DNA from: a virus
Lineage: Duplodnaviria > Caudoviricetes
Length of the DNA: 64,000 nucleotides
Direction: 5' to 3' (one strand)
Virus record (IMG/VR): IMGVR_UViG_3300035208_001807
Span: 64,001-128,000 of that record
Part shown: positions 1 to 64,000 of the stretch, piece after piece
Layout: every line of letters begins with the position of its first letter
How positions within the stretch are numbered: the stretch's first letter is position 1
Translations under genes and position numbers: made by a program
The notes under the pieces: generated by a model
Database searches by the model: none
Told to the model about the DNA's origin: nothing
What the model saw: only the letters and a program-made list of their open reading frames with translations

Positions 1-243
1 TCTTGGGCAGCTAAGCAAGCTTTCTTAGATAAATTAAGAGATGTTCCATGCCCTATATGCAAAGGAAGATTTGCTCCTTGCAGTATGGAGTTTGATCATC
101 TAAGAGACAAAAAGACTTGTGTTAGCACACTTGCCAAGAATTCTTGGTCTAAGTTAAAGGCTGAGATAGCTAAATGTGAAGTTATCTGTGCTAATTGTCA
201 TCGAGTTAGAACTCTTAATAGGAAGAAAGACAAAACACGTTAA
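1..243 (+). CDS. HNH endonuclease, 5'-truncated by the window edge
   Basis: Frame 1 reads CPICKGRF..MEFDHLRD..KCEVICANCHRVRT and ends at TAA 241-243. Confidence 0.85.
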   Translation, partial: SWAAKQAFLDKLRDVPCPICKGRFAPCSMEFDHLRDKKTCVSTLAKNSWSKLKAEIAKCEVICANCHRVRTLNRKKDKTR

Positions 244-310
244 TGGTGTAGTGGTAGCATTGGTGACTCCAAATCTCCAGGTGGGAGTTCGATTCTCTCT
301 TAACGTGCCA
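237..310 (+). tRNA. tRNA-Trp(CCA)
   Basis: acgttaa/ttaacgt acceptor stem, ct-cca-aa loop, GTTCGA T-loop, G73-CCA; overlaps the HNH stop codon. Confidence 0.9.
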
Positions 311-314
311 AATT

Positions 315-351
315 AAGTAGACAGTGGGTTCGACTCCTACCTGCCGTGCCA
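315..351 (+). pseudogene. Orphan 3' half of a tRNA (probably Trp)
   Basis: T-arm gtggg-ttcgact-cctac plus ctgccgt-G-CCA; its 5' half is not in the window. Confidence 0.7.
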
Positions 352-370
352 TCTACTTTAAGGAACTAGC

Positions 371-871
371 ATGAAGAAGATTGCCCAGTTTGTTGATGAA
401 GCCTCAGGGCTTATCTTTAAGACTGCGAAAGCAGCTCTTAAGTCTGAGAATAAGCACCGCTCTATCAAGAAGATCTTTTCTTGGATAGGTAACCGCGAGA
501 AGCGGACTCGGCGCAAGGGTGAAGACGACTGTAAATTCGCCAATGGTGGATGGTCTATCCAATGGTCGGAGGCTGATTACGAACGCCTCATCAATTGCAT
601 TTGGCAGGCTGTTCATGATCATGAGAGGTGGATCTATAACCAGTATAAGGGAGGCCTTACTCTAGGCCAGATAAGGGGCCAAAGTGCACTAGGTCACTAC
701 CTCAGTGATAACGATAGCTCTATTTATCACTGGTATACCTTGCAGATGGAAATCTGTCCTAAGTGTTTCCGGCAGTATGGACAGCCCTACTATGCAATCA
801 ATTGTCATTGTGATGGCACTTCGGGCGGAAGTGGCCGCGCCCATACAATTCCCACTCGGGAATTAGACTAG
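371..871 (+). CDS. Hypothetical protein with C-terminal Cys cluster
   Basis: AAGGA RBS, 166 aa, CPKC..CHC. Confidence 0.7.
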   Translation: MKKIAQFVDEASGLIFKTAKAALKSENKHRSIKKIFSWIGNREKRTRRKGEDDCKFANGGWSIQWSEADYERLINCIWQAVHDHERWIYNQYKGGLTLGQIRGQSALGHYLSDNDSSIYHWYTLQMEICPKCFRQYGQPYYAINCHCDGTSGGSGRAHTIPTRELD

Positions 872-918
872 TAATACTAGACAGTGTGTAAGAAATACTA
901 TATAGTTTTACTTACAAT

Positions 919-992
919 GCTTCTATAGCTCAACGGCAGAGCGCCTGGTTGAAGCCCAGGAGATGGTGGTTCGAAACCATCTGGGAGCACCA
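919..992 (+). tRNA. tRNA-Phe(GAA)
   Basis: Cloverleaf, cctgg-tt-gaa-gc-ccagg, CCA end. Confidence 0.9.
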
Positions 993-994
993 AT

Positions 995-1072
995 GGGGGA
1001 TGGGACTGCACAGGGTGGTCGCCTGCTTTGCAAGCAGGATTCAGGTGGGAGCGTTACCCACATCCTCCACCA
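995..1072 (+). tRNA. tRNA-Ala(TGC) with atypical T-loop
   Basis: G3:U70 pair, cctgc-tt-tgc-aa-gcagg, T-loop agcgtta, CCA end. Confidence 0.8.
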
Positions 1073-1160
1073 TATGAAAGCGGACCTAGCTAGGATGCCG
1101 GCCCCATTTAGGGGGTGCGGGCTCCCCTAGATAACCACCCGCTCACTTGAGGATGTGTAC

Positions 1161-1186
1161 TCCGAGGTAGCTTGAAGGTCAAGCAA
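1161..1186 (+). pseudogene. 5' half of interrupted tRNA-Asn
   Basis: tccgagg-ta-gctt..aagc; acceptor strand pairs with tctcgga near 1720-1726. Confidence 0.7.
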
Positions 1187-1565
1187 TCTTGTCATGGATT
1201 TCAGCATGGCAGTTAGAGCAGACAAGGATACACTTGTCCAACTCTTTTACTGTCCTTTTCCATGAGACATTAGTTGATCCGATACCAAAGTCTTTTTGGC
1301 TAGGATCCTTGTGGTGGAATTGTAAAGCTCTGGGTGACTTCTTGTAGTTACAAATACTACAAGCTCCTCCGAGATATTCAATAGCTCTCAGCTTTCTGCG
1401 CTGACGCCACTCGATAACAGAGTCGACTGGAGATTTATTAGTAGAAAGTCTACTAATACGTAGTTTTTCTCGGTACTCAGATTTACAGCTAGATGAGCAG
1501 TATGGACTTGACTTAGTGATAAGTCTTCCGCAACTCTTGCAGTGGTTAGTTAGCTTGTGTGTCAT
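1179..1565 (-). CDS. HNH endonuclease with N-terminal Zn ribbon
   Basis: CSIC..ALQFHH..KCILVCSNCHAEIH. Confidence 0.9.
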   Translation of the reverse strand: MTHKLTNHCKSCGRLITKSSPYCSSSCKSEYREKLRISRLSTNKSPVDSVIEWRQRRKLRAIEYLGGACSICNYKKSPRALQFHHKDPSQKDFGIGSTNVSWKRTVKELDKCILVCSNCHAEIHDKIA

Positions 1566-1571
1566 GTATGT

Positions 1572-1659
1572 TCCTGGGTAGGAAAATTGGTAACCCCAAC
1601 CGGCTGTTAACCGGTAGAGCGTAAGCTCACTGTTGGTTCGAGTCCAACCTCAGGAGCCA
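1572..1659 (+). tRNA. tRNA-Asn(GTT) with long variable arm
   Basis: accgg-ct-gtt-aa-ccggt, gagc-gtaa-gctc variable arm, G73-CCA. Confidence 0.85.
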
Positions 1660-1687
1660 TATTCATTGTAACATGCTTAACCGAGAA

Positions 1688-1730
1688 TGTTAAGGAGAAG
1701 TTTCTGGTTCGATTCCAGATCTCGGAGCCA
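1688..1730 (+). pseudogene. 3' half of interrupted tRNA-Asn
   Basis: t-gtt-aa anticodon, tctgg-ttcgatt-ccaga T-arm, tctcgga-G-CCA. Confidence 0.75.
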
Positions 1731-1738
1731 TTGAGAAT

Positions 1739-1894
1739 ATGATGCATAACCGTTTCCGTAAGAACTTTGATCGTTGTGAGGATTTCATTCCTAAGAAGGG
1801 GACGAATCCTAACAAGTTACTTACTGCTTGTAAGCGATACTGGAACCGGTGGCGGAGACGCCAACAGAAGAAGGCTAAGAACGAGGAGTTCTAG
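1739..1894 (+). CDS. Small basic hypothetical protein (51 aa)
   Basis: Open frame MMHNRFRKNF...KKAKNEEF between tRNA genes. Confidence 0.5.
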   Translation: MMHNRFRKNFDRCEDFIPKKGTNPNKLLTACKRYWNRWRRRQQKKAKNEEF

Positions 1895-1895
1895 T

Positions 1896-1929
1896 TCCGG
1901 GATCGTCTAGCGGTAGGACATCGGCCTTT
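1896..1929 (+). pseudogene. 5' half of interrupted tRNA-Gln
   Basis: tccgggatcgtctagcggtaggaca closely resembles tRNA-Gln at 3470; acceptor pairs with tcccgga near 2602. Confidence 0.8.
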
Positions 1930-1964
1930 TCGGTTGACGTGCGTCACTTACATTGCTAAGATAT

Positions 1965-2038
1965 TAGCAGGTGGTCCAAAGGTAAGACAGTAGGTTTTGA
2001 TCCTACCAATGCAGGTTCGAGTCCTGCCCTGCTAACCA
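1965..2038 (+). tRNA. tRNA-Gln(TTG)
   Basis: gtagg-tt-ttg-at-cctac, GGTTCGAGTCC, CCA end. Confidence 0.9.
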
Positions 2039-2054
2039 CCTTAGGTGGCTTAGT

Positions 2055-2576
2055 ATGACAACTAATTGGAGAAACAGACCAAGGGCCAAGAGAAGTGTTG
2101 TTTGGACAATTCCACGTGCTGAGTTTGCTGAGCTTTGTCGCACCTCAACTTCTATAGGCCAGATTCTAAAGAAGTTTGGTCTTGTTAATAAAGGTGGTAA
2201 TAAAACCACGGTAGAGCGCCGAGCTAAAGAAGATGGAGTTAGTCTTTCGCATATTGCGCGCGGCTTGGCTTCAAACTTTGGAAGGAAGTTTGGTCCTGCA
2301 TATAATAGATTACCTCTAAGTGAGGTCTTTTGTGTAGGGAGTAGGGCTAGCCGAAAAGCTGTTAAGAGTAGAGTTCTAGGTCTTGGACTCATTCCGAATA
2401 GGTGTGTCCTTTGTGGCTGTCCTCCACTCTGGCATGATAAGTTACTCATTCTTGTCTTAGACCATATTAATGGTATCCCAAATGATAACCGTATAGAGAA
2501 TCTGAGATTAGTTTGTCCAAACTGTAACAGTCAGACTTCCACATTTACGGGACGTAATAACAGGAAGAGAGTTTAG
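2055..2576 (+). CDS. HNH endonuclease
   Basis: CVLCG..LVLDHINGIPNDNRIENLRLVCPNCNSQT. Confidence 0.92.
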   Translation: MTTNWRNRPRAKRSVVWTIPRAEFAELCRTSTSIGQILKKFGLVNKGGNKTTVERRAKEDGVSLSHIARGLASNFGRKFGPAYNRLPLSEVFCVGSRASRKAVKSRVLGLGLIPNRCVLCGCPPLWHDKLLILVLDHINGIPNDNRIENLRLVCPNCNSQTSTFTGRNNRKRV

Positions 2577-2612
2577 CCGCGAAGCGGGGTTCGAGTCCCT
2601 GTCCCGGATCCA
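2575..2612 (+). pseudogene. 3' half of interrupted tRNA-Gln
   Basis: agccgc..cgggg-ttcgagt-ccctg-tcccgga-T-CCA. Confidence 0.8.
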
Positions 2613-2623
2613 ACGAGGATAGA

Positions 2624-3019
2624 ATGTTCAACCCAGGCGACATCGTGATGTCTAAAGATGGAGAGGATGGTCCGTTTGTTGTCCTTAAGGACGATGGGGT
2701 CAACTTCTCTACTTGTCACATCGGTAAGCCAAGTGTTGGAGTTGTATCCAAACAATCCCTATTTGTCCCGATTAAGCGACAAGGACAATATGGAGGACAC
2801 TGGAAAACGAACGCCTTTGACAGAATTGGGGCTATCTATCGCTGGGCAGAGCCTACTGCTTATACTCGCTTTAAGCAGAACCATAAACTTGTACTATCCG
2901 ATGTTGAGCCAGGGGGCCCAACACGAGAAGAGATTCTTAAGCGTATTCAGTCCGGGCATCGTGTCCGGAAGAAGAAGATAGCTAAGAGGAAATCCCGACT
3001 GGCGTACATTACGGAGTAG
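2624..3019 (+). CDS. Hypothetical protein
   Basis: GAGG RBS, 131 aa, basic C-terminus. Confidence 0.7.
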   Translation: MFNPGDIVMSKDGEDGPFVVLKDDGVNFSTCHIGKPSVGVVSKQSLFVPIKRQGQYGGHWKTNAFDRIGAIYRWAEPTAYTRFKQNHKLVLSDVEPGGPTREEILKRIQSGHRVRKKKIAKRKSRLAYITE

Positions 3020-3021
3020 TT

Positions 3022-3387
3022 ATGGCCTTACGTAGATTCGAATGTGTTGAGGGTACCTCAAACAAGTTCTGGGAGATCGATGATGAGCCCCGGCCGGGAC
3101 GTGGGTATCCAATCTCTTATGGACGCATAGGGGTCACTGCTAATCCCTATTATAAGATAATGAGTGGTTCAGAGTTCCGGAAGATGGTTGCTTCCAAGCT
3201 TGCGAAGGGGTATCGCGAGGTGGTTCCTTTACCCCATGGCGGCACTGGACATGAGCCGCGGCCTTTGCTAAGACGCCTCTCTGGCCCTCAACAGAGGAAC
3301 TTAAAGCGTAAAGCAGTAAGGATTGAGAAAGCTGTTCGTAAGAGAGCAATGCGTACAACGCCTCATCTCTCTTCGTTGGTAGATTGA
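3022..3387 (+). CDS. WGR-domain protein
   Basis: RFECVEGTSNKFWEI..SYGRIG..SKLAKGYREV; ends in LSSLVD. Confidence 0.85.
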   Translation: MALRRFECVEGTSNKFWEIDDEPRPGRGYPISYGRIGVTANPYYKIMSGSEFRKMVASKLAKGYREVVPLPHGGTGHEPRPLLRRLSGPQQRNLKRKAVRIEKAVRKRAMRTTPHLSSLVD

Positions 3388-3388
3388 C

Positions 3389-3464
3389 GCGCTTCTAGCT
3401 CAACTGGTAGAGCATCACCTTGATAAGGTGGGGGTTTCCGGTTCAAATCCGGGGAAGCGCACCA
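3389..3464 (+). tRNA. tRNA-Ile(GAT)
   Basis: Cloverleaf with tt-gat-aa loop, CCA end. Confidence 0.92.
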
Positions 3465-3469
3465 TAAAC

Positions 3470-3543
3470 TCAGGGATCGTCTAATGGTAGGACGGCACCC
3501 TCTGAAGGTGCGTATAGTGGTTCGAATCCATTTCCCTGAACCA
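3470..3543 (+). tRNA. tRNA-Gln(CTG)
   Basis: gcacc-ct-ctg-aa-ggtgc, CCA end. Confidence 0.92.
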
Positions 3544-3549
3544 TTTAAG

Positions 3550-3712
3550 TTAGTACTGATAAATCCGTAGGGAGCCTCTTCGGGGTTTAAAACCTTATGA
3601 GACCGAATAGAAACGGAGTATTCTAAGTCGGCCATGTTAGGCCCACGTTAAAAGCATGCAGCGTACTGTCCGACAATGCATGTGTAGAGCCCTACGGTGT
3701 TATGAGTACTAA
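3550..3712 (+). ncRNA. Unidentified structured ncRNA
   Basis: Long-range stems ttagtact/agtactaa and ccgtaggg/ccctacgg enclose a UUCG hairpin and gcatgca/tgcatgt. Confidence 0.55.
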
Positions 3713-3815
3713 AAGAGTTTTGATGGGGCCTGGAGCTTAGTGGCTCCCATTGCATTAGAGGTCATAATCAGATGCAAGAAAATGACCTGGGCCTATGAGG
3801 ACTTAAGGAGAATAT

Positions 3816-4346
3816 ATGTCAGCGGATCATAAGACATGTTGGATCGAATGTGAGTGCGGGGATTATGATTGTGCCTCTCGTATTGAGGTATGGCACGATG
3901 AGGCTGATAACACTCATGAGTTTTACTTCTCCTATCAACCAGAACAGTATCCTAAGTATGAGACAGATAGAAATTATCTTAGCTATATTAATGGGCGCGA
4001 TAATTGGCACTGGTTTCAATTTAAGTGTTGGTTGAGGGGAGTCAAGTTATATTTCCGCAATATATGGTATGCAATTACTGGTAAGCCCCAGTGGTGGTAT
4101 GCTAACATGTCTTGGGGTCCAGAGCAAGCTAAGAAGTTATCTGATTTTATTCGTGAGAATTTACCTGATGAACCTAAGGTTCTTGATCGTAGATTAGATG
4201 GTACTGCATTTGATCCTAGAGTAAAAGGTACTATAGGAGATGTGCAATTAGCATGTCCTAAATGCGGGAATAATAAGTGGACCTATTCAGATGGTCCAAT
4301 CATCTGTTCTAGGTGTTATACTGAAAGACCGGAAGAGAAGAAGTAA
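3816..4346 (+). CDS. Hypothetical protein with Zn-ribbon motifs
   Basis: AAGGAG RBS; CECG..C and CPKC..CSRC. Confidence 0.75.
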   Translation: MSADHKTCWIECECGDYDCASRIEVWHDEADNTHEFYFSYQPEQYPKYETDRNYLSYINGRDNWHWFQFKCWLRGVKLYFRNIWYAITGKPQWWYANMSWGPEQAKKLSDFIRENLPDEPKVLDRRLDGTAFDPRVKGTIGDVQLACPKCGNNKWTYSDGPIICSRCYTERPEEKK

Positions 4347-4486
4347 TGGATAACTATCCTTTTACTTATGAAAAGTGTGTTTCCTGGTATCAGGTAAAGC
4401 GTAAGCCTACCTCGAAGTGTTCTGTTTGCCTGAAGATTTGGCGAGCAACAGAAGCTGCCCGAAAATGGCTCAAGTCTATGTGACTT

Positions 4487-4562
4487 GGGTCTGTAGCTTA
4501 GCAGCTAAAGCAACCGCCCTTTAAGCGGTATATCGTGGGTGCGAGTCCCATCAGGCCCACCA
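4487..4562 (+). tRNA. tRNA-Lys(TTT), atypical (C33, TGCG T-loop)
   Basis: accgc-cc-ttt-aa-gcggt, CCA end. Confidence 0.8.
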
Positions 4563-4580
4563 ATTTGAGGTAGCTAACGT

Positions 4581-4657
4581 GCCCTGGTAGCTCAGCCTGG
4601 TAGAGCTTCCGCCTTGTAAGCGGAGGGTCGTCGGTTCGAATCCGACCTGGGGCTCCA
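4581..4657 (+). tRNA. tRNA-Thr(TGT)
   Basis: tccgc-ct-tgt-aa-gcgga, canonical cloverleaf. Confidence 0.93.
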
Positions 4658-4659
4658 AT

Positions 4660-4734
4660 GCTACGATGGTCCAATGGTCACGACATCGGAATTTCAATCC
4701 GATAATCCGGGTTCAATTCCCGGTCGCAGTGCCA
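4660..4734 (+). tRNA. tRNA-Glu(TTC)
   Basis: tcgga-at-ttc-aa-tccga, CCA end. Confidence 0.9.
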
Positions 4735-4909
4735 TTGATGTAGACGCGGCCCGACGGTGCAAGCGGAAGCTATTCGGGCTTGACGGATAAGCTAGAGATT
4801 CATGCAAAGTATGGTTATTATGTCATACAGCGGCACTGACGTGGTGCTAAAGGGCATAGCTCACGTACTCTAAGTGATATCTGGTTATCATGTGACTTGG
4901 AAGGCTTGA

Positions 4910-4984
4910 GCTCGCTTAGGCCAGCGGTAGACCGCCTGTTTTACATACAGGATGTCGGGGGTTCGATTCCCTCAGCGAGCACCA
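4910..4984 (+). tRNA. tRNA-Val(TAC)
   Basis: cctgt-tt-tac-at-acagg, CCA end. Confidence 0.92.
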
Positions 4985-5008
4985 TTTGCGAACGATCCTG
5001 GAGGATCT

Positions 5009-5389
5009 ATGTTTCTTAAGATACTAGTCGCGATACTTACTATAGCTGTTATAGTTATAGTAATCGGCGCAGCCCTGCTCTTCAATGCTTACATTGCTTC
5101 TAGCATCTACCAGATGCTTTTGCAGCCCATTATCAAGGTTGCTCTACCCCTCTACTTCTTCATGGGTTTATGCCTGGTGTGGGGTGTCATGATTGACTCA
5201 GGACTTAGGACTAATCTCCTGACTGATATTCACAAACGTCTTTGCAATCGTGACGACCTTGGTATAGCAACCAACGGGAATGAAGTCCATAAGACTTTCA
5301 TGAATAAGGCTTTCTTCAAGGATATATTCATCATTCCGCTCACAGCTTGGGGAGTAGCTTTTATCATTCATTGGGTTGTGGGGTGCTAG
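5009..5389 (+). CDS. Membrane protein
   Basis: GGAGG RBS before ATG 5009; three hydrophobic segments. Confidence 0.75.
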   Translation: MFLKILVAILTIAVIVIVIGAALLFNAYIASSIYQMLLQPIIKVALPLYFFMGLCLVWGVMIDSGLRTNLLTDIHKRLCNRDDLGIATNGNEVHKTFMNKAFFKDIFIIPLTAWGVAFIIHWVVGC

Positions 5390-5390
5390 G

Positions 5391-5819
5391 ATGACTAAGC
5401 TTCATGATGCAATCTCTGAGTATCAGTGTCCCGGTTGTGTCTGCGGCGGTGCCCCATCGCAGAATTGTGAAGCTCTCAAATTGGACAAGGATGGTTGTTC
5501 TAAGCACGTTGTTGGAACATTCATTATGGGATTAGGCCACATTGTCCTCGGCTTACCAAAGGGTTTTGCTAGGGTTAGCGAAACGCAGGGTAAGATTCGT
5601 ATCTTCCCTACTAAGGAAGATTACGCTTCACATGAGTACGATCACTTCAATGTGCCTGTATGGAAGTATAAGAATGAAAAGGGGCATGTTCTAGTTCGGG
5701 TATATATGCCGCGAATCGATACGAGTAGCATCCATATCCACATGGATGGCAGCTACTTTCATGAGATCCGAGCTACTTATACAGTTACAGACGAGATGCT
5801 GAAGGGAATGACTTCCTAG
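5391..5819 (+). CDS. Hypothetical Cys-rich protein
   Basis: CPGCVCG motif; follows the previous gene directly. Confidence 0.7.
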   Translation: MTKLHDAISEYQCPGCVCGGAPSQNCEALKLDKDGCSKHVVGTFIMGLGHIVLGLPKGFARVSETQGKIRIFPTKEDYASHEYDHFNVPVWKYKNEKGHVLVRVYMPRIDTSSIHIHMDGSYFHEIRATYTVTDEMLKGMTS

Positions 5820-5822
5820 AAT

Positions 5823-5896
5823 GGGTTCCTAGTTCAGTGGTAGAACAGCAGACTCTTAATCTGCCTATCTGGGTCCGATTCCCAGGGAGCCCACCA
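5823..5896 (+). tRNA. tRNA-Lys(CTT)
   Basis: gcaga-ct-ctt-aa-tctgc, CCA end. Confidence 0.9.
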
Positions 5897-5899
5897 ATT

Positions 5900-5973
5900 G
5901 CGGGATTGGTGTAATGGTAGCAAGTCACGTTGCCAACGTGAAGGCGCGGGTCCGATTCCCGCATCCCGCTCCA
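5900..5973 (+). tRNA. tRNA-Gly(GCC)
   Basis: tcacg-tt-gcc-aa-cgtga, U73-CCA. Confidence 0.92.
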
Positions 5974-5974
5974 T

Positions 5975-6046
5975 GGCTCGGGGTCCGGTGACCAACTTGG
6001 TTTCATAAGCCGGGTTTGCGTGGATCATCACCACGACGAGCTACCA
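5975..6046 (+). tRNA. Atypical tRNA with CAT anticodon
   Basis: cttgg-tt-cat-aa region, minimal D-arm ggtc-cggt-gacc, non-canonical T-loop, CCA end. Confidence 0.6.
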
Positions 6047-6060
6047 TTTAAGGAGCTAAA

Positions 6061-6327
6061 ATGAAGAAGGTTCTGTTCATGTTCATGCTATTCTTTGTTA
6101 TCCATCTTTCGGGTGGCAAAGATGTTGAGAGATACTACTTCCCTAACGCTGAATACAAGTGGCGCATTTGGGGAGGCGACGGCTCTGCCTATGTCGATGT
6201 AACAAGGAAGAAGAGTGGTTGTTGTGGCGACTCTGTATTTGTTGGATCTCTTCTGGCCGGATGGTACATCGTCGACTTTGGCGATGGGACTAAGCTCCCT
6301 AGTTCCTATGCGCCTATGACACCATAA
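6061..6327 (+). CDS. Small protein with hydrophobic N-terminus (paralog of 16148..16414)
   Basis: AAGGAG RBS, 88 aa, signal-peptide-like start. Confidence 0.75.
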   Translation: MKKVLFMFMLFFVIHLSGGKDVERYYFPNAEYKWRIWGGDGSAYVDVTRKKSGCCGDSVFVGSLLAGWYIVDFGDGTKLPSSYAPMTP

Positions 6328-6433
6328 AGATCTTGACAAATCCATATAGGTAAAAAGTACATATGTGGATTATGGCCGATTCTAGATTGCCATGATTTTC
6401 CTGGAATCTGTGCAGCTGCAGTTAGTTTTAGAC

Positions 6434-6508
6434 GCGCCGATGGTCTAATGGAAGGGCCCTGGGTTACGGTCCCAGTGTATGTGGGTTCGAGTCCTACTCG
6501 GCGTACCA
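6434..6508 (+). tRNA. tRNA-Arg(ACG)
   Basis: ctggg-tt-acg-gt-cccag, CCA end. Confidence 0.9.
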
Positions 6509-6523
6509 TTTAGGGAGTTTGCA

Positions 6524-6853
6524 ATGCCGCTATTCGATTTCATCAAGAAGAAGTTAGTGGAGAGGGAAATGCGTCTGTCTGATCCTAATCTGCTTCCTAA
6601 GGCTAAGCCTTCGAAGCCGAAGAAGGCTAAAGAGCCTAAGAAGTCTGCTCCTCGTCGTGAAGAGACTAATTGGCTTGAGCGGCGCCATCTCCATGTGGAA
6701 ACTACTGAAACCTCTTGGGCCTTCAATCCTAATACTCAGTTTGAGATTGAGACTAATGAGCGTTGTGCAGATTATGTATTTACTACGCCAGCTGGTAAGT
6801 TCGAAGCACGTATTCCCTATCGTACGGTTATCGAAATACATATAGAGGACTAA
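6524..6853 (+). CDS. Hypothetical protein
   Basis: GGGAG RBS before ATG 6524; Lys/Pro-rich linker. Confidence 0.7.
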   Translation: MPLFDFIKKKLVEREMRLSDPNLLPKAKPSKPKKAKEPKKSAPRREETNWLERRHLHVETTETSWAFNPNTQFEIETNERCADYVFTTPAGKFEARIPYRTVIEIHIED

Positions 6854-6859
6854 TTTTTG

Positions 6860-6898
6860 GCCCTCTTAGCTCAGTGGTTAGAGCAGGAAACTCATAAT
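6860..6898 (+). pseudogene. 5' half of interrupted tRNA(CAT), Ile2-like
   Basis: gccctct-tagctcagtggttagagca..ct-cat-aa; acceptor pairs with agagggc at 7461. Confidence 0.85.
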
Positions 6899-6945
6899 GT
6901 TTACTTAGTAGTATGAGTGTGTTATAATAGCTTTAGGAGGCTATT

Positions 6946-7392
6946 ATGAACACACACTTATGTCCACGATGTAACAAGAGGGAAGAGTTTGGTATTAATA
7001 GACTAAAGAAAGATGGGATGCAGACTTCTTGTAAGAAGTGTCGCCAGCGATACCAGCGGGACTGGTATCAGAAGCATAAAAGGTTGCACAAAGCTAGAGC
7101 ATGGAAGTCAAATGAGTTAGTAAGAGTGCGCAATAGGAAGTTACGTGACTCTTACTTGCGATCTCATCCCTGTATTGATTGTGGTGAGAAAGATATAGAG
7201 GTTTTAACTTTCGATCATGTAAGAGGAGTAAAGCGCCTAGATATATGCAGTATGATAAGGCGTGCATTTACATGGAATACTATACTTAAAGAGATAGGAT
7301 TATGTGAAGTCAGGTGTGCTAACTGTCATACAAAAGTAACTAGGAAGAGACGTGAGGACATCAAGCTTAACGGTCGAGCAGCGTCCTCATAA
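6946..7392 (+). CDS. HNH endonuclease
   Basis: HPCIDCGE..LTFDHVRG..CEVRCANCHTKVT; AGGAGG RBS. Confidence 0.92.
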   Translation: MNTHLCPRCNKREEFGINRLKKDGMQTSCKKCRQRYQRDWYQKHKRLHKARAWKSNELVRVRNRKLRDSYLRSHPCIDCGEKDIEVLTFDHVRGVKRLDICSMIRRAFTWNTILKEIGLCEVRCANCHTKVTRKRREDIKLNGRAASS

Positions 7393-7430
7393 GACGTTGG
7401 AACTGGGTTCAACTCCCAGGATGTCCACCA
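7356..7430 (+). tRNA. tRNA(CAT), Met or Ile2
   Basis: ggacatc/gatgtcc acceptor, gcgtc-ct-cat-aa-gacgt; overlaps the HNH 3' end. Confidence 0.85.
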
Positions 7431-7431
7431 T

Positions 7432-7471
7432 TAATGCCTTGTCGAAGGTTCGAATCCTTCAGAGGGCACCA
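7432..7471 (+). pseudogene. 3' half of interrupted tRNA(CAT)
   Basis: gaagg-ttcgaat-ccttc-agagggc-A-CCA; taatg repeated at both junctions. Confidence 0.85.
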
Positions 7472-7475
7472 TTAT

Positions 7476-7569
7476 CCTACTGGGTGGGTCGGTATCCTCG
7501 GGAGATTTATAACCTCCAGTTGCCCTAGATTGGGGCCGTAACCTGGGTCAGCACCAGGCAGTAGGACCA
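7476..7569 (+). tRNA. Atypical tRNA with TAT anticodon and long variable arm
   Basis: cctactg/cagtagg acceptor, tt-tat-aa loop, T-loop gtcagca, CCA end. Confidence 0.6.
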
Positions 7570-7582
7570 TTAAGGAACTATC

Positions 7583-8125
7583 ATGAAGAAGACATTGTAC
7601 AAGACAAAGTTCTTATCTCTTATCTCCGAGAAGGGATGGGTTTGGGCGGAGCGTACTGGGCGAGATTATATTGACCACAGGCTAGATGTCTCAGCTATCT
7701 TGGCCTATACAGAAGATGACAAAGTTCTTCTTGTTGAGCAGTATCGCATACCTGTTGGCGCGAATGTCATCGAACTACCCGCTGGTTTGATTGATCCCGG
7801 TGAGCGTGCTTCCCAAGCAGCCATGCGTGAGTTGCTCGAAGAGACTGGCTATACCGCAGAGTGGAACTCTCGATTCCCTCAGCTTCTAGCTAAGGTTCCT
7901 TCTTCGGCTGGCTTGACTTCTGAGTGTACCTATGTGTATATTATGCCTAAGGTATCTAAGAAGCGTGGGTGGAAGCCTAATCCGAAGGAGCCGTTGAAGG
8001 TCCATAAGGTTGATATTTATGGGCTAGCTAAGTGGATTGCCAAGAAGAAGAATGAGGGGTGCTACATCGATCCTCGTGTTTATGTGGCCGTGGCAACAGG
8101 TTGGAACGGTTTTACGCCCAGGTAG
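7583..8125 (+). CDS. Nudix hydrolase, ADP-ribose pyrophosphatase-like
   Basis: QYRIP..ELPAGLIDPGE..AAMRELLEETGY Nudix box. Confidence 0.92.
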   Translation: MKKTLYKTKFLSLISEKGWVWAERTGRDYIDHRLDVSAILAYTEDDKVLLVEQYRIPVGANVIELPAGLIDPGERASQAAMRELLEETGYTAEWNSRFPQLLAKVPSSAGLTSECTYVYIMPKVSKKRGWKPNPKEPLKVHKVDIYGLAKWIAKKKNEGCYIDPRVYVAVATGWNGFTPR

Positions 8126-8133
8126 ACCAATTT

Positions 8134-8209
8134 GTACCGGTAGCCCAACGGCAGAGGCATCTGGTTTAAGCCCAGACAAGTGTGGGTTCGAATCCCTCTC
8201 GGTACGCCA
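8134..8209 (+). tRNA. tRNA-Leu(TAA) with short variable arm
   Basis: tctgg-tt-taa-gc-ccaga, CCA end. Confidence 0.8.
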
Positions 8210-8213
8210 TATA

Positions 8214-8303
8214 TGGGCCGTAGTTCTAAGGGCAGAACAACCAGCGATGGCAGCATGCCTAGACCTAGGGAGATGGGAGGTTCAAGTCCTCCCCGGTCCA
8301 CCA
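8214..8303 (+). ncRNA. tRNA-like RNA with irregular anticodon domain
   Basis: Acceptor, D-arm, T-arm and CCA intact; no regular anticodon stem-loop. Confidence 0.55.
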
Positions 8304-8315
8304 AGTTGAGGAATT

Positions 8316-8606
8316 ATGAGTCGACAGAAACATTGGCAGCGTGAAACGTTCTATCGAGAGGTCTTTGTAAGAGACCAGTGCTGCCGTTTCTGTGGCGATA
8401 AGAAGGGTCCTTTCAATGCCCACCATATTACTAGCCGAGACTTGATGCCTAATGGTGGATATGTAAAGGAGAATGGTATCACTCTTTGTGAGCCGTGTCA
8501 TTTGATTGTTGAGAAGGCGGGGCCGGAGCAGCCTAACATCTTGTATGGCTTGATAGGCTCTAGTTACAAGAAAGCCTTAGCAGAATCAGAGAAGTTAAGT
8601 AAATAG
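8316..8606 (+). CDS. Small HNH endonuclease
   Basis: RDQCCRFCG..NAHHI..ENGITLCEPCH. Confidence 0.88.
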   Translation: MSRQKHWQRETFYREVFVRDQCCRFCGDKKGPFNAHHITSRDLMPNGGYVKENGITLCEPCHLIVEKAGPEQPNILYGLIGSSYKKALAESEKLSK

Positions 8607-8695
8607 CCCGAGTCGACTAATCGGCAGGTCAACTAGCGTTAGACAGTTGGTCCATCGTATAGTGGATGGGGGTTCGAATCCCTCCTTGGGCACCA
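8606..8695 (+). tRNA. tRNA-Leu-like (TAG in an irregular loop)
   Basis: gcccgag/cttgggc acceptor, long variable arm, GGTTCGAATCC, A73-CCA. Confidence 0.6.
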
Positions 8696-8711
8696 GTTGA
8701 GGTAGGACCTA

Positions 8712-8909
8712 ATGGCACCTAAAGTTAAGAGATCTGCTTACATCCGAATAGTATTTACCAAGAAGCTTCTTAAGGAATGTGGCCTTAAGAGTTTCGCCGA
8801 GTTCAAGCGTGCTGTTCGAAGGCGGGGCTATACTAGTATCACTGCTTTTCTTGATGATGCTATAGACGCACTAATCAAGAAGCTTGAGGCTAAGAAGCGC
8901 CGCCTGTAG
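8712..8909 (+). CDS. Small basic hypothetical protein
   Basis: RBS present, 65 aa. Confidence 0.6.
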   Translation: MAPKVKRSAYIRIVFTKKLLKECGLKSFAEFKRAVRRRGYTSITAFLDDAIDALIKKLEAKKRRL

Positions 8910-8982
8910 CCGAGGGAGTTTCCTAAACTCCTATCCGTAAGTGGAGCTGAGAATAAAGGTTCGAGTCCTTTCAGGCGGACCA
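8900..8982 (+). tRNA. tRNA-Arg(CCT) lacking a conventional D-arm
   Basis: ccgcctg/caggcgg, ggagt-tt-cct-aa-actcc, T-arm, CCA. Confidence 0.7.
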
Positions 8983-8996
8983 TTTGAGGAGCTAAG

Positions 8997-9275
8997 ATGT
9001 ATCCGATGTTCATTCCGATCTTTCTACCAGCACCTGCTGCACCAGTAACTGCAGCATCTTCAGCTGCTGCTGTAGCTGAGGCAGCCTCTGTTAAGGCAGC
9101 CGCTGTTACTGCTGGACTGGCTGCTCTTGGTATTCTAGTAGCTGTTGGTGGTATAGTTCTCGTTGATGAAGCTATGAAGCGTCATACCCCAGAGAAGCGT
9201 GGTCTCTTTCAAGAGATTAGCGCTATCTGGAATGTAATTGGTACTGTCAGAGCTGAAGCGAAGGCTAAGAAGTAA
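8997..9275 (+). CDS. Ala-rich membrane protein
   Basis: GAGGAG RBS, one hydrophobic helix. Confidence 0.7.
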   Translation: MYPMFIPIFLPAPAAPVTAASSAAAVAEAASVKAAAVTAGLAALGILVAVGGIVLVDEAMKRHTPEKRGLFQEISAIWNVIGTVRAEAKAKK

Positions 9276-9277
9276 TT

Positions 9278-9364
9278 GCGAGTATGGCGAAATGGCAGAC
9301 GCAACTGGCTTAGGACCAGTCGTCCGTAAGGGCATGATGGGTTCGACTCCCTCTACTCGCACCA
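9278..9364 (+). tRNA. tRNA-Leu(TAG)
   Basis: actgg-ct-tag-ga-ccagt, variable arm, CCA. Confidence 0.93.
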
Positions 9365-9528
9365 ATAAGGAAGTACTAAATGGATATTGTACTGATAGCT
9401 TTGCCATGGGTCATTGGTGGCATATGGGGTGTGTATTGTGCCCATAAGCGCTATGGACTTCTAGTTCTACTTGTGGGCTGTGTTGCTGGTGGTGTAGCAG
9501 TAGGACTACTTAAGATATTTATCCGTTC

Positions 9529-9602
9529 GCTCCTATAGTGTAGTGGTAGCCCGCCTCCATGGTAAGGAGGAAGCTCCAGTTCAATTCTGGGTGGGAGCTC
9601 CA
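9529..9602 (+). tRNA. tRNA-Thr(GGT)
   Basis: cctcc-at-ggt-aa-ggagg, CCA. Confidence 0.88.
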
Positions 9603-9617
9603 GTCGAGGAGAAGTAG

Positions 9618-9890
9618 ATGCCGTATATCAAGCCGGACGAACGCAAGAAGTTTCAGGTGATCGAGTTCGCTGTCGCGGACCTGATTACTGAACGAACTCC
9701 TCTGACTGCAGGTGATCTTAACTATCTGCTCACCCGAATTCTACATGCTCACCTTTATGCTAAGGGTGTTAGCTATACTACAATGAATGAGATCCTTGGG
9801 GTCTTGGAGGCTGCAAAGCTGGAGTTTAATCGTAGGATTGTAGCCCCCTACGAAGATGAGAAGATCAAGCAGAATGGTGATGTTGATTAA
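9618..9890 (+). CDS. Conserved phage hypothetical protein
   Basis: MPYIK..GDLNY..GVLEAAKLEFNRR..PYED.K..NGDV pattern common in phages. Confidence 0.8.
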   Translation: MPYIKPDERKKFQVIEFAVADLITERTPLTAGDLNYLLTRILHAHLYAKGVSYTTMNEILGVLEAAKLEFNRRIVAPYEDEKIKQNGDVD

Positions 9891-9909
9891 TCCCTTGAGG
9901 TAATAAGTA

Positions 9910-10275
9910 ATGCCCCGCCTTCATTCCCCTCGATGGAATTCTAGTATCTCTGAAGAGTACGTTCTTCATGTTGCCTCTATTGGTGAAGAGGTTAGTGTTG
10001 TAGTTGAGATTGACTATGATACTGTGGTCGATCGAAACTATGGTGCTGACCGCGATGGCCGACGTGGTGAGCGTACGCCCTTTCTTAATGATATGGCAAT
10101 CACCAATAAGGATGAAGTAGTAGCAGAGGTAGAGACTCAGTTAGACTTTGCTCTTACTGAAGAGCAGAAGACTGATCTCTTCAATGCTATTGAGAAGCAG
10201 TTTGAAGAACACGGTGACTGGGCTTCGGAGCCTGAACCTCCAAGTGGACCAGACCGATCTGATGAAGTAGATTAA
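9910..10275 (+). CDS. Acidic hypothetical protein
   Basis: GAGG RBS, 121 aa. Confidence 0.7.
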   Translation: MPRLHSPRWNSSISEEYVLHVASIGEEVSVVVEIDYDTVVDRNYGADRDGRRGERTPFLNDMAITNKDEVVAEVETQLDFALTEEQKTDLFNAIEKQFEEHGDWASEPEPPSGPDRSDEVD

Positions 10276-10284
10276 GGAGCTGTA

Positions 10285-10695
10285 ATGATGAATGGTCTTC
10301 TGGGTTTCAACTTGCTGATCATGATGTCAACTGCTAGCCGTCAGCATGGTGGCTTTGAGTTTGCTCTCTTCCCTGAATGGAAGGGTGTGAACCAGCGTGG
10401 GCGTACAATGGATTCCCTGCGTCGGTATCCTATCTGGCATTGGCTGATCTTTGACTTCATCTTTATCTATCCCTGGGCTCCTATGTCTAACCCTCAGAAC
10501 CACATGGATGGGCTTGAGGGAATGGACGAGCAAGGCGGAGGGCTTCCTCCTATGCTGAAGGAGATGTTGCTTCGTAAGATGGCCGAGCGTGGCACAGATA
10601 GTCCTGCTCCTGAAAAGAAGGAGGAACCTAAAGATGCCGTCAGTGACAAGAAGCCGGAAGCTGTCAAGGAAAAGCGTACCCGCAGACCTGACTAA
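10285..10695 (+). CDS. Hypothetical protein
   Basis: AAGGAG RBS, 136 aa. Confidence 0.65.
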   Translation: MMNGLLGFNLLIMMSTASRQHGGFEFALFPEWKGVNQRGRTMDSLRRYPIWHWLIFDFIFIYPWAPMSNPQNHMDGLEGMDEQGGGLPPMLKEMLLRKMAERGTDSPAPEKKEEPKDAVSDKKPEAVKEKRTRRPD

Positions 10696-11164
10696 GTTTC
10701 CAGACAAGGTCTATGTCTATCTGTCGGGGCCCCTTACTGCCGGGGATCTAATGGTCAACACATCTAAGGCCATCGAGATAGCTGATATCTTGATGAGCTT
10801 TGGGTTTATTGTATTCAACCCACACCTTAGTGTCTTAGGGAACATTGCCAAGCCTCGTAGCTATGAGAGCTGGATGACCCAAGACCTGGCCTGGGTTGAG
10901 CGTTGTGACTTCATCTTCCGTATGGACGGGAAGTCTCCTGGTGGAGATCGGGAAGTAGAGCATGGCAAGAAGCGCGGCATTCCCACCTTCTTTGATAAGC
11001 TTACCCCTGAAGCTGTATGCTGGAACCCTTCTACCTATAAGTGGGAACTAGCTAAGCAGCTACACTACTTTGTGAAGAGGCACTTGTGCTCAAAGTCATC
11101 AAGCAGGATATCCTCAAGATCAAAGAGGGTATTATCTGTCATCAGGTCAACTGCCAGGGCGTAA
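10634..11164 (+). CDS. Nucleoside 2-deoxyribosyltransferase-like protein
   Basis: VYLSGP..FNPH..CDFIF..SPGGDREV pattern. Confidence 0.7.
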   Translation: MPSVTRSRKLSRKSVPADLTKFPDKVYVYLSGPLTAGDLMVNTSKAIEIADILMSFGFIVFNPHLSVLGNIAKPRSYESWMTQDLAWVERCDFIFRMDGKSPGGDREVEHGKKRGIPTFFDKLTPEAVCWNPSTYKWELAKQLHYFVKRHLCSKSSSRISSRSKRVLSVIRSTARA

Positions 11165-11544
11165 TGGGCTCGGGTATTGCTAAGGCTATCCGAGACAAGT
11201 GGCCTCATGTTTACTCTGAGTATCAGAGATACTGTAGTGCCATGACTCCTCAGACCTTACTAGGAACTGCTCAGCTTACGCATGGAGCAGCAGGCATAAT
11301 GGTAGCCAATGTATTTGGTCAGCTACACTATGGTAGGCGCCGCGAGATATATACAGACTATGAGGCTGTAGATAAGGCCTTCGCTCGTGTGGCCCATTCG
11401 GCCAAGGATCTGATGGTACCTGTGCCATATCAGATCTACGTGCCTTATAATATGGGATGTGGCCTAGGCGGTGGTGACTGGACTAAGTACTCTGCCATCA
11501 TTCGGAAGCATGTTCCTAATGCTATCGTGTGTCAGTTAGAGTAG
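11086..11544 (+). CDS. Macrodomain protein (ADP-ribose processing)
   Basis: HQVNCQGVMGSGIA..PYNMGCGLGGGDW. Confidence 0.92.
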   Translation: MLKVIKQDILKIKEGIICHQVNCQGVMGSGIAKAIRDKWPHVYSEYQRYCSAMTPQTLLGTAQLTHGAAGIMVANVFGQLHYGRRREIYTDYEAVDKAFARVAHSAKDLMVPVPYQIYVPYNMGCGLGGGDWTKYSAIIRKHVPNAIVCQLE

Positions 11545-11553
11545 GAGAGAATC

Positions 11554-12030
11554 ATGGATCTGAAGAAGTTAAGTGACAACACTAATCGGTTCAACAGTTT
11601 TGTTGACCGCTTTACAGATAGTGAGAACCTTGCCTACTCTGCTATGATGGTAGCAGCTAGTAAGGCTTTTGATAGGACTATGTCCGCTAGCCTTATAGTC
11701 CTTGCTCTTACTGTTGTCTATCTGTATATGACTGGTGCTCATAATCTTATGGTAGCCGGTGGTCTTGTAGGTGGGTGCCTTACGCTCCTAGCTTCTAATG
11801 TGCTATCCTATTTCAACTATAAGGAAGCGCATAAGGAGTTTAGGTTCCACCTTTATGATGATGTAACTCGTCATCTCCGTGCAGTTCATCAGGAGCTGGA
11901 GCGGGTAAAGGCAGAGAAAACAGCAGAGCTGATTGCAGAGACACTTTCAGATGAGTCTTTGAAGAAGCTCATAAGCCTTGTAGATGGGTCTTGTGCCGGC
12001 CAGTGCGGGCATAAACACGAGAGAGGTTAG
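11554..12030 (+). CDS. Membrane protein with two TM helices
   Basis: Two hydrophobic helices, AGGAG RBS. Confidence 0.7.
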   Translation: MDLKKLSDNTNRFNSFVDRFTDSENLAYSAMMVAASKAFDRTMSASLIVLALTVVYLYMTGAHNLMVAGGLVGGCLTLLASNVLSYFNYKEAHKEFRFHLYDDVTRHLRAVHQELERVKAEKTAELIAETLSDESLKKLISLVDGSCAGQCGHKHERG

Positions 12031-12032
12031 TA

Positions 12033-12248
12033 ATGAAATTCATAGCTAAGAAGGTTGTTCAGCAGATCAAGCTCTATGAGATTGAAGCTACAGATCTCAA
12101 GGCAGCTCAGGCTGCAATTGATAACAATGACTTTAAGAAGAACCCTGAATTCATCGGCAGCATCTCTATGGAGACTGTCCGGGATAAATGGCTCAGTGTT
12201 GAGCCTGTTACTACGGAGCCACAAGGTGAAGAAAGACCTAAAGTCTAA
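12033..12248 (+). CDS. Hypothetical protein
   Basis: GAGG RBS, 71 aa. Confidence 0.65.
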   Translation: MKFIAKKVVQQIKLYEIEATDLKAAQAAIDNNDFKKNPEFIGSISMETVRDKWLSVEPVTTEPQGEERPKV

Positions 12249-12290
12249 GCAGAAGTTCACGATCAAACCTCAGGATAGAAAGAGGCGCGT

Positions 12291-12947
12291 GTGGCAGATC
12301 AACCCGATAACACGGGTGGTAGTCCACGGTCGCAGGAGCAAGTTGGACAAGATCAGGGAGCAAGAGAGCAGGCAGGTAGACGAGTAGGTGTATCAGATGA
12401 TTACCTACATAAGTTTATCTGGCCCTTGGCCCCCTGGAAGAACACAAGACTAGTTGTAGTACCGCTCAATTACTTAAGGAAGTTCACTTCCAAACCTCCT
12501 GGCCCGTGGCACAATCATCTGTATAGTGTAGCGAAAGCAGAGATGAAGCGCCGAGCGTTCATAACCTCGTCGGACTTCATCCACTTTACTGAGCATGCCT
12601 ATGAGCGATTCACCCAGTTCTTCCCCGGACTTGTGAAGCGTGTTCAGATAGTATCTCATCAGGTCTTTGGTGTTGGTGTCACTACTGTCATGAAGGCTCT
12701 GTTTAGGAAGGCTCTCGATACAGGGAGGACTACTCAAGCTCAGGGGAATGACGGACGCAACTATCATGTTGTGTATAGAAACTTTAGGTGGACGTATGGC
12801 CTCTACAAGTCGGGTAAAGAACAGGAGTTCAAAGTTATCTCGGTCTTCCCGACGGCGAAGAGGTATCGTCGTAAGCAGAAAGGGAAGCCAGCTGGTCAAG
12901 GCGGGAATGAGTCCGTTTCACCCTCTGGTTCTCCCAACCGCGGCTAA
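12291..12947 (+). CDS. Hypothetical protein (start uncertain)
   Basis: 218 aa ORF containing FTEHAYERF. Confidence 0.6.
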   Translation: MADQPDNTGGSPRSQEQVGQDQGAREQAGRRVGVSDDYLHKFIWPLAPWKNTRLVVVPLNYLRKFTSKPPGPWHNHLYSVAKAEMKRRAFITSSDFIHFTEHAYERFTQFFPGLVKRVQIVSHQVFGVGVTTVMKALFRKALDTGRTTQAQGNDGRNYHVVYRNFRWTYGLYKSGKEQEFKVISVFPTAKRYRRKQKGKPAGQGGNESVSPSGSPNRG

Positions 12948-13296
12948 CCTTGCTTCTGAATTCAGACTGAGTCCAAAGGGCTTTCATTTTCTGGCCAAGA
13001 CTAGTCCGATCACGCAGGGCGTTGCAAAGAAGCATCCTTTGCTTGCTATCCATCTTCTCCAGCTCTCTCTTAAGGAGGCGAAGGAGATTACGAGTAGGAC
13101 CACGGCCCAGGAGATCGACCTCAGGTATAAGGCCTTTAGATACCAGGCTATCTATCCACAGACCTAGCTTCTTATTCCTCAACTGTTTCCGGTCCCATAC
13201 AAGGCGCCGGGAATATTTGATTGGATGCTTTGAGAAGCCAATGTACATGGCTTCGTGGGTGGTAGGATCCCTTAAAATATAAGGTCTTTTGGTCAC
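12835..13296 (-). CDS. GIY-YIG-like homing endonuclease
   Basis: PYILRDP..MYIGFSKHP N-terminal motif and basic tail. Confidence 0.6.
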   Translation of the reverse strand: MTKRPYILRDPTTHEAMYIGFSKHPIKYSRRLVWDRKQLRNKKLGLWIDSLVSKGLIPEVDLLGRGPTRNLLRLLKRELEKMDSKQRMLLCNALRDRTSLGQKMKALWTQSEFRSKVSRGWENQRVKRTHSRLDQLASLSAYDDTSSPSGRPR

Positions 13297-13352
13297 TTTT
13301 GGGGCCTCTAGGTAGAGATAGTACCACTACCTAAGAAATAGTTCAAGAGTCC

Positions 13353-13381
13353 TTGACATAGATGTTCTAGGATGGTAACAT
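13353..13381 (+). promoter_or_regulatory. Sigma70-type promoter for the Y RNA array
   Basis: TTGACA-17 bp-TAACAT with extended -10 TG; first RNA unit starts 8 nt downstream. Confidence 0.75.
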
Positions 13382-13388
13382 CCTGATG

Positions 13389-13551
13389 CTAGGTAGTGAG
13401 AAGAGAGTTACTTCTACATGACAAACTCGTTGGCGGTAGGTAGCCCTCTTAGAGGGTAGGGAATCCGCTGGGCGATGAGCCCAAAGACCTAAGTAGCAAT
13501 ACTTAGGGAGCCTTGGTAACACTTGGCAAATCTCTCTTCAGTTTCTCCTAG
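13389..13551 (+). ncRNA. Y RNA-like unit 1
   Basis: ctagg-TAGTGA..GTTACTTC...TTTCT-cctag. Confidence 0.75.
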
Positions 13552-13561
13552 TATATATGAT

Positions 13562-13644
13562 CCGGGTAGTGAGGAGTGAGCTACTTCCTGTTAAGAAGAG
13601 GGTCCGGCTCTGCCGGCCCTTTGCTCTCTCTAGTTTTCTCCCGG
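13562..13644 (+). ncRNA. Y RNA-like unit 2
   Basis: ccggg-TAGTGA..CTACTTC...TTTTCT-cccgg; contains cttc-ctgttaa-gaag anticodon-like hairpin. Confidence 0.75.
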
Positions 13645-13657
13645 TATTAAGGTAGTT

Positions 13658-13717
13658 CAGGGTAGTGAGATTGGGAATCCTTCATAAGCGAATAAGGCCC
13701 GGTCAATTTACTCCCTG
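13658..13717 (+). ncRNA. Y RNA-like unit 3 (minimal)
   Basis: caggg-TAGTGA...TTTACT-ccctg. Confidence 0.7.
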
Positions 13718-13730
13718 TTTTTAGGTAGTA

Positions 13731-13928
13731 CTGAGTAGTGAGGAAGCGGTTACTTCTATTATAGAAGATCGTGGGGTAGCGACCACGACGCCTCTCAGAG
13801 GCAAAGCATAGTCGGGCAACCGACGGATGTGTGGAGCAGTTGGAACAAACGGCATCAATCCAAAGATTGAGATTGCCGTCTAAGATTCCAGCAAGTAGCC
13901 ACAAGAACCGACTCCGATTTTCTCTCAG
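13731..13928 (+). ncRNA. Y RNA-like unit 4 (large multi-hairpin insert)
   Basis: ctgag-TAGTGA..GTTACTTC...TTTTCT-ctcag. Confidence 0.75.
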
Positions 13929-13939
13929 GTAGTTTTTAC

Positions 13940-14136
13940 GCCGAGCAGTGAGAGCGGACATACTTCCTATCCTTGAATAGGGGTACCTTCCCGAGTGGGC
14001 GGGGCCTATTCGCAGGGTGGTTCTCCAGCATAAGACTCGTAACAGAGACGAGTGAAGGTGCTGGGCTAAAGAGCCTCCCGATTCCTGGGATTCGGATCAG
14101 ACTCAGGACTCTAAAGTCCTCTTAGTTTCTCTCGGC
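13940..14136 (+). ncRNA. Y RNA-like unit 5 (large insert)
   Basis: gccgag-CAGTGA..ATACTTC...TTTCT-ctcggc. Confidence 0.72.
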
Positions 14137-14139
14137 ATT

Positions 14140-14280
14140 TGGGGTAGTGAATTCGGAGTTACTTCATGCTAGAGGTCGTGGGTTCGAATCCCACTTATCG
14201 GACGCGCTCCGGTAATAGCTTAGTTGGTAGAGCACAAGCCTTCACCGCAAGGTGAGCAACTCTGGGTGACTTTCTCCCCA
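14140..14280 (+). ncRNA. yrlA: YrlA-type Y RNA with tRNA-mimic domain (unit 6)
   Basis: tgggg/cccca stem; T-arm GGTTCGAATCC precedes D-arm TAGCTTAGTTGGTAGAGC, the permuted order typical of YrlA; next to a Ro60 gene. Confidence 0.85.
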
Positions 14281-14295
14281 TTTATTAGGGTAGTT

Positions 14296-14416
14296 ACCAG
14301 GTAGTGAGAGTGGTATTCCTTCTGGTTTAATTGCTGGCCTTCGGGCTAGCAAGAGTGGGTTCTAATCCCACACCTCTATGCAAGTAGAGTTTAGGACCGC
14401 TCGATTTTCTCCTGGT
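14296..14416 (+). ncRNA. Y RNA-like unit 7
   Basis: accagg-TAGTGA...TTTTCT-cctggt with T-arm-like gtggg-ttctaat-cccac. Confidence 0.75.
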
Positions 14417-14429
14417 ATTTGAGGTAGCT

Positions 14430-14504
14430 GGGTCCGCGGTCAGCCGGGAACTGACACACTGCTAAATCGGTGAGAGGTGAGTTCGAGTCTCATAGGATCC
14501 ACCA
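14430..14504 (+). ncRNA. tRNA-like RNA ending the array
   Basis: Acceptor-like stem with ACCA, T-arm GTTCGAG, 5-bp D-stem, 6-nt loop ctaaat. Confidence 0.55.
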
Positions 14505-14548
14505 GTAAATGATATGGAATTCTAATCTTTGTTCCTGGAGGGACAACA

Positions 14549-16081
14549 GTGTCTAAGTTCAATTCGACTAAGAAGCCTGCAGTCCAGCGCACTATCGTGA
14601 ACCTCGCTGGAGGTTCAGCCTACTCAGAAACGGATAAGCTTCACCTTGCCTCTATCCTTCTGACCTCGTTTATGGGCGACCAGTACTACAGCTCAGCGGA
14701 CGAGACTCGCAATCGTCTCATCGGTCTAATCCCTAAGGCTGGTCCTGAATTCGCAGCTAAGGCTGCTGTGTTTGCACGCCGCGAGTTCGGCCTTCGCTCT
14801 GTAACACACGTCGTCGCCGCTGAGATTGCCCGGCTTGTTAAGGGTGAGTCCTGGACTCGGGACTTCCTCCGCGCTGTAATCAGGCGTCCCGACGACATCC
14901 TTGAGATCCTCTCCTACTACATCGCCATCCACAAGAAACCCATCCCTAACTGCATGAAGAAGGGACTAGGTTCAGCTCTGTCCTCACTTAACGAGTACAG
15001 CCTCGCTAAGTACAAGTCAGGTGCCAAGGAGTTATCAATGGTGGATGCAGTGAATCTGCTCCATCCGAAGCACACTCCGGGTATCGAGAAGCTTATCAAG
15101 GGCACCCTGCCTGCTGCTGAGACTTGGGAAACCAAGTTGACTCAGGCTGGTCAGGCTGCTGAGACCGAGGATGATCTGGTTGGTCTAAAGGCTGATGCTT
15201 GGACCAAGCTGGTAACCGAAGGCAAGCTCAAGTACTTTGCCCTGCTACGCAACCTGCGTAACCTACGTGACAATGTCTCTCCGGAGACTTTGGACGTGGC
15301 CTTAGCCCAGCTACGTGTTGCGGAGAACATCAAGAAGTCTTTGGTGTTACCGTTCCGTTACATGACAGCACTGGCTCAGTTCTCCAAGGAGGACGAGCCC
15401 GAGAAGACTTCTGTGAACCAGAAGATCTCGAATGCCATCATGGATGCAGCTGAAATCGCCATGGATAACGTGCCCAAGTTCAAGGGACACACTGCTGTTG
15501 TGGTGGATGTCTCTGGCTCCATGGGTTGTAGTGGACGCGGTTGGGGTTCCACTCGTACCGAGTGGGGTGCCCCTATTGACAAGGCTGCTGTAATGGCAGC
15601 TGCTCTAGCCAAGGCTAGCGAAGAGGTTACAGTGATCCTCTTTGCCGACAATGCTCGGGTGCTTCCAATCACTCAGCGTGATTCACTGTTGTCGATCACG
15701 AAGAAGCTTCGTGATAACGGCGACGGCGGTGGCACTAATATGCCAGCAGTGTTCAATGTGTTGCCTGCTTGCGACAGGGTTGTAATCCTGTCAGATATGC
15801 AGACCTGGATGGATAATTCATTCAGTATATATAACCAGGCTACACGTACTGCAGCACAGGTCTTCAAGGAGTGGAAGAAGGCACATCCCGGTTCCAACCC
15901 GAAGTTCTTTACGTGGGATGTTCAGGGTTATGGTACTCTCCAGTTCCCTGAGAAGGATATCTACTGTCTCGCTGGCTTCAGCGACAGGCTGTTTGATATC
16001 TTCAAGATGCTGGAAGAGGATAAGGACGCCTTGATCCATCGGATCGAAGCAGTCTCTTTTACGGAGCCCATCAGCAAATAG
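14549..16081 (+). CDS. rsr: Ro60/TROVE-domain ribonucleoprotein with vWA domain
   Basis: NLAGG.AY, YSLAKY, TWET, ALLRNLRNL, LPFRY, vWA MIDAS DVSGSM, GGTN, LSDMQ, GFSD. Confidence 0.95.
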   Translation: MSKFNSTKKPAVQRTIVNLAGGSAYSETDKLHLASILLTSFMGDQYYSSADETRNRLIGLIPKAGPEFAAKAAVFARREFGLRSVTHVVAAEIARLVKGESWTRDFLRAVIRRPDDILEILSYYIAIHKKPIPNCMKKGLGSALSSLNEYSLAKYKSGAKELSMVDAVNLLHPKHTPGIEKLIKGTLPAAETWETKLTQAGQAAETEDDLVGLKADAWTKLVTEGKLKYFALLRNLRNLRDNVSPETLDVALAQLRVAENIKKSLVLPFRYMTALAQFSKEDEPEKTSVNQKISNAIMDAAEIAMDNVPKFKGHTAVVVDVSGSMGCSGRGWGSTRTEWGAPIDKAAVMAAALAKASEEVTVILFADNARVLPITQRDSLLSITKKLRDNGDGGGTNMPAVFNVLPACDRVVILSDMQTWMDNSFSIYNQATRTAAQVFKEWKKAHPGSNPKFFTWDVQGYGTLQFPEKDIYCLAGFSDRLFDIFKMLEEDKDALIHRIEAVSFTEPISK

Positions 16082-16097
16082 TAGGCTGATAGGACCA

Positions 16098-16137
16098 AGG
16101 GGTGGCCCCGCGTTAGGGGCTGCCCCTTTAATGTTTA
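16098..16137 (+). terminator. Rho-independent terminator after the Ro60 gene
   Basis: aaggggtggcccc/ggggctgcccctt stem followed by a T-rich tract. Confidence 0.75.
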
Positions 16138-16147
16138 AGGAGCTATC

Positions 16148-16414
16148 ATGCGTAAGTACCTGTTCATGTTAATCTTCTTCTTCCTATGGCATCCCGCTGG
16201 TCATATACTACTAAGCTTTGACTCTACAAAGTTTAGCTGGGACACTGATGGCACTCGGCAAGGAAGCAGTATTATTTATGTAACTCGTAATAACAAGACG
16301 AATATAGGACAAGAAGATCTGTACGCCCAGTTCGATACTGCTGGCGGATGGGTTCTCTTCTGCGAAGACAAGATGACCATCCCCTATCTTAATTCCCCTC
16401 TCGTTGTACGATAA
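16148..16414 (+). CDS. Small protein with hydrophobic N-terminus (paralog of 6061..6327)
   Basis: 88 aa, same flanking motifs as 6061. Confidence 0.75.
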   Translation: MRKYLFMLIFFFLWHPAGHILLSFDSTKFSWDTDGTRQGSSIIYVTRNNKTNIGQEDLYAQFDTAGGWVLFCEDKMTIPYLNSPLVVR

Positions 16415-16508
16415 AGATCTTGACAACCATATAGGGAATTTCCATACATAGGCATTTTTGGGGTTATCCCACTTGCCATATGCGTGGGTTTTTCTGTACA
16501 CTGAGGGC

Positions 16509-17825
16509 ATGATGCACACTCCTGGTTGTCTAGTATATATAAAAGACAAAGACATGCTGGTCTACCTGTGCCCGGCCTGTAAGCGTAAGGCTGCGTGGGG
16601 TGGAATTGCTGGCGATGAGAATGCTTTTATCCTGAGGCCGCAGCGATCCTCTATTATGTTTGGTAGACGGACGCGTAACATAGAGGCCCCTATTCCTTTG
16701 AGTCAACTAACTGCAGGCTTTGCTCCCCCATGTTCATGTGGTAAGCGTGATGATTCTACTCTTCCTGATGTCTACTATACTTCTGTTGAGAAAGTTACTG
16801 CCCATGTTCTAGTGACTCCTGGCATGCGTAGTGCTATGCCTGTCAGCGAGCATGCAGTATCTTCCCTTAGTATCACGGATGTTATTGAGATAAATCTGGA
16901 GAAGATGCAAGTTGATGCTAAGAGTAAGTCCTCTGGCATAACCTTTAAGGCTCTTCCGGATAGGCGCCCTGCTGTATACTTCTGGGCCAAGGGCAGTGAG
17001 AAGGACTTTGTTAGAGACATTACCTATAAGTTTAATGCTCATAGGACTACTGACTATGAGGGGTTATGCGCTGCGGTCTCTGGTAACTTAGTTCACAAAC
17101 ACATACATCTTGGTCCTATGCTTACTCCCTCGGGTATGGTGTATAAGTTTCATTACAGCGCTCTCTTTTATGCGCTATGTTTCCCATCTATGAAACTTCC
17201 TGATTTGATTGTTGCAATGCTAAGAGCTGAGTCGGCTCAAGACTTGCCTACTAAAGAGATGGCTGACAAGATCTTCACTGCGCGTGATCAGTTTGCTAGT
17301 TGTGCTGAGCTACCGGACGAAGAGCAGGCGGCTCATTTCCTTAGCATTCTTACTGGTTATAAGCTAGAAGGTTGTAAGGAGTTAGCTCTCGCACTCAAAG
17401 ACGCGAGGACGCTATCTCTATCCCATCTGGGTTCTCTATGTAAGTTCGTCCCCAATGCACCTAGTCTTACCAAGCTTGTTAAGAACCGTCTAACATCGGG
17501 TGACATCTTTAACAGTACACTTAACATCCTCTTTAACTCTAGACCCACTGCCAGGGAAGAGGCAGAGGCAACGATGCGCTTCTTTGCTAGCAAGTTTACT
17601 AGCGAAGAGTTCTCTCACTTCCTAATGGTGATGTTTGATAGTGCTAATATCTATAGCCTTATCCAACTAATCACAGCGGCTAGGAAGTCTAGTACCACTT
17701 GGGCAGCCCTAGAGGAGACAAAGCTAACTCCTCCTGATGTAAATAGAGGCCCCGTGAAGAACGATCCCTACATACGTAGCTTATGTAGTGAGATAGCTGG
17801 TATTGTAAAAGGCATTCAGATCTGA
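16509..17825 (+). CDS. Hypothetical protein
   Basis: Long ORF with CPAC and CSC motifs; GAGG RBS before ATG 16509. Confidence 0.75.
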   Translation: MMHTPGCLVYIKDKDMLVYLCPACKRKAAWGGIAGDENAFILRPQRSSIMFGRRTRNIEAPIPLSQLTAGFAPPCSCGKRDDSTLPDVYYTSVEKVTAHVLVTPGMRSAMPVSEHAVSSLSITDVIEINLEKMQVDAKSKSSGITFKALPDRRPAVYFWAKGSEKDFVRDITYKFNAHRTTDYEGLCAAVSGNLVHKHIHLGPMLTPSGMVYKFHYSALFYALCFPSMKLPDLIVAMLRAESAQDLPTKEMADKIFTARDQFASCAELPDEEQAAHFLSILTGYKLEGCKELALALKDARTLSLSHLGSLCKFVPNAPSLTKLVKNRLTSGDIFNSTLNILFNSRPTAREEAEATMRFFASKFTSEEFSHFLMVMFDSANIYSLIQLITAARKSSTTWAALEETKLTPPDVNRGPVKNDPYIRSLCSEIAGIVKGIQI

Positions 17826-17845
17826 TATCTAGATAAGGAGTTGTC

Positions 17846-18178
17846 ATGGTAATGTTTGGATTAGACATGTCGAGCTGGGCTCTTATCATCTGTGCCATCA
17901 TAGCTGTGCTAGCGATCGCTGGGGCTGGCGCAAGCGGTGCCGCTTGGAGGCGGGCCGACCAAGAGGGTTTAGCTAAGCCTGGTGTTTCGCAGTATGCCAA
18001 GTCAGCTGCTACCATGGGAGTTGGAGTCATGGCAATCCTAGGTGGCATCTTTGTCATCTTGCTCGTTGCCTCAGCAGTTTGGTCAATGATGTATGGGGTT
18101 GGTGTATTCCTCAGCATCATTGGTCTAGTCAGCTTCTTGTTCATTGTCTCAAGGATCTTCCTTGCAGGGAGAAAGTAA
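17846..18178 (+). CDS. Membrane protein with three TM helices
   Basis: Hydrophobic helices, AAGGAG RBS. Confidence 0.75.
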   Translation: MVMFGLDMSSWALIICAIIAVLAIAGAGASGAAWRRADQEGLAKPGVSQYAKSAATMGVGVMAILGGIFVILLVASAVWSMMYGVGVFLSIIGLVSFLFIVSRIFLAGRK

Positions 18179-18179
18179 C

Positions 18180-18614
18180 ATGGCAAAGACCATTCAGCCT
18201 ATCGAAGTTAAGCTTCCGATAACAGCAGGAGCTATCCCGACTGATGATGTTCGTAAGTTGATGAAGACTATCATCACGAACGAGATAGGCTCGGTCCTTG
18301 TTAAGTACGGTATCAAGGACTACAATATCCAACTTGCTTGGCCAGATACAGATGATGCTACACACATTGAAGTATGGTCCTCAACCATGGGTTATCTCAA
18401 ACGATTCCTTGGTTCTATCCTAGCCCGTGTAGGTCAGGCTAAGACAGTAGCCAAGGTGAATTTCGTGCGGGAAATCGTTGAGGTAATCGATAACCTAGGG
18501 TACTTTCAGACGTTGGTTACTGTTACCCAAACGCACATGGCAAAGCGTTCAATGAGTGCTGACGAGCGCAAGTTCCGTGATGAAGATGAGGATGAAGAGG
18601 GAGAGGGAGAATGA
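18180..18614 (+). CDS. Hypothetical protein with acidic tail
   Basis: GGGAG RBS; operon-like spacing. Confidence 0.7.
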   Translation: MAKTIQPIEVKLPITAGAIPTDDVRKLMKTIITNEIGSVLVKYGIKDYNIQLAWPDTDDATHIEVWSSTMGYLKRFLGSILARVGQAKTVAKVNFVREIVEVIDNLGYFQTLVTVTQTHMAKRSMSADERKFRDEDEDEEGEGE

Positions 18615-18853
18615 AGCTCTTCGAGAAGTGTAAGGAATCTGTAGATAGGATCACGAACAAGTTTAGTTCGTGGTTGGTGGGCCGTGTCATTAAGGACCTT
18701 GACCTTGATGATGCTTTACTCCTGGTGCATATCAAAGCACTGACAGCTAAGTACTTCCTGACATGGATCTTCTTGATTCCATGCATCCTTGTGTATCATC
18801 TGGAGTCTTACGTTCATGGCCTCATCCAGCGTTCCCAAAAGAAAGCCAAGTAA
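18611..18853 (+). CDS. Small membrane protein
   Basis: ATGA overlap, one TM segment. Confidence 0.6.
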   Translation: MKLFEKCKESVDRITNKFSSWLVGRVIKDLDLDDALLLVHIKALTAKYFLTWIFLIPCILVYHLESYVHGLIQRSQKKAK

Positions 18854-19163
18854 GTCCAAGTCAGAGTTTAGTTCTGGCAAACTTATTGGCCACCAGCTAC
18901 ACCTCTTTGGTAAGGAAGAGTCTGTTGTTCATGAAGTGCCAAGCGTAGCTCACTTATTTCATAACCGCCGGCTGGCTTGCAACGTCCCTGTTGAAACTCT
19001 TGCTAGTCATCTAGGGATAACAGCTACTGAGCTTAACAGCCTAGAGTCAGGTGCTCTAGTAGCTAACAAAACCTGGTGGGCTTCAGCTTTAGCTGCGCTT
19101 ATTAGCCTTGACAATGCATTAAGAGGTCAGAGTAATGGACATTCGGATACAGGAAACCACTAA
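18789..19163 (+). CDS. XRE-like HTH protein (start uncertain)
   Basis: RRLACNVPVETLASHLGITATELNSLESG. Confidence 0.65.
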   Translation: MCIIWSLTFMASSSVPKRKPSKSKSEFSSGKLIGHQLHLFGKEESVVHEVPSVAHLFHNRRLACNVPVETLASHLGITATELNSLESGALVANKTWWASALAALISLDNALRGQSNGHSDTGNH

Positions 19164-19374
19164 GCTTGTTGCTGAGATGCGTAAGCTATCCGGCTTAACT
19201 ACTATGCAGCTTGCTGCTAAGATGAAGTCCCATGTCAAGAAGGTTCATCGTCTTGAGCAGGGGCCCGTCCTGCCATCCCTTCGTCTACTAGATGAAGTTG
19301 CTGATGCATGTGGCTTCGAGATTCATCTGGTAGCTGTACATAAGGAAGACAAACGTGTCACACCTGTCAGCTAG
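19135..19374 (+). CDS. XRE-family HTH protein
   Basis: MRKLSGLTTMQLAAKM..VHRLEQG..PSLRLLDEVADACG. Confidence 0.85.
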   Translation: MDIRIQETTKLVAEMRKLSGLTTMQLAAKMKSHVKKVHRLEQGPVLPSLRLLDEVADACGFEIHLVAVHKEDKRVTPVS

Positions 19375-19705
19375 TGTCGATGAACTGATTCCGCTTCTCC
19401 ATGATCGTAATACCTCTATTATTCCAGTGAATGTTCTTTGGGAATATGATGAGGATGCATATTGGGAAGCAGAGGGTACAGTCTGGATCTTTATCTTTAG
19501 CGATGAGGGTGTCCCTTACCGAGTTCTTATCAATAAGAACATTGAGAAGCTTGTAGTTGGTTCTAGGGTAGCGGCCGAGGCAATAGCTAAGGCTATTCTC
19601 CGTAGCAATGCCGAGTGCGCTCACAAGACACGTGAGAAGTACACTGGTCCGGAGGGCGAGCATCGCCTATCCCGAGACATCTTAACTCTGGAACACCCGA
19701 GCTAA
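19355..19705 (+). CDS. Hypothetical protein
   Basis: 116 aa, in operon context. Confidence 0.6.
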   Translation: MSHLSASVDELIPLLHDRNTSIIPVNVLWEYDEDAYWEAEGTVWIFIFSDEGVPYRVLINKNIEKLVVGSRVAAEAIAKAILRSNAECAHKTREKYTGPEGEHRLSRDILTLEHPS

Positions 19706-19708
19706 CTA

Positions 19709-20827
19709 ATGAATCTTATCGGTCAGATCTATGGGAATATGGGTATTCCTAACCATACAAGGGACTTATTCTCTGAACTCTTAGTCCAAATCCCAGGATC
19801 AAAAGTTTATCCTACCCACTCAGGTGGCAACTTTGTCACCTCTGCTCCCTTAGCTGGTGCTATAACCGGTTGGCCAACAGATGGTACTAAACTTACAGGT
19901 GACACCTTCATATTCTGGACGCCTGATATCTATGCTCAGGTAATACAGAGACTAGATAGGTCTAAGTCCTTCGTAATTGGTTACCCTATCTTCGAATGGA
20001 CTAACCTTTCTCCAGAATGGATAGCTGGTCTTAAGCTTGTTGATTTGATTGCTGTCTCATCCAAGTGGGCACGCGCCGTTATCATTGCCCATGGCTTCTC
20101 GGAAGACAAGGTTGTGGTTTTACCAGCTGGTGTTAGTAATGGTTATCTTGGTATTCCTGCTGGCAAGGATGCCACCAAGAAGTTTCTCTTCGTTGCAAAG
20201 AATGAGGTGCGCAAGTCAGTCAAAGAAGTTTTGACTATCTGCGCAGAGGAGTTACCTAAGTATGGACAGCGTCTTACAGCTCTCATCTCCGATCCTCATG
20301 ACCCCAGCTTCAATGCTCGTGCTTTGCTTTCTAGCTATGGCATTAGCCAAGATGCGCCGATAGATCTAATCAGTCCGCCGATAGGTGTGGGCGGAATGGT
20401 TAATCTCTATGATGATCACGAGTTCCTGCTTATGCCGTCTAAGGCTGGTGGCACAGAGCTCCCTATTCTAGAGGCCATCGCTCGCGGTTGTACTCCTATC
20501 TATACAGAGTATAGTGGGATGACAGAGATACAGCTTCTTCCTGATGTTCTTAAGCAGTGGGCGCCGCACTGGTCCATCCCAGTGAAGAAGTTAGTACCTA
20601 TGCAAGATAACCGTTGGTTCAAACCCTACAGAGAATGGGGTGTGTGGGCTGAGCCAGATTGGGATGCCTTTAGAGCTAGGTTAAAAGAGGCTAGCGAAGA
20701 GGACATGAGAGAGCAGCAGTGTCAGGACCGTGCTTTCATACGCTTCCATGCTAAACAATTCGCCTATCCTAGAATTGTTGGGAAGTTTATTGAGGTACTG
20801 AATGACTCCCGAACTTCCAAAGGATAG
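19709..20827 (+). CDS. GT-B fold glycosyltransferase (GT4-like)
   Basis: FEWT, VSSKW, RKS, LMPSKAGGTELPILEAIARG. Confidence 0.85.
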   Translation: MNLIGQIYGNMGIPNHTRDLFSELLVQIPGSKVYPTHSGGNFVTSAPLAGAITGWPTDGTKLTGDTFIFWTPDIYAQVIQRLDRSKSFVIGYPIFEWTNLSPEWIAGLKLVDLIAVSSKWARAVIIAHGFSEDKVVVLPAGVSNGYLGIPAGKDATKKFLFVAKNEVRKSVKEVLTICAEELPKYGQRLTALISDPHDPSFNARALLSSYGISQDAPIDLISPPIGVGGMVNLYDDHEFLLMPSKAGGTELPILEAIARGCTPIYTEYSGMTEIQLLPDVLKQWAPHWSIPVKKLVPMQDNRWFKPYREWGVWAEPDWDAFRARLKEASEEDMREQQCQDRAFIRFHAKQFAYPRIVGKFIEVLNDSRTSKG

Positions 20828-21194
20828 AAGTATTAAGCCACCCTATCTTCTTGGTGGATCCAAGGAGTTTATAGGTCTTTACTTTGCCATTTGGGCATTG
20901 AAGCGTAAGATGGATAATCTAATTAAGAATGCATTGGATGATAGCTCCGATGCTAGGGCATTAAAGTTGATCTTGTTGTACCATCAGGCTCGGAGGGTTG
21001 CCGATGTATCCCATCGTTTTGTTGAACGTTACTCCACGACCTATGAGATTGGAGATCTCGCCAAGGCTTACGACTGTGGAGAAGAAGGAACTGGAAACCT
21101 CTCAGCTAGAGGACACATTGCAGAAGCACAACGACCAACAGATCCAACAGTACCTAAGGTACAAGAGGAACTGGGCGACGATGGTAAGGGATAG
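20802..21194 (+). CDS. Hypothetical protein
   Basis: 130 aa, GAGG RBS. Confidence 0.55.
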   Translation: MTPELPKDRSIKPPYLLGGSKEFIGLYFAIWALKRKMDNLIKNALDDSSDARALKLILLYHQARRVADVSHRFVERYSTTYEIGDLAKAYDCGEEGTGNLSARGHIAEAQRPTDPTVPKVQEELGDDGKG

Positions 21195-21280
21195 CGACTT
21201 CATTGGTCAAGTAGTTGACCTAAAGGTATAGACATGAAGATTAATAAACAACTACAGTCCTCGATCCAAAGGAGTTTGTA

Positions 21281-22108
21281 ATGCCGCCTGCAAATGTTCC
21301 AGTAGGGATGCCCGACTTCTCTGCTACGATTGATCCTGTTATTCGCTGTCTACAGACGAATGCCAAGATCTTGCGTCGTGGAGATCCAACTCAGGCTGGT
21401 ATTAGCCCCAGGGTTCAGGCTGTAACCGCTGCTCTCTCAGCATTGTTTACTGCCGGTGCTTTAGCTAGCCAGGACCGCTCGAACTGGACTGCTTTGTTCT
21501 CAGCAGTTATCGGCGAAGATATCCCACGTATTACCACAGCCCTTGTACGCGTCGGGCAGATAGTAGTTCCCACTAGTAACCCTAATGGTCATAACTATGC
21601 GACGAACACTCCTTGTCTTATTGCGACAGTGAATTCAGATGGGCATGCTTATGCGATTAAGACTGATGGTTCGACCGGGAACCAGTTGCCAATGGGCCGA
21701 GGGTATAACACAGCGAACTGGGTAACTAGTGTTACAGATACAGCCATCGACATGTACTTTGCATCTTTGAGAGCTACTCTTCTAGCTAACCCGCTACTAG
21801 TATCTGGGCTGGCTACGATACTCTCATCTATTCCCCCTAATGTTCTTGAGCAGATCAATGCCGTTAACTCTGGCAGGACCACCATTGATGCTCTGAATGT
21901 TATCGCGGTGCCTGGATCAGTGGCAGCAGGTGGAACTACTTACCGTAGGGTTCAGTCTAGGCGCCGCCGGACTGCATATAACCCTCAGACTTACCCTCCG
22001 CTTCCTATGCCTCCTCCAATAGTGCTGCCTATAACTCCTCCTGAGCCTAGTGGAACACCCGCTCCGCCTCCGCCTGGGAGCAGTAGTCTTTCGAGACTGG
22101 TGGATTAA
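21281..22108 (+). CDS. Hypothetical protein with Pro-rich tail
   Basis: AAGGAG RBS; ends in LSRLVD. Confidence 0.8.
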   Translation: MPPANVPVGMPDFSATIDPVIRCLQTNAKILRRGDPTQAGISPRVQAVTAALSALFTAGALASQDRSNWTALFSAVIGEDIPRITTALVRVGQIVVPTSNPNGHNYATNTPCLIATVNSDGHAYAIKTDGSTGNQLPMGRGYNTANWVTSVTDTAIDMYFASLRATLLANPLLVSGLATILSSIPPNVLEQINAVNSGRTTIDALNVIAVPGSVAAGGTTYRRVQSRRRRTAYNPQTYPPLPMPPPIVLPITPPEPSGTPAPPPPGSSSLSRLVD

Positions 22109-22109
22109 A

Positions 22110-22895
22110 ATGCCTCCTACTAATAGCTTTTTAGGTAGTCTTCTCCCTCAGATTTATACTTACTCAAGGTATATCTCTGCCAAGTATGGCTTCCATGGGG
22201 CGGGCCCCACTAATATGGATCCATTAGATCCTCTTATTAGTCGACTTGTATCTTTCGAGCAAGATATCGATACCGATGAGGTCGAGGATCTGATACGAGA
22301 GATTAGTCGGGCTATGCCGCGAGACACTGGCAGTGGGTTGCTAGCTCGCTTTAGGAGTGCCTCTCGCTCATCTAATAGTCCTATTTATTCTTCAGCTGTA
22401 GTTGCTATCTACAAGTTAGGATCAGTTGTTGTTCCTGTGAATGGTAATTCTAATGACCATCACTATGCGATGGGAACTCCAGTACTAGTTTGTAGTTGTG
22501 ATGAAAGAGATGAAGAGGAGGGTGGCGAGTTTCAGGCTATGCGTCCTAATTTATCTATAGGGGATGACTTACCAGATTCTGATGATGCACGTGGTACTAT
22601 AAGGCTAGCAACATCAAGTGAGATTGCTCAGTTCTATACGTCAATGGTGCGTCAGGCCCTACCGCTTTTAGGGGCAAAGCGGGTTCGCTTTATGTGTAGT
22701 CTATCTGACATTATGGCTCAGTATACTATGCATGCCCACCAAATTGATATGGATGTATGGGAGACTGTGCAAGCAGAGGTAGCTCGTGAGATCCCTGTTA
22801 TTATGAGCGGGCTGTTAGAGATAAAGACTACTGTTGCTAAGGTGGTTAAGTCTACTGTTAAGAAGCCGCGGTCAAGGCTAGGAGAAATCGTTTGA
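22110..22895 (+). CDS. Hypothetical protein sharing a domain with the upstream ORF
   Basis: VVPVNGNSNDHHYAMGTPVLV versus VVPTSNPNGHNYATNTPCLI. Confidence 0.75.
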   Translation: MPPTNSFLGSLLPQIYTYSRYISAKYGFHGAGPTNMDPLDPLISRLVSFEQDIDTDEVEDLIREISRAMPRDTGSGLLARFRSASRSSNSPIYSSAVVAIYKLGSVVVPVNGNSNDHHYAMGTPVLVCSCDERDEEEGGEFQAMRPNLSIGDDLPDSDDARGTIRLATSSEIAQFYTSMVRQALPLLGAKRVRFMCSLSDIMAQYTMHAHQIDMDVWETVQAEVAREIPVIMSGLLEIKTTVAKVVKSTVKKPRSRLGEIV

Positions 22896-23548
22896 GCAGG
22901 CTATCTGATGTTAAGGAGTCCTGGATTGGATGCCAGAAGTGTGGGCTTCATGTAAGCCGCACACGGGTGGTGTTCTCTGATGGTCCCGAGACTGCTGACA
23001 TTATGATAGTAGGCGAGGGGCCAGGTGCTACAGAGGATGCTAAGGGCATTCCCTTCTGTGGAGTATCAGGCGAGTTGTTCAATGAGATTCTTAGGTGTGC
23101 TGGTATCAGCCGCCAAGAATGCTATTGGACTAATGCTATTCGCTGTCATCCATATGGTAACCGGGCGCCTCTACAACCGGAGCTAGATGCCTGCCGTCCT
23201 CTTTTGCTTGCTGAGATTGAGATCATCAAACCTAAGGTAATTATTATGGCTGGGCAGACAGCTGCTCGCACCCTTATGGGCACTACATCTTCGATGGGTA
23301 GTATCGCTGGGAAGTTTACCAACATTAATGGCATTCCTGCCATTGCAATCTACCATCCAGCTGCTATACTACGTAATAAGGACCTGAATCCTGATAGATA
23401 TATGGAGTATAAGAAGTCTGTGTGGGCTAGCATCAAGGCCGTAAAGAAGTATATTGATGAAGTAAGAGCCGGCAAGCAGCCGGAAGTTAAGGCAGAAGTA
23501 GTAGGCAAGCAGAAGCCAGCAGTAGACTCTCAGATGTCTCTGCTATAG
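22892..23548 (+). CDS. Uracil-DNA glycosylase family 4 (Fe-S)
   Basis: CQKCGL, GEGPG, PFCG.SG, TNAIRCHP..NRAP, YHPAA. Confidence 0.93.
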   Translation: MSRLSDVKESWIGCQKCGLHVSRTRVVFSDGPETADIMIVGEGPGATEDAKGIPFCGVSGELFNEILRCAGISRQECYWTNAIRCHPYGNRAPLQPELDACRPLLLAEIEIIKPKVIIMAGQTAARTLMGTTSSMGSIAGKFTNINGIPAIAIYHPAAILRNKDLNPDRYMEYKKSVWASIKAVKKYIDEVRAGKQPEVKAEVVGKQKPAVDSQMSLL

Positions 23549-23615
23549 GCAAGACGAGATGTCCGTGGTATTCCCATGGATGCTCTAGCTAGCTAGTAAA
23601 TCTGGAGGTAGGATC

Positions 23616-23801
23616 ATGGACGGCTTACGCACAGTGATCGTCGATGGCGAGAACTACAACCTTCCCGACGGTATGTCGGAGACGGAAGTAGTCAGCGCTC
23701 TGTCGGTCAATCGTCCTGAGTACGCAAATGGATCCATTCGAGTGGATGAAACCACTCAGGCATGGCATCTTGAGCGTGGCTCAGGTCACAAGGGCGAATA
23801 A
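23616..23801 (+). CDS. Prokaryotic ubiquitin-like protein (PRTRC protein C-like)
   Basis: 61 aa, PEYANG motif, C-terminal GHKG-E; upstream of E2/JAB/E1 genes. Confidence 0.8.
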   Translation: MDGLRTVIVDGENYNLPDGMSETEVVSALSVNRPEYANGSIRVDETTQAWHLERGSGHKGE

Positions 23802-23827
23802 CTTTCGCCTATATGTTTGTGTCTTTC

Positions 23828-23868
23828 GGGGATCCTGTAAGTATACTACGGGGTCCCCTTTCTATTTT
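23828..23868 (+). terminator. Terminator after the Ubl gene
   Basis: ggggatcc/gggtcccc stem then tttctatttt. Confidence 0.7.
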
Positions 23869-23879
23869 AGGAGATACCT

Positions 23880-25658
23880 GTGAATAGTCTTGAGCGTGTC
23901 ACATCTAGTGTTGATCGCTTATCAGTAGAGGCTATGCGCATGTCGGTGGCTAAGGCTGCAAAGCTTAATGAGATACTTAGCTTTCAGACTAAGGTCAAGC
24001 TCTCTCCTCTTCCAACTGAGGAGAATAAGATCCGTGGGTTCTTCGCAGACAAGCTCTATTATTTGTATGCAGAACGTTATGCCAATGTACTAAGCTCAAT
24101 CACGGGCCAAGCTAAGGAAAGAGTATATACTCTCTCCTCTGATCTTGGTGGCCTTTATAAAGCGCACTATGCAACTGCCCCCATCACAAGACAGTTAGCT
24201 AGCATTTATGCCAGAGTTATTGTACTTATAGCTAGCATGTTATCTTCTCGCCTACAGGGTAGAGTAGATAGATTCTATGATAGGGACCATAGTCTCTTTA
24301 AGCAGCGTGGTCCTTTTGCCAAGCAGTACCGTGGCTGGCGCCGCCGCCAGATGTACAAGCTTAATCATAATCTAGAGTCTCATTGTGCTACCTACTTTGA
24401 GGCTTTTGTTCCGCGTGAAGGACATGCCTTTAGTTGCCGGATGGCTTATCGCCAAGTCAATAGTCCTGGATATTCTGGTTCCAAGGTCCCTTATGGTGAA
24501 TGGTGTTCGAACTTCGCGGGTCTACTTCTTCGTAATATAGTAGCTGCAGATGTTCCGGGCGGCCACCGCTCTACTTCTGGTACTAGTAATATGCCAGGGT
24601 GTATTAACAATGCTATCCTTTCAGACTTAGCTATGGTTCCTATCTTTCAGGGGTTGGGACTAGCTTCTGGCTATGGATCGCCAGAGTTCCTATCAGTACG
24701 TAGCTCTCATCGATCTGACTCCACTCTAAGTACCCTTACAGCAGCTCTCTATTCTCCTAGTCCCGCCTATGTGGACTACATTAATCGTAACTGTAAGGAC
24801 ATACAGCCTGAGGAAGCCGTAGCCGAATTTGCTAGGGTATTTTCCTTGCGCTCTGCTGAGGGTCAGCGTATCCAAGAGACCTACCATCGTAAGCATGCCC
24901 TTCAAAGGCATCCTGCTTTTGTTAGGAGCTTCGGTAAGAAGCAACCGGCTATCCTCCCAACTCTAGATCGAGGTATGCTGGGTGCTCTTTGGGTTTCCTC
25001 AAGCAACTTATTTAATAAGGACTATGCAGCTACTGGTTTTTCACACCTAACTAACAACAATCTTAAGGCTGTTTATGACGGCGCTGATACTCTGAATGGA
25101 GCTGGTGCTGGGCACTGCCTCTTCTATGTTGCTGGTCCTAATATGAAGACCGAGATAAGGGATATGTCAGAGCTTAAGAGGCGTTCTGTCGATGACCATC
25201 TAGGGCAGATCTTAATGCCTGGCAACCTCTTTCGAGACCTACTCTTCGGAGATAGAGCCATCGCTGAGGTTGTCGATGTGTCCAGTGGCACCGTTGGTGT
25301 TGCTGACATTCCTGCCATTGAGGAATGGTTAATGCATAACTGCAGCATGGTTATAAGCTGGTCTCAGCCGGCTATCGATCACGCTGGTCTTCTTAAGGAC
25401 CCAGCTAGTAGTAGCATTGAGAGACATAGGTTTACGTCACTTATGGGTAGTGTAGCTACATCAATGCTAATGTTCGACAACCACAAGTCAGATGGTTACT
25501 TCCTCAATGCTCTTCTACAGATGGCTCCGTATCTTTCTAATGAGCATGTGGTTAAGGTAATCAATTCCCTTCTTGATCTGAAGATAGATGCTGTTAACTC
25601 TGGGATAACATCCATGGTGGCTCCCGATGCCGCAACTGTTACAACAGCTAGATCCTAA
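23880..25658 (+). CDS. Large hypothetical protein in the Ubl operon
   Basis: 592 aa, AGGAG RBS. Confidence 0.8.
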   Translation: MNSLERVTSSVDRLSVEAMRMSVAKAAKLNEILSFQTKVKLSPLPTEENKIRGFFADKLYYLYAERYANVLSSITGQAKERVYTLSSDLGGLYKAHYATAPITRQLASIYARVIVLIASMLSSRLQGRVDRFYDRDHSLFKQRGPFAKQYRGWRRRQMYKLNHNLESHCATYFEAFVPREGHAFSCRMAYRQVNSPGYSGSKVPYGEWCSNFAGLLLRNIVAADVPGGHRSTSGTSNMPGCINNAILSDLAMVPIFQGLGLASGYGSPEFLSVRSSHRSDSTLSTLTAALYSPSPAYVDYINRNCKDIQPEEAVAEFARVFSLRSAEGQRIQETYHRKHALQRHPAFVRSFGKKQPAILPTLDRGMLGALWVSSSNLFNKDYAATGFSHLTNNNLKAVYDGADTLNGAGAGHCLFYVAGPNMKTEIRDMSELKRRSVDDHLGQILMPGNLFRDLLFGDRAIAEVVDVSSGTVGVADIPAIEEWLMHNCSMVISWSQPAIDHAGLLKDPASSSIERHRFTSLMGSVATSMLMFDNHKSDGYFLNALLQMAPYLSNEHVVKVINSLLDLKIDAVNSGITSMVAPDAATVTTARS

Positions 25659-25986
25659 TATCTCTAGTAGGCTTCTAGAGAACCTGCTCACTAACATCTT
25701 TGGTGATGTGAAGCTTACAGCCGAGGATTCTATACGAGCACTGACTCTTGAGCAGCTACTTGAGCCAGCACATAGAGCTCGGCTTTATTCCCTGTTGGCC
25801 ACTAAGGCCAAGGAGTTAGTTGATCTTCTTGACGCGGACAGCAGGCTAGCACCCAATGCGCAGGGCACTGGCGAGCTTAAGTTCTTGGAAGATATTGCCG
25901 AGAAGGACAAGTCGAGCGAGGGCGTGGCCCTCATCATAAATGCTTTGTCGCTTATGAGATCTTTAGATGCTGATGACTACATATAA
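25627..25986 (+). CDS. Helical hypothetical protein
   Basis: 119 aa, overlaps both neighbours. Confidence 0.7.
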   Translation: MPQLLQQLDPNISSRLLENLLTNIFGDVKLTAEDSIRALTLEQLLEPAHRARLYSLLATKAKELVDLLDADSRLAPNAQGTGELKFLEDIAEKDKSSEGVALIINALSLMRSLDADDYI

Positions 25987-26881
25987 TGCTAGTGCATTGA
26001 GGGTAAAGATGGCTGAAGATACTGCACCTGTCGTTCAGATCGAACTCACTACAACCTCAGCGACTATCACTACCAAGCATCAGGCCTCGGGGTCTTCTCG
26101 TGTAGAGATTGTATCCCCTAAGCAGCTATTTGAGACTATCTCTGAAGCTTATAAGCCATTCAGAGTCGACTCAACTCCTATCCTGCCTGTTACAGGTAAG
26201 GATTATACAGCTGTGCGCTTCTGGTCTTCCTCACAGATCACCCATAAGACGACGGTAATCTCAGAGGGGTCGGCAGGACCGCGGACCTTAACCACTAAGT
26301 TGCATCGTGGCAATATTGAAGGGACTATGCTGGCCTCACTAAAGGCCTTGGCCATCAAGTTTCCTAGCAAGGTTACTCTTGATCCAGGTCCTGCTACTGG
26401 CTATGTTGAACTTAAGTTCACTCTGAATCTACCTTATATGCTATTGGTTACTGAGCTTGTACATGCTGCTCAGCCTGGAGTCTCAACTCTAGGTAAGTGT
26501 ACCATCTGCTTCTCTGACCTACCCTTCGCTTCCTTTGACCAGCGAGTTTATGTAGGCTCTCTTCCCAATCTCCATACTCCTCATGGTGGGCCGGGATCTA
26601 ACATCTGTTGGGGCACAGTCTTTGGAGAGGACCACAATATGACGCTGGCCAATGTGGGAACATTAGCTCCTATGTTTTACAACTCTGCCTTTAACTCAGA
26701 CCTATGTGGTCTTGAGTGGTATAGAGAGTTCCTACCTCTACTCCTTGAGCGGGACAAAGTGGATGAAGCGGCCTTTAGAGAGATTAAAGAGGCCCTTAGT
26801 ACCGAGTCTGGGCGTCGTGGAAGTTATTTCTATGCAGCCGGATCGTTATCCAAGCTGCTGGAGGGCGTATCAAATGAGTGA
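25967..26881 (+). CDS. Prokaryotic E2-like conjugating enzyme (Prok-E2_D-like)
   Basis: LPNLH..GSNICWG and FYNSAFNSDL motifs. Confidence 0.75.
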   Translation: MLMTTYNASALRVKMAEDTAPVVQIELTTTSATITTKHQASGSSRVEIVSPKQLFETISEAYKPFRVDSTPILPVTGKDYTAVRFWSSSQITHKTTVISEGSAGPRTLTTKLHRGNIEGTMLASLKALAIKFPSKVTLDPGPATGYVELKFTLNLPYMLLVTELVHAAQPGVSTLGKCTICFSDLPFASFDQRVYVGSLPNLHTPHGGPGSNICWGTVFGEDHNMTLANVGTLAPMFYNSAFNSDLCGLEWYREFLPLLLERDKVDEAAFREIKEALSTESGRRGSYFYAAGSLSKLLEGVSNE

Positions 26882-27998
26882 CATTAACCAGATGGAGTTG
26901 GGCCTTAAGAAGCGTGAGCCTCAAGTAGTTACTCCTATTAGCCCAGCTGTCCTGGCTGTCCAGCGTGGGATGATTGACTATGTAGTTGACTTCGAAGGAG
27001 ACCCCTATACGGTTGAGGTGAAGAAGCCCAAGACCTTTGTTCTTCGTGGCGATGGACTATGGTGTATCTTTGATAGACCCTTTGCAAGGTTCGTCGCGAA
27101 GCTCTCTGATGTTTCCTATCCCGCTTTGCCAGCTAACTTTAAGGCAGGCTTCAGGCTTAAGATCCCTAAGTTCTCTGGCAAGGACTACGCTAAGATCGTT
27201 GAACTCTTTCGTAGTTATGTTGCCGAGGGCTATTCGGGAGCCTCAGAAGCTCTGACCCAAATCTTTTGGGACTCTAACAAGCAGGAGTACTTTGTTAACA
27301 TACCTATCCAGGTTGTTAATGGGGCCGCTGTTCACTATGACTTCTCGAAGCAGGATGTACGCACTAAGGAACTAGGCGTCTTCCATGTCTTTGATATTCA
27401 TAGCCATAATACTATGTCGGCTTTCTTCAGTGGCACAGATGACACGGATGAGCAAGGCTCATATTTCTTTGGTGTCGTAGGCCATCTTAACGACGACAGA
27501 AGTGAGCACTCATTCCGCTTTGGTATCGATGGTGTCTTTACTGATATTGAACCGGAAGAAGTGATTGACTTAGCTTCCTATGAGGTGAGTGCTGAAGCCT
27601 ATCCTAAAGAGTGGCGTGATAATATCTCCATGGATATGGATAAGTACTCACCCAAGGAAGATCGCTGGGGCATGCAGATGGCCCAGTGGGATCGTAAGGG
27701 ATATGGCAAGCTCTGGGGCGAGGATGATTTCTCTGGAGTACATCGGTATGATCCCGAACGTATCGCTGAACGGGCCGGCCTAAGCGGACTGGGCGAGGAC
27801 GACAAAGAAGATTTCATTGACGTTCTTGATACTTTGTACGTCATGAACCTCAGGCCAGCGATGCTTCGCCGACTGATGAAGGATCTGTTTAACCATGAAG
27901 CATATGGCGCAGAGGCTAAGATGGTTGCCTCTCAGATGCTAGCTGCTGCTCGGGACGCTAAAGCGTCCAAGAAGTTTAAGAAGGGACCCAAGTCATGA
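26874..27998 (+). CDS. JAB/MPN metallopeptidase
   Basis: E..DIHSHNTMSAFFSGTDDTDE (HxH-x7-S-xx-D); start set at ATG 26874. Confidence 0.9.
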   Translation: MSDINQMELGLKKREPQVVTPISPAVLAVQRGMIDYVVDFEGDPYTVEVKKPKTFVLRGDGLWCIFDRPFARFVAKLSDVSYPALPANFKAGFRLKIPKFSGKDYAKIVELFRSYVAEGYSGASEALTQIFWDSNKQEYFVNIPIQVVNGAAVHYDFSKQDVRTKELGVFHVFDIHSHNTMSAFFSGTDDTDEQGSYFFGVVGHLNDDRSEHSFRFGIDGVFTDIEPEEVIDLASYEVSAEAYPKEWRDNISMDMDKYSPKEDRWGMQMAQWDRKGYGKLWGEDDFSGVHRYDPERIAERAGLSGLGEDDKEDFIDVLDTLYVMNLRPAMLRRLMKDLFNHEAYGAEAKMVASQMLAAARDAKASKKFKKGPKS

Positions 27999-29623
27999 GG
28001 GCTTACATAGGAAGTTCTCCTGTAGTCTCGGCGCCTACTGTCGCTCCTGTTGTAGCACCTGCTACTGTTGTGACTAAGGTTACTCCCGCTCTTACTATTG
28101 AGACTGTTCATTCTATTCCTACTGCTCCCTATTACTTATCCTTTGCAGTTGGAAGTACAAACGACGATGAGCTATGGGCTCCGGCTATTAACATTGTCTA
28201 TGTTATTGGCTGCGGTGGCACGGGTGGGTTCGTTATCCGAGAACTTACCAGATACATTTCTACTCTCCCCTATGCTGATAGGACTATGATTGTCCTTATC
28301 GATGGAGATACAGTAGAGAAGAAGAACCTAACAAGACAGAACTTTGTTGAGAGGGATCTTGGTAAGAATAAGGCTGCCGTCCTTGCTCAGAGGTATGGTC
28401 AGGCCTTTGGTGTTACTGCTGTTAGCATTCCTGAACACCTAACGAAGGACAACATTGGTACACTGCTATCTCTTCGTGGGTTCCAGATGCTTGTTGAAGC
28501 CCATAAGCCAGCTTTGATCACTAAGGAAGAAGTAGTTTCATATCATGGCTACTCGGAGACTCCGGGCAACGTAGTGATCATCTCATGTGTAGATAATCAT
28601 AAGACCCGTTCCTTGATTAGTACACATCTGGGTTTAGCTAAGCAGGTTCCCTCTATCTGGAAGCAGAATCTAAAGTCTGTTCAGAGTGGCGCCTTCTATC
28701 GTTGTGATCCTTCTCATACATTTGATGCTAACATTACTTCACCTAAGCGGGTTACCTCACTTGCGTGGATTGACTCAGGCAATGAGGCTCGCTCTGGGCA
28801 AGTCTTTGTTCACTATGACTCCTTCTTCCATGAGCCTAGCCCTCATTTCTTACAGGATAGTAATGACGACTATAAGAATCTTGGGACTGGTGATAGCAGT
28901 TCGCCACTTGGGCTTATAGGCTCGTCTACTGCGGGTATGAACTATACTGCCCCGGCTAGCTTCTTTGCAGCGCTACTTGAGACTAACTACTTCCCTGGGC
29001 TAATAGCTCCTGGTCAGAGGAGAAACGAGGGTCCGGGTAGTATGAATCCTAAGGATCAACTTGAAGGTAGTATCCTAGCTTACACAAAAGTCTTGACTCA
29101 TGACTCTGATTACCTTAGACCTGGTGGTGTACAAGGAGTTATCAGTAGTGCTATTACTGGAGTTGTAGAGGATGCCCGAAAAGAGAAGCTCTTAAGGGAT
29201 ACCATCAAGCTCTATGATCCGCTTAAGGATCCTGGTCATCGGATGGCAGAGATGATCCGCGGGCTTGTTATCAGTAATAGCTACAAGTTCCTACGTGGAC
29301 ACATGACTCCACCAGTAACCTATATGTATCCCGATGTCTTTGCTGGCGAGAATGACAAGCTGAATACTGAGCTGAGTTGCGCCGAGCAGGCACTTGCAGA
29401 TCCTCAGACTCTGATGGTTAATGTCCAAGCAGCAGCCTATGTTATGGACTATGTCTCTAGGGTGCTAGCTTCTAATCCAAAGACCGCTTTCTTAGATAGC
29501 TTTGGGTGTGCGTGGAACGGGCCTAACTGTAAAGAGTTCCACATGACTAGAACAAATATAGAGAAGGTGTTAGAATCAGTTTCTAAGTGCCTAACCGTCC
29601 GGGAGGATGAGAGCAATGGGTAA
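27995..29623 (+). CDS. ThiF/E1-like activating enzyme
   Basis: VIGCGGTGG, DGDTVEKKNLTRQNF, GKNKA, CVDN, IDSGN, SCAE. Confidence 0.92.
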   Translation: MRAYIGSSPVVSAPTVAPVVAPATVVTKVTPALTIETVHSIPTAPYYLSFAVGSTNDDELWAPAINIVYVIGCGGTGGFVIRELTRYISTLPYADRTMIVLIDGDTVEKKNLTRQNFVERDLGKNKAAVLAQRYGQAFGVTAVSIPEHLTKDNIGTLLSLRGFQMLVEAHKPALITKEEVVSYHGYSETPGNVVIISCVDNHKTRSLISTHLGLAKQVPSIWKQNLKSVQSGAFYRCDPSHTFDANITSPKRVTSLAWIDSGNEARSGQVFVHYDSFFHEPSPHFLQDSNDDYKNLGTGDSSSPLGLIGSSTAGMNYTAPASFFAALLETNYFPGLIAPGQRRNEGPGSMNPKDQLEGSILAYTKVLTHDSDYLRPGGVQGVISSAITGVVEDARKEKLLRDTIKLYDPLKDPGHRMAEMIRGLVISNSYKFLRGHMTPPVTYMYPDVFAGENDKLNTELSCAEQALADPQTLMVNVQAAAYVMDYVSRVLASNPKTAFLDSFGCAWNGPNCKEFHMTRTNIEKVLESVSKCLTVREDESNG

Positions 29624-30491
29624 GCTAACGATCTTGAAGGGGCTGCCGGCCAGTGGCAAGAGCACTATGGCTCAGGAGCTATGTCTCAAGAACAAAAAGA
29701 CTGCGCGCTTGAACAAGGATCTCCTTCGTGAGATGCTTCACTTTGGTGGCTACCATGGTGATAATGAGCGCTGGGTCGTCCAGTTTGAGTACGACATGGC
29801 TCACCAGTTACTAGCACATGGCTACAATGTAGTAGTTGATGACACTAATCTCAACCCTGCACATGAGCGAAAGTACCGCGAGATTGCTGAGCCCGAGCAC
29901 ACTGTTGAAGTAGTCAGGATGAGCACCTCTGTTGATGAGTGCATCCTGCGCGATGGGGTGCGCAAGTCAATGGGCCAACGGTTCGTGGGTAAGGATAACA
30001 TCCTTAACATGGCGTTCCAGTTTGGCCTAGTCCAGCAGCATAACACTTGTGTTGTGTTTGACATGGATGGTACCCTCGCTGAGGTAACCCATAGGCGCCA
30101 CTTCGTACGTGATCTTCCTGCGGGCCAGAAGCCCGATTGGGATGCCTTCTTTAAGGCTTGCCCCGATGACACTCCTCGGCAGGCTGTTGTCGAGAAGCTT
30201 TTAGCAGCCAAGGCTGCAGGACATGATGTTATAGTCTGCTCTGCACGCCCTGAGCCCTATCGGGACATGACTGCTGCATGGCTAGGCAAGTATGGTATTC
30301 CGTATGACCGATTGATCATGCGTAGGAACCGAGACTACAGGCCCGATGAGATTGTCAAGAAAGAGTTCCTTGACAAATATCTAGATAGGACTAAGATAGT
30401 CAAAGTTTATGATGACCGCCCAAAGATAGTTCGCATGTGGAGGGCGGAAGGTTTAGATTGTGAAGATGTTGGTGATGGTGTAGAATTCTAG
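29607..30491 (+). CDS. pseT: Polynucleotide 5'-kinase/3'-phosphatase
   Basis: GLPASGKST P-loop; HAD motif FDMDGTL; YDDR..MWR. Confidence 0.92.
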   Translation: MRAMGKLTILKGLPASGKSTMAQELCLKNKKTARLNKDLLREMLHFGGYHGDNERWVVQFEYDMAHQLLAHGYNVVVDDTNLNPAHERKYREIAEPEHTVEVVRMSTSVDECILRDGVRKSMGQRFVGKDNILNMAFQFGLVQQHNTCVVFDMDGTLAEVTHRRHFVRDLPAGQKPDWDAFFKACPDDTPRQAVVEKLLAAKAAGHDVIVCSARPEPYRDMTAAWLGKYGIPYDRLIMRRNRDYRPDEIVKKEFLDKYLDRTKIVKVYDDRPKIVRMWRAEGLDCEDVGDGVEF

Positions 30492-30513
30492 TACTAAGTC
30501 CAGGAGGACTTCG

Positions 30514-30825
30514 ATGAAGGTCACAGTTGGCAGTTCCGAGTATACGGTTAAGTTTGCTTACGAGGGAACTCGTGGCAACAAGACCACGATTTGCTGGGTG
30601 TCTGGGCCCGATCGCAATTCAATGGGAATGGCGAAGGTTCACCCGAACGACATCGGCAAGTTCAACAAAGCCGTAGGGCGTAAGCTTGCCCTCTCCAAGG
30701 CTCTCGGGACTCATCCCGGACGCCTGATTCCTGAGGAGAGGCGCCCCTATAAGGCTGAAGTTCGTACTGCAATTTGGAAGTCTTACTTCCAATACTGCAA
30801 GAGCGAGGGAGTAACCCCCGCTTAA
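30514..30825 (+). CDS. Conserved phage hypothetical protein
   Basis: AKVHPND..FNKAVGRKLAL pattern. Confidence 0.75.
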   Translation: MKVTVGSSEYTVKFAYEGTRGNKTTICWVSGPDRNSMGMAKVHPNDIGKFNKAVGRKLALSKALGTHPGRLIPEERRPYKAEVRTAIWKSYFQYCKSEGVTPA

Positions 30826-30834
30826 GGAGGGGTT

Positions 30835-31581
30835 ATGGATCCCAAGAGTGTAGTTATACTTAGAACACTGGTAGGCTCACAGGCCCATGGTCTGGCGACA
30901 CCCACTAGTGACATAGACTACAGGGCAGTATTCCTACTGCCTACCTCCGAGCATCTCAAGCTTGGCGGCACTGTGAGTGCTGTTGATTGGAAGGAGGGCG
31001 AGCAGGATAACACGGCCTACGAGATAGGTCATTTCCTTCACCTCGCCCTTCAGTCCAATCCTTCTATACTTGAAGTCTTAGGTGGTCCTGTAGAAGAGTC
31101 TAACAAGTGGGGTGAAGAACTCCGTACTCTCCTACCTGATCTCTGGACATCCAGACGTGTTCTCGATTCCTTTACTGGCTACTCTCGTAACCAGCAGAAG
31201 AAGTTCTTCGAGGACAAGGATGGCAAGACGTGGAAGTATGCTGTAGCTTATGCCAGAGTTCTTCTACTTGGCATAGAGCTACTGCGACACGGCACGTTAA
31301 CAGTCAGCCTAGAAAAGATGAGTAAGAACCCTGAGATGCTAAAGCTATCTCCTAAGGGTTGGTTAAACCCTGAATGGATAGGCGGCGGCGAACATCCTCT
31401 TGAACTCGATGAGGTTCTTAGGATGGTTAAGGCTGGCTTTGTCAGCAAGGGCATGGTCGTTGATTGGTGCGAGTCTCTGCGTCGTGAGATGCAGAAGGCT
31501 TACGATGCTAATCCCAATCATATAGCTAACCAGGATAAGGTCAACGAGTTCTTACTAAGGCTTAGGCGGGAGAACTGGTAA
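30835..31581 (+). CDS. Pol-beta superfamily nucleotidyltransferase (RlaP/YcgL-like)
   Basis: GSQAHGLATPTSDIDYR; NPSILE. Confidence 0.88.
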   Translation: MDPKSVVILRTLVGSQAHGLATPTSDIDYRAVFLLPTSEHLKLGGTVSAVDWKEGEQDNTAYEIGHFLHLALQSNPSILEVLGGPVEESNKWGEELRTLLPDLWTSRRVLDSFTGYSRNQQKKFFEDKDGKTWKYAVAYARVLLLGIELLRHGTLTVSLEKMSKNPEMLKLSPKGWLNPEWIGGGEHPLELDEVLRMVKAGFVSKGMVVDWCESLRREMQKAYDANPNHIANQDKVNEFLLRLRRENW

Positions 31582-32264
31582 TGCCTAATGCTGGATTCGA
31601 ACAAGAGCGGCGCCGTCGCAACCCGAAGGTGCCGCTATTTGTTTATCAGCGGGAGCGCAAGGGAAGCCGCATGTGCTTCCACTGTGCTAAGTGGAAGAAG
31701 CTCACTGAGTATGGGTGGGATGGGCACGGCAATAGGCGTGGCATCTGCCTACTCTGTATGAGAGCTTACAGACATAAGCATGAGATTCACAAGAGATCGT
31801 TGCCTGGGAAGATGCCCAAGACTCAGGTCTGTAACAAATGCAAGAAGCTTTTACCCGCCTGTTGTTTCCCACGTCGTGAAGAGTTCGATAAGAAGATAGA
31901 TGGTCTTTGTATGTGGTGCGGTTCTCGCCCACGCTACCGTCGATATGCTCGCCTGCATACAGAGAGGTATGCCGAGGCTAGACAGTCTCGGATTATTAAC
32001 CCAGAGAAGGCTAGGCTTACTGATGCTAGACATAAGCTCCGGCAAAAGGGGCAAGGCCTTATAATAGCGGAACGGAAGCAATTAAGCTTACGTAGAGCCA
32101 GACATGAAGCTAGGCTAGTTGGCTCAGCTAACCCAGTTAAGATGGGATTAAGTTCAACGGAATCTCAGAGCAGTGATTCCGCTGGAGCCCATATCAGTAC
32201 AACGCAACAGAGGGTGCGTGGTAGCTTTCCTAACCACGCTATATTTAGCAAGAGGAGAAGGTAA
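31581..32264 (+). CDS. Basic Zn-finger protein
   Basis: Four CxxC pairs, Arg/Lys-rich; no HNH motif seen. Confidence 0.65.
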   Translation: MPNAGFEQERRRRNPKVPLFVYQRERKGSRMCFHCAKWKKLTEYGWDGHGNRRGICLLCMRAYRHKHEIHKRSLPGKMPKTQVCNKCKKLLPACCFPRREEFDKKIDGLCMWCGSRPRYRRYARLHTERYAEARQSRIINPEKARLTDARHKLRQKGQGLIIAERKQLSLRRARHEARLVGSANPVKMGLSSTESQSSDSAGAHISTTQQRVRGSFPNHAIFSKRRR

Positions 32265-32539
32265 TGATCTCACGTACTTGTGATATTTGTAAGCAACCCA
32301 AAGAGGTTGCTGAGAATATTCTTATTGGAATGCTAGGCGGCGTTAAGCTAGACATCAAACTAGGCATCTATAAGCAAGGCGAGGGAGACATCTGTGTAGA
32401 TTGTGCGCGCCAGATCCTCAAAGACGTTGTTGAGAAGGGTGTCTTTCGTGGGCGCCTGATTGAGATGCCTGCTGATTATGTACCACTTGTTGCACCTGCT
32501 GCTGAAGTGAAGCTGAACTATTCGCTAACCCATAAGTAA
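32264..32539 (+). CDS. Small Zn-binding protein
   Basis: CDIC..CVDC. Confidence 0.7.
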   Translation: MISRTCDICKQPKEVAENILIGMLGGVKLDIKLGIYKQGEGDICVDCARQILKDVVEKGVFRGRLIEMPADYVPLVAPAAEVKLNYSLTHK

Positions 32540-32547
32540 GGTCTACC

Positions 32548-33687
32548 ATGCCGTTGCACATACAAAACTTCCTTCGTAACCCGAAGAACAACCTAGAGGA
32601 CTTAACTCGGTTACTAGGAGTTGAGTATAAGGTTGTTGATGGCAAGGTTGTCATCAACTATAGCATGTTCGACTCACCCAAGGCCCATCCTATTGTTAAG
32701 GAATGCCGCGGGCTGATTCTCTATGAGGGCTCTTGGGACATTGCTTCAATGGCATTTGAGAGGTTCTTCAACCTAGGCGAAGGCCCCGACCAAGACCTAG
32801 GAGCAAGGGATTTATCTAAGGGCTTAGTCTATCCGAAGCTTGACGGCACAATGTGCTCTCTATGGTTCGACAGGACTACAAACAAGTGGACAGTTTCCAC
32901 CCGTTCCATGGTCTATGCTGATGGCGCGGTGGGCACTCTGTCTACCAAGACATTCAAGGATCTATTCTGGGAAGCTGCCGATGCTACGGCTCTTCCTGGT
33001 GCTACGCTTGACAAGGATAACGAGATTCTCAACTCTCGTTATACCTATGTCTTTGAGCTAACCTCTCCCGAGAACAGGATTGTAACTCCGTACACAGCAC
33101 CTCAGATTCACCTCTTAACTGCTCGTAATCTAGACACACTAGATGAAGTATCACATGAGGAGATGCGTCGTCTTGCGCTTGCGATGAATGTGTGGCCGAT
33201 CCTTCCTGTTAAACTAACCGATTGGAAGGAACTATTATCCTTTCCTAAGTTGGCCCCCACCGATGAGGGCTATGTTATAGCGTTCCCCTCAAAGGAAGGC
33301 TCCCATCGTAGGCTTAAAGTTAAGAACCCTGCCTACCTAGCTATAGCCCACATGGTTACTGCTCCTACAGAGCGTAACTTTATGGATCTAGTGAGGACTG
33401 GTGCAGCCGATGAGTTCCTTGTGTACTATCCTGAGTACACAGATAACATCAAGCGCCTGTCTGCTGGCCTCCAGAGGGTAGCCGAGATAGTTCGTAGGGA
33501 CTATGTGGACCTGGATTCTATTAAGGATCGCAAGTCCTTTGCTATAGAAGCAGTTAAGAGGCGTTACCCCTCTGTTCTATTTGCCATGAGGGATGGCAAG
33601 GTTACCAATCTGGCACAGGATTTGTTGCTCATGCCTATAGATGCGTTGTTGTCAATGATCAAGAGGTCAGAGGGTACAAATGACTAA
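32548..33687 (+). CDS. RNA ligase, T4 Rnl1-like
   Basis: ECRGLIL, RFFNLGE, KLDGT, FEL.SPEN, EGYV, KVKN. Confidence 0.92.
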   Translation: MPLHIQNFLRNPKNNLEDLTRLLGVEYKVVDGKVVINYSMFDSPKAHPIVKECRGLILYEGSWDIASMAFERFFNLGEGPDQDLGARDLSKGLVYPKLDGTMCSLWFDRTTNKWTVSTRSMVYADGAVGTLSTKTFKDLFWEAADATALPGATLDKDNEILNSRYTYVFELTSPENRIVTPYTAPQIHLLTARNLDTLDEVSHEEMRRLALAMNVWPILPVKLTDWKELLSFPKLAPTDEGYVIAFPSKEGSHRRLKVKNPAYLAIAHMVTAPTERNFMDLVRTGAADEFLVYYPEYTDNIKRLSAGLQRVAEIVRRDYVDLDSIKDRKSFAIEAVKRRYPSVLFAMRDGKVTNLAQDLLLMPIDALLSMIKRSEGTND

Positions 33688-34561
33688 TGAAAATCCTTTC
33701 ATGAGTCTTAGGAAGATGACTAGAGCAACTCCTAGTCAGTCTGCTACAGAGATGCCAATGGATAAGCTTCTCTCCCTTTCCGGGGACGAGCTTGAGGATG
33801 TACTGGATGCCAGCATGGATCCAGTAGAAGCGGCTTTAGTAGATGATCTACTAATACCTATCTTCAGGACTTGTATGGATGCCATCAAGTCTAATGGCAT
33901 TGGCAACACCTTTGATGAGGTTATTGCTAAGGCATTGGATGTTATCCCAGTTGAGATGCGCCAAGCCGAGAACTCTGAGATTCGTAAGACCTTTGTTACC
34001 TTCATGAAGGCTCTACTCGTAGAGCGTCAAACTATGGAGGACTCGCAAGAGGAGCCCCCTCCGGGTACCTGTCCAGCTACAGACATCTTCTTTGGAGTGT
34101 CTGCTTACTATGCTCGGATGGTAGAGACCCTGGTTATCTTCAAGGGTTTTGGCCATATCAAACGCAAGGAACTATCAGAGACCGAGTATACCCTAGACGT
34201 TCAGGGGATTGGACCGCCCAAGACCACCTCTAAGCATGTCGCTGCATTTCTTTGCTTCTTGTTTAGGCGCGCCATAGCCAGGGACGAACGTCTTCAAGAG
34301 ATGATGAACTCCCTATGTACAAATGAGCGCCTCGCTCATATCTTTAGTACGGATGTGAAGTCTAGAGTTGTCGAGTGTCTTATCGACTGTATTGTTATAA
34401 TCTTTACTGATATGTTCTACTCGTTGGGTATTATTAGCCGAGACATTGTTGACAAGTGGGAAACGGATAATGACCTCGACAATATGGACTATAAGAAGGT
34501 CATGGATAGTGCCAGCCATACCCTAATAGACGAGGGGCACGATGGCAAAGGAGATCAGTAA
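33680..34561 (+). CDS. Hypothetical protein
   Basis: 293 aa, overlaps the ligase stop. Confidence 0.75.
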   Translation: MTNENPFMSLRKMTRATPSQSATEMPMDKLLSLSGDELEDVLDASMDPVEAALVDDLLIPIFRTCMDAIKSNGIGNTFDEVIAKALDVIPVEMRQAENSEIRKTFVTFMKALLVERQTMEDSQEEPPPGTCPATDIFFGVSAYYARMVETLVIFKGFGHIKRKELSETEYTLDVQGIGPPKTTSKHVAAFLCFLFRRAIARDERLQEMMNSLCTNERLAHIFSTDVKSRVVECLIDCIVIIFTDMFYSLGIISRDIVDKWETDNDLDNMDYKKVMDSASHTLIDEGHDGKGDQ

Positions 34562-34799
34562 TCCTAATGAGTTAGTCTGGGTTGATACGGGGGAGGGACC
34601 TGTCCGAGCCATGTACGGCACAGAGAATATGAGCCGGCCCATTTCGATGCACCAGCCTAAGCAGATGAAGCGGAGCGAGGTTGCTTTTGGATGGAAGGTA
34701 CTTGACGAGCAGAAGCTAAAGTTGTATACTCGGTGCATTGCTGAGGTTGATGCCAGAAAAGCCAGTAAGGACAAGGCTAAACCACCCCTTGAAATATAA
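34542..34799 (+). CDS. Hypothetical protein
   Basis: GAGG RBS, 85 aa. Confidence 0.65.
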   Translation: MAKEISNPNELVWVDTGEGPVRAMYGTENMSRPISMHQPKQMKRSEVAFGWKVLDEQKLKLYTRCIAEVDARKASKDKAKPPLEI

Positions 34800-34950
34800 G
34801 GGGATGTTGATACAATAAGGATAGCGATTAACACCTTATTAAATGACCCCTCCGTACTCCCCCTTGTAAAACACCCAACGAGTACTCTCAGTAACGGGAC
34901 TTCCCTGTCCCTAGGTGTGTTTAACAAGAAACGAACGAAGGAGCCTTTCA

Positions 34951-35721
34951 ATGAGTATAAGAGCCAGGGTCTTAATGGCCCTGACTGTAGTACTCACAGG
35001 GTGTGGCAATAATGTACCTGCCCAACGAGATATAAACTGTGAGCCGACATCACCTACTACAGTCACTGTTTCTGTAACACCAGTCTTCACTCCGACTCTG
35101 AAGGAGCAGATAGCTGCTGTGAGGACACGTAGTCCTGAGCTAGCTGACTTCATCAAGAAGTTATATACAGACTACCGTAATAAGAGTAGCCTGTATAGAG
35201 AGTGGACTCCGTTACACCAGTACATCTACATCAGACATATAGACGGCCTTAAGATCTTTGGCTTTCCTAACCGACCCCTATCTAGGGAGCGGGTAAGGAT
35301 GTATGTCTATGCGCTCAATGAATACCCTGCTCGGTTTGGGAATGACCGCGACTGGTTCATTGCCCAGATAGACCATGAGACTAGGTTTGTCAACAAGATT
35401 GGCGACAGGTCTAGGAACTCAAAGAAGATGCCTAAGTTCCTATGGTCCTATGGGCCAGGCCAGGTCCAATTTGGATCAGCTAAGTGGAACCTTATATCCA
35501 GGGGCATCCGCGGTCTAAGGGAAGAGGATTTAGTTGACTTTCCCCTCTTGAATTTGAACATATCTGCGAGTATAATTGCAGCAAAGGTAAGAGAACTCGG
35601 GTCTTACGAAAAGGGCCTCCAGTGCTATAACGGGGGCGATAACGGATGGAAGGATGGCCGGTCGAAACCATACCTCAGGAAAGTAACTGAGATATATAAC
35701 AACCGTGCGGTCTGGTACTAA
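34951..35721 (+). CDS. Lipoprotein lytic transglycosylase (SLT-like)
   Basis: Lipobox LTGC; catalytic HET, SYGPGQV, YNGG. Confidence 0.8.
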   Translation: MSIRARVLMALTVVLTGCGNNVPAQRDINCEPTSPTTVTVSVTPVFTPTLKEQIAAVRTRSPELADFIKKLYTDYRNKSSLYREWTPLHQYIYIRHIDGLKIFGFPNRPLSRERVRMYVYALNEYPARFGNDRDWFIAQIDHETRFVNKIGDRSRNSKKMPKFLWSYGPGQVQFGSAKWNLISRGIRGLREEDLVDFPLLNLNISASIIAAKVRELGSYEKGLQCYNGGDNGWKDGRSKPYLRKVTEIYNNRAVWY

Positions 35722-35782
35722 ATCAGAGATATGGAATGAATCAGGGCTGCGCAAGTAGCCCAAGAGAAATGGGAGGAAACCC

Positions 35783-36196
35783 ATGAAGGTAGAAGTAACT
35801 AAGATATTTAAGCGGGCGGATGCGGGTTCGAAGCTGAAAGGCTTCGCGACAGTAAGCATCCAGTTTGAAGAGGGGCACGTAGTTTCCATCGACGGAGTAA
35901 AGATCCTAGATGGTAGCCGCGGTCTCTTCTGTGGACTACCCAGCACTCAGTCGAAGAAGGATCCGAACCAGTGGTTCGAGATCATCGATCTCAGTCAGGC
36001 TCTCAGGGACGCAGTTCGCGATGCAGTTATCGTGGCCTACGAAGACCCCGAGTTCCGCAACAAGCCTGTTGTAAAGAAGGACAACAAGGGCTCTGGCAAG
36101 CCTCCTTACCAGAAGCGGGAGACAGCAGCGGCTGCGAATAACTCTCGTCCCCAAGCGTCATCAGACGAAATGGGTGAAGAGGAACCTCCCTTCTAA
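35783..36196 (+). CDS. SpoVG-like nucleic-acid-binding protein with SSB-like tail
   Basis: KLKGFATV..IDGVKILDG.RGLF..LPS; ends in EEEPPF. Confidence 0.85.
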   Translation: MKVEVTKIFKRADAGSKLKGFATVSIQFEEGHVVSIDGVKILDGSRGLFCGLPSTQSKKDPNQWFEIIDLSQALRDAVRDAVIVAYEDPEFRNKPVVKKDNKGSGKPPYQKRETAAAANNSRPQASSDEMGEEEPPF

Positions 36197-36209
36197 TCAA
36201 GACTAACCG

Positions 36210-36243
36210 AAGGCCACTCATCGTACGGTGGGTGGCCTTTAAT
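36210..36243 (+). terminator. Terminator-like hairpin
   Basis: aaggccactca/tgggtggcctt followed by T/A tract. Confidence 0.65.
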
Positions 36244-36245
36244 AT

Positions 36246-36320
36246 GTGGGCCGTAGTTTAGTGGTAAAACCGTGGGTTGTGGACCCACAGTCGCGAGTTC
36301 GATCCTCACCGGTCCACCCA
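36246..36320 (+). tRNA. tRNA-His(GTG)
   Basis: G-1/C73, gtggg-tt-gtg-ga-cccac, CCA. Confidence 0.92.
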
Positions 36321-36334
36321 AATAAGGTACTAAG

Positions 36335-36583
36335 ATGCCAAGATCTAAAGTTGACAAGAACCAAGTCAGTAAGACGGGTGTTAAGGCCAAGGTCGTCCAT
36401 GATATTACTGGAGACTTTGGCACCATCCTGTATGAATGTGGGTGTGCTTTCTGTGACAAGAACCTGCGTTGGGTTCTAGATAAAGAAATAGATGGTGTAC
36501 AGGTTGCAAAATGTTGCGGCCGCGTGTACCATATGTATACAGAGACTGTCTCTGTTCATCTCCTGAAGCCTGGGGAGAAGTAA
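36335..36583 (+). CDS. Cys-rich hypothetical protein
   Basis: CGCAFC..CCG. Confidence 0.65.
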   Translation: MPRSKVDKNQVSKTGVKAKVVHDITGDFGTILYECGCAFCDKNLRWVLDKEIDGVQVAKCCGRVYHMYTETVSVHLLKPGEK

Positions 36584-36708
36584 CACGGCCGGTTAAGTGC
36601 TTTTGCACCGACATGCACTGTTGACGGACTGGCGGATGTGCAAGTTCCCGGTCAGTCTAATGAGTGGTCGCCCACAGAGGGCTATCCGGCCTACAATTGA
36701 GGTGAGTA

Positions 36709-37416
36709 ATGCATATAGTAATAGAAGGTCCAGATTATTCAGGCAAGTCTACGGTCTCTGAGAGACTCTATGCTGCCTCGGTTCAGTGCCCTGGAATCAG
36801 CACGAGTTTTAAGATGCACCAGCCTGGTGATACCAGACTTGGTGAAGGGTTGCGGTCGCTCCTAAAGGATAAAGATGTTAGGATTGACGGCAAGTCTACT
36901 CAACTTCTTCTTACTGCAGCCGACCATCATGAGTTTGTGTACCAAAGACTGATGGGCATGTACCATTTCATGCGTCAGAAGGGTAAGCGAGTCTGTCTAA
37001 TTCAAGACAGGCACTCTGGTATCTCTGGCTATGCTTACCAGGTAGTAGCCAACGGCGCCGACCCTAAGCTATTCAGGCAACTATATACTATCAATGCCAA
37101 CATTCGGAAGTTTCAAGTACCCGACAGAGTCTACCTGCTCATTCCTTCTCTAGATACAATCAGGGCAAGGATGGTAACCCGCGGTACACCCAAAGACCGA
37201 TATGAGAACCTTGATTACCTAGCCAAGGTGCTCAAGGGATATAATGCTGTTGCGGAGAAGGGTATTCTTCCCCGTAGAATCTATAAAGTAATTAATGCTA
37301 ACCTCTCACAGGATACAGTGTATAAGCTAATCCTATCTGATATGATGAAGCAGGGTCCTGAGTTAAGACACTTGGCAGACTATGCCATTGCGAACTTGAC
37401 TTTAGTAGGCAAGTAA
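36709..37416 (+). CDS. tmk: Thymidylate kinase
   Basis: IVIEGPDYSGKST, QPG, QDR..S..AYQ, PD, DRYE. Confidence 0.9.
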   Translation: MHIVIEGPDYSGKSTVSERLYAASVQCPGISTSFKMHQPGDTRLGEGLRSLLKDKDVRIDGKSTQLLLTAADHHEFVYQRLMGMYHFMRQKGKRVCLIQDRHSGISGYAYQVVANGADPKLFRQLYTINANIRKFQVPDRVYLLIPSLDTIRARMVTRGTPKDRYENLDYLAKVLKGYNAVAEKGILPRRIYKVINANLSQDTVYKLILSDMMKQGPELRHLADYAIANLTLVGK

Positions 37417-37455
37417 TATAAACTATAAGTATCTTAGATCTAGGAGTGAATTAGG

Positions 37456-37965
37456 ATGTCAACAATACTACGTAATAAAGAGTATGCACTATACAGTAAA
37501 GGTTCCGCAGCGCAATTCAAGCTACGCAAGCTAGTCGACAAGATCGATGAGAACAAATCAGAAGAGAACTACTGGTTGTTCGTTGAAGCAGCTAATGTTC
37601 TACCAGGACAACGTAAGTTTGACTGGGAAAACAAGTGCAACATCAGGCTTGGTTTAGCAGACCTAGGTATCTTCCTCAATGGATTCAGAACAGGATTCAA
37701 AGGAGATAAGAAGTGCGAGATCTTCCATGACCCAGGTAAGGGCAGTGCTACTGAGGGCTTTGAGACGAAGGCAATGGCAATTCAGCCAGGGGCTTCCTAC
37801 GGATACCAACTTGTCTTCCGCTACAACAAAAAGGCCGACGCAAAAGGACCCGAGAAAAAGGTCAACGTTGCAGTCCCAGTCAGCGACGAGCAGATGGTCA
37901 TTCTCAAGATCTTGCTTGAGCGATCTGTCGTAATGCTAGCTGGCTTCTACGATGGAGTTATGTAA
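37456..37965 (+). CDS. Whirly-like ssDNA-binding protein
   Basis: YSKGSAA, RKFDWENK, CEIFHDPGKG..EG, VPVS motifs recall plant Whirly. Confidence 0.7.
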   Translation: MSTILRNKEYALYSKGSAAQFKLRKLVDKIDENKSEENYWLFVEAANVLPGQRKFDWENKCNIRLGLADLGIFLNGFRTGFKGDKKCEIFHDPGKGSATEGFETKAMAIQPGASYGYQLVFRYNKKADAKGPEKKVNVAVPVSDEQMVILKILLERSVVMLAGFYDGVM

Positions 37966-38264
37966 TGGGTATGTTCGACCGCAACCCAATGGAGCCTAAG
38001 CTCCCTTCCGATTATGCTACCATCATGTATATCCCTGTCTATTCATTAGACTTAGGAGTTACATGGAAGGCTCTCGATCCTCAGCTTAGCTCGCGTCAGG
38101 CTAAGATAAGACTGAAGTCTGTGCTTCCTAGTGGAGCGGGGATGAAAGAGCATCGCTTTGATAAGCTACGCTGTGGTGTTTTGCTCTTCAATCTTGCTAA
38201 CATAAAGCACGACTACTACCTGGAATTTGTTCCTGACGACTTTGTGTCTGACGCTACTGCTTAA
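37965..38264 (+). CDS. Hypothetical protein
   Basis: TAATG coupling to the upstream gene. Confidence 0.7.
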   Translation: MGMFDRNPMEPKLPSDYATIMYIPVYSLDLGVTWKALDPQLSSRQAKIRLKSVLPSGAGMKEHRFDKLRCGVLLFNLANIKHDYYLEFVPDDFVSDATA

Positions 38265-38378
38265 CATTAAGCTTCCAGAGCGTCAACATAAATGAGAGAT
38301 ATAAATCTCCGGTTGTCATGATACTTCTATTACCTATAGAGGTATGATACCAATGTCCGCAAAAGCGGAAGGTGTACA

Positions 38379-38672
38379 ATGTCACTGTTCCCAACTAGAC
38401 AGCTTTCAATTCAAACTCGATGCCTTATAGATGGCTATAAGGGCTGTCCACACTGTAGTTCAACTAACTTGGTGGCCCCACCCTCGTCAGCTTTAACTGC
38501 TGATTCGAGTGGTCGTCCATTTACTAACGACTATGAAGTGCAACCTGGATTCCCATCGTACTCCTCTTGGAGATGCCTGGCTTGCAATAGATCATTTGAG
38601 AATTGGAAATTCATTCCCAAAGAGGCGGGCTTCGATGGAGAAATCAAAGGATCAGAGAACGCGGGTTTTTAA
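38379..38672 (+). CDS. Zn-ribbon protein
   Basis: CPHC..CLAC. Confidence 0.65.
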   Translation: MSLFPTRQLSIQTRCLIDGYKGCPHCSSTNLVAPPSSALTADSSGRPFTNDYEVQPGFPSYSSWRCLACNRSFENWKFIPKEAGFDGEIKGSENAGF

Positions 38673-39051
38673 GACCGAGCTGATCTATGTTACACTGAAG
38701 AGACCTAAGCGGGGGAAGTTCCTTAGATCTTACCTTGACTGGATGGTTACTCGGTTTGCTAACAAGGAACAGCAGGAAGACCCCAAGCAGTTACTTATAG
38801 AGGTTCTCTCCGACGTTAAGAGTGGTACCTACAGCGCCAAGACTGTTAAGCGGCTAGGAATGGGAAAGAAAGAGATCCCCTTTGAATTCCAGATACGGCA
38901 GTTCTCTCAAGCAGGTCTCCCCTCAGATCAACCCGAAGTCATTATCATTTCTGGCAACGGAAACCCAACAACATTCATCGAGTGGCTAACCTCTAAGGGT
39001 TATCAGGTAGAGCTGAAGACCATTAAGCACCAGGAATTTCGCTCTCTATAA
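38635..39051 (+). CDS. Hypothetical protein
   Basis: GAGG RBS before ATG 38635. Confidence 0.65.
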   Translation: MEKSKDQRTRVFKTELIYVTLKRPKRGKFLRSYLDWMVTRFANKEQQEDPKQLLIEVLSDVKSGTYSAKTVKRLGMGKKEIPFEFQIRQFSQAGLPSDQPEVIIISGNGNPTTFIEWLTSKGYQVELKTIKHQEFRSL

Positions 39052-39073
39052 CATCCCCGGAGGTTTGTTCCCA

Positions 39074-41722
39074 ATGTCAGACAATATAGCTGTCTCCCAA
39101 GATAAGAAAGAAGTATTCGGTCAGTACCTGCATTCCAACCTCGATACCATCAATGCAAAGGTTCACGAGCTTACTCCTGATCAGTACCAACCAGTTCACG
39201 CCATTATCACTGCAGCAGATGGTAAGACTATCTTCGAGAAGCCAGGAGTCATTGCTCCTAAGTCTTGGAGTTCGCTAGCTGTTACTGTAGCTGCAGACAA
39301 GTACTTCATTAAGAAGGGCGAGAAGGCTGAATCTAGTGTACTAGATATGTGCACGAGGGTTGCTAACGTTATCTCCGTAGATGGGCTACAGTATGGGTAC
39401 TTCGCGGATGTAGATGAAGCCACAGACTTTGCTATTACACTTACCAACCTACTAGTTCAGCAGTACTTCAGCTTCAACTCTCCTGTCTGGTTTAACGTGG
39501 GTGTTAAGACTAACCCACAGATCAGTGCATGCTTTATTAACTCTATCGAAGACTCCATGGAATCTATCCTGGAGCTATGTAAAACAGAAGGGATGATCTA
39601 CAAACATGGGTCTGGTTCGGGCTGTAATTACTCTCCTCTGCGTGGTGCTAGAGAATCTCTTTCTCATGGTGGGAGCAGCAGTGGTGTTCTCAGTTTTATG
39701 CTTGTTCACGATGCTGTTGCTGGTAGTATTAAGTCTGGTGGGACTACTAGACGTGCCGCGAAGATGGCTATACTCAATGTTGACCACCCTGACATCGAGG
39801 ACTTTGTTGCTTGTAAGCAAAAGGAAGAACTCAAAGCCACTGCCTTAATCAAGGCTGGCTATAGCGATGACTTCAGAGACCCTAATGGAGCCTATGCTTC
39901 AATAGGTTTCCAGAATGCCAACAACTCTGTTCGTGTTACGGACGAGTTCATGCGTGCTACAGCAACCGATAAGGACGAAGAGAACTGGGCTTTGATAGGT
40001 AGGGTTGAAGGTACTCCTGTAAAGCTTATCAATGCTCGCAAGCTGATAGACAAAATAGCCCAAGCAGCATGGGCCTCTGGGGACCCTGGTCTCCAGTTTG
40101 ATAATGCAGCTAACATGTGGAATACTCTAGCCGAGGATGGTCGTATTAACGGCTCTAATCCCTGCTCAGAGTACATGTCTCTAGACAATACCTCCTGCAA
40201 TCTAGCCTCACTTAACCTGCTTAAGTTCTATACCGATGGCCAGTTTGATTCCAAGCTGTTTGCATCTACCTGTGCTATCATTTCAATTGCTCTAGACATT
40301 CTTATCTGTGGAGCTTCCTATCCTACAGAGAAGATTGGTAACAACGTACGTCGCTATAGGCAGATAGGACTTGGGTTTGCAAACCTGGGCGCCCTCCTGA
40401 TGGCAATGGGTCTTCCATATGACTCTAAAGCAGGTAGGGATACCGCTTCAGCTGTCAGCAACTCAATGACCTTGAATGCCTACAAGGCTTCAGCGCACAT
40501 GGCTTCAAGACTCACTCCCTTCGAAGCCTTCCATAAGAATAAGAAGCACGTCCTGCGTGTTCTCAACCAACATAAGGGTGCAGCTGGTGCTCGCATCAGC
40601 AGCTTTGCTTCTAACCAATGGGCTCAGTTGCTTGATCTAGTTGAGCAATACGGTCTTCGTAACTCGTACGTAACTAACATTGCTCCGACGGGTACCATTG
40701 GTCTTCAAATGGATTGTTCCACTACTGGCATTGAGCCCGAGCTAGCTCTAGTTAAGACTAAGAAGCTAGTAGGCGGTGGCACACTAAGTATGGTTAATGG
40801 GACTACTAAGCAGGCCTTAGAGACCCTTGGTTTCAATGGTCCTGCAGTTGAGAGTGCACTAGCCTATATCTTAGATCATGGAACTATTGCTGGCTGGGGA
40901 GAAGAGTTCAAGGACCGCGGCGACTTTACTAAGGTCTTCGCAGCCTCATTAGATTCTAAGAACCCGATTCGATGGGAAGCTCACATCGAGATGATGGCAG
41001 CAGTTCAAGACTTCATCTCTGGAAGTATTTCCAAGACAGTTAATATGCCTCATGAAGCTACTATCGACGATGTTAAGAAGGCTTTCGAGATGGCTTGGAA
41101 GTCTGGCTTGAAGTGCGTAGCCATTTATAGAGATGGCTGTAAAGGTTCACAGCCGCTAGTGTCCAGCGTGTCTAAGGTTGATAAGGAGCCAGAAGCAATG
41201 GTGAATTCGCCGGCAGTACGTCCTGAGAGAGTCCGTCTCCCTATGGATCGGCAGTCTATCACCCACAAGTTCTCTATTGGAGGGCATGAGGGCTACCTTA
41301 TCATAGGCCTCTATGATGATGGTAAGCCGGGTGAAGTATTCGTTGTTATCTCTAAGGAAGGTTCCTTCGTTTCTGGACTAGTTAACGCAGTAGCTACAAT
41401 GATTTCTATTGCTCTGCAGTATGGGGCGCCACTAGATACCATTGTTAACAAGCTCAAAGGTCATGCCTATGAGCCTCAGGGTCTCACGACTAACGCAGAG
41501 ATCCGATTTGCTAAGTCATTAACGGATTATATGGCTAGATTCCTAGAGATTAAGTTCTTGAAATCTAGCCCGCAATCTAGTAGTATAGATACTAGCACTG
41601 GTACCACAGCGCTAAGAGCGGCGATGGATGCCCCTCCCTGTCCTGAGTGTGGATCGATGATGGTCAGCTCAGGTACTTGCTATAGGTGCCAGAACTGTGG
41701 AGCAACGACAGGTTGTAGTTAA
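39074..41722 (+). CDS. nrdJ: Class II (B12-dependent) ribonucleotide reductase
   Basis: FNSPVWFN, SACF, RRAAKM, NPCSEY, CNLASLNL, IAPTGT, C-terminal Zn ribbon ending TTGCS. Confidence 0.95.
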   Translation: MSDNIAVSQDKKEVFGQYLHSNLDTINAKVHELTPDQYQPVHAIITAADGKTIFEKPGVIAPKSWSSLAVTVAADKYFIKKGEKAESSVLDMCTRVANVISVDGLQYGYFADVDEATDFAITLTNLLVQQYFSFNSPVWFNVGVKTNPQISACFINSIEDSMESILELCKTEGMIYKHGSGSGCNYSPLRGARESLSHGGSSSGVLSFMLVHDAVAGSIKSGGTTRRAAKMAILNVDHPDIEDFVACKQKEELKATALIKAGYSDDFRDPNGAYASIGFQNANNSVRVTDEFMRATATDKDEENWALIGRVEGTPVKLINARKLIDKIAQAAWASGDPGLQFDNAANMWNTLAEDGRINGSNPCSEYMSLDNTSCNLASLNLLKFYTDGQFDSKLFASTCAIISIALDILICGASYPTEKIGNNVRRYRQIGLGFANLGALLMAMGLPYDSKAGRDTASAVSNSMTLNAYKASAHMASRLTPFEAFHKNKKHVLRVLNQHKGAAGARISSFASNQWAQLLDLVEQYGLRNSYVTNIAPTGTIGLQMDCSTTGIEPELALVKTKKLVGGGTLSMVNGTTKQALETLGFNGPAVESALAYILDHGTIAGWGEEFKDRGDFTKVFAASLDSKNPIRWEAHIEMMAAVQDFISGSISKTVNMPHEATIDDVKKAFEMAWKSGLKCVAIYRDGCKGSQPLVSSVSKVDKEPEAMVNSPAVRPERVRLPMDRQSITHKFSIGGHEGYLIIGLYDDGKPGEVFVVISKEGSFVSGLVNAVATMISIALQYGAPLDTIVNKLKGHAYEPQGLTTNAEIRFAKSLTDYMARFLEIKFLKSSPQSSSIDTSTGTTALRAAMDAPPCPECGSMMVSSGTCYRCQNCGATTGCS

Positions 41723-41756
41723 CCTGCGCTTAGTTGTTCCTAACTAGGAGTTTTAG

Positions 41757-42620
41757 ATGAGCAAAGCAAGACCCAGAACTACCCCTCGGCCGAAACACGA
41801 CTGGGAGACTACAGTAATCTTTCCGGATACACATATCCAGAAGAGGGGCAAGGACCGCCACGATCCAATAGCCATCTCGGTAGCACTACAGATTACTAAA
41901 GACTTGAATGGTGGCAGAGGACCCGATCGCTGGATTCAACTCGGGGACTTTATGAACTTAGAGAGTGTCTCTCCTCATAATAAGGACCTTAAGAGGGGTG
42001 CCATTGTAGATGCCAAGGGTAATCTACTTGATGGTCGCTTGGAAGAAGACTATCAGGTAGCCGACACATTCCTTGAGGGAGTTATGGATGCTACTCCCAA
42101 TGCTAAGGAACGTATCATCCTAGAAGGAAACCATGACTACTGGTTATGGTGGTATCGCAACTTCCAGATACCTGGTCCACTACGCGGCTCACCATGGCTA
42201 CAGATTCCCAAGGCCTTGAACTTCAAAGAGAGGAACATCCGCTGGATCCCTTATGGATCACAGAGTTCCTACTATCGGCTAGGGAAGCTGGACATCATTC
42301 ATGGTGACTACATTAACCCCTACCACGCAGCAAAGACGATTTCTGCTAGAGGTAGGAATGTTATCTATGGTCATTGCCATGAGGTCCAAGTCCATTCGAT
42401 TACTAATATGAATGGTATCTGTAGGGCCTGGGCCATAGGATGTCTCAGAACATTAGAGGCGCCGTTCATGAGGGGCCGTGCCAATAGCTGGTCCCATGCG
42501 ATTGCAATTGTCTTCACTAGGCCTAATGGTAACTTCAACGTATTCATCGTTGATATTATCAATGGCCAGGCGACATGGGAAGGTAAGACATACACCGGGA
42601 AACATATTCCCGGACTTTAA
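41757..42620 (+). CDS. Calcineurin-like metallophosphoesterase
   Basis: DTH, GDF, GNHD, HG, GHCH. Confidence 0.9.
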   Translation: MSKARPRTTPRPKHDWETTVIFPDTHIQKRGKDRHDPIAISVALQITKDLNGGRGPDRWIQLGDFMNLESVSPHNKDLKRGAIVDAKGNLLDGRLEEDYQVADTFLEGVMDATPNAKERIILEGNHDYWLWWYRNFQIPGPLRGSPWLQIPKALNFKERNIRWIPYGSQSSYYRLGKLDIIHGDYINPYHAAKTISARGRNVIYGHCHEVQVHSITNMNGICRAWAIGCLRTLEAPFMRGRANSWSHAIAIVFTRPNGNFNVFIVDIINGQATWEGKTYTGKHIPGL

Positions 42621-42621
42621 T

Positions 42622-43259
42622 CCTCAATCGATTCGGTTGAAGCGAAGCAGCTAGCCTTCCTCATAAACAATGAACTACTGAGGAAGGCTTTGTTGTTTGG
42701 AAGCCAAGTGGTGTTCCAAACAAGATCAACTGGTTCAGTTGAATTCTAGAAGTTCTCCTTCCATTGCTAGGTATAGCACTGGAAGGGCTACGTACAGTTG
42801 TCTGCAAGTGCAGGTAACTGTCGGTAGTTAGTAACTGCCACTTGTTTCAAGTGGGTCAGTGTAGTATCACAGACCATTCGTCACCGCTTCCGTTACGCTC
42901 CATCATAAAATGATGTCGCTACACTACAGCGTGACTGCTGGTCTGTGTACATGCAGCCGGCGAGAAGATCTGAAGCGCTAGCCGCGGAGACCAAGCACTG
43001 GATCCGTCGAAGAGCTCTACGATCGCGTCTCGCGACTGCAGTCATCTCCAGTTATATAACATATAACGAGGGGATGAAACGGTCGAGTGTTGAGCTTAGG
43101 GTACTAGGACTAACTGAAACCTATTTGATAACTCACTCGTAAAGTCTGGAGTCCCTCCAGTATGAGTTATAGGGTATGTGGCTAGTTATGTCTACGAACT
43201 TCTGAAGCACTCGGGAATGCTGGGAACAGCACTGCCGAGTACTTCAGTAGCAATTGAGG
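42622..43259 (+). ncRNA. Putative large structured ncRNA upstream of the reverse transcriptase
   Basis: About 640 nt without a credible ORF, tiled with 12 or more inverted repeats. Confidence 0.65.
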
Positions 43260-43266
43260 TTCTACA

Positions 43267-44208
43267 TTGGGTTATCATACCTATCACATTCCTAAGTCGC
43301 ATGGTGGCTTCCGCACTATCCATGCTCCCGATGAAGAGACAATGAAGAGAAGCAAAGAGCTTCTAGATGTTGTCAACAAGGAGCTTGGCAGGATCCATTG
43401 GTGGCCTGCCTGTGGTTCTCTCATCTACTCGTATGCACCTGGTAAGTCTTGTGAGCAAGTAGCTCATGAGATCACAAACTTTGTTCATGAGTTCGGTGCC
43501 TATACTTTGATCTCTCTGGATATCAAAGACTACTTCGGCTCAATCACCAAGGATCATTTCCTTAGGGCTGTTACAAAGCTTGGAGAACTAGGCTCTCACT
43601 TATCTCCTGATATTTGGGAAGCCGTGTGGGCAGAGGCCTATGTGGGCAAGGACAATAGAGGTATTGCTCAGGGCAATCCCCTCAGTCCCCTCATCTCTAA
43701 TCTAGTAGGCTGGGCCTGCATTGATGTCTACTTCACTAATGTTCTCTTTCAAGAGACTGAAGCCACTTGTAGATACTGGCGCTTCTCAGATAACATATAT
43801 ATTGTAGTAAAGTCTGACGACTCCTTTCGTATGGAGAACCTACTCCATAGCTTGAATATGACTCTTAATCTCTGGGTTGCTCAGGGCTTTGAGTTCAAGA
43901 CTCAGGTCACATCCAGTAAAGATTATAGCAAACGTGTTGTACTAGGTATCCGTTTAGGGCTTACGAAGCCTCAGATTAACAACCGTAACTGGATCCGGTC
44001 GGTTGTCTATAGGTATTCAACCCGGAAGGAACAGATGCCTACTGATAGGGACATACGTGAGAAATATGGAACCCTGGATCTAGCAAGACTTGAACAAACA
44101 GTAAGAGGTCTGGTAAACTATGCAGTGTCAGTGGACCCCAAATTCGCAGGCTATGTAACAGATAGGGGTCTAAAGGAACTGCTCCCAGAGAGGATGCGAC
44201 ATGCTTAA
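43267..44208 (+). CDS. Reverse transcriptase, retron-like, with FSDN variant of YxDD
   Basis: IPK..GG.R.I.AP, LDIKDYFGSI, QGNPLSPLISN, RFSDN, VLG; GAGG RBS with TTG start. Confidence 0.9.
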   Translation: MGYHTYHIPKSHGGFRTIHAPDEETMKRSKELLDVVNKELGRIHWWPACGSLIYSYAPGKSCEQVAHEITNFVHEFGAYTLISLDIKDYFGSITKDHFLRAVTKLGELGSHLSPDIWEAVWAEAYVGKDNRGIAQGNPLSPLISNLVGWACIDVYFTNVLFQETEATCRYWRFSDNIYIVVKSDDSFRMENLLHSLNMTLNLWVAQGFEFKTQVTSSKDYSKRVVLGIRLGLTKPQINNRNWIRSVVYRYSTRKEQMPTDRDIREKYGTLDLARLEQTVRGLVNYAVSVDPKFAGYVTDRGLKELLPERMRHA

Positions 44209-44947
44209 CGATGTAGAGTTGTTTGATGTGAATAACAAGCTCAAGATATCTTTAGACTTCTTGAGAGATGCAGTAGTTTTGTCAGGTAAATTAGAGTCCC
44301 ATAAAGATGGGATCTATAAGATCCGCCTGGGCCGTAATGTTGTGACCCTTGTCGATGCTGACATCGAACAAGTAGACCCTCTTGAGATTGAAGGGGAGTA
44401 TAAATTCACCCTGATGGTGGATTCCAAGAAAGGTTTTGCCCACTGGATGTCAGTATTAAGTGAGCAAAACCCTACGAAGAAAGACCTAGCTAAGTACCTC
44501 AACGAAGAGAAAAGACGTTATGATATACAGGGGTTGTCTTCTGACATCTTTGACTATGTTAGGTCTAGTCTAGAAGACTTCGCCAAGAATTCTAAGGGCT
44601 GTAAGCCCTATGTTCCGATGTCATTTGTAATGTCAGTTGAGGTTCTCTCCAAAGTCTTCGGCAAGAAGCTCACAGCTCTTATGAACTCCTCGCCTGTAAT
44701 CCAGGTCTTCATTCTTACTTGGCTTCACGGCTACCTGATGTCTTCCTCAGTCAGAAAGCAAGGAGTCAAACTCCAGACAAGGTTTGAAGAGGCTTCAGAG
44801 GAAGAGTTAAAGCGGAAGGAAACTAACGCTAAAGAAATGATGGCTAAGTTCTCTGATGAGTTGAAGAACATGGGAGATGATAGCCCATTCCCCAAGATGA
44901 ACCCGGAGGAAGATGATGACGATGACAAACCCGCCCAGCAAGCCTAA
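44201..44947 (+). CDS. Hypothetical protein overlapping the RT stop
   Basis: 8-nt overlap, 248 aa, acidic tail. Confidence 0.8.
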   Translation: MLNDVELFDVNNKLKISLDFLRDAVVLSGKLESHKDGIYKIRLGRNVVTLVDADIEQVDPLEIEGEYKFTLMVDSKKGFAHWMSVLSEQNPTKKDLAKYLNEEKRRYDIQGLSSDIFDYVRSSLEDFAKNSKGCKPYVPMSFVMSVEVLSKVFGKKLTALMNSSPVIQVFILTWLHGYLMSSSVRKQGVKLQTRFEEASEEELKRKETNAKEMMAKFSDELKNMGDDSPFPKMNPEEDDDDDKPAQQA

Positions 44948-45401
44948 CCCCAATCAGCGTATCGAGGGTATTGTTACTCCGGAGGCCGTTGAGAAGTATA
45001 AGGATCTCTTTGTACCCGAGAAGGTGGAGCAGCTTTATTATCTTCTAAAGGCTGTAGAGCCTGGTTTTAATACCGAGGTTGTTCGTGCAGTGGCCGACGC
45101 CAAGCAGATCTTCAGGAAGCGTGGCCTGTCGGGCCAGCAGCTTGATGAAGTTGGCGATGCTCTTGCTACCTTCATGAACCGTGGTTTCTTTTTGCATAGG
45201 ACAGCTGTTAGTTTGCATGATGTTAAGAAGCTTAATGAGCTTTATAATGCAGACTATGAAGCCTATGAGAGTGAAGTAATTGACGCGGCTCTCAAGGCCC
45301 GTAAGGCCAAGAAGATTACTGCTTCCAAGGTAGAGTCTATTGAGCCTAAGGCGGCTCCCCGAGATGCTGGTAAGCTGTTCGATGATGGTGACCTAGCTTA
45401 A
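44913..45401 (+). CDS. Hypothetical protein
   Basis: 162 aa, overlaps upstream gene. Confidence 0.7.
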   Translation: MMTMTNPPSKPNPNQRIEGIVTPEAVEKYKDLFVPEKVEQLYYLLKAVEPGFNTEVVRAVADAKQIFRKRGLSGQQLDEVGDALATFMNRGFFLHRTAVSLHDVKKLNELYNADYEAYESEVIDAALKARKAKKITASKVESIEPKAAPRDAGKLFDDGDLA

Positions 45402-45415
45402 GAACTGGACTAGTA

Positions 45416-46033
45416 ATGGCCCGCAATAAAAACTCTGCCATATCTGACCTTGTCTCTGAACTAGCCCACGATGCACTAGAGAGTTCAGACTTTCAGTATC
45501 CTATCATGGGCGATCCTCTTGATGGTATAACCGCCTCAGATACCAAGACCCGAATCATTTTCTTATTTGATGCTACTAACTCAAGTGCCATGCAGGGCAT
45601 GGTCTATGAGCTTGTTACTTTACCTAAGGGAAAGTCTGCTTCTATTCTTAACCACAAGGATGAAGAGGGCAAGTTTAACCTAGTGACTACCGTAGTCCCA
45701 GACATGTTCTCGGAGCCTACTGGACTGTGGTTCTGGACGCCTATACGCCTTATGAAAGAGGCGAGGTATACCAACATGCTTGACATTACTCGTGGTCCAG
45801 AATCGATAGTAGTTATGATGTCTCCTCAGTGTAGCTGTGTCTGGGCTGGTCCCGCTAGTGGAGCACTACCAGCATTCATAAAGAACATATTGGAGCCGAT
45901 GCTCCCATTGGATATAGTTCTTAAGCGTTGTACTTCCGCTGGATCGATGTTCGGAGACAGGATCATCCAAGAGACCATCGAGAAGAGCGCTAAGTTTACT
46001 AAGTTCAAGGCGGTCTTCAGTGGCAAGTTCTAA
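45416..46033 (+). CDS. Hypothetical protein
   Basis: 205 aa. Confidence 0.7.
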   Translation: MARNKNSAISDLVSELAHDALESSDFQYPIMGDPLDGITASDTKTRIIFLFDATNSSAMQGMVYELVTLPKGKSASILNHKDEEGKFNLVTTVVPDMFSEPTGLWFWTPIRLMKEARYTNMLDITRGPESIVVMMSPQCSCVWAGPASGALPAFIKNILEPMLPLDIVLKRCTSAGSMFGDRIIQETIEKSAKFTKFKAVFSGKF

Positions 46034-46298
46034 ACAGGGGTTGCAGTTACAAGACTACGAGGAGTCGCTAACGGCTCAGGTAGGCTATCTGTCTTTGCTC
46101 TATGCAAAGAATGGGGGCCAAGAGACAGAACGAGTAGTAGTAACGTTATTGAAGAACATACATAGGCTGACGCCGTATCTTGAAGATGTGCTGAAAGAAG
46201 TCAAGGATTTGATTGCGTCATTACCTGCCGAGAAGCAGGTGAGGTTGAGAAAGCTGCTGGAACCGATAGAAGAAGCCGTTTCAAGTAGAGAGAAGTAA
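46020..46298 (+). CDS. Hypothetical protein
   Basis: 92 aa, helical. Confidence 0.55.
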   Translation: MASSKQGLQLQDYEESLTAQVGYLSLLYAKNGGQETERVVVTLLKNIHRLTPYLEDVLKEVKDLIASLPAEKQVRLRKLLEPIEEAVSSREK

Positions 46299-46321
46299 TA
46301 CCAAGAAATGGAGATTAGCAA

Positions 46322-48163
46322 ATGTCAGCGAAGAAAGAAGCAGTGAAGGACGCCAAGGTGTCTTTGAAGCCGGAACGGGCCAATATCTCATCACCCATTG
46401 TCGAGGCAGTGTTCGACAGCATCCGTTGCCGCTCACGTATTCTCTACGTGGTGACACAGGAAGAAGAACGCTTCCTCAAGGAGATGCACACCGTTCTGTT
46501 CGATACGGCCCACCGTTTTAACCGCGACGCGGTGAACGAAATGTGGCTGTGGACGGCTGGCAATGGCCTCCGTGAGGTCACGCACCACTATGCCTTCATG
46601 CCGTACCGGGTAGACATCGATGCTGAGATGCTTCGCTTCCCTAGGTACAGCCAGAAGGAACAGGAAACCATGCAGAATACTGTCATGGCGTCTCCGGCTA
46701 TGGACCACATTGCCAAGACTTTGTGTGTTCCGCCTCGCCCCACGACTACAGATGGCTATCCCCCTATCGTCAACAGGATCATTATCCTGGCAGACTATAA
46801 TAGGATCGCCCAGCATGACCTGACTTCCGTACGGAAGATCAAGGATCTCATCGAGGATCCGGTTGTAAGCGAAAGCATCAACCTAACCTTCATTATCCTG
46901 GCTTCGCAGCTGGAGATTCCGGCAGAGATCAAGCCGTTTGTTGAAGTTATTGACTACCACCTTCCCGATCGCAAGACGATTCACAATATCGTTCGCGAGC
47001 AGGTTGATCAGTTCCATCAGGATCGGATCGAGCAGGAGAAGGCTGGTGTCAAGCTTGACATCAAGACGGAATATACCGACGAAGAGACCAAGGCAATCAC
47101 AGATTCGCTCTTGGGTCTGACTCATTATGAGATCTCGGTACAGATCCCGAAGTCGATTAGGAAGTGCCGCCAGTTAGACCCGGCGTTCCTGATCGAAGCC
47201 AAGGAGCAGATTGTCCGTAAGTCGGACATCATCAACTACATGCATCCTACAACGGGCATGAAGTCGATCGGTGGTATGGAAAACTTCAAGGCCTGGTGCG
47301 TAGATAGGAAGAACAGCTTTGGCGATGATGCCAAGGCGTTCGGCCTAGAGCCCCCGAAGGGTGTGCTACTCCTGGGTATTCCTGGAACAGGTAAGTCACT
47401 AGCAGCTAAGTCGCTAGGTAATGACTGGCGAGTTCCTCTGCTTCACCTGGACGTAGGCAAGATCATGTCCGGTATTGTCGGTAGCTCTGAAGCGCGCATG
47501 CGCCAGGCTCTACAGACGGCCGAGTCGGTTGCGCCTTGCATCCTCTGGGTGGATGAGATCGAGAAGGGCCTATCGGGTACTGGTAGCTCGAACTTCTCGG
47601 ACGGTGGTACCATGGCTCGTGTGTTCGGTACCTTCCTGACCTGGATGCAGGAGAAGACGGCAGACGTGTTCGTTATCGCTACTGCGAATAACATCAGTCA
47701 GCTGCCTCCCGAGTTGCTCCGTAAGGGCCGCTTCGATGAGATCTTCTTCATCGACCTGCCGGGTGACGATGAGCGCAAGGAAATCTATACGATTCACTTG
47801 ACGCGTCGTCGTGGAGACCCCAAGAACTTCGACTTGGATCTGTTGTCCAAGGAGAGCAAAGGGTTCTCGGGCGCCGAGATCGAGCATACTGTCAAGGATG
47901 CCATGTATGCGGCCTTCAACACGCCGGAAAAGAAGCTGACAACTAACCTGGTTCTGAGGGAGATTAAGAAGACTATTCCTCTTTCTGAATCAATGAAAGA
48001 TGAGATCGCTCACGTGAAGACGATCGCTTCGAGGATGAGGTTTGCCTCGGACAAGTCGCTCAACGCTGATCTCAACCCTAGGACCGAGATGCATGCTGCG
48101 CCGCGGACTAGGTCAGACATAGCGCAGTTAGTGGATGAAGAGGAGCCCAAGACCCTTGAATAA
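46322..48163 (+). CDS. Ycf46-like AAA+ ATPase
   Basis: GIPGTGKS, LWVDEIEK, LPPELLRKGRFDEIFF, FSGAEIE. Confidence 0.9.
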   Translation: MSAKKEAVKDAKVSLKPERANISSPIVEAVFDSIRCRSRILYVVTQEEERFLKEMHTVLFDTAHRFNRDAVNEMWLWTAGNGLREVTHHYAFMPYRVDIDAEMLRFPRYSQKEQETMQNTVMASPAMDHIAKTLCVPPRPTTTDGYPPIVNRIIILADYNRIAQHDLTSVRKIKDLIEDPVVSESINLTFIILASQLEIPAEIKPFVEVIDYHLPDRKTIHNIVREQVDQFHQDRIEQEKAGVKLDIKTEYTDEETKAITDSLLGLTHYEISVQIPKSIRKCRQLDPAFLIEAKEQIVRKSDIINYMHPTTGMKSIGGMENFKAWCVDRKNSFGDDAKAFGLEPPKGVLLLGIPGTGKSLAAKSLGNDWRVPLLHLDVGKIMSGIVGSSEARMRQALQTAESVAPCILWVDEIEKGLSGTGSSNFSDGGTMARVFGTFLTWMQEKTADVFVIATANNISQLPPELLRKGRFDEIFFIDLPGDDERKEIYTIHLTRRRGDPKNFDLDLLSKESKGFSGAEIEHTVKDAMYAAFNTPEKKLTTNLVLREIKKTIPLSESMKDEIAHVKTIASRMRFASDKSLNADLNPRTEMHAAPRTRSDIAQLVDEEEPKTLE

Positions 48164-48226
48164 AAGAGGGTCTTGGAGTACTCTGGTTTGACTAATAGGT
48201 AGTGAAATAGAAAAGGAGATTTGCAA

Positions 48227-48613
48227 ATGTCACACATGGCGCGAGTGCAGGTAGCCCTAAAGGACTTAGCAGTCCTGAAGGAAATCTTGGCCGAGATGGG
48301 TATGAAAACTGTTGACAAACAGGGAACCATCCAGGCGATGGATGGTAAGACCGAAGCTGTTGTAGCCCAGGTCGAAGGTACCAACATCGGCGTCCGTGCG
48401 ACCACAGATGCGAATGGGACCTCCTACTCTCTAGTAGGTGAGTTCTATCGTACGAAGTGGTACGGCAAAGAGAAGGCTCTGGCTGACAAGATCAATCAGA
48501 CCTATGCCGTTAAGAAGACCAAGAAGGAATTCACGGCGATGGGGTACATCGTCCAGGGTACCGAGAAGGTCAGCGCGGACGGCACCATCGAACTAACGAT
48601 GGCGAAGTACTAA
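48227..48613 (+). CDS. Ycf35/DUF1257-like protein
   Basis: MSH start, QTYA motif, downstream of Ycf46-like ATPase. Confidence 0.7.
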   Translation: MSHMARVQVALKDLAVLKEILAEMGMKTVDKQGTIQAMDGKTEAVVAQVEGTNIGVRATTDANGTSYSLVGEFYRTKWYGKEKALADKINQTYAVKKTKKEFTAMGYIVQGTEKVSADGTIELTMAKY

Positions 48614-48631
48614 AACAAGGAGAGCTCCAAG

Positions 48632-48823
48632 ATGAAGACAGTAACTATCAAAGTGGACGCAAAGGGTAAGGTAGTCTACGAATCCAAGGGATACGTGGGC
48701 ACCGAGTGTAAGGAAGTTCAGAAGGTTATGCTGGGCATCGGACAGGTCTCCGATGTCAAGGATACCGCTGACGCCTACAAGTCCAACGAGCGTCCTGCTT
48801 ACAACGAACTAGGCTACCATTAA
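48632..48823 (+). CDS. DUF2997-like protein
   Basis: I.VD..GKV..E..GY.G.EC pattern. Confidence 0.7.
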   Translation: MKTVTIKVDAKGKVVYESKGYVGTECKEVQKVMLGIGQVSDVKDTADAYKSNERPAYNELGYH

Positions 48824-48840
48824 GCCTAAGTGAGGTTGTC

Positions 48841-49221
48841 ATGCATGTAGTTGTTATAGACGCCAAGAATCGTCAGGTCAGCGATCTTGAAGTCCACGGC
48901 GATACTCTGGAGATGCTCCAGGGTATCGTCGGTGGGTCCATTGAGATTGCTACCAACCTTAATAACAAAGACACTGTCTATGTTAATGAGGAAGGTCTGA
49001 TGATAGGCTACGAAGACTACTTCGAGATCCAAGGTGGCCATCAGCCATTCGCTGGGTCAGGTGTTGTAGTTGGACGAGATAGTAAGGGACATACCGTCTC
49101 TGCTAAATCTACTGCTGATGATGTCCGGCCTCTTGTCGACTTTGTCCATAGAGATACTTTGGTCGCTCGCTACTCTAGATCTAGGACACGGCCTATTTCG
49201 AACAAGCGATCCCACACCTAG
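48841..49221 (+). CDS. DUF3846-like protein
   Basis: LE.LQ.IVGG.IE..VNEEG..FAG..VVVG. Confidence 0.75.
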   Translation: MHVVVIDAKNRQVSDLEVHGDTLEMLQGIVGGSIEIATNLNNKDTVYVNEEGLMIGYEDYFEIQGGHQPFAGSGVVVGRDSKGHTVSAKSTADDVRPLVDFVHRDTLVARYSRSRTRPISNKRSHT

Positions 49222-49267
49222 GGCCCTAGTTAAACGTTTAATCAGGCCCGTATTTAGGAGATCTTCA

Positions 49268-49732
49268 ATGAGTCCTCAGGATGGTGGCCTCTTCCTAGAG
49301 AGAGTCACAATTGACCCCCATGGAGAGTTTCACCCCTGGGAGTACCTACCTATTAAGATTGCAACTTTAGCAGATCCAGAAGACCTGGCTCGTATTATTA
49401 CATGGTCCAATGGCACAGCTATTAGTGCTACTGACATGCCATCAGTCCAAGCTCGGGCTATCCTAATTAATATTTGCCGTAGTCCGCTTGATGGCGGCGG
49501 CCCTCTTCTAGTAGCCCTTAGCGACCCTGCTTTTACATTCAATGGTCATGATGCTATGTTTCAGCATCTTCCTACAAAGTGGAAGGAGCTTGGGTTTGAT
49601 ACTGATCTCCTCAAGCCCTATGCTGGGAAGCTATGGTTTGTAAGACCCCACTCGGTGGGTGGGCCCTCTATGGGGAGAGTTCACAAACGTGTCAACCTTA
49701 AGATATCTTCTCTTCGCAGACTGGTGGACTAA
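49268..49732 (+). CDS. Hypothetical protein ending in LRRLVD
   Basis: AGGAG RBS before ATG 49268. Confidence 0.7.
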   Translation: MSPQDGGLFLERVTIDPHGEFHPWEYLPIKIATLADPEDLARIITWSNGTAISATDMPSVQARAILINICRSPLDGGGPLLVALSDPAFTFNGHDAMFQHLPTKWKELGFDTDLLKPYAGKLWFVRPHSVGGPSMGRVHKRVNLKISSLRRLVD

Positions 49733-49896
49733 GATGGGATTTATATCTCCTCCACCTCCGATTCCCTTTGTTGTTCCTTCAGAGTGGTCTATAGACTTTG
49801 ATTCTGGTGGGGATAACTTTAATGCTCTCCTCTTTAGAATGATTCGCAAGGCTGATAAAGGAAACCTGGAACGTTTACGAGTGGGCTTTCCATATA

Positions 49897-50133
49897 ATGA
49901 GTAAATGCAAATGTGGTCATGATGAGAAGCGCCACAAGCTAGTTACTGTATCCGGTTGGTGTGTTAAGGGATGTAAGTGTACTTGCTTTAGACCTGTAAC
50001 GATATGTACTTGCGGCCATTATGCGCTTGATCATTTCAGGTGTGACCGTTGCGGGGGCCATCATTGTAAGCCTAGTGTTGGATGCTGTTCATGTAACCTA
50101 TACAAGCCTAGGAAGGTTAAGTCAGCCAAATGA
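49897..50133 (+). CDS. Cys/His-rich small protein
   Basis: Two CxCGH..H..C repeats. Confidence 0.65.
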   Translation: MSKCKCGHDEKRHKLVTVSGWCVKGCKCTCFRPVTICTCGHYALDHFRCDRCGGHHCKPSVGCCSCNLYKPRKVKSAK

Positions 50134-50342
50134 AAGATACCATCTGCCTTAAATGTACTAAGAAGAAGGGTTGCGAGACTGCGCAGGATGGTGTCATGCG
50201 CTGCCCTCACTTTGACAAGGGTCTCTTTACAGATGATACTCTAGCTAAGGCTGATCCCAATAGGCAGCTCCCGCCTATAAAGAGTAGGAGGCTGTCTAGT
50301 GTGGCAGAAGATCCTAAGAGCGATAAAGAAACTCCTTTCTAG
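50130..50342 (+). CDS. Small Cys-containing protein
   Basis: ATGA overlap with upstream gene. Confidence 0.55.
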   Translation: MKDTICLKCTKKKGCETAQDGVMRCPHFDKGLFTDDTLAKADPNRQLPPIKSRRLSSVAEDPKSDKETPF

Positions 50343-50562
50343 TCCCTTGTGCTACTTAGGGATTCATGACACATACTACACATGGCTTCCTATTCATAGG
50401 AAGGGGAAGACTGTTTGGACTGGAGATCAGTGGTGCGAGTGGTGTCACAAGTGTACTATAAAGGGTCCATATCACGATGAGGACCCACGACGTAGACCTT
50501 GAATTAAAGATGTAGTTATAGTAGGATAGCTCCGTTGGTAAGAACGGTTCTCGGAGACGCCT

Positions 50563-53500
50563 TTGGATTCCTTTGTAAATATCCATGCTCATAGCGATGG
50601 TAGTATCTTAGACTCTCAGCTTACAGTTCCTAAGATGGTATCAACTGTTGTGAAGCTGGGGTCGCCGGCGCTTGCCCTAACAGACCATGGTTCCATGGTC
50701 AATATCGTAGACTTCCATACCGAATGTAAGAAGAACAAGATCAAGCCTATCTTGGGCTGTGAGTTCTATGTTGCCTACGAAGGTATCCAGAACAAGGAAG
50801 CTACTAAGCTAGCTAAGACCGATACTGCTCTTGCTAGGGAGTCAGATATCCTTGGCGTTAGCCATCTAATCCTACTAGCCAAGAACTTTGAAGGCTATCA
50901 GAACCTCTGCCGTCTTCTAGCTATTGCTCATACTGATGGCTTCTATTACCAGCCTCGTATTGACTACGACCTTCTAGCCCAGCATAGTAATGGTCTTATC
51001 TGTTCTACTGCTTGTATGTTCGGCGACTTCTTCAAGCTAACTATGCATGACCATGTGGCTCAGCAAGCCAAGGCGCCTCTCCTAATTGAGAAGCTCAAGG
51101 GCATCTTTGGGAATGACCTTTATATTGAACTCCAGAACCATGGCTTTAAGAAGCAGGTTCAATTCCTTCCTAAGGCTATCAAGAGTGCATCTGATCAAGA
51201 TGTCAAGCTTGTCATCTCTCAGGATGTGCACTATGCCGCGGCGAAGGATGCCAAGTTCCAAGATGCACTCTATTGTGTAGGCAAGCATAAGATCTATGGT
51301 GACTCGGAGCGGATGGCAGTCTCTGGAGAGATGTACTTCAAGACTCGCCGTCAGCTTGAGGCCATGTTCTCGGCCTCAAACGTGCCGGCTTCAGCGTTCG
51401 ATAACACATTAGAGATTGCTGAGAAGGTCACCGAGTATGAAATAGCTCCTAAAGACTATCTACTTCCTAAGATGTATTCTACGAAGGAAGAGTCTGAGAG
51501 ACACTTCCGGGACTTATGCAACGTAGGGTGGAAGGAGCTTATTGCTCCCAACATTAAGGACCCCGCTCTCCGTGAGGTCTATAAGCAACGCGCAGCTTAT
51601 GAGATGCGCATCATTAGCCAGATGGGCTTCACAGATTACTTCCTAATTGTACAAGATTACCTTGACCATGCTCGTAAGACTGGTATACTAGTTGGACCTG
51701 GCAGAGGATCAGCTGCTGGGTGCCTCGTTTCCTACCTCATTGGGATTACTAAAGAAGATCCTATCCTCTACGGCCTACTATTTGAGAGGTTTCTGGTTCC
51801 AGGCCGCCCTACGATGCCTGACATCGATGTCGATGTCTCAGACAGAGACGAAGTAATTCGCTATCTGGAGACAAAGTATGGGAAAGATAAAGTCGCTCCT
51901 ATTATCAACCGCACCGCAGCTACTAGCAAGGCTGCCCTCATCAAGGTTGGTACTATCCTTGGTAGCTTTCAGCTTGGGAGAGATCTTTCTGCACTTATCC
52001 CAACCTTCCGTGGAGAAACACCCACATTTGATGAAGCCTTTGCGAAGGTTCCTGAGCTACAGATTCGTGAGCGGGAAACCCCTGAGCTGTTCGAACTGGC
52101 ACGGGGTCTGGAAGGTGTGTATGTTGGCCTTGGCGGCCACGCTAGTGGGGTTATTGTCTCAAGTGTTCCACTCACAGACATTATTCCCCTACACCGTACC
52201 AAGGACATAGTCTATACAGCCTACGATGGTGACCAACTTAAGAAGCTAAAGCTAGTTAAGCTTGATATCCTGAACGTCGACGTTCTACGTACCATCTCTG
52301 ACTGTGTCAAGATGATTAAAGAACGTCACGGCGTTGACATTGACCCCTATAAGATTCCTATGGACGACAAGCAGACCTATGATCTAATCTGCGAAGGCGA
52401 CACCGTTGGGGTCTTTCAGTTTGAATCTAACATGATGCGCGAGATTCTTAAGAAGGTTAAGCCTCGTAACATCCTAGAGATCGCTGCTGTTAATGCTATC
52501 GGCCGCCCTGGTGCCCTAGATGCCGACGGTCTCGTTGGCACGTATGTCAATCGTAAGCGCAATCTAGAGCCAATTGTCTACCCGCACCCAGTGCTACAGC
52601 CCATCTTGGAAGAGACCTATGGTCTTATGATCTACCAAGAGCAGGTCATGCTTATTGCTAAGACTCTAGCCAGCTATACGGACGAGGAGACTGATAAGTT
52701 CCGTAAGGCCATGAGTGACAAGGATGTCTCTATTATTGAGAACCAGCGGGAGAAGTTCCTAGCTGGCGCCCTCAAGAACGAGTACCCGAAGGAGTTCGTT
52801 GAGACTGTCTTCGAGAACATCAAGAAGTTCGCCGGGTATGGATTTAACAAGTCTCATGCCGTAGCCTACGGGCATGTTGGCTATATCACGGCCTATCTAA
52901 AGGCCCATTATCCTATGGAGTTCCTACTCTCCAGCTTAAACAAGGAGATTCGGAAGGGATCGCCGCTAGAGTTTATAACCAAGTTCGTTGTAGATTTAGA
53001 GAAACATAACTACTCTGTTAAGGGTCCTAGTGTTGTAAGCTCTGGCTGGGAGTTCGAACCCCACAAGACAGAGACTGATACAGTTAGAAAGCCTGTGATA
53101 TACTATGGATTAGGCGGCATTAAAGGCATCTCTCCTAAGCAAATGGAGGACTGGATTGCCCGCCGACCCTTCAAAAGCCTTGACGATTGCGTAGTTAAGG
53201 GTATACTATCAGGAGTAAACAGTAGGTCGTTAGAGTTGCTAGCAGAACTTGGGTGCTTTTCCGAGCTGGCTCCTAACATTGTACATGTCGCTGCGTCGAT
53301 GAGTTTACGTATTGACAAGGCGAGGAAGCTTATCACCAGAGCTAGGTCTAAGAAGAAGAAGTCTGACCAGCAGACTATCGATCTTTTCCTAGGCGGTGAG
53401 ACAGCTTTTAATGAGGAGAACTTGGAGTTCGATATGGGCGACCGCGATCTTCTATTCGCGACCCAGAGTGACCTGGCACGGAAAGCACTAAGAATCAAGG

Positions 53501-53979
53501 CCGAGATTGAGCACATAGGTTTTGCTATCTCGGGGACACTTCTCGATGAGTATGAAGAGCAGGTAAGAAGGCGCGCGAACTGCACGACTTCATCATACGT
53601 ATCCGAGATAGGCGCAGGGAGTACAGCTAGGGTTGCTGGAGTTATAACGAAGATGCGCAAGTGCACGGACAGACATGGGAGACGCATGGCGTTTCTGAGT
53701 CTGTCGGATGGAAGGACCGAGATCCGTGCAGTAGTCTTTGGTACAGTCTTTGAACGTATTAGACCAGAGACACGCTGGAAAGAGGGCGCAGCAATTGTAG
53801 TGGACGGCCGCAAGGACGAGCGAGATGGCGAGACTTTACTCGCCAAGGACCTCGTATTCCTCCGTAAAGAGGTCAGCGGCCCCGATGAAGAAGCTCAAGA
53901 AGTTCTCCCTACAACGACTAAAAGACCTAGAAGTAGTAAACAACATAGGTCTAGTACACCGAGTAGCCCAGCAGTATAA
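50563..53979 (+). CDS. dnaE: DNA polymerase III alpha subunit
   Basis: PHP domain, GPGRGSAAG, PDIDVD, FQFES, YQEQ, FNKSHA, OB fold. Confidence 0.96.
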   Translation: MDSFVNIHAHSDGSILDSQLTVPKMVSTVVKLGSPALALTDHGSMVNIVDFHTECKKNKIKPILGCEFYVAYEGIQNKEATKLAKTDTALARESDILGVSHLILLAKNFEGYQNLCRLLAIAHTDGFYYQPRIDYDLLAQHSNGLICSTACMFGDFFKLTMHDHVAQQAKAPLLIEKLKGIFGNDLYIELQNHGFKKQVQFLPKAIKSASDQDVKLVISQDVHYAAAKDAKFQDALYCVGKHKIYGDSERMAVSGEMYFKTRRQLEAMFSASNVPASAFDNTLEIAEKVTEYEIAPKDYLLPKMYSTKEESERHFRDLCNVGWKELIAPNIKDPALREVYKQRAAYEMRIISQMGFTDYFLIVQDYLDHARKTGILVGPGRGSAAGCLVSYLIGITKEDPILYGLLFERFLVPGRPTMPDIDVDVSDRDEVIRYLETKYGKDKVAPIINRTAATSKAALIKVGTILGSFQLGRDLSALIPTFRGETPTFDEAFAKVPELQIRERETPELFELARGLEGVYVGLGGHASGVIVSSVPLTDIIPLHRTKDIVYTAYDGDQLKKLKLVKLDILNVDVLRTISDCVKMIKERHGVDIDPYKIPMDDKQTYDLICEGDTVGVFQFESNMMREILKKVKPRNILEIAAVNAIGRPGALDADGLVGTYVNRKRNLEPIVYPHPVLQPILEETYGLMIYQEQVMLIAKTLASYTDEETDKFRKAMSDKDVSIIENQREKFLAGALKNEYPKEFVETVFENIKKFAGYGFNKSHAVAYGHVGYITAYLKAHYPMEFLLSSLNKEIRKGSPLEFITKFVVDLEKHNYSVKGPSVVSSGWEFEPHKTETDTVRKPVIYYGLGGIKGISPKQMEDWIARRPFKSLDDCVVKGILSGVNSRSLELLAELGCFSELAPNIVHVAASMSLRIDKARKLITRARSKKKKSDQQTIDLFLGGETAFNEENLEFDMGDRDLLFATQSDLARKALRIKAEIEHIGFAISGTLLDEYEEQVRRRANCTTSSYVSEIGAGSTARVAGVITKMRKCTDRHGRRMAFLSLSDGRTEIRAVVFGTVFERIRPETRWKEGAAIVVDGRKDERDGETLLAKDLVFLRKEVSGPDEEAQEVLPTTTKRPRSSKQHRSSTPSSPAV

Positions 53980-54721
53980 AGGCTACTGTAACAAGCGTGC
54001 CTTTACATACGACGACCTAGTGCAGGAAGGTATTGTTGGGCTAATTATTGCCCGCAATAAATTCAAGCCCTCGAAGGGCGCCCGCTTCTCTACATATGCT
54101 AACTACTGGATACGGGCAAAGATCCTACGGCTCTTAGATAGATACTCATCTACCATTCACGTAACGTTCTCAGCTAGTGCAACCTACAGTAAGCTTGTTA
54201 AGAAGTATGGCACCATCGGTGACATCATTGAAGATCTTCTTGACAAGATTCAGTTAGATTACAACAAGGGACGGATTAGCGGCAGGGATTATCGTAAGTT
54301 CATTGATATCCTACATGCTAAGTCGCCTGACAACTACAACCACATCTCAATAGATGATGCTCTAGACTCAGCTAATACAGAACACTCTAGAGCCTTGGAC
54401 TCTGACAGTAGATCGTTAGGGATGGATATCCTTAAGCATCTAGAGCAGGTGAATAATGCAGAGGATCTCCTTTGTCAGAGGGCCTTAATCCGTAGACTGA
54501 TAGATGCCTTAGAGCCCGACGAACGTAAGTTAGTCATTATGTATTATGGGCTCGATGGGAAGGATTCCCATACCTACAACGAGTTGTCTAAAGTCTTTAA
54601 GTGTTCTAAGCAGCGAGTTCATCAGTGGCACAAGAGGATAACAGCTAAGCTCAGGGCGAATCTAAAGGATATATGTTTGAAGGATAGGGTTGACTTAAAG
54701 GAAATGGTAAGTAATAATTAA
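53885..54721 (+). CDS. Sigma70-family sigma factor
   Basis: DDLVQEG.VGL..A..KF.P.KG.RFSTYA.YWIR; region 4 SKQRVHQ. Confidence 0.9.
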   Translation: MKKLKKFSLQRLKDLEVVNNIGLVHRVAQQYKGYCNKRAFTYDDLVQEGIVGLIIARNKFKPSKGARFSTYANYWIRAKILRLLDRYSSTIHVTFSASATYSKLVKKYGTIGDIIEDLLDKIQLDYNKGRISGRDYRKFIDILHAKSPDNYNHISIDDALDSANTEHSRALDSDSRSLGMDILKHLEQVNNAEDLLCQRALIRRLIDALEPDERKLVIMYYGLDGKDSHTYNELSKVFKCSKQRVHQWHKRITAKLRANLKDICLKDRVDLKEMVSNN

Positions 54722-54730
54722 TAGGCAAGT

Positions 54731-54804
54731 CTGAATGTGGTGTAGAGGTAGCATCTGTGGTTTGGGACCATAGGGCGCAGGTTCAATTCCTGCCATTCAG
54801 ACCA
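54731..54804 (+). tRNA. tRNA-Pro(TGG)
   Basis: tgtgg-tt-tgg-ga-ccata, CCA. Confidence 0.9.
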
Positions 54805-54817
54805 ATTGAGGTAATAC

Positions 54818-56191
54818 ATGCTGGAGTCTATTTGCTTTGCTAAGCAGCGTGTGCATCCAGATGGATACCCAGTTAACAAATTTCATAGTATGAGAAGGCT
54901 TAACTTCTTAAAGGTTACAGCAACAAAAGAAATAGGAGAACTAGAAATGCCAGAGCAGCCCTCCGCAATAGATACTAACTTCCCGATCAACTTACAAATG
55001 ACTATAGGAGCGGATGCCTACTCGCGCTTCTCCCCATTCGTTGAAGTACACTTCTGTGCTGCTGTAACCAAGCTGGGTCTACGAAGAATGTTCTCCATGA
55101 ACTGGACCGCGGCTGGCCCTAACTTGGAGGCAGAGCTCTTTAAGAAGTCAGAGATGATATTTGATGTCTCTTGGAAGCCCAAGGACGAGACATTAGAAGG
55201 CGAAGATACTTATGATGAGCCAGCCTTTAGTGGCATGGGAACTGAAGGTTCAGTTACTACATTCTCTCAAGTTAGAGCGTTCATAAACGACAAGGGTGAT
55301 ATGTTGCCCTTCTGTATATCGTTCGATAACCTAGAGTCCGAAGCTCGTTTCCTGATGGCTTATACTAGAGACGAGGACAGGGAAGCCCTATCTAAGTTGG
55401 TGCAGGACGCCCTCAAGCCCTCCAAATCTGAAAACAAAGACCAAGTCAAGGTTTGTTTTTGGATGGCAGGCTCGCATGGCGCCAGCTCATACAACCGAGA
55501 TGTAGATACATACAAGACTCCCAATATCATAGATAACTATAATGCAGAGGCCAAGGAGCGCATGGAGTTCCTAGCTGGGTATAAGCCCAAGAAGGGCGGG
55601 GAGTTACTTATTCTTTCTGGGTTACCTGGTACAGGTAAGACACACGCTTTACGTGCCATCATGGGCGAGTGGCGTAAGTGGGCGGACTTCCACTACGTAG
55701 TGGACCCAGCCGTACTCTTCAGCGGCCAGAACTCAGGCTATCTAACTGAGGTTCTTCTAGGCTCAAGATCAGGCCTCTCGGACTCTGAGCGTAAGAACCG
55801 CTGGCGCGTAGTTATCCTAGAAGATGTAGGAGAACTCCTAAAGCCAGATGCTATGGACCGGGGCAACGGCGGCCTAGCCCAACTGCTAAATATTACTGAC
55901 GGGCTAATCGGGCAGGGCAGGAAGCTAGTAGTTGTTGTTACTACCAACGAAGAGATCAAGGTCCTTCATCCTGCTGTAAGCAGGCCGGGACGCTGTGCAT
56001 TCTTCCATGAGTTCGGGAAGCTTTCTGTTTGTGAAGCAGAAGCTTGGCTAACTAAGATGAAAGTCGACCTACCAAAGGACGTAAAGACCTGTACAATTGC
56101 CGACCTTTATGCTATATATAATAGTGTTAGCAACTTCGTAAAGATAAAGGAGCCGGCACCAATCGGGTTCATGGCTCCCGAGAAGAAGTAA
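54818..56191 (+). CDS. AAA ATPase (alternative start 54947)
   Basis: GLPGTGKT, VVILED, LLNITDG, TTN, SRPGRC. Confidence 0.88.
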   Translation: MLESICFAKQRVHPDGYPVNKFHSMRRLNFLKVTATKEIGELEMPEQPSAIDTNFPINLQMTIGADAYSRFSPFVEVHFCAAVTKLGLRRMFSMNWTAAGPNLEAELFKKSEMIFDVSWKPKDETLEGEDTYDEPAFSGMGTEGSVTTFSQVRAFINDKGDMLPFCISFDNLESEARFLMAYTRDEDREALSKLVQDALKPSKSENKDQVKVCFWMAGSHGASSYNRDVDTYKTPNIIDNYNAEAKERMEFLAGYKPKKGGELLILSGLPGTGKTHALRAIMGEWRKWADFHYVVDPAVLFSGQNSGYLTEVLLGSRSGLSDSERKNRWRVVILEDVGELLKPDAMDRGNGGLAQLLNITDGLIGQGRKLVVVVTTNEEIKVLHPAVSRPGRCAFFHEFGKLSVCEAEAWLTKMKVDLPKDVKTCTIADLYAIYNSVSNFVKIKEPAPIGFMAPEKK

Positions 56192-56192
56192 T

Positions 56193-56266
56193 GCGGGATT
56201 GGTGTAACAGTAGCATAGGAGTTTTCCAAACTCTTGGCACGGATGCGAATTCCGTATCCCGCTCCA
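56193..56266 (+). tRNA. tRNA-Gly(TCC)
   Basis: ggagt-tt-tcc-aa-actct, atypical T-loop, U73-CCA. Confidence 0.85.
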
Positions 56267-56272
56267 TGTAAG

Positions 56273-56539
56273 CCACTTGGTGACTAGAAAGACTTTCGAC
56301 AGTAGTAAGTGTAGGGCAGAACTAGGTTCGTCGGCCCTACGTGGGAACCGGAACTGTATAAGCTACGAGGTAGAGGTCTCCTCGGATGATATCCAAAGGG
56401 GCTCACCGTAGCACGAGTCAGTTGGAAAAGAAACATTCTCCGGAAGCATCCAAGATGTTTCGGTACAAGTCCGATCTAGAGTGGAGCCGTGTCACAAGCG
56501 CTAGTCAGTGTAGGCGGAATCGGCCCCTCATCAAGTAGG
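56273..56539 (+). ncRNA. Unidentified large structured RNA
   Basis: Stems cttggtga/tcatcaag, tgactag/ctagtca, gtagggc/gccctac, gctacg/cgtagc. Confidence 0.55.
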
Positions 56540-56583
56540 TCATTTAAGGAGTCAAGTTTTCTTGCTATAAAACTTGACAAGTA

Positions 56584-56671
56584 GGAGAGATGCCGGAGTG
56601 GTTAACGGGACGGTTTGCTAAACCGTTGGTCCGCAAGGGCCACGTAGGTTCGAGCCCTACTCTCTCCGCCA
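56584..56671 (+). tRNA. tRNA-Ser(GCT)
   Basis: acggt-tt-gct-aa-accgt, long variable arm, G73-CCA. Confidence 0.93.
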
Positions 56672-56687
56672 TTTTGAGGTAATAGAA

Positions 56688-57095
56688 ATGCCACCTAAGA
56701 AACGCACATTATACTATACGCTGGACTCAAAGCACCGTACAATCCCTGTGGACACTCCTCATACTAGTGCGGGCGCCCAGGCCCTTGAAGCAGTACTGTC
56801 TGATGTTAACACCCGTCGCGTTGATGAAACCTTTATAGGTACTACCAGAATCTCCACTGTCTTCCTTTGTCTTGACCACAGCTTTATGCGTACTGGCCCT
56901 CCCATTCTCTTTGAGACTATGATCTTCTCTGATAATGAAGAGATCAATGATTACCAGAAGCGCTATACTACTTGGGCTAAAGCTAAGACGGGGCACAAAG
57001 AAGCAGTTAACCTTGCAAAAGAAGTTCTGTTGAAATCCCGTTTGGCTACCCGTGTTGTAAAGAACAGGGGTAGTCTTAAGGATCTTGTAGATTAA
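56688..57095 (+). CDS. Conserved phage hypothetical protein ending in LKDLVD
   Basis: ISTVFL.LDH..P.LFETMIF..QKRY.T..A..GH pattern. Confidence 0.8.
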   Translation: MPPKKRTLYYTLDSKHRTIPVDTPHTSAGAQALEAVLSDVNTRRVDETFIGTTRISTVFLCLDHSFMRTGPPILFETMIFSDNEEINDYQKRYTTWAKAKTGHKEAVNLAKEVLLKSRLATRVVKNRGSLKDLVD

Positions 57096-57096
57096 T

Positions 57097-57178
57097 GCCC
57101 CGGTAGCCAGGCCGAGCTTCTACCTCGGTAACTGTAGCGGAGCTGTAAACGTAGGTTCAAATCCTACTCGGGGTACCA
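57097..57178 (+). tRNA. tRNA-Arg(TCT) lacking a conventional D-arm
   Basis: ccgag-ct-tct-ac-ctcgg, T-arm, CCA; same layout as 8900. Confidence 0.7.
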
Positions 57179-57180
57179 TT

Positions 57181-57254
57181 GCTTCCATGGCAGAGCGGCC
57201 ATGCAGCCGTCTCTAAAACGGCTTAAGTGGGTTCGACTCCCACTGGAGGCACCA
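57181..57254 (+). tRNA. Amber suppressor tRNA (CTA)
   Basis: gccgt-ct-cta-aa-acggc, canonical cloverleaf, A73-CCA. Confidence 0.88.
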
Positions 57255-57367
57255 TAAATTCTGAAGAGAAAGGAGTGCAAGATGAAGTAGGCTCGCCCAC
57301 CATAATCGATTCCTTAGTTAGCTACCCCGTTAACCAACGTTAACCTGAACAACTAAGGAGTCTTACA

Positions 57368-57745
57368 ATGACTATCGAACTGAAGATCAAAGCAAAGCAT
57401 CTAGCCCTAGAGCCGGCGATCATCCGACTGGAAGAGAAAAGGCTCAAGGCTAGGATTAGATATCTGAAGTTGAAGGAGAAGGATACAGCTGCTCTGTCTA
57501 CAAAGCTGAACAGCTTGAATCTTCACCGACGCTTCGATGTTAAGTTTGCAGCTAGGGCAACGCATCTAGCAAGGACTTACCTAGCGGGTAAGCCTTACAA
57601 CTACGCAGAGAAGAAGCGTAAGCCTGAGAAGGAACAGAAGTTCCAGAACATAGTCATCCCCAGGATAACAGCGATGGTTAAGAAGTATGGGGATGATTCT
57701 CAAAGGCTTATAGAAGACAGTGCCATTAGAACATGGGCTAAGTAA
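57368..57745 (+). CDS. Basic phage hypothetical protein
   Basis: AAGGAG RBS, 125 aa. Confidence 0.75.
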   Translation: MTIELKIKAKHLALEPAIIRLEEKRLKARIRYLKLKEKDTAALSTKLNSLNLHRRFDVKFAARATHLARTYLAGKPYNYAEKKRKPEKEQKFQNIVIPRITAMVKKYGDDSQRLIEDSAIRTWAK

Positions 57746-57812
57746 TATTGGCAAGGAGCGAGGTAGGGCTCTCTTGCCTCGCTCTAAGCTTTACTAGGAA
57801 TAGGAACTAGAA

Positions 57813-58886
57813 ATGAAATTAGCTAAGCTTTACAAGAAGACCTCAACTGGACAGATCCAATACTGGCAGATAGAGGCAGAGGGCAACTTCATCGTCACCC
57901 GTTATGGTAAAGAGGGTGGCAAGGAGATGGTTGCTAAGGACATGATTCGTGAGGGCAAGAATACTGGCCGCGCGAATGCTACAGACTCTGAGGAACAAGC
58001 CAAGCGCGAAGCCCAGTCTCAATGGGAAGCCAAGATCAAGAAGGGCTATGTTGAGAATATAGTGCGGGCTAAAGAGGGCGAGACCGATCATGATGGCGGC
58101 TGGTTCCCTATGCTAGCTCACCAGTTTTCTGAGCAGGGCCACAAGATTATATATCCTGCCTTCGTACAGCCCAAGTTAGATGGCCACCGCTGTGTAAGCG
58201 ATAAGGCCGGCAAGCTTTGGACCCGCACTCGTAAGCCCTATGTGAGCGTTCCTCATATCCAGAAGGCTATTCCATTGGGCGTACAGCTCGACGGAGAGCT
58301 TTATAATCATGCCTACCACGATAGCTTTGAGAAGATCTCCCACCTAGTTAACCAACAGACTGAACCAGCTGAAGGCCATGAGGTCGTAGAGTATCATGTC
58401 TACGACGTTAACATGCCTGGTTCGTTTGCGGAGCGCTGTGCCTGGCTCAAAAAGAACCTTCCTCATACCAAGCCATTTGTTCTAGTTGAGACTATTGAAG
58501 TCTCTAACGAGGATGAACTAATGGATGCTTTCGATCATTACCTCTCTCTAGGTTATGAGGGAGCCATTGTTCGGAATGCGGGTGGTGTCTATGAGGGTAA
58601 GCGTTCATACGACCTCCAGAAGATTAAGGAGTTCGACGATGCTGAGTTTGATATCATAGGTATCGAAGAGGGCCGCGGCAAGCTTCAAGGTCATGCGGGC
58701 AAGTTTATCTGTAAGACCAAGGATGGCACTGAGTTCGGCGCCAAGGCTAAGGGAGAACTCTCTAAGCTTAAAGAGTACTTTGAAGACCATAGCCTTTGGA
58801 AGGGCAAGCAATTGACCGTCCAGTATCAGGGTTTAACAGGTAAGAATAAGGTTCCGCGGTTTCCCGTGGGCCTAAGATTTAGATAA
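57813..58886 (+). CDS. ATP-dependent DNA ligase with WGR-like N-terminus
   Basis: PMLA, QPKLDGHRC, LDGELY, YEGAIVR, KRS..LQKIK, PRFP. Confidence 0.93.
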   Translation: MKLAKLYKKTSTGQIQYWQIEAEGNFIVTRYGKEGGKEMVAKDMIREGKNTGRANATDSEEQAKREAQSQWEAKIKKGYVENIVRAKEGETDHDGGWFPMLAHQFSEQGHKIIYPAFVQPKLDGHRCVSDKAGKLWTRTRKPYVSVPHIQKAIPLGVQLDGELYNHAYHDSFEKISHLVNQQTEPAEGHEVVEYHVYDVNMPGSFAERCAWLKKNLPHTKPFVLVETIEVSNEDELMDAFDHYLSLGYEGAIVRNAGGVYEGKRSYDLQKIKEFDDAEFDIIGIEEGRGKLQGHAGKFICKTKDGTEFGAKAKGELSKLKEYFEDHSLWKGKQLTVQYQGLTGKNKVPRFPVGLRFR

Positions 58887-58895
58887 GGAGATAAC

Positions 58896-59135
58896 ATGGC
58901 CAGTTCCATTACAGTGCTAACAGGTGTGGACCCTGGGTCGGGCAACTTCATTGTACAGCAATCTTCTTCTTCGCTTACTATGGAGCTGACTATCGCTCAG
59001 GTCATTCAGATTAGAGCTGCGATAGATGAGTATCTAGCTACAAAGCTCGGGCAGATATACCCTCCTAGAATAGCTAAGACTTCTCTACTACGTCAGCTTG
59101 ATCCTGCCGATGGAGGCCAAATTAATGGAGGGTAA
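58896..59135 (+). CDS. Hypothetical protein
   Basis: AAGGAG RBS. Confidence 0.6.
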   Translation: MASSITVLTGVDPGSGNFIVQQSSSSLTMELTIAQVIQIRAAIDEYLATKLGQIYPPRIAKTSLLRQLDPADGGQINGG

Positions 59136-59595
59136 CTTCCTAGAGATCAAAAGCCTTGGTAACTTCTATAAGGGTAGGACAAGGTTCTGGTATGATCCCG
59201 ACGAGCTTATGCTCCACGCTCCCTTCCAGATTCTTGTAGACTTTATTGAGAAGGAGAAGCCTTGGCATCTTGTTCCTATTGATGATAACGAGATGAACGC
59301 CCAAGGCAAACTCAAAGAAAGGGCTATGCGTCTCTATAACTACTGGAAGAAGGGTCGGAAGAGACTTGTTGGACAGGTAGCCTTGGCTACTAAGATGTTT
59401 AACAAGAGCGTCAAGTCTCGTCCAGCACCTAATCGCATTGTTGGCAAAGAGTCGTGGCGAGCTTCCACACTAACATTCTCTAAGGATTCTAAGCGCTTGC
59501 TTAAGCGCCTTAAGGCAATGGAGGCTATGTTACTTAATACAGATCAAGCTGCCCTACATGAGCTGGTTGAAATTAGACCCAAACTTTGGAACTAG
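59125..59595 (+). CDS. Hypothetical protein
   Basis: GGAGG RBS before ATG 59125. Confidence 0.7.
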   Translation: MEGNFLEIKSLGNFYKGRTRFWYDPDELMLHAPFQILVDFIEKEKPWHLVPIDDNEMNAQGKLKERAMRLYNYWKKGRKRLVGQVALATKMFNKSVKSRPAPNRIVGKESWRASTLTFSKDSKRLLKRLKAMEAMLLNTDQAALHELVEIRPKLWN

Positions 59596-59817
59596 GAGTA
59601 GTTATGACTGACTCGATCATGCCAACTTGTAATATTTGTAAGAAGAAGGTAGGAACTATAGATCAACTAACTAGGTTCCAAGGGAAGCCTGCCCATATCA
59701 AGTGTGAGACTGTGGCTCTGTTACTTCTTGAAGCTGCATCTGAAGGTCCCAAGACCGCCCAAGAACTTCATCGGGATGTTAACGTAATGTATAAGGCGCG
59801 CGTCGGTACTGGAAACA

Positions 59818-59845
59818 TTGACTAATTTCCTAAGTATGGTACAAT
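59818..59845 (+). promoter_or_regulatory. Sigma70-type promoter
   Basis: TTGACT-16 bp-TACAAT with TG. Confidence 0.55.
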
Positions 59846-59872
59846 GCTGTTAGTTCTCTGAAGGAGTACTAA

Positions 59873-60388
59873 ATGTCAATAGAAATACAAACAGCTGAAG
59901 TAGTGAAGATGGTGGAAGAGTTCAAGGCTTTTGAACTAGACCCCGAGAAGATAAACACAGAGAAGATTCATAAAGATGTGTTAGCTATCGGGGCGACGAT
60001 GGAACTTACGAGTACAGCTCGTACCCGTGGGGCTGACTCTATGATAGCCTCTGTGGGACAAGTACTTGGCTTTAAGATGGCTCGCTGTCATTACTGGGAG
60101 AAGAAGCTCTCGGAGAAGCTGAAGTATGTTAGAGCTAGAGTTCGTCTAGATCTACAGAAGGAAGCCAGAGATGCTCAGACCAAGCTTACGGCCGACACTC
60201 TGGACGATATGGTTGAAGTGCATGCTGAAGTAGCCGAGGTCTCTAAGGCTTTAGCAACAGCTAATGCCTCTCGTTTCTTCTGGGAACATTTACAGGATGC
60301 TCTCAAGCGAGCCGGTGATCGTGTAGATAATGCTAGTATGTCTCTTGGCGTAGATGCCAAGATCCAGCCTCGTCCGGTGCAGGGGTAA
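59873..60388 (+). CDS. Coiled-coil protein, possibly a UvsY-like recombination mediator
   Basis: Helical, KLTADTLDDMV, upstream of recA. Confidence 0.5.
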   Translation: MSIEIQTAEVVKMVEEFKAFELDPEKINTEKIHKDVLAIGATMELTSTARTRGADSMIASVGQVLGFKMARCHYWEKKLSEKLKYVRARVRLDLQKEARDAQTKLTADTLDDMVEVHAEVAEVSKALATANASRFFWEHLQDALKRAGDRVDNASMSLGVDAKIQPRPVQG

Positions 60389-60391
60389 CTA

Positions 60392-60607
60392 ATGCCCGTA
60401 TACGACTTCTCCTGTAAGAAGTATCCCGACAAGTGCAACGGAGTTCTACTCTCTTATAGAATAGACTCCTACAAGGATCCTAATCCTGAGTGCCCTACTT
60501 GTGGAGGTACAACTGAGCGCCGCTTTGATCTTAGCCCCAGTAACTTGGAGTTCAAGGGGCTACCTACGCCTATGCATTCCGCCTTTAGGCGGTATCCTAA
60601 GAAGTAA
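60392..60607 (+). CDS. FmdB-like Zn-ribbon protein
   Basis: MPVYDFSC..CPTCGG..R..FKG. Confidence 0.8.
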   Translation: MPVYDFSCKKYPDKCNGVLLSYRIDSYKDPNPECPTCGGTTERRFDLSPSNLEFKGLPTPMHSAFRRYPKK

Positions 60608-60619
60608 TAGGAGTCTAGA

Positions 60620-61030
60620 TTGACAGTTATAGGTTCAAAGAGCCTTGCTAAGAAGATCAAGTTACCGAAGACCCGCTCTACTATTATAGAGTACAGGGTC
60701 TTTGATCATATGCGGGGTATCGATTTTGAGACCCTTGATGATGATCTACTCTTGCATAGGGCGGTTGTTGGGGCCGCCAGGATGGCAGGAATGACATGTG
60801 AGAACTTGGACATTCACTACTACCATCCTCAGGGTAAGTCTGTTACCTTGATTGTAAGTGCTTCTCACATAGGAATTCATACCTATCCTGAGAAAGGCTT
60901 TGCCTCTGTAGAGATAGCTGTCTGTAAGGATTTCGCGGGCGCCCTTAAGGCGTACGAGTATATCCGAGACATCCTTAAGCCTAAGTACTGTGAGCCTAAC
61001 TATCACCAAGTAGAAGATGAGAAGCGGTAG
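60620..61030 (+). CDS. S-adenosylmethionine decarboxylase-like proenzyme
   Basis: PQG.S..SASHIGIHTYPEKGFA..C. Confidence 0.8.
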   Translation: MTVIGSKSLAKKIKLPKTRSTIIEYRVFDHMRGIDFETLDDDLLLHRAVVGAARMAGMTCENLDIHYYHPQGKSVTLIVSASHIGIHTYPEKGFASVEIAVCKDFAGALKAYEYIRDILKPKYCEPNYHQVEDEKR

Positions 61031-61032
61031 GC

Positions 61033-61060
61033 TTGACATTTCTAGCTAGTTCTATATAAT
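61033..61060 (+). promoter_or_regulatory. Consensus sigma70 promoter upstream of recA
   Basis: TTGACA-16 bp-TATAAT. Confidence 0.75.
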
Positions 61061-61094
61061 ACCCAGGTAGTAGAAATCCAGGAGGGTACTAGAA

Positions 61095-62249
61095 ATGCCA
61101 CCAAAAGGCTTTAAGAAGAACGCTAAGAAGACAGATGCAGCAGAAGTATCTGAAGTAGCAAAGAAGAAACCAGCCGATGTAGTTCCTGCCTCAGAAGCTA
61201 TGAGGGACCAGCTCCGTGCCTCTATTCTCAAAGAGTATGAGTATATGCTGGGTGCTGTTCCGGATCGCACAGTAGACTTATTCCCACTTCATATCCCATC
61301 TTTGAACAAGGCACTTGGGGGCGGATTCCCTAGAGGCCAGATCATTCATGTCTATGGGACTCAGGGAGCAGGTAAGTCTACACTGGCCTTCCATATTGCC
61401 GCCTCAGTTCAGGCCCAAGGTGGTCACGTACTCTACTTCGATTCTGAAGTAGCTGCACATGCCCCTTATGTGCAAGGACTTGGTATTAATATCGACCCAT
61501 CAAAGTTCACTCATGTTAAGAACTTAGGTGGTGGCGAAATTGCTTTAGACCTTGCCGAGAAAGCTGTAAGGTCTAATACGTACGAGCTGATTGTATTCGA
61601 TTCTGTTGCCGCACTCGCTCCAGCTTCTATTCTAGACGCATCGAACGAGCAGCAACATATCGGTACCCAAGCAAGAATGATGAGTCAGGCTTTGCTGAAG
61701 CTCAATAATGCAGCTTCAAAGTCTGGGACAATTATCTTGTTTGTCAACCAGCTCCGTGCCAACATCAACCAGTTTGGCCACGGGAAGGCTTATACTGTAC
61801 CTGGTGGTAATGCGCTTAGGTACTACTCTAATATTGAAATGCATATGCAGCGTGTAGGCGAGATCAAAGAGGGTGAAGAGATCATTGGCCAGCGCGTTCG
61901 CATACGTATCGAGAAGAACAAGATTGCTCCGCCCTATAGGGAGGTTATTTGCAATCTGATCTATGGCGATGGGTTCCGCAGAGATGCAGACTTGATCCTG
62001 TCGGCCATTGACAAAGGTATTATCAAGCAAGCAGGTTCTTGGTACAAGCTCGGAGAAGAGACGATAGGCCAAGGCTTAGCTTCAATTAAGCAGTATGCCA
62101 AGGAACATCCCGAATTCCTGGACATGCTAGAAGAGAGACTATATGGGAAGCTGCTATCGGGAAATGCTCCGTCTAAGCTCAGCCCGGATGCAATTACAAC
62201 AACAGGTACTTTGTCAGAGCCAGCAGAAGCTGCCAGCAACGACGAGTAA
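61095..62249 (+). CDS. recA: RecA recombinase
   Basis: GGGFPRG, GAGKST, DSVAAL, QARMMSQAL, NQLR, PGGNALRYY, KNKIAPP. Confidence 0.95.
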   Translation: MPPKGFKKNAKKTDAAEVSEVAKKKPADVVPASEAMRDQLRASILKEYEYMLGAVPDRTVDLFPLHIPSLNKALGGGFPRGQIIHVYGTQGAGKSTLAFHIAASVQAQGGHVLYFDSEVAAHAPYVQGLGINIDPSKFTHVKNLGGGEIALDLAEKAVRSNTYELIVFDSVAALAPASILDASNEQQHIGTQARMMSQALLKLNNAASKSGTIILFVNQLRANINQFGHGKAYTVPGGNALRYYSNIEMHMQRVGEIKEGEEIIGQRVRIRIEKNKIAPPYREVICNLIYGDGFRRDADLILSAIDKGIIKQAGSWYKLGEETIGQGLASIKQYAKEHPEFLDMLEERLYGKLLSGNAPSKLSPDAITTTGTLSEPAEAASNDE

Positions 62250-62379
62250 TGTTGAAGATCGTATAAAGACTATAAAGCAGATGCTTCAGTTATATACTGA
62301 TCTAGCTGATAGATCGGTACAGGAGCTGCGGCATCTGCTTAAGCTTAAATCAAAGTCAGTAAGAGAGGAAGTGTAAGAC

Positions 62380-62820
62380 ATGACTGAGAAGAAGAGAACC
62401 ACTGAAGATAGGATTGTAGAACTAGAAAGTGCTGTGAACCAGTTAGCTGATGGCTTTAATAAGCTAGCCGAGGACGTATCTCACGACCTTACTAACCTAG
62501 CTGGCGGACTCCATAGGACCTACTCGGTATCTGTAGCGTCCCAGATTCTTGCAGAATCATGTGCAAGGTATATGGCCGGGTATAAGGCCGGTGACTTTAC
62601 CAAGGAATTCGATAATGCTGTAGAGCATGATGAGCTTGAGACTCTTAAGATGACTGCCCACGGCGATTTTGACCTTGAACGCTTCCTTACTTTAGCTAAG
62701 GAAACAGCTCAGATCTTTGTTAAGATCAGGGAGTTGGAGATCAAGAAGCGCAAGGATGCTCAAGCCAAGGCTGAATCTAAGATCATCCAGCTTGAACAGC
62801 CCAAGATCATAATTCCGTAA
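62380..62820 (+). CDS. Coiled-coil hypothetical protein
   Basis: 146 aa, RBS present. Confidence 0.7.
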   Translation: MTEKKRTTEDRIVELESAVNQLADGFNKLAEDVSHDLTNLAGGLHRTYSVSVASQILAESCARYMAGYKAGDFTKEFDNAVEHDELETLKMTAHGDFDLERFLTLAKETAQIFVKIRELEIKKRKDAQAKAESKIIQLEQPKIIIP

Positions 62821-62829
62821 GGAGATACC

Positions 62830-63420
62830 ATGGCCTCAGGATTAGAACCTGTCTACTACGGAAGAGTACCTGTGTCCTACTATGCCGTTAATGGCTCTAC
62901 TGATAACACTTCTCATATGATAGCAGGAGCCACTATGCCATCGCATCAATCAATGTATGTTCAACACTTTGGTTCTATCCCTACAGTAGATGTCCAGGGG
63001 ATTGCCAAGGCTGCGGTTGAATCTATAAAGATAGAAGAGATTATCAAGAGGATCGTGGAGAGTCATGCGCGCTCTTCGCTAACCTCCTTGGGCGGGAAGA
63101 CTGTATCTATTCCGGGGTCTCAGATTACACCTATGCTGGAGAGTATACAGGAAGAAGTAAGGGCGGAAATTACGAAGGCCTTGGATGGTCTTGGTACAAA
63201 GATCAACGAGATGGTTCAGAAGGCTGTTATAGAGATCCACAAAGATGTGCAGAATAGCCCAGACCCATTTGATGAGTGGAAGAAGATCTATGGACCGGGA
63301 TCACCGTATACTATTCGTCCTATAGAGGATCCTCATATCATTAGAGCCGGAGATACTTGGGTAGATTCTACCACTGGTACCAGTGTAACTTATACAGCAA
63401 CGAACAGCTCTACTGATTAA
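62830..63420 (+). CDS. Hypothetical protein
   Basis: AAGGAG RBS, 196 aa. Confidence 0.7.
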   Translation: MASGLEPVYYGRVPVSYYAVNGSTDNTSHMIAGATMPSHQSMYVQHFGSIPTVDVQGIAKAAVESIKIEEIIKRIVESHARSSLTSLGGKTVSIPGSQITPMLESIQEEVRAEITKALDGLGTKINEMVQKAVIEIHKDVQNSPDPFDEWKKIYGPGSPYTIRPIEDPHIIRAGDTWVDSTTGTSVTYTATNSSTD

Positions 63421-63782
63421 GCATTCTTACCTAATTCAACCCACATCCATGACGTGTTATTAGTTTGCCTTAATGCCCAGCGGCTCCAACCCAATCTATC
63501 AACCCATATCCACATCTCGCGAGATGCCTGAGAAGGAACAAATGTTCCTCTTATGTGTTCGGCATCCTCTTTATACTCGCTGTCTATATTGAATTCCTTT
63601 AGGGCTGTCCTCTTCTTTTCTCTCTTACATTGAATGAAGCGGACTTCATTCTCGTTCCAGCCTATGAGATCAAATAGGCCATGAGAGCCTGAGGCGCGGA
63701 TACATGTAAAGCCAGAGTCTTGAAGCATCTTTATAGCTTCATATTCCTTTACTCGGCCTCTGATATAGTTCTTATTTGGCAT
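63417..63782 (-). CDS. Hjc-like PD-(D/E)xK Holliday junction resolvase
   Basis: G..KE...L...GF..IRASGS.G.FDLI...FIQCK. Confidence 0.8.
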   Translation of the reverse strand: MPNKNYIRGRVKEYEAIKMLQDSGFTCIRASGSHGLFDLIGWNENEVRFIQCKREKKRTALKEFNIDSEYKEDAEHIRGTFVPSQASREMWIWVDRLGWSRWALRQTNNTSWMWVELGKNA

Positions 63783-63975
63783 CGTCGATATCCAGTAGTC
63801 TATCTAGTGACATAAAGCCATCCGCATCAGCACTAGCTGCATTCTTCTTCATGCTTTCTTCTGTGATCTCGTCCATATACTGAGCAATGTCAGTTATGTC
63901 ACCATCAGCTAGAGCTTTAGGGTCGACAGGAACATTGCCATCTTTGACAGCATCATCAGGGAAGAAGCGTCGCAT
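63772..63975 (-). CDS. Acidic hypothetical protein (may extend beyond the window)
   Basis: ORF overlapping the resolvase start. Confidence 0.5.
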   Translation of the reverse strand: MRRFFPDDAVKDGNVPVDPKALADGDITDIAQYMDEITEESMKKNAASADADGFMSLDRLLDIDDAK

Positions 63976-64000
63976 TTCCTCGCCTATGATATTGTTGGCA

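Follow-up and report, generated by a model that had tools for sequence, protein, structure and literature searches.

The 149-kb phage genome contains exactly five split-tRNA/HNH cassettes, as identified by a pattern detector, involving tRNA-Ser, tRNA-Trp, tRNA-Asn, tRNA-Gln and a tRNA with the anticodon CAT. Four of them lie in the analysed window, the 64,000-nt stretch from 64,001 to 128,000 of the virus record IMGVR_UViG_3300035208_001807. The fifth (Ser) is located about 8 kb upstream of the window, at contig 55776-56466. In each of the five, an HNH open reading frame (ORF) stands within a broken tRNA gene, and an intact, divergent tRNA of the same type lies alongside. The inserts contain promoter, ORF and tRNA only; the HNH gene is the sole ORF, and integrase is absent. 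The coordinates given by an initial annotation for the four cassettes in the window were all verified.

In the Trp cassette, the HNH gene begins at contig 63896, some 105 nt upstream of the window, and its 3' part occupies positions 1-243 on the plus strand (PHROG HNH match, E 1e-20). The intact carried tRNA-Trp(CCA) at 237-310 (+), recognised by ARAGORN and Rfam like the other carried tRNAs in the window, overlaps it by 7 nt, and the HNH stop codon falls within the acceptor stem. The broken 3' half (variable region, T arm, acceptor and CCA) follows at 319-351 (+), with positions 39-43 lost. The 5' half, which the annotation placed outside the window while inferring the Trp identity from G73, was found at contig 63808-63845, ending in CT CCA AA, and bears out that identity. 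In the Asn cassette, the 5' half (acceptor and D arm; 1161-1186, +) also contains the stop codon of the minus-strand HNH gene (1179-1565; 128 aa), a member of an Asn-associated subfamily with a PHROG HNH match and homologs that adjoin tRNA-Asn. The carried tRNA-Asn(GTT) at 1572-1659 (+) has a long variable arm, and a sigma70-type extended -10 promoter facing the HNH gene is predicted at 1665-1693 (-) by consensus match only. The 3' half resumes from position 33 (1688-1730, +), with positions 27-32 lost.

In the Gln cassette, the 5' half (1896-1929, +) extends to anticodon position 35, and a natural gene extends the same sequence as a TTG loop. It is followed on the same strand by a predicted extended -10 promoter at the left junction (1934-1962; consensus match), the intact tRNA-Gln(TTG) (1965-2038) and the HNH gene of a Gln-associated subfamily (2055-2576; 173 aa; Pfam HNH_3, PHROG and adjacency). 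The stop of this gene overlaps the 3' half (2575-2612, +), which begins at position 38, with positions 36-37 lost. In the CAT cassette, the 5' half (6860-6898, +), of the Ile2/Met-elongator type, runs through position 39, and a predicted extended -10 promoter stands at the left junction (6900-6928, +; consensus match). The HNH gene (6946-7392, +; 148 aa) runs 37 nt into the carried tRNA(CAT) (7356-7430, +), with its stop in the anticodon loop, and the 3' half starts from about position 42 (7437-7471, +), with positions 40-41 lost. For the broken and carried tRNAs here, a common specificity is established at the level of the anticodon (Met or Ile2). The TAATG reported for both CAT junctions is present at each, and the reported overlap of the new tRNA with the HNH stop was found in both the Trp and CAT cassettes. 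The tRNA-like starts of the Trp and CAT 3' halves were refined to about 319-324 and about 7437, respectively.

The two acceptor strands of the split gene pair 7/7 in all five cases. A D-arm-like partner pairing this well is expected by chance 0-0.02 times per kb, and the pattern of a tRNA with an orphan 3' half occurs twice in the window versus 0 in 100 shuffles. All breaks fall at positions 27-43, in or next to the anticodon arm, with 2-6 nt lost. Among the lost bases are the entire anticodon of Ser and, for Trp and Asn, one strand of the stem. The halves do not duplicate the carried tRNA; the carried alleles are strongly unlike those that were broken, particularly in the anticodon stem. Pairing, break position and divergence had all been proposed from the window, and each of them is borne out. 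As the contig is metagenome-derived, and tRNA genes are repeats able to mislead assemblers, an assembly chimera or chance pairing might be suspected. However, the cassettes are covered by single contigs of 11-13 kb, with 0-1 differences, from two sequencing runs, either of which may be the source. Pairing by chance would occur no more than 0.02 times per kb, and homologous junctions were found in an unrelated sample; the probability of such an artefact is negligible.

The insert might instead behave as an intron: the inner tRNA would be freed by RNase P and 3' trimming, or a ribozyme would carry out splicing, and the phage ligases would rejoin the halves. The halves do retain perfect acceptor and T stems and CCA, and RNA ligases are encoded by the phage. 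Precise ORF-free tRNA-like inserts and group I introns also occur in other phage tRNAs, and a tRNA-like sequence nested in a tRNA gene, with no nuclease reported, has been described in Lak phage (PMC6784885). The Lak insert resembles the precise ORF-free class, not the HNH cassettes. Direct joining of the halves, however, yields no tRNA or a wrong one, and the breakpoints are variable, whereas true intron classes have fixed sites. The Rfam search found neither an intron match nor a group I core in the inserts. Group I tRNA introns combine precise insertion, intact exons and a catalytic core, and none of these was found. Since 2-6 nt of the anticodon arm are lost and no group I core was found, splicing is unlikely, and the intron explanation is considered very improbable. 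The original description of the insert as intron-free and placed in the anticodon arm is supported. Candidate introns from the relaxed ARAGORN intron mode were rejected as noise.

All five HNH ORFs are intact and match PHROG HNH families (E 1e-20 to 7e-32 for the four in the window), and the His/Asn/Cys residues of the motif are preserved in invariant DH/HH, N and CxxCH/N columns. Structure searches gave matches to HNH nucleases, all of them weak; for the Gln HNH, modelled with AlphaFold (pLDDT 84), no PDB structure matched at E<=0.001, and the sequence search gave one weak Cas9 HNH match. The genes are free-standing, outside any intron or intein. Their mutual identity is at most 36% in local matches, and their GC content is 37-43%, versus 48% for the genome; the five HNHs therefore appear to be independent arrivals.

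Judged by their neighbouring genes, three HNH subfamilies appear to be specialised in one tRNA type each (Asn, Gln and Thr/Ser), usually adjoining an intact gene. Among tRNA-adjacent homologs, 38/58 of the Asn subfamily flank tRNA-Asn, 22/40 of the Gln subfamily lie by tRNA-Gln, and 31/51 of the Thr/Ser subfamily lie by tRNA-Thr, plus 4 by tRNA-Ser, versus 4-7% per type. The Trp and CAT subfamilies are too thinly sampled for specialisation to show; of the Trp homologs, just the best two lie next to tRNA-Trp. Most family members adjoin an intact tRNA of the same type without halves, and some HNH genes have same-type tRNAs on both sides. In a comparison that served as a proxy for resistance to cleavage, the anticodon loops of the adjoining tRNAs were ordinary, the same as background; the stems alone differ somewhat.

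The proposed search for the half-tRNA/HNH/tRNA/half-tRNA order identified 31 cassettes in other DNA, with ORFs judged by eye. The seed pattern required a carried tRNA, so these counts give no frequency. The broken and carried identities, predicted to match across genomes, agree in 24/31 according to a classifier that is 72% accurate (permutation mean 2.6, maximum 11 in 100,000), and in 29/31 by either of two classifiers; 16 amino acids are represented. The ORF stops inside the carried tRNA in 18/26 cassettes. Comparison of host alleles supported mobility as a unit, as had been suggested. The same cassette occurs in different host alleles, each keeping its own stem pairing, both in L050 versus L071 and in the window's phage versus the related phage L385. 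In the latter pair, the HNHs of the Asn cassettes are 82% identical, and the carried Asn allele has been swapped. Moreover, in L385 this same Asn cassette is nested inside an older Asn cassette, a serial replacement in agreement with the suggested refreshing of tRNA alleles. The architecture appears, on sequence comparison, to recur in many unrelated phages and to be able to repeat on itself.

Empty alleles had been expected among related phages, and they were found for cultured pairs of the family; for the window's phage, none was found. An exact search with the CAT 5' half had no match, capsid-based relatives were only short fragments without tRNAs, the sequencing-run contigs gave no rejoined allele of this phage but only tRNAs of other organisms, and no DNA-level relative was present among cultured phages. 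The filled allele of Enterococcus phage Bop, compared with the empty allele of EFGrKN, showed a tRNA-Gln broken in the anticodon arm; Bacillus phage Anthony, compared with Evoli, showed the same for tRNA-Asp. In the cultured phages Bop, Anthony and Janet, family members break tRNA genes without a replacement; compensation is therefore common, but not required. The idea of a self-compensating homing element stands for its intron-free, type-matched and mobile character, but not for obligate compensation. Given these bare insertions and the many family members without halves, the split form should be regarded as one outcome of a free-standing endonuclease specialised in tRNA genes, not as an obligate self-compensating design.

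The same observations could be explained by hitch-hiking only, in which the tRNA is a co-copied neighbour that has no resistance and is not required, and the phage is protected by keeping the nuclease tightly regulated. The type match would then reflect the habitual position of the nuclease family next to tRNA genes of that type. The bare insertions, including one in L477, and the absence of halves in most family members are in line with this. In Pakpunavirus LCK69, the tRNA-Gln adjoining the HNH does not differ from the tRNA-Gln of HNH-free relatives, and the gene that was lost is instead a tRNA-Trp-like one; T4 itself keeps SegB-cleavable tRNA genes (PMC2330249). Against it stand the type match in all five cassettes of the window's phage, the strong difference between carried and broken alleles, and the swap of the carried Asn allele while the HNH stayed. 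Hitch-hiking as the whole explanation is considered unlikely.

The most probable explanation (about 0.7) is that the cassettes represent free-standing homing endonucleases that target the anticodon arm and travel together with a linked tRNA. Each insert would be a mobile unit of promoter, HNH homing endonuclease and tightly linked tRNA gene. The HNH may nick or cut the genes for a single tRNA type, within the anticodon arm or beside it. In a co-infecting phage without flanking homology, the donor segment might be pasted imprecisely into the break, with the loss of a few bases that is seen at the junctions. The resident gene is split, which would destroy the cut site, and the co-travelling tRNA keeps the anticodon in the genome. 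The tRNA may travel because it is linked to, and often overlapped by, the nuclease gene. The carried allele likely resists cleavage, and units with a tRNA probably persist more often than bare insertions. The comparative data suggest that the unit could enter further alleles, the halves now being usable as flanking homology. A carried tRNA can become the next target, as the single nested case shows, and serial allele turnover would follow. A far-reaching version is held tentatively, at somewhat less than even odds: a widespread, unpublished cleave-and-rescue class, in which single-type nucleases cut the anticodon arm, a resistant tRNA is, in nature, an obligatory cargo, homing proceeds via the halves, and recurrent nesting is behind most of the turnover of alleles and the unusual tRNA shapes of large phages.

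Exchange of alleles might also serve the phage: partly domesticated nucleases would swap or amplify tRNA alleles against host anticodon nucleases, and the halves would be scars. SegB-driven tRNA amplification defeats Septu (PMC13096335); this phage encodes Pnk, two RNA ligases and a TROVE protein, which suggests pressure on phage RNAs, and the HNH genes flanked on both sides by same-type tRNAs would fit. However, the HNHs are five unrelated proteins, have their own promoters and are patchily spread, which looks selfish, and no change is seen in the anticodon loops, where host nucleases usually strike. This explanation is improbable on its own, and is compatible with linked homing endonucleases.

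SegB of T4/T6 is a free-standing GIY-YIG homing endonuclease that cuts tRNA genes and drives its own region (PMC2330249). It recognises a T-loop motif common to all tRNAs, with no isotype preference (PMC2330249; PMC13096335). SegB also moves neighbouring tRNA genes (PMC2330249; PMC13096335). Like it, the cassette enzymes are free-standing nucleases in a phage tRNA cluster and appear to travel with a tRNA gene. SegB lies between genes, whereas the cassettes carry isotype-linked HNHs inside a gene split at the anticodon arm, with a same-type tRNA; the GIY-YIG domain, T-loop recognition and lack of isotype preference of the SegB family do not apply to them. T4 seg/mob genes home without an intron, and a distance of hundreds to thousands of bases separates the nuclease gene from its cut site (PMC2988022). 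Mobility without intron or intein, an own or captured promoter and overlap with neighbouring genes are shared features (PMC2988022). In contrast, the cassettes insert at the putative cut site, in an intron-like manner, and the gene is sacrificed, not spliced. Group I introns with homing endonucleases occupy tRNA anticodon loops, and collaborative homing is known. The target region is the same, and homologs of the Ser HNH were found by eye in tRNA-Thr genes, within what appear to be group I introns at position 36/37 (L513, L526). The cassettes differ in having no ribozyme core, imprecise junctions and lost bases, with a second gene restoring function. Integrative elements with a tRNA gene as their attB keep the gene working by an integrase and a duplicated tRNA end. 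The cassettes likewise insert into a tRNA gene and bring sequence preserving function, but they have no integrase or duplicated att core, lose bases and supply a whole divergent tRNA. HNH genes adjoin mycobacteriophage tRNA arrays and are implicated in tRNA repertoire diversity, a finding that PMC5966550 and PMC6409571 credit to Pope et al. 2014; these citing papers mention no split gene or matched replacement. The literature search returned no account of this architecture; Pope et al. 2014 may describe part of it.

Destroying the gene and bringing a spare would give homing nucleases a third means, besides introns and inteins, of residing in their own target. It would offer a selfish-DNA explanation for divergent, duplicated and shuffled phage tRNA sets, a question of long standing for which codon use or anti-defence alone is the customary answer. 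The idea predicts a group of small nucleases whose DNA targets are specific for tRNA type, and the cultured pairs Bop/EFGrKN and Anthony/Evoli make the target question directly testable.

Four of the five inserts bring a predicted extended -10 promoter; in 18 kb, five such promoters were predicted by consensus match, and 4/5 are at cassette junctions. The -35 hexamer of the Asn HNH promoter is the complement of the anticodon loop of the broken gene. Copies of the anticodon loop over the promoter, which might mimic an operator, were seen by eye in the Trp, CAT and Asn cassettes, with p = 0.09-0.10 across 34 cassettes.

The whole genome was searched for orphan T-arm/acceptor/CCA ends having a pairing 5' half upstream. 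Exactly five cases were detected, the Ser, Trp, Asn, Gln, and CAT cassettes (named by tRNA type, CAT by anticodon), with 7/7 pairing in all. Comparison with the nearest intact genes showed the loss of tRNA positions 32-36 in the Ser cassette (contig 55776-56466), 39-43 in Trp (contig 63808-64352), 27-32 in Asn, 36-37 in Gln, and 40-41 in CAT. The HNH gene precedes the carried tRNA in the Ser, Trp, and CAT cassettes, and also, inverted, in Asn; in Gln the tRNA comes first. The Trp, Asn, Gln, and CAT structures are present as the initial annotation described them, and its Trp identity for an orphan 3' half is confirmed by a 5' half ending CT CCA AA. Chance pairing partners for the 3' halves are expected at no more than 0.02 per kb, and the cassettes are spanned by 11-13 kb contigs in two sequencing runs. 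The arrangement of broken gene, HNH gene, and carried tRNA is real; an artefact is extremely improbable. At contig 46673-46783, outside the window, an initiator-type tRNA(CAT) is immediately followed by an orphan initiator-like 3' half, with neither a 5' half nor an HNH gene found upstream; this is possibly an eroded sixth cassette. At window 8214-8695, an odd tRNA-like gene, a 96-aa HNH (8316-8606), and a Leu-like gene whose anticodon loop has 10 nt follow one another; split halves were not detected there.

The sequences suggest, with a probability of about 0.7, that a free-standing homing nuclease targets the genes of one tRNA type and cuts them at the anticodon arm. Where flanking homology is lacking, a donor segment (promoter, nuclease, and linked tRNA) would be joined imprecisely into the break. 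The target would be destroyed, and the anticodon would remain available. The carried tRNA may resist cleavage, the halves might be usable in later homing rounds, and the element may show drive. An ORF encodes an HNH protein in 5/5 cassettes. These proteins share at most 36% identity and their genes are AT-richer than the genome, which indicates separate arrivals. Within 18 kb there are five extended -10 promoter matches, four of them at the junctions of the Ser, Asn, Gln, and CAT cassettes. The carried and broken alleles have about 64-78% of aligned bases in common, in keeping with the divergence noted initially. The variable arm of the carried tRNA-Asn (window 1572-1659) is long, which is unusual in this tRNA type; 2/3 Asn alleles of L385, a locus from other DNA, share the feature. 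Genes resembling tRNA-Arg(CCT) and Arg(TCT) (window 8900-8982 and 57098-57178), not called by ARAGORN, have a short D region, and their anticodon stem is followed by an additional arm; the carried tRNAs of loci L102 and L260 have the same shape.

Alternatively, the halves might be spliced. Their direct joining gave a wrong tRNA or none in the five cassettes, and Rfam, which overlooked both apparent group I introns tested (L513 and L526), gave no intron match in the cassettes. Splicing is therefore unlikely and carries very little weight, and the intron-free insertion first proposed agrees with these results. Apparent group I introns were seen in other phage tRNA genes (L120, L282, L019, L255, L513, L517, L526, L047, L083, and L092), several with an endonuclease ORF. 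A separate class comprises tRNA-like inserts that lack an ORF, end in CCA, and interrupt the anticodon loop precisely, apparently without loss of bases (L020, L025, L030, L040, L045, L047, L049, L063, L083, L086, L091, L104, L111, L112, L114, and L124). These are candidate tRNA-shaped introns resembling the nested tRNA intron known from Lak phages (PMC6784885). The L075 insert is of this CCA-ending kind and contains an HNH. PD-(D/E)XK-like ORFs occupy tRNA anticodon loops in L062 (620-1151), L111 (1781-2425), and L114 (5639-6195), all on the minus strand; these inserts have short inverted repeats and lack a replacement tRNA.

Adjoining tRNAs were counted for distinct homologs of the HNH proteins. 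The Asn family adjoins tRNA-Asn in 38/58 cases; the Gln family adjoins tRNA-Gln in 22/40 (15/20 among the closest homologs); the Ser family adjoins tRNA-Thr in 31/51 and Ser in 4 more. A single base separates the Thr loop from the Ser loop. The background per tRNA type is 4-7%, about double when two neighbours are counted. By these neighbours the HNH nucleases are tRNA-type specialists, for the Asn, Gln, and Ser families; only distant members of the Trp and CAT families were covered. Halves are nearly absent at the Asn-, Gln-, and Ser-family homolog loci, so these genes are normally free-standing neighbours of an intact tRNA. The anticodon loop is the probable target indicated by further Ser-family homologs inside tRNA-Thr, where they lie in apparent group I introns at position 36/37.

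Filled alleles were also found in cultured phages. A Gln-family HNH replaces the anticodon arm of tRNA-Gln in Enterococcus phage Bop (gene intact in EFGrKN). An Asn-family HNH lies within tRNA-Asp in Bacillus phage Anthony, with 5 nt lost (gene intact in Evoli), and another directly 5' of a tRNA-Asn 3' half in Janet. No replacement tRNA lies within these three inserts; they thus support the break site and make compensation optional. In Pseudomonas phage LCK69, a Gln-family HNH has displaced a tRNA-Trp-like gene and comes after a tRNA-Gln shared without change by relatives lacking the HNH; adjacency is therefore no proof of resistance. LCK69 would suit pure hitch-hiking of the tRNA with the nuclease, which is unlikely but the strongest of the alternatives.

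Viral, metagenome, and genome collections were searched for an orphan 3' half downstream of a tRNA end. At least 31 further cases with a long insert and an intact tRNA inside paired halves were found among the matches listed. Acceptor, D, and T positions served to classify the halves by type (72% accuracy in leave-out). Among these listed matches, broken and carried types agree in 24/31, covering 16 amino acids, and in 29/31 by either of two classifiers; shuffled types gave a mean of 2.6 agreements and a maximum of 11. The pattern itself requires a carried tRNA, so 24/31 measures matching and not frequency. The identity match predicted for other genomes thus holds in most of these cases. The self-compensating element of the initial annotation is supported as regards the matched tRNA, but Bop, Anthony, and Janet do not conform to it. 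The ORF stop lies inside the carried tRNA in 18/26 of the listed matches. On visual inspection, HNH, GIY-YIG-like, and PD-(D/E)XK-like proteins are among the ORF products. In L004, a large phage with 2-3 divergent copies of many same-anticodon tRNAs, an HNH lies among three tRNA-Lys(TTT) genes.

The Asn HNH of L385 is 82% identical to that of this phage, and the junctions are homologous. The carried tRNAs differ, and so do the host halves, whose acceptor and T stems show paired substitutions. Entry of the unit into distinct functional alleles would leave such paired differences; they are less likely to reflect selection on the halves. An older Asn-family HNH had once carried the tRNA-Asn that is now broken in L385; the stop of this HNH falls within the D arm of that tRNA, and both cassettes are nested within a still older broken tRNA-Asn. 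This nesting bears out the suggested refreshing of tRNA alleles. Allele exchange serving the phage is an improbable explanation of the whole. In L050 and L071, one HNH-Val cassette lies in two different Val alleles at different breakpoints.

HNH genes adjoining tRNA arrays are already known (PMC5966550, PMC6409571), and in intronless homing the cut site is far from the nuclease gene (PMC2988022). The nearest tested system is SegB, a GIY-YIG enzyme that reads the universal T-loop without tRNA-type preference (PMC2330249, PMC13096335), whereas the cassette nucleases are HNH. By sequence, the cassettes are classed as a variant of free-standing homing endonucleases. A matched replacement inside a split gene was not found described in the literature covered (Pope et al. 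2014 excepted).

The virus record has 149,407 bases, of which the window covers 64001-128000, and 28 tRNA genes (ARAGORN). The phage encodes Pol III alpha, RecA, a sigma factor, Pnk, two RNA ligases, and a TROVE protein. It has no close relative among cultured phages, and the data best containing it are landfill and groundwater metagenomes. A tRNA with anticodon CTA, amber suppressor-like, lies at window 57181-57254, and a tRNA-like 3' end (14425-14504) lies upstream of a TROVE/Ro60 gene (14672-16081).
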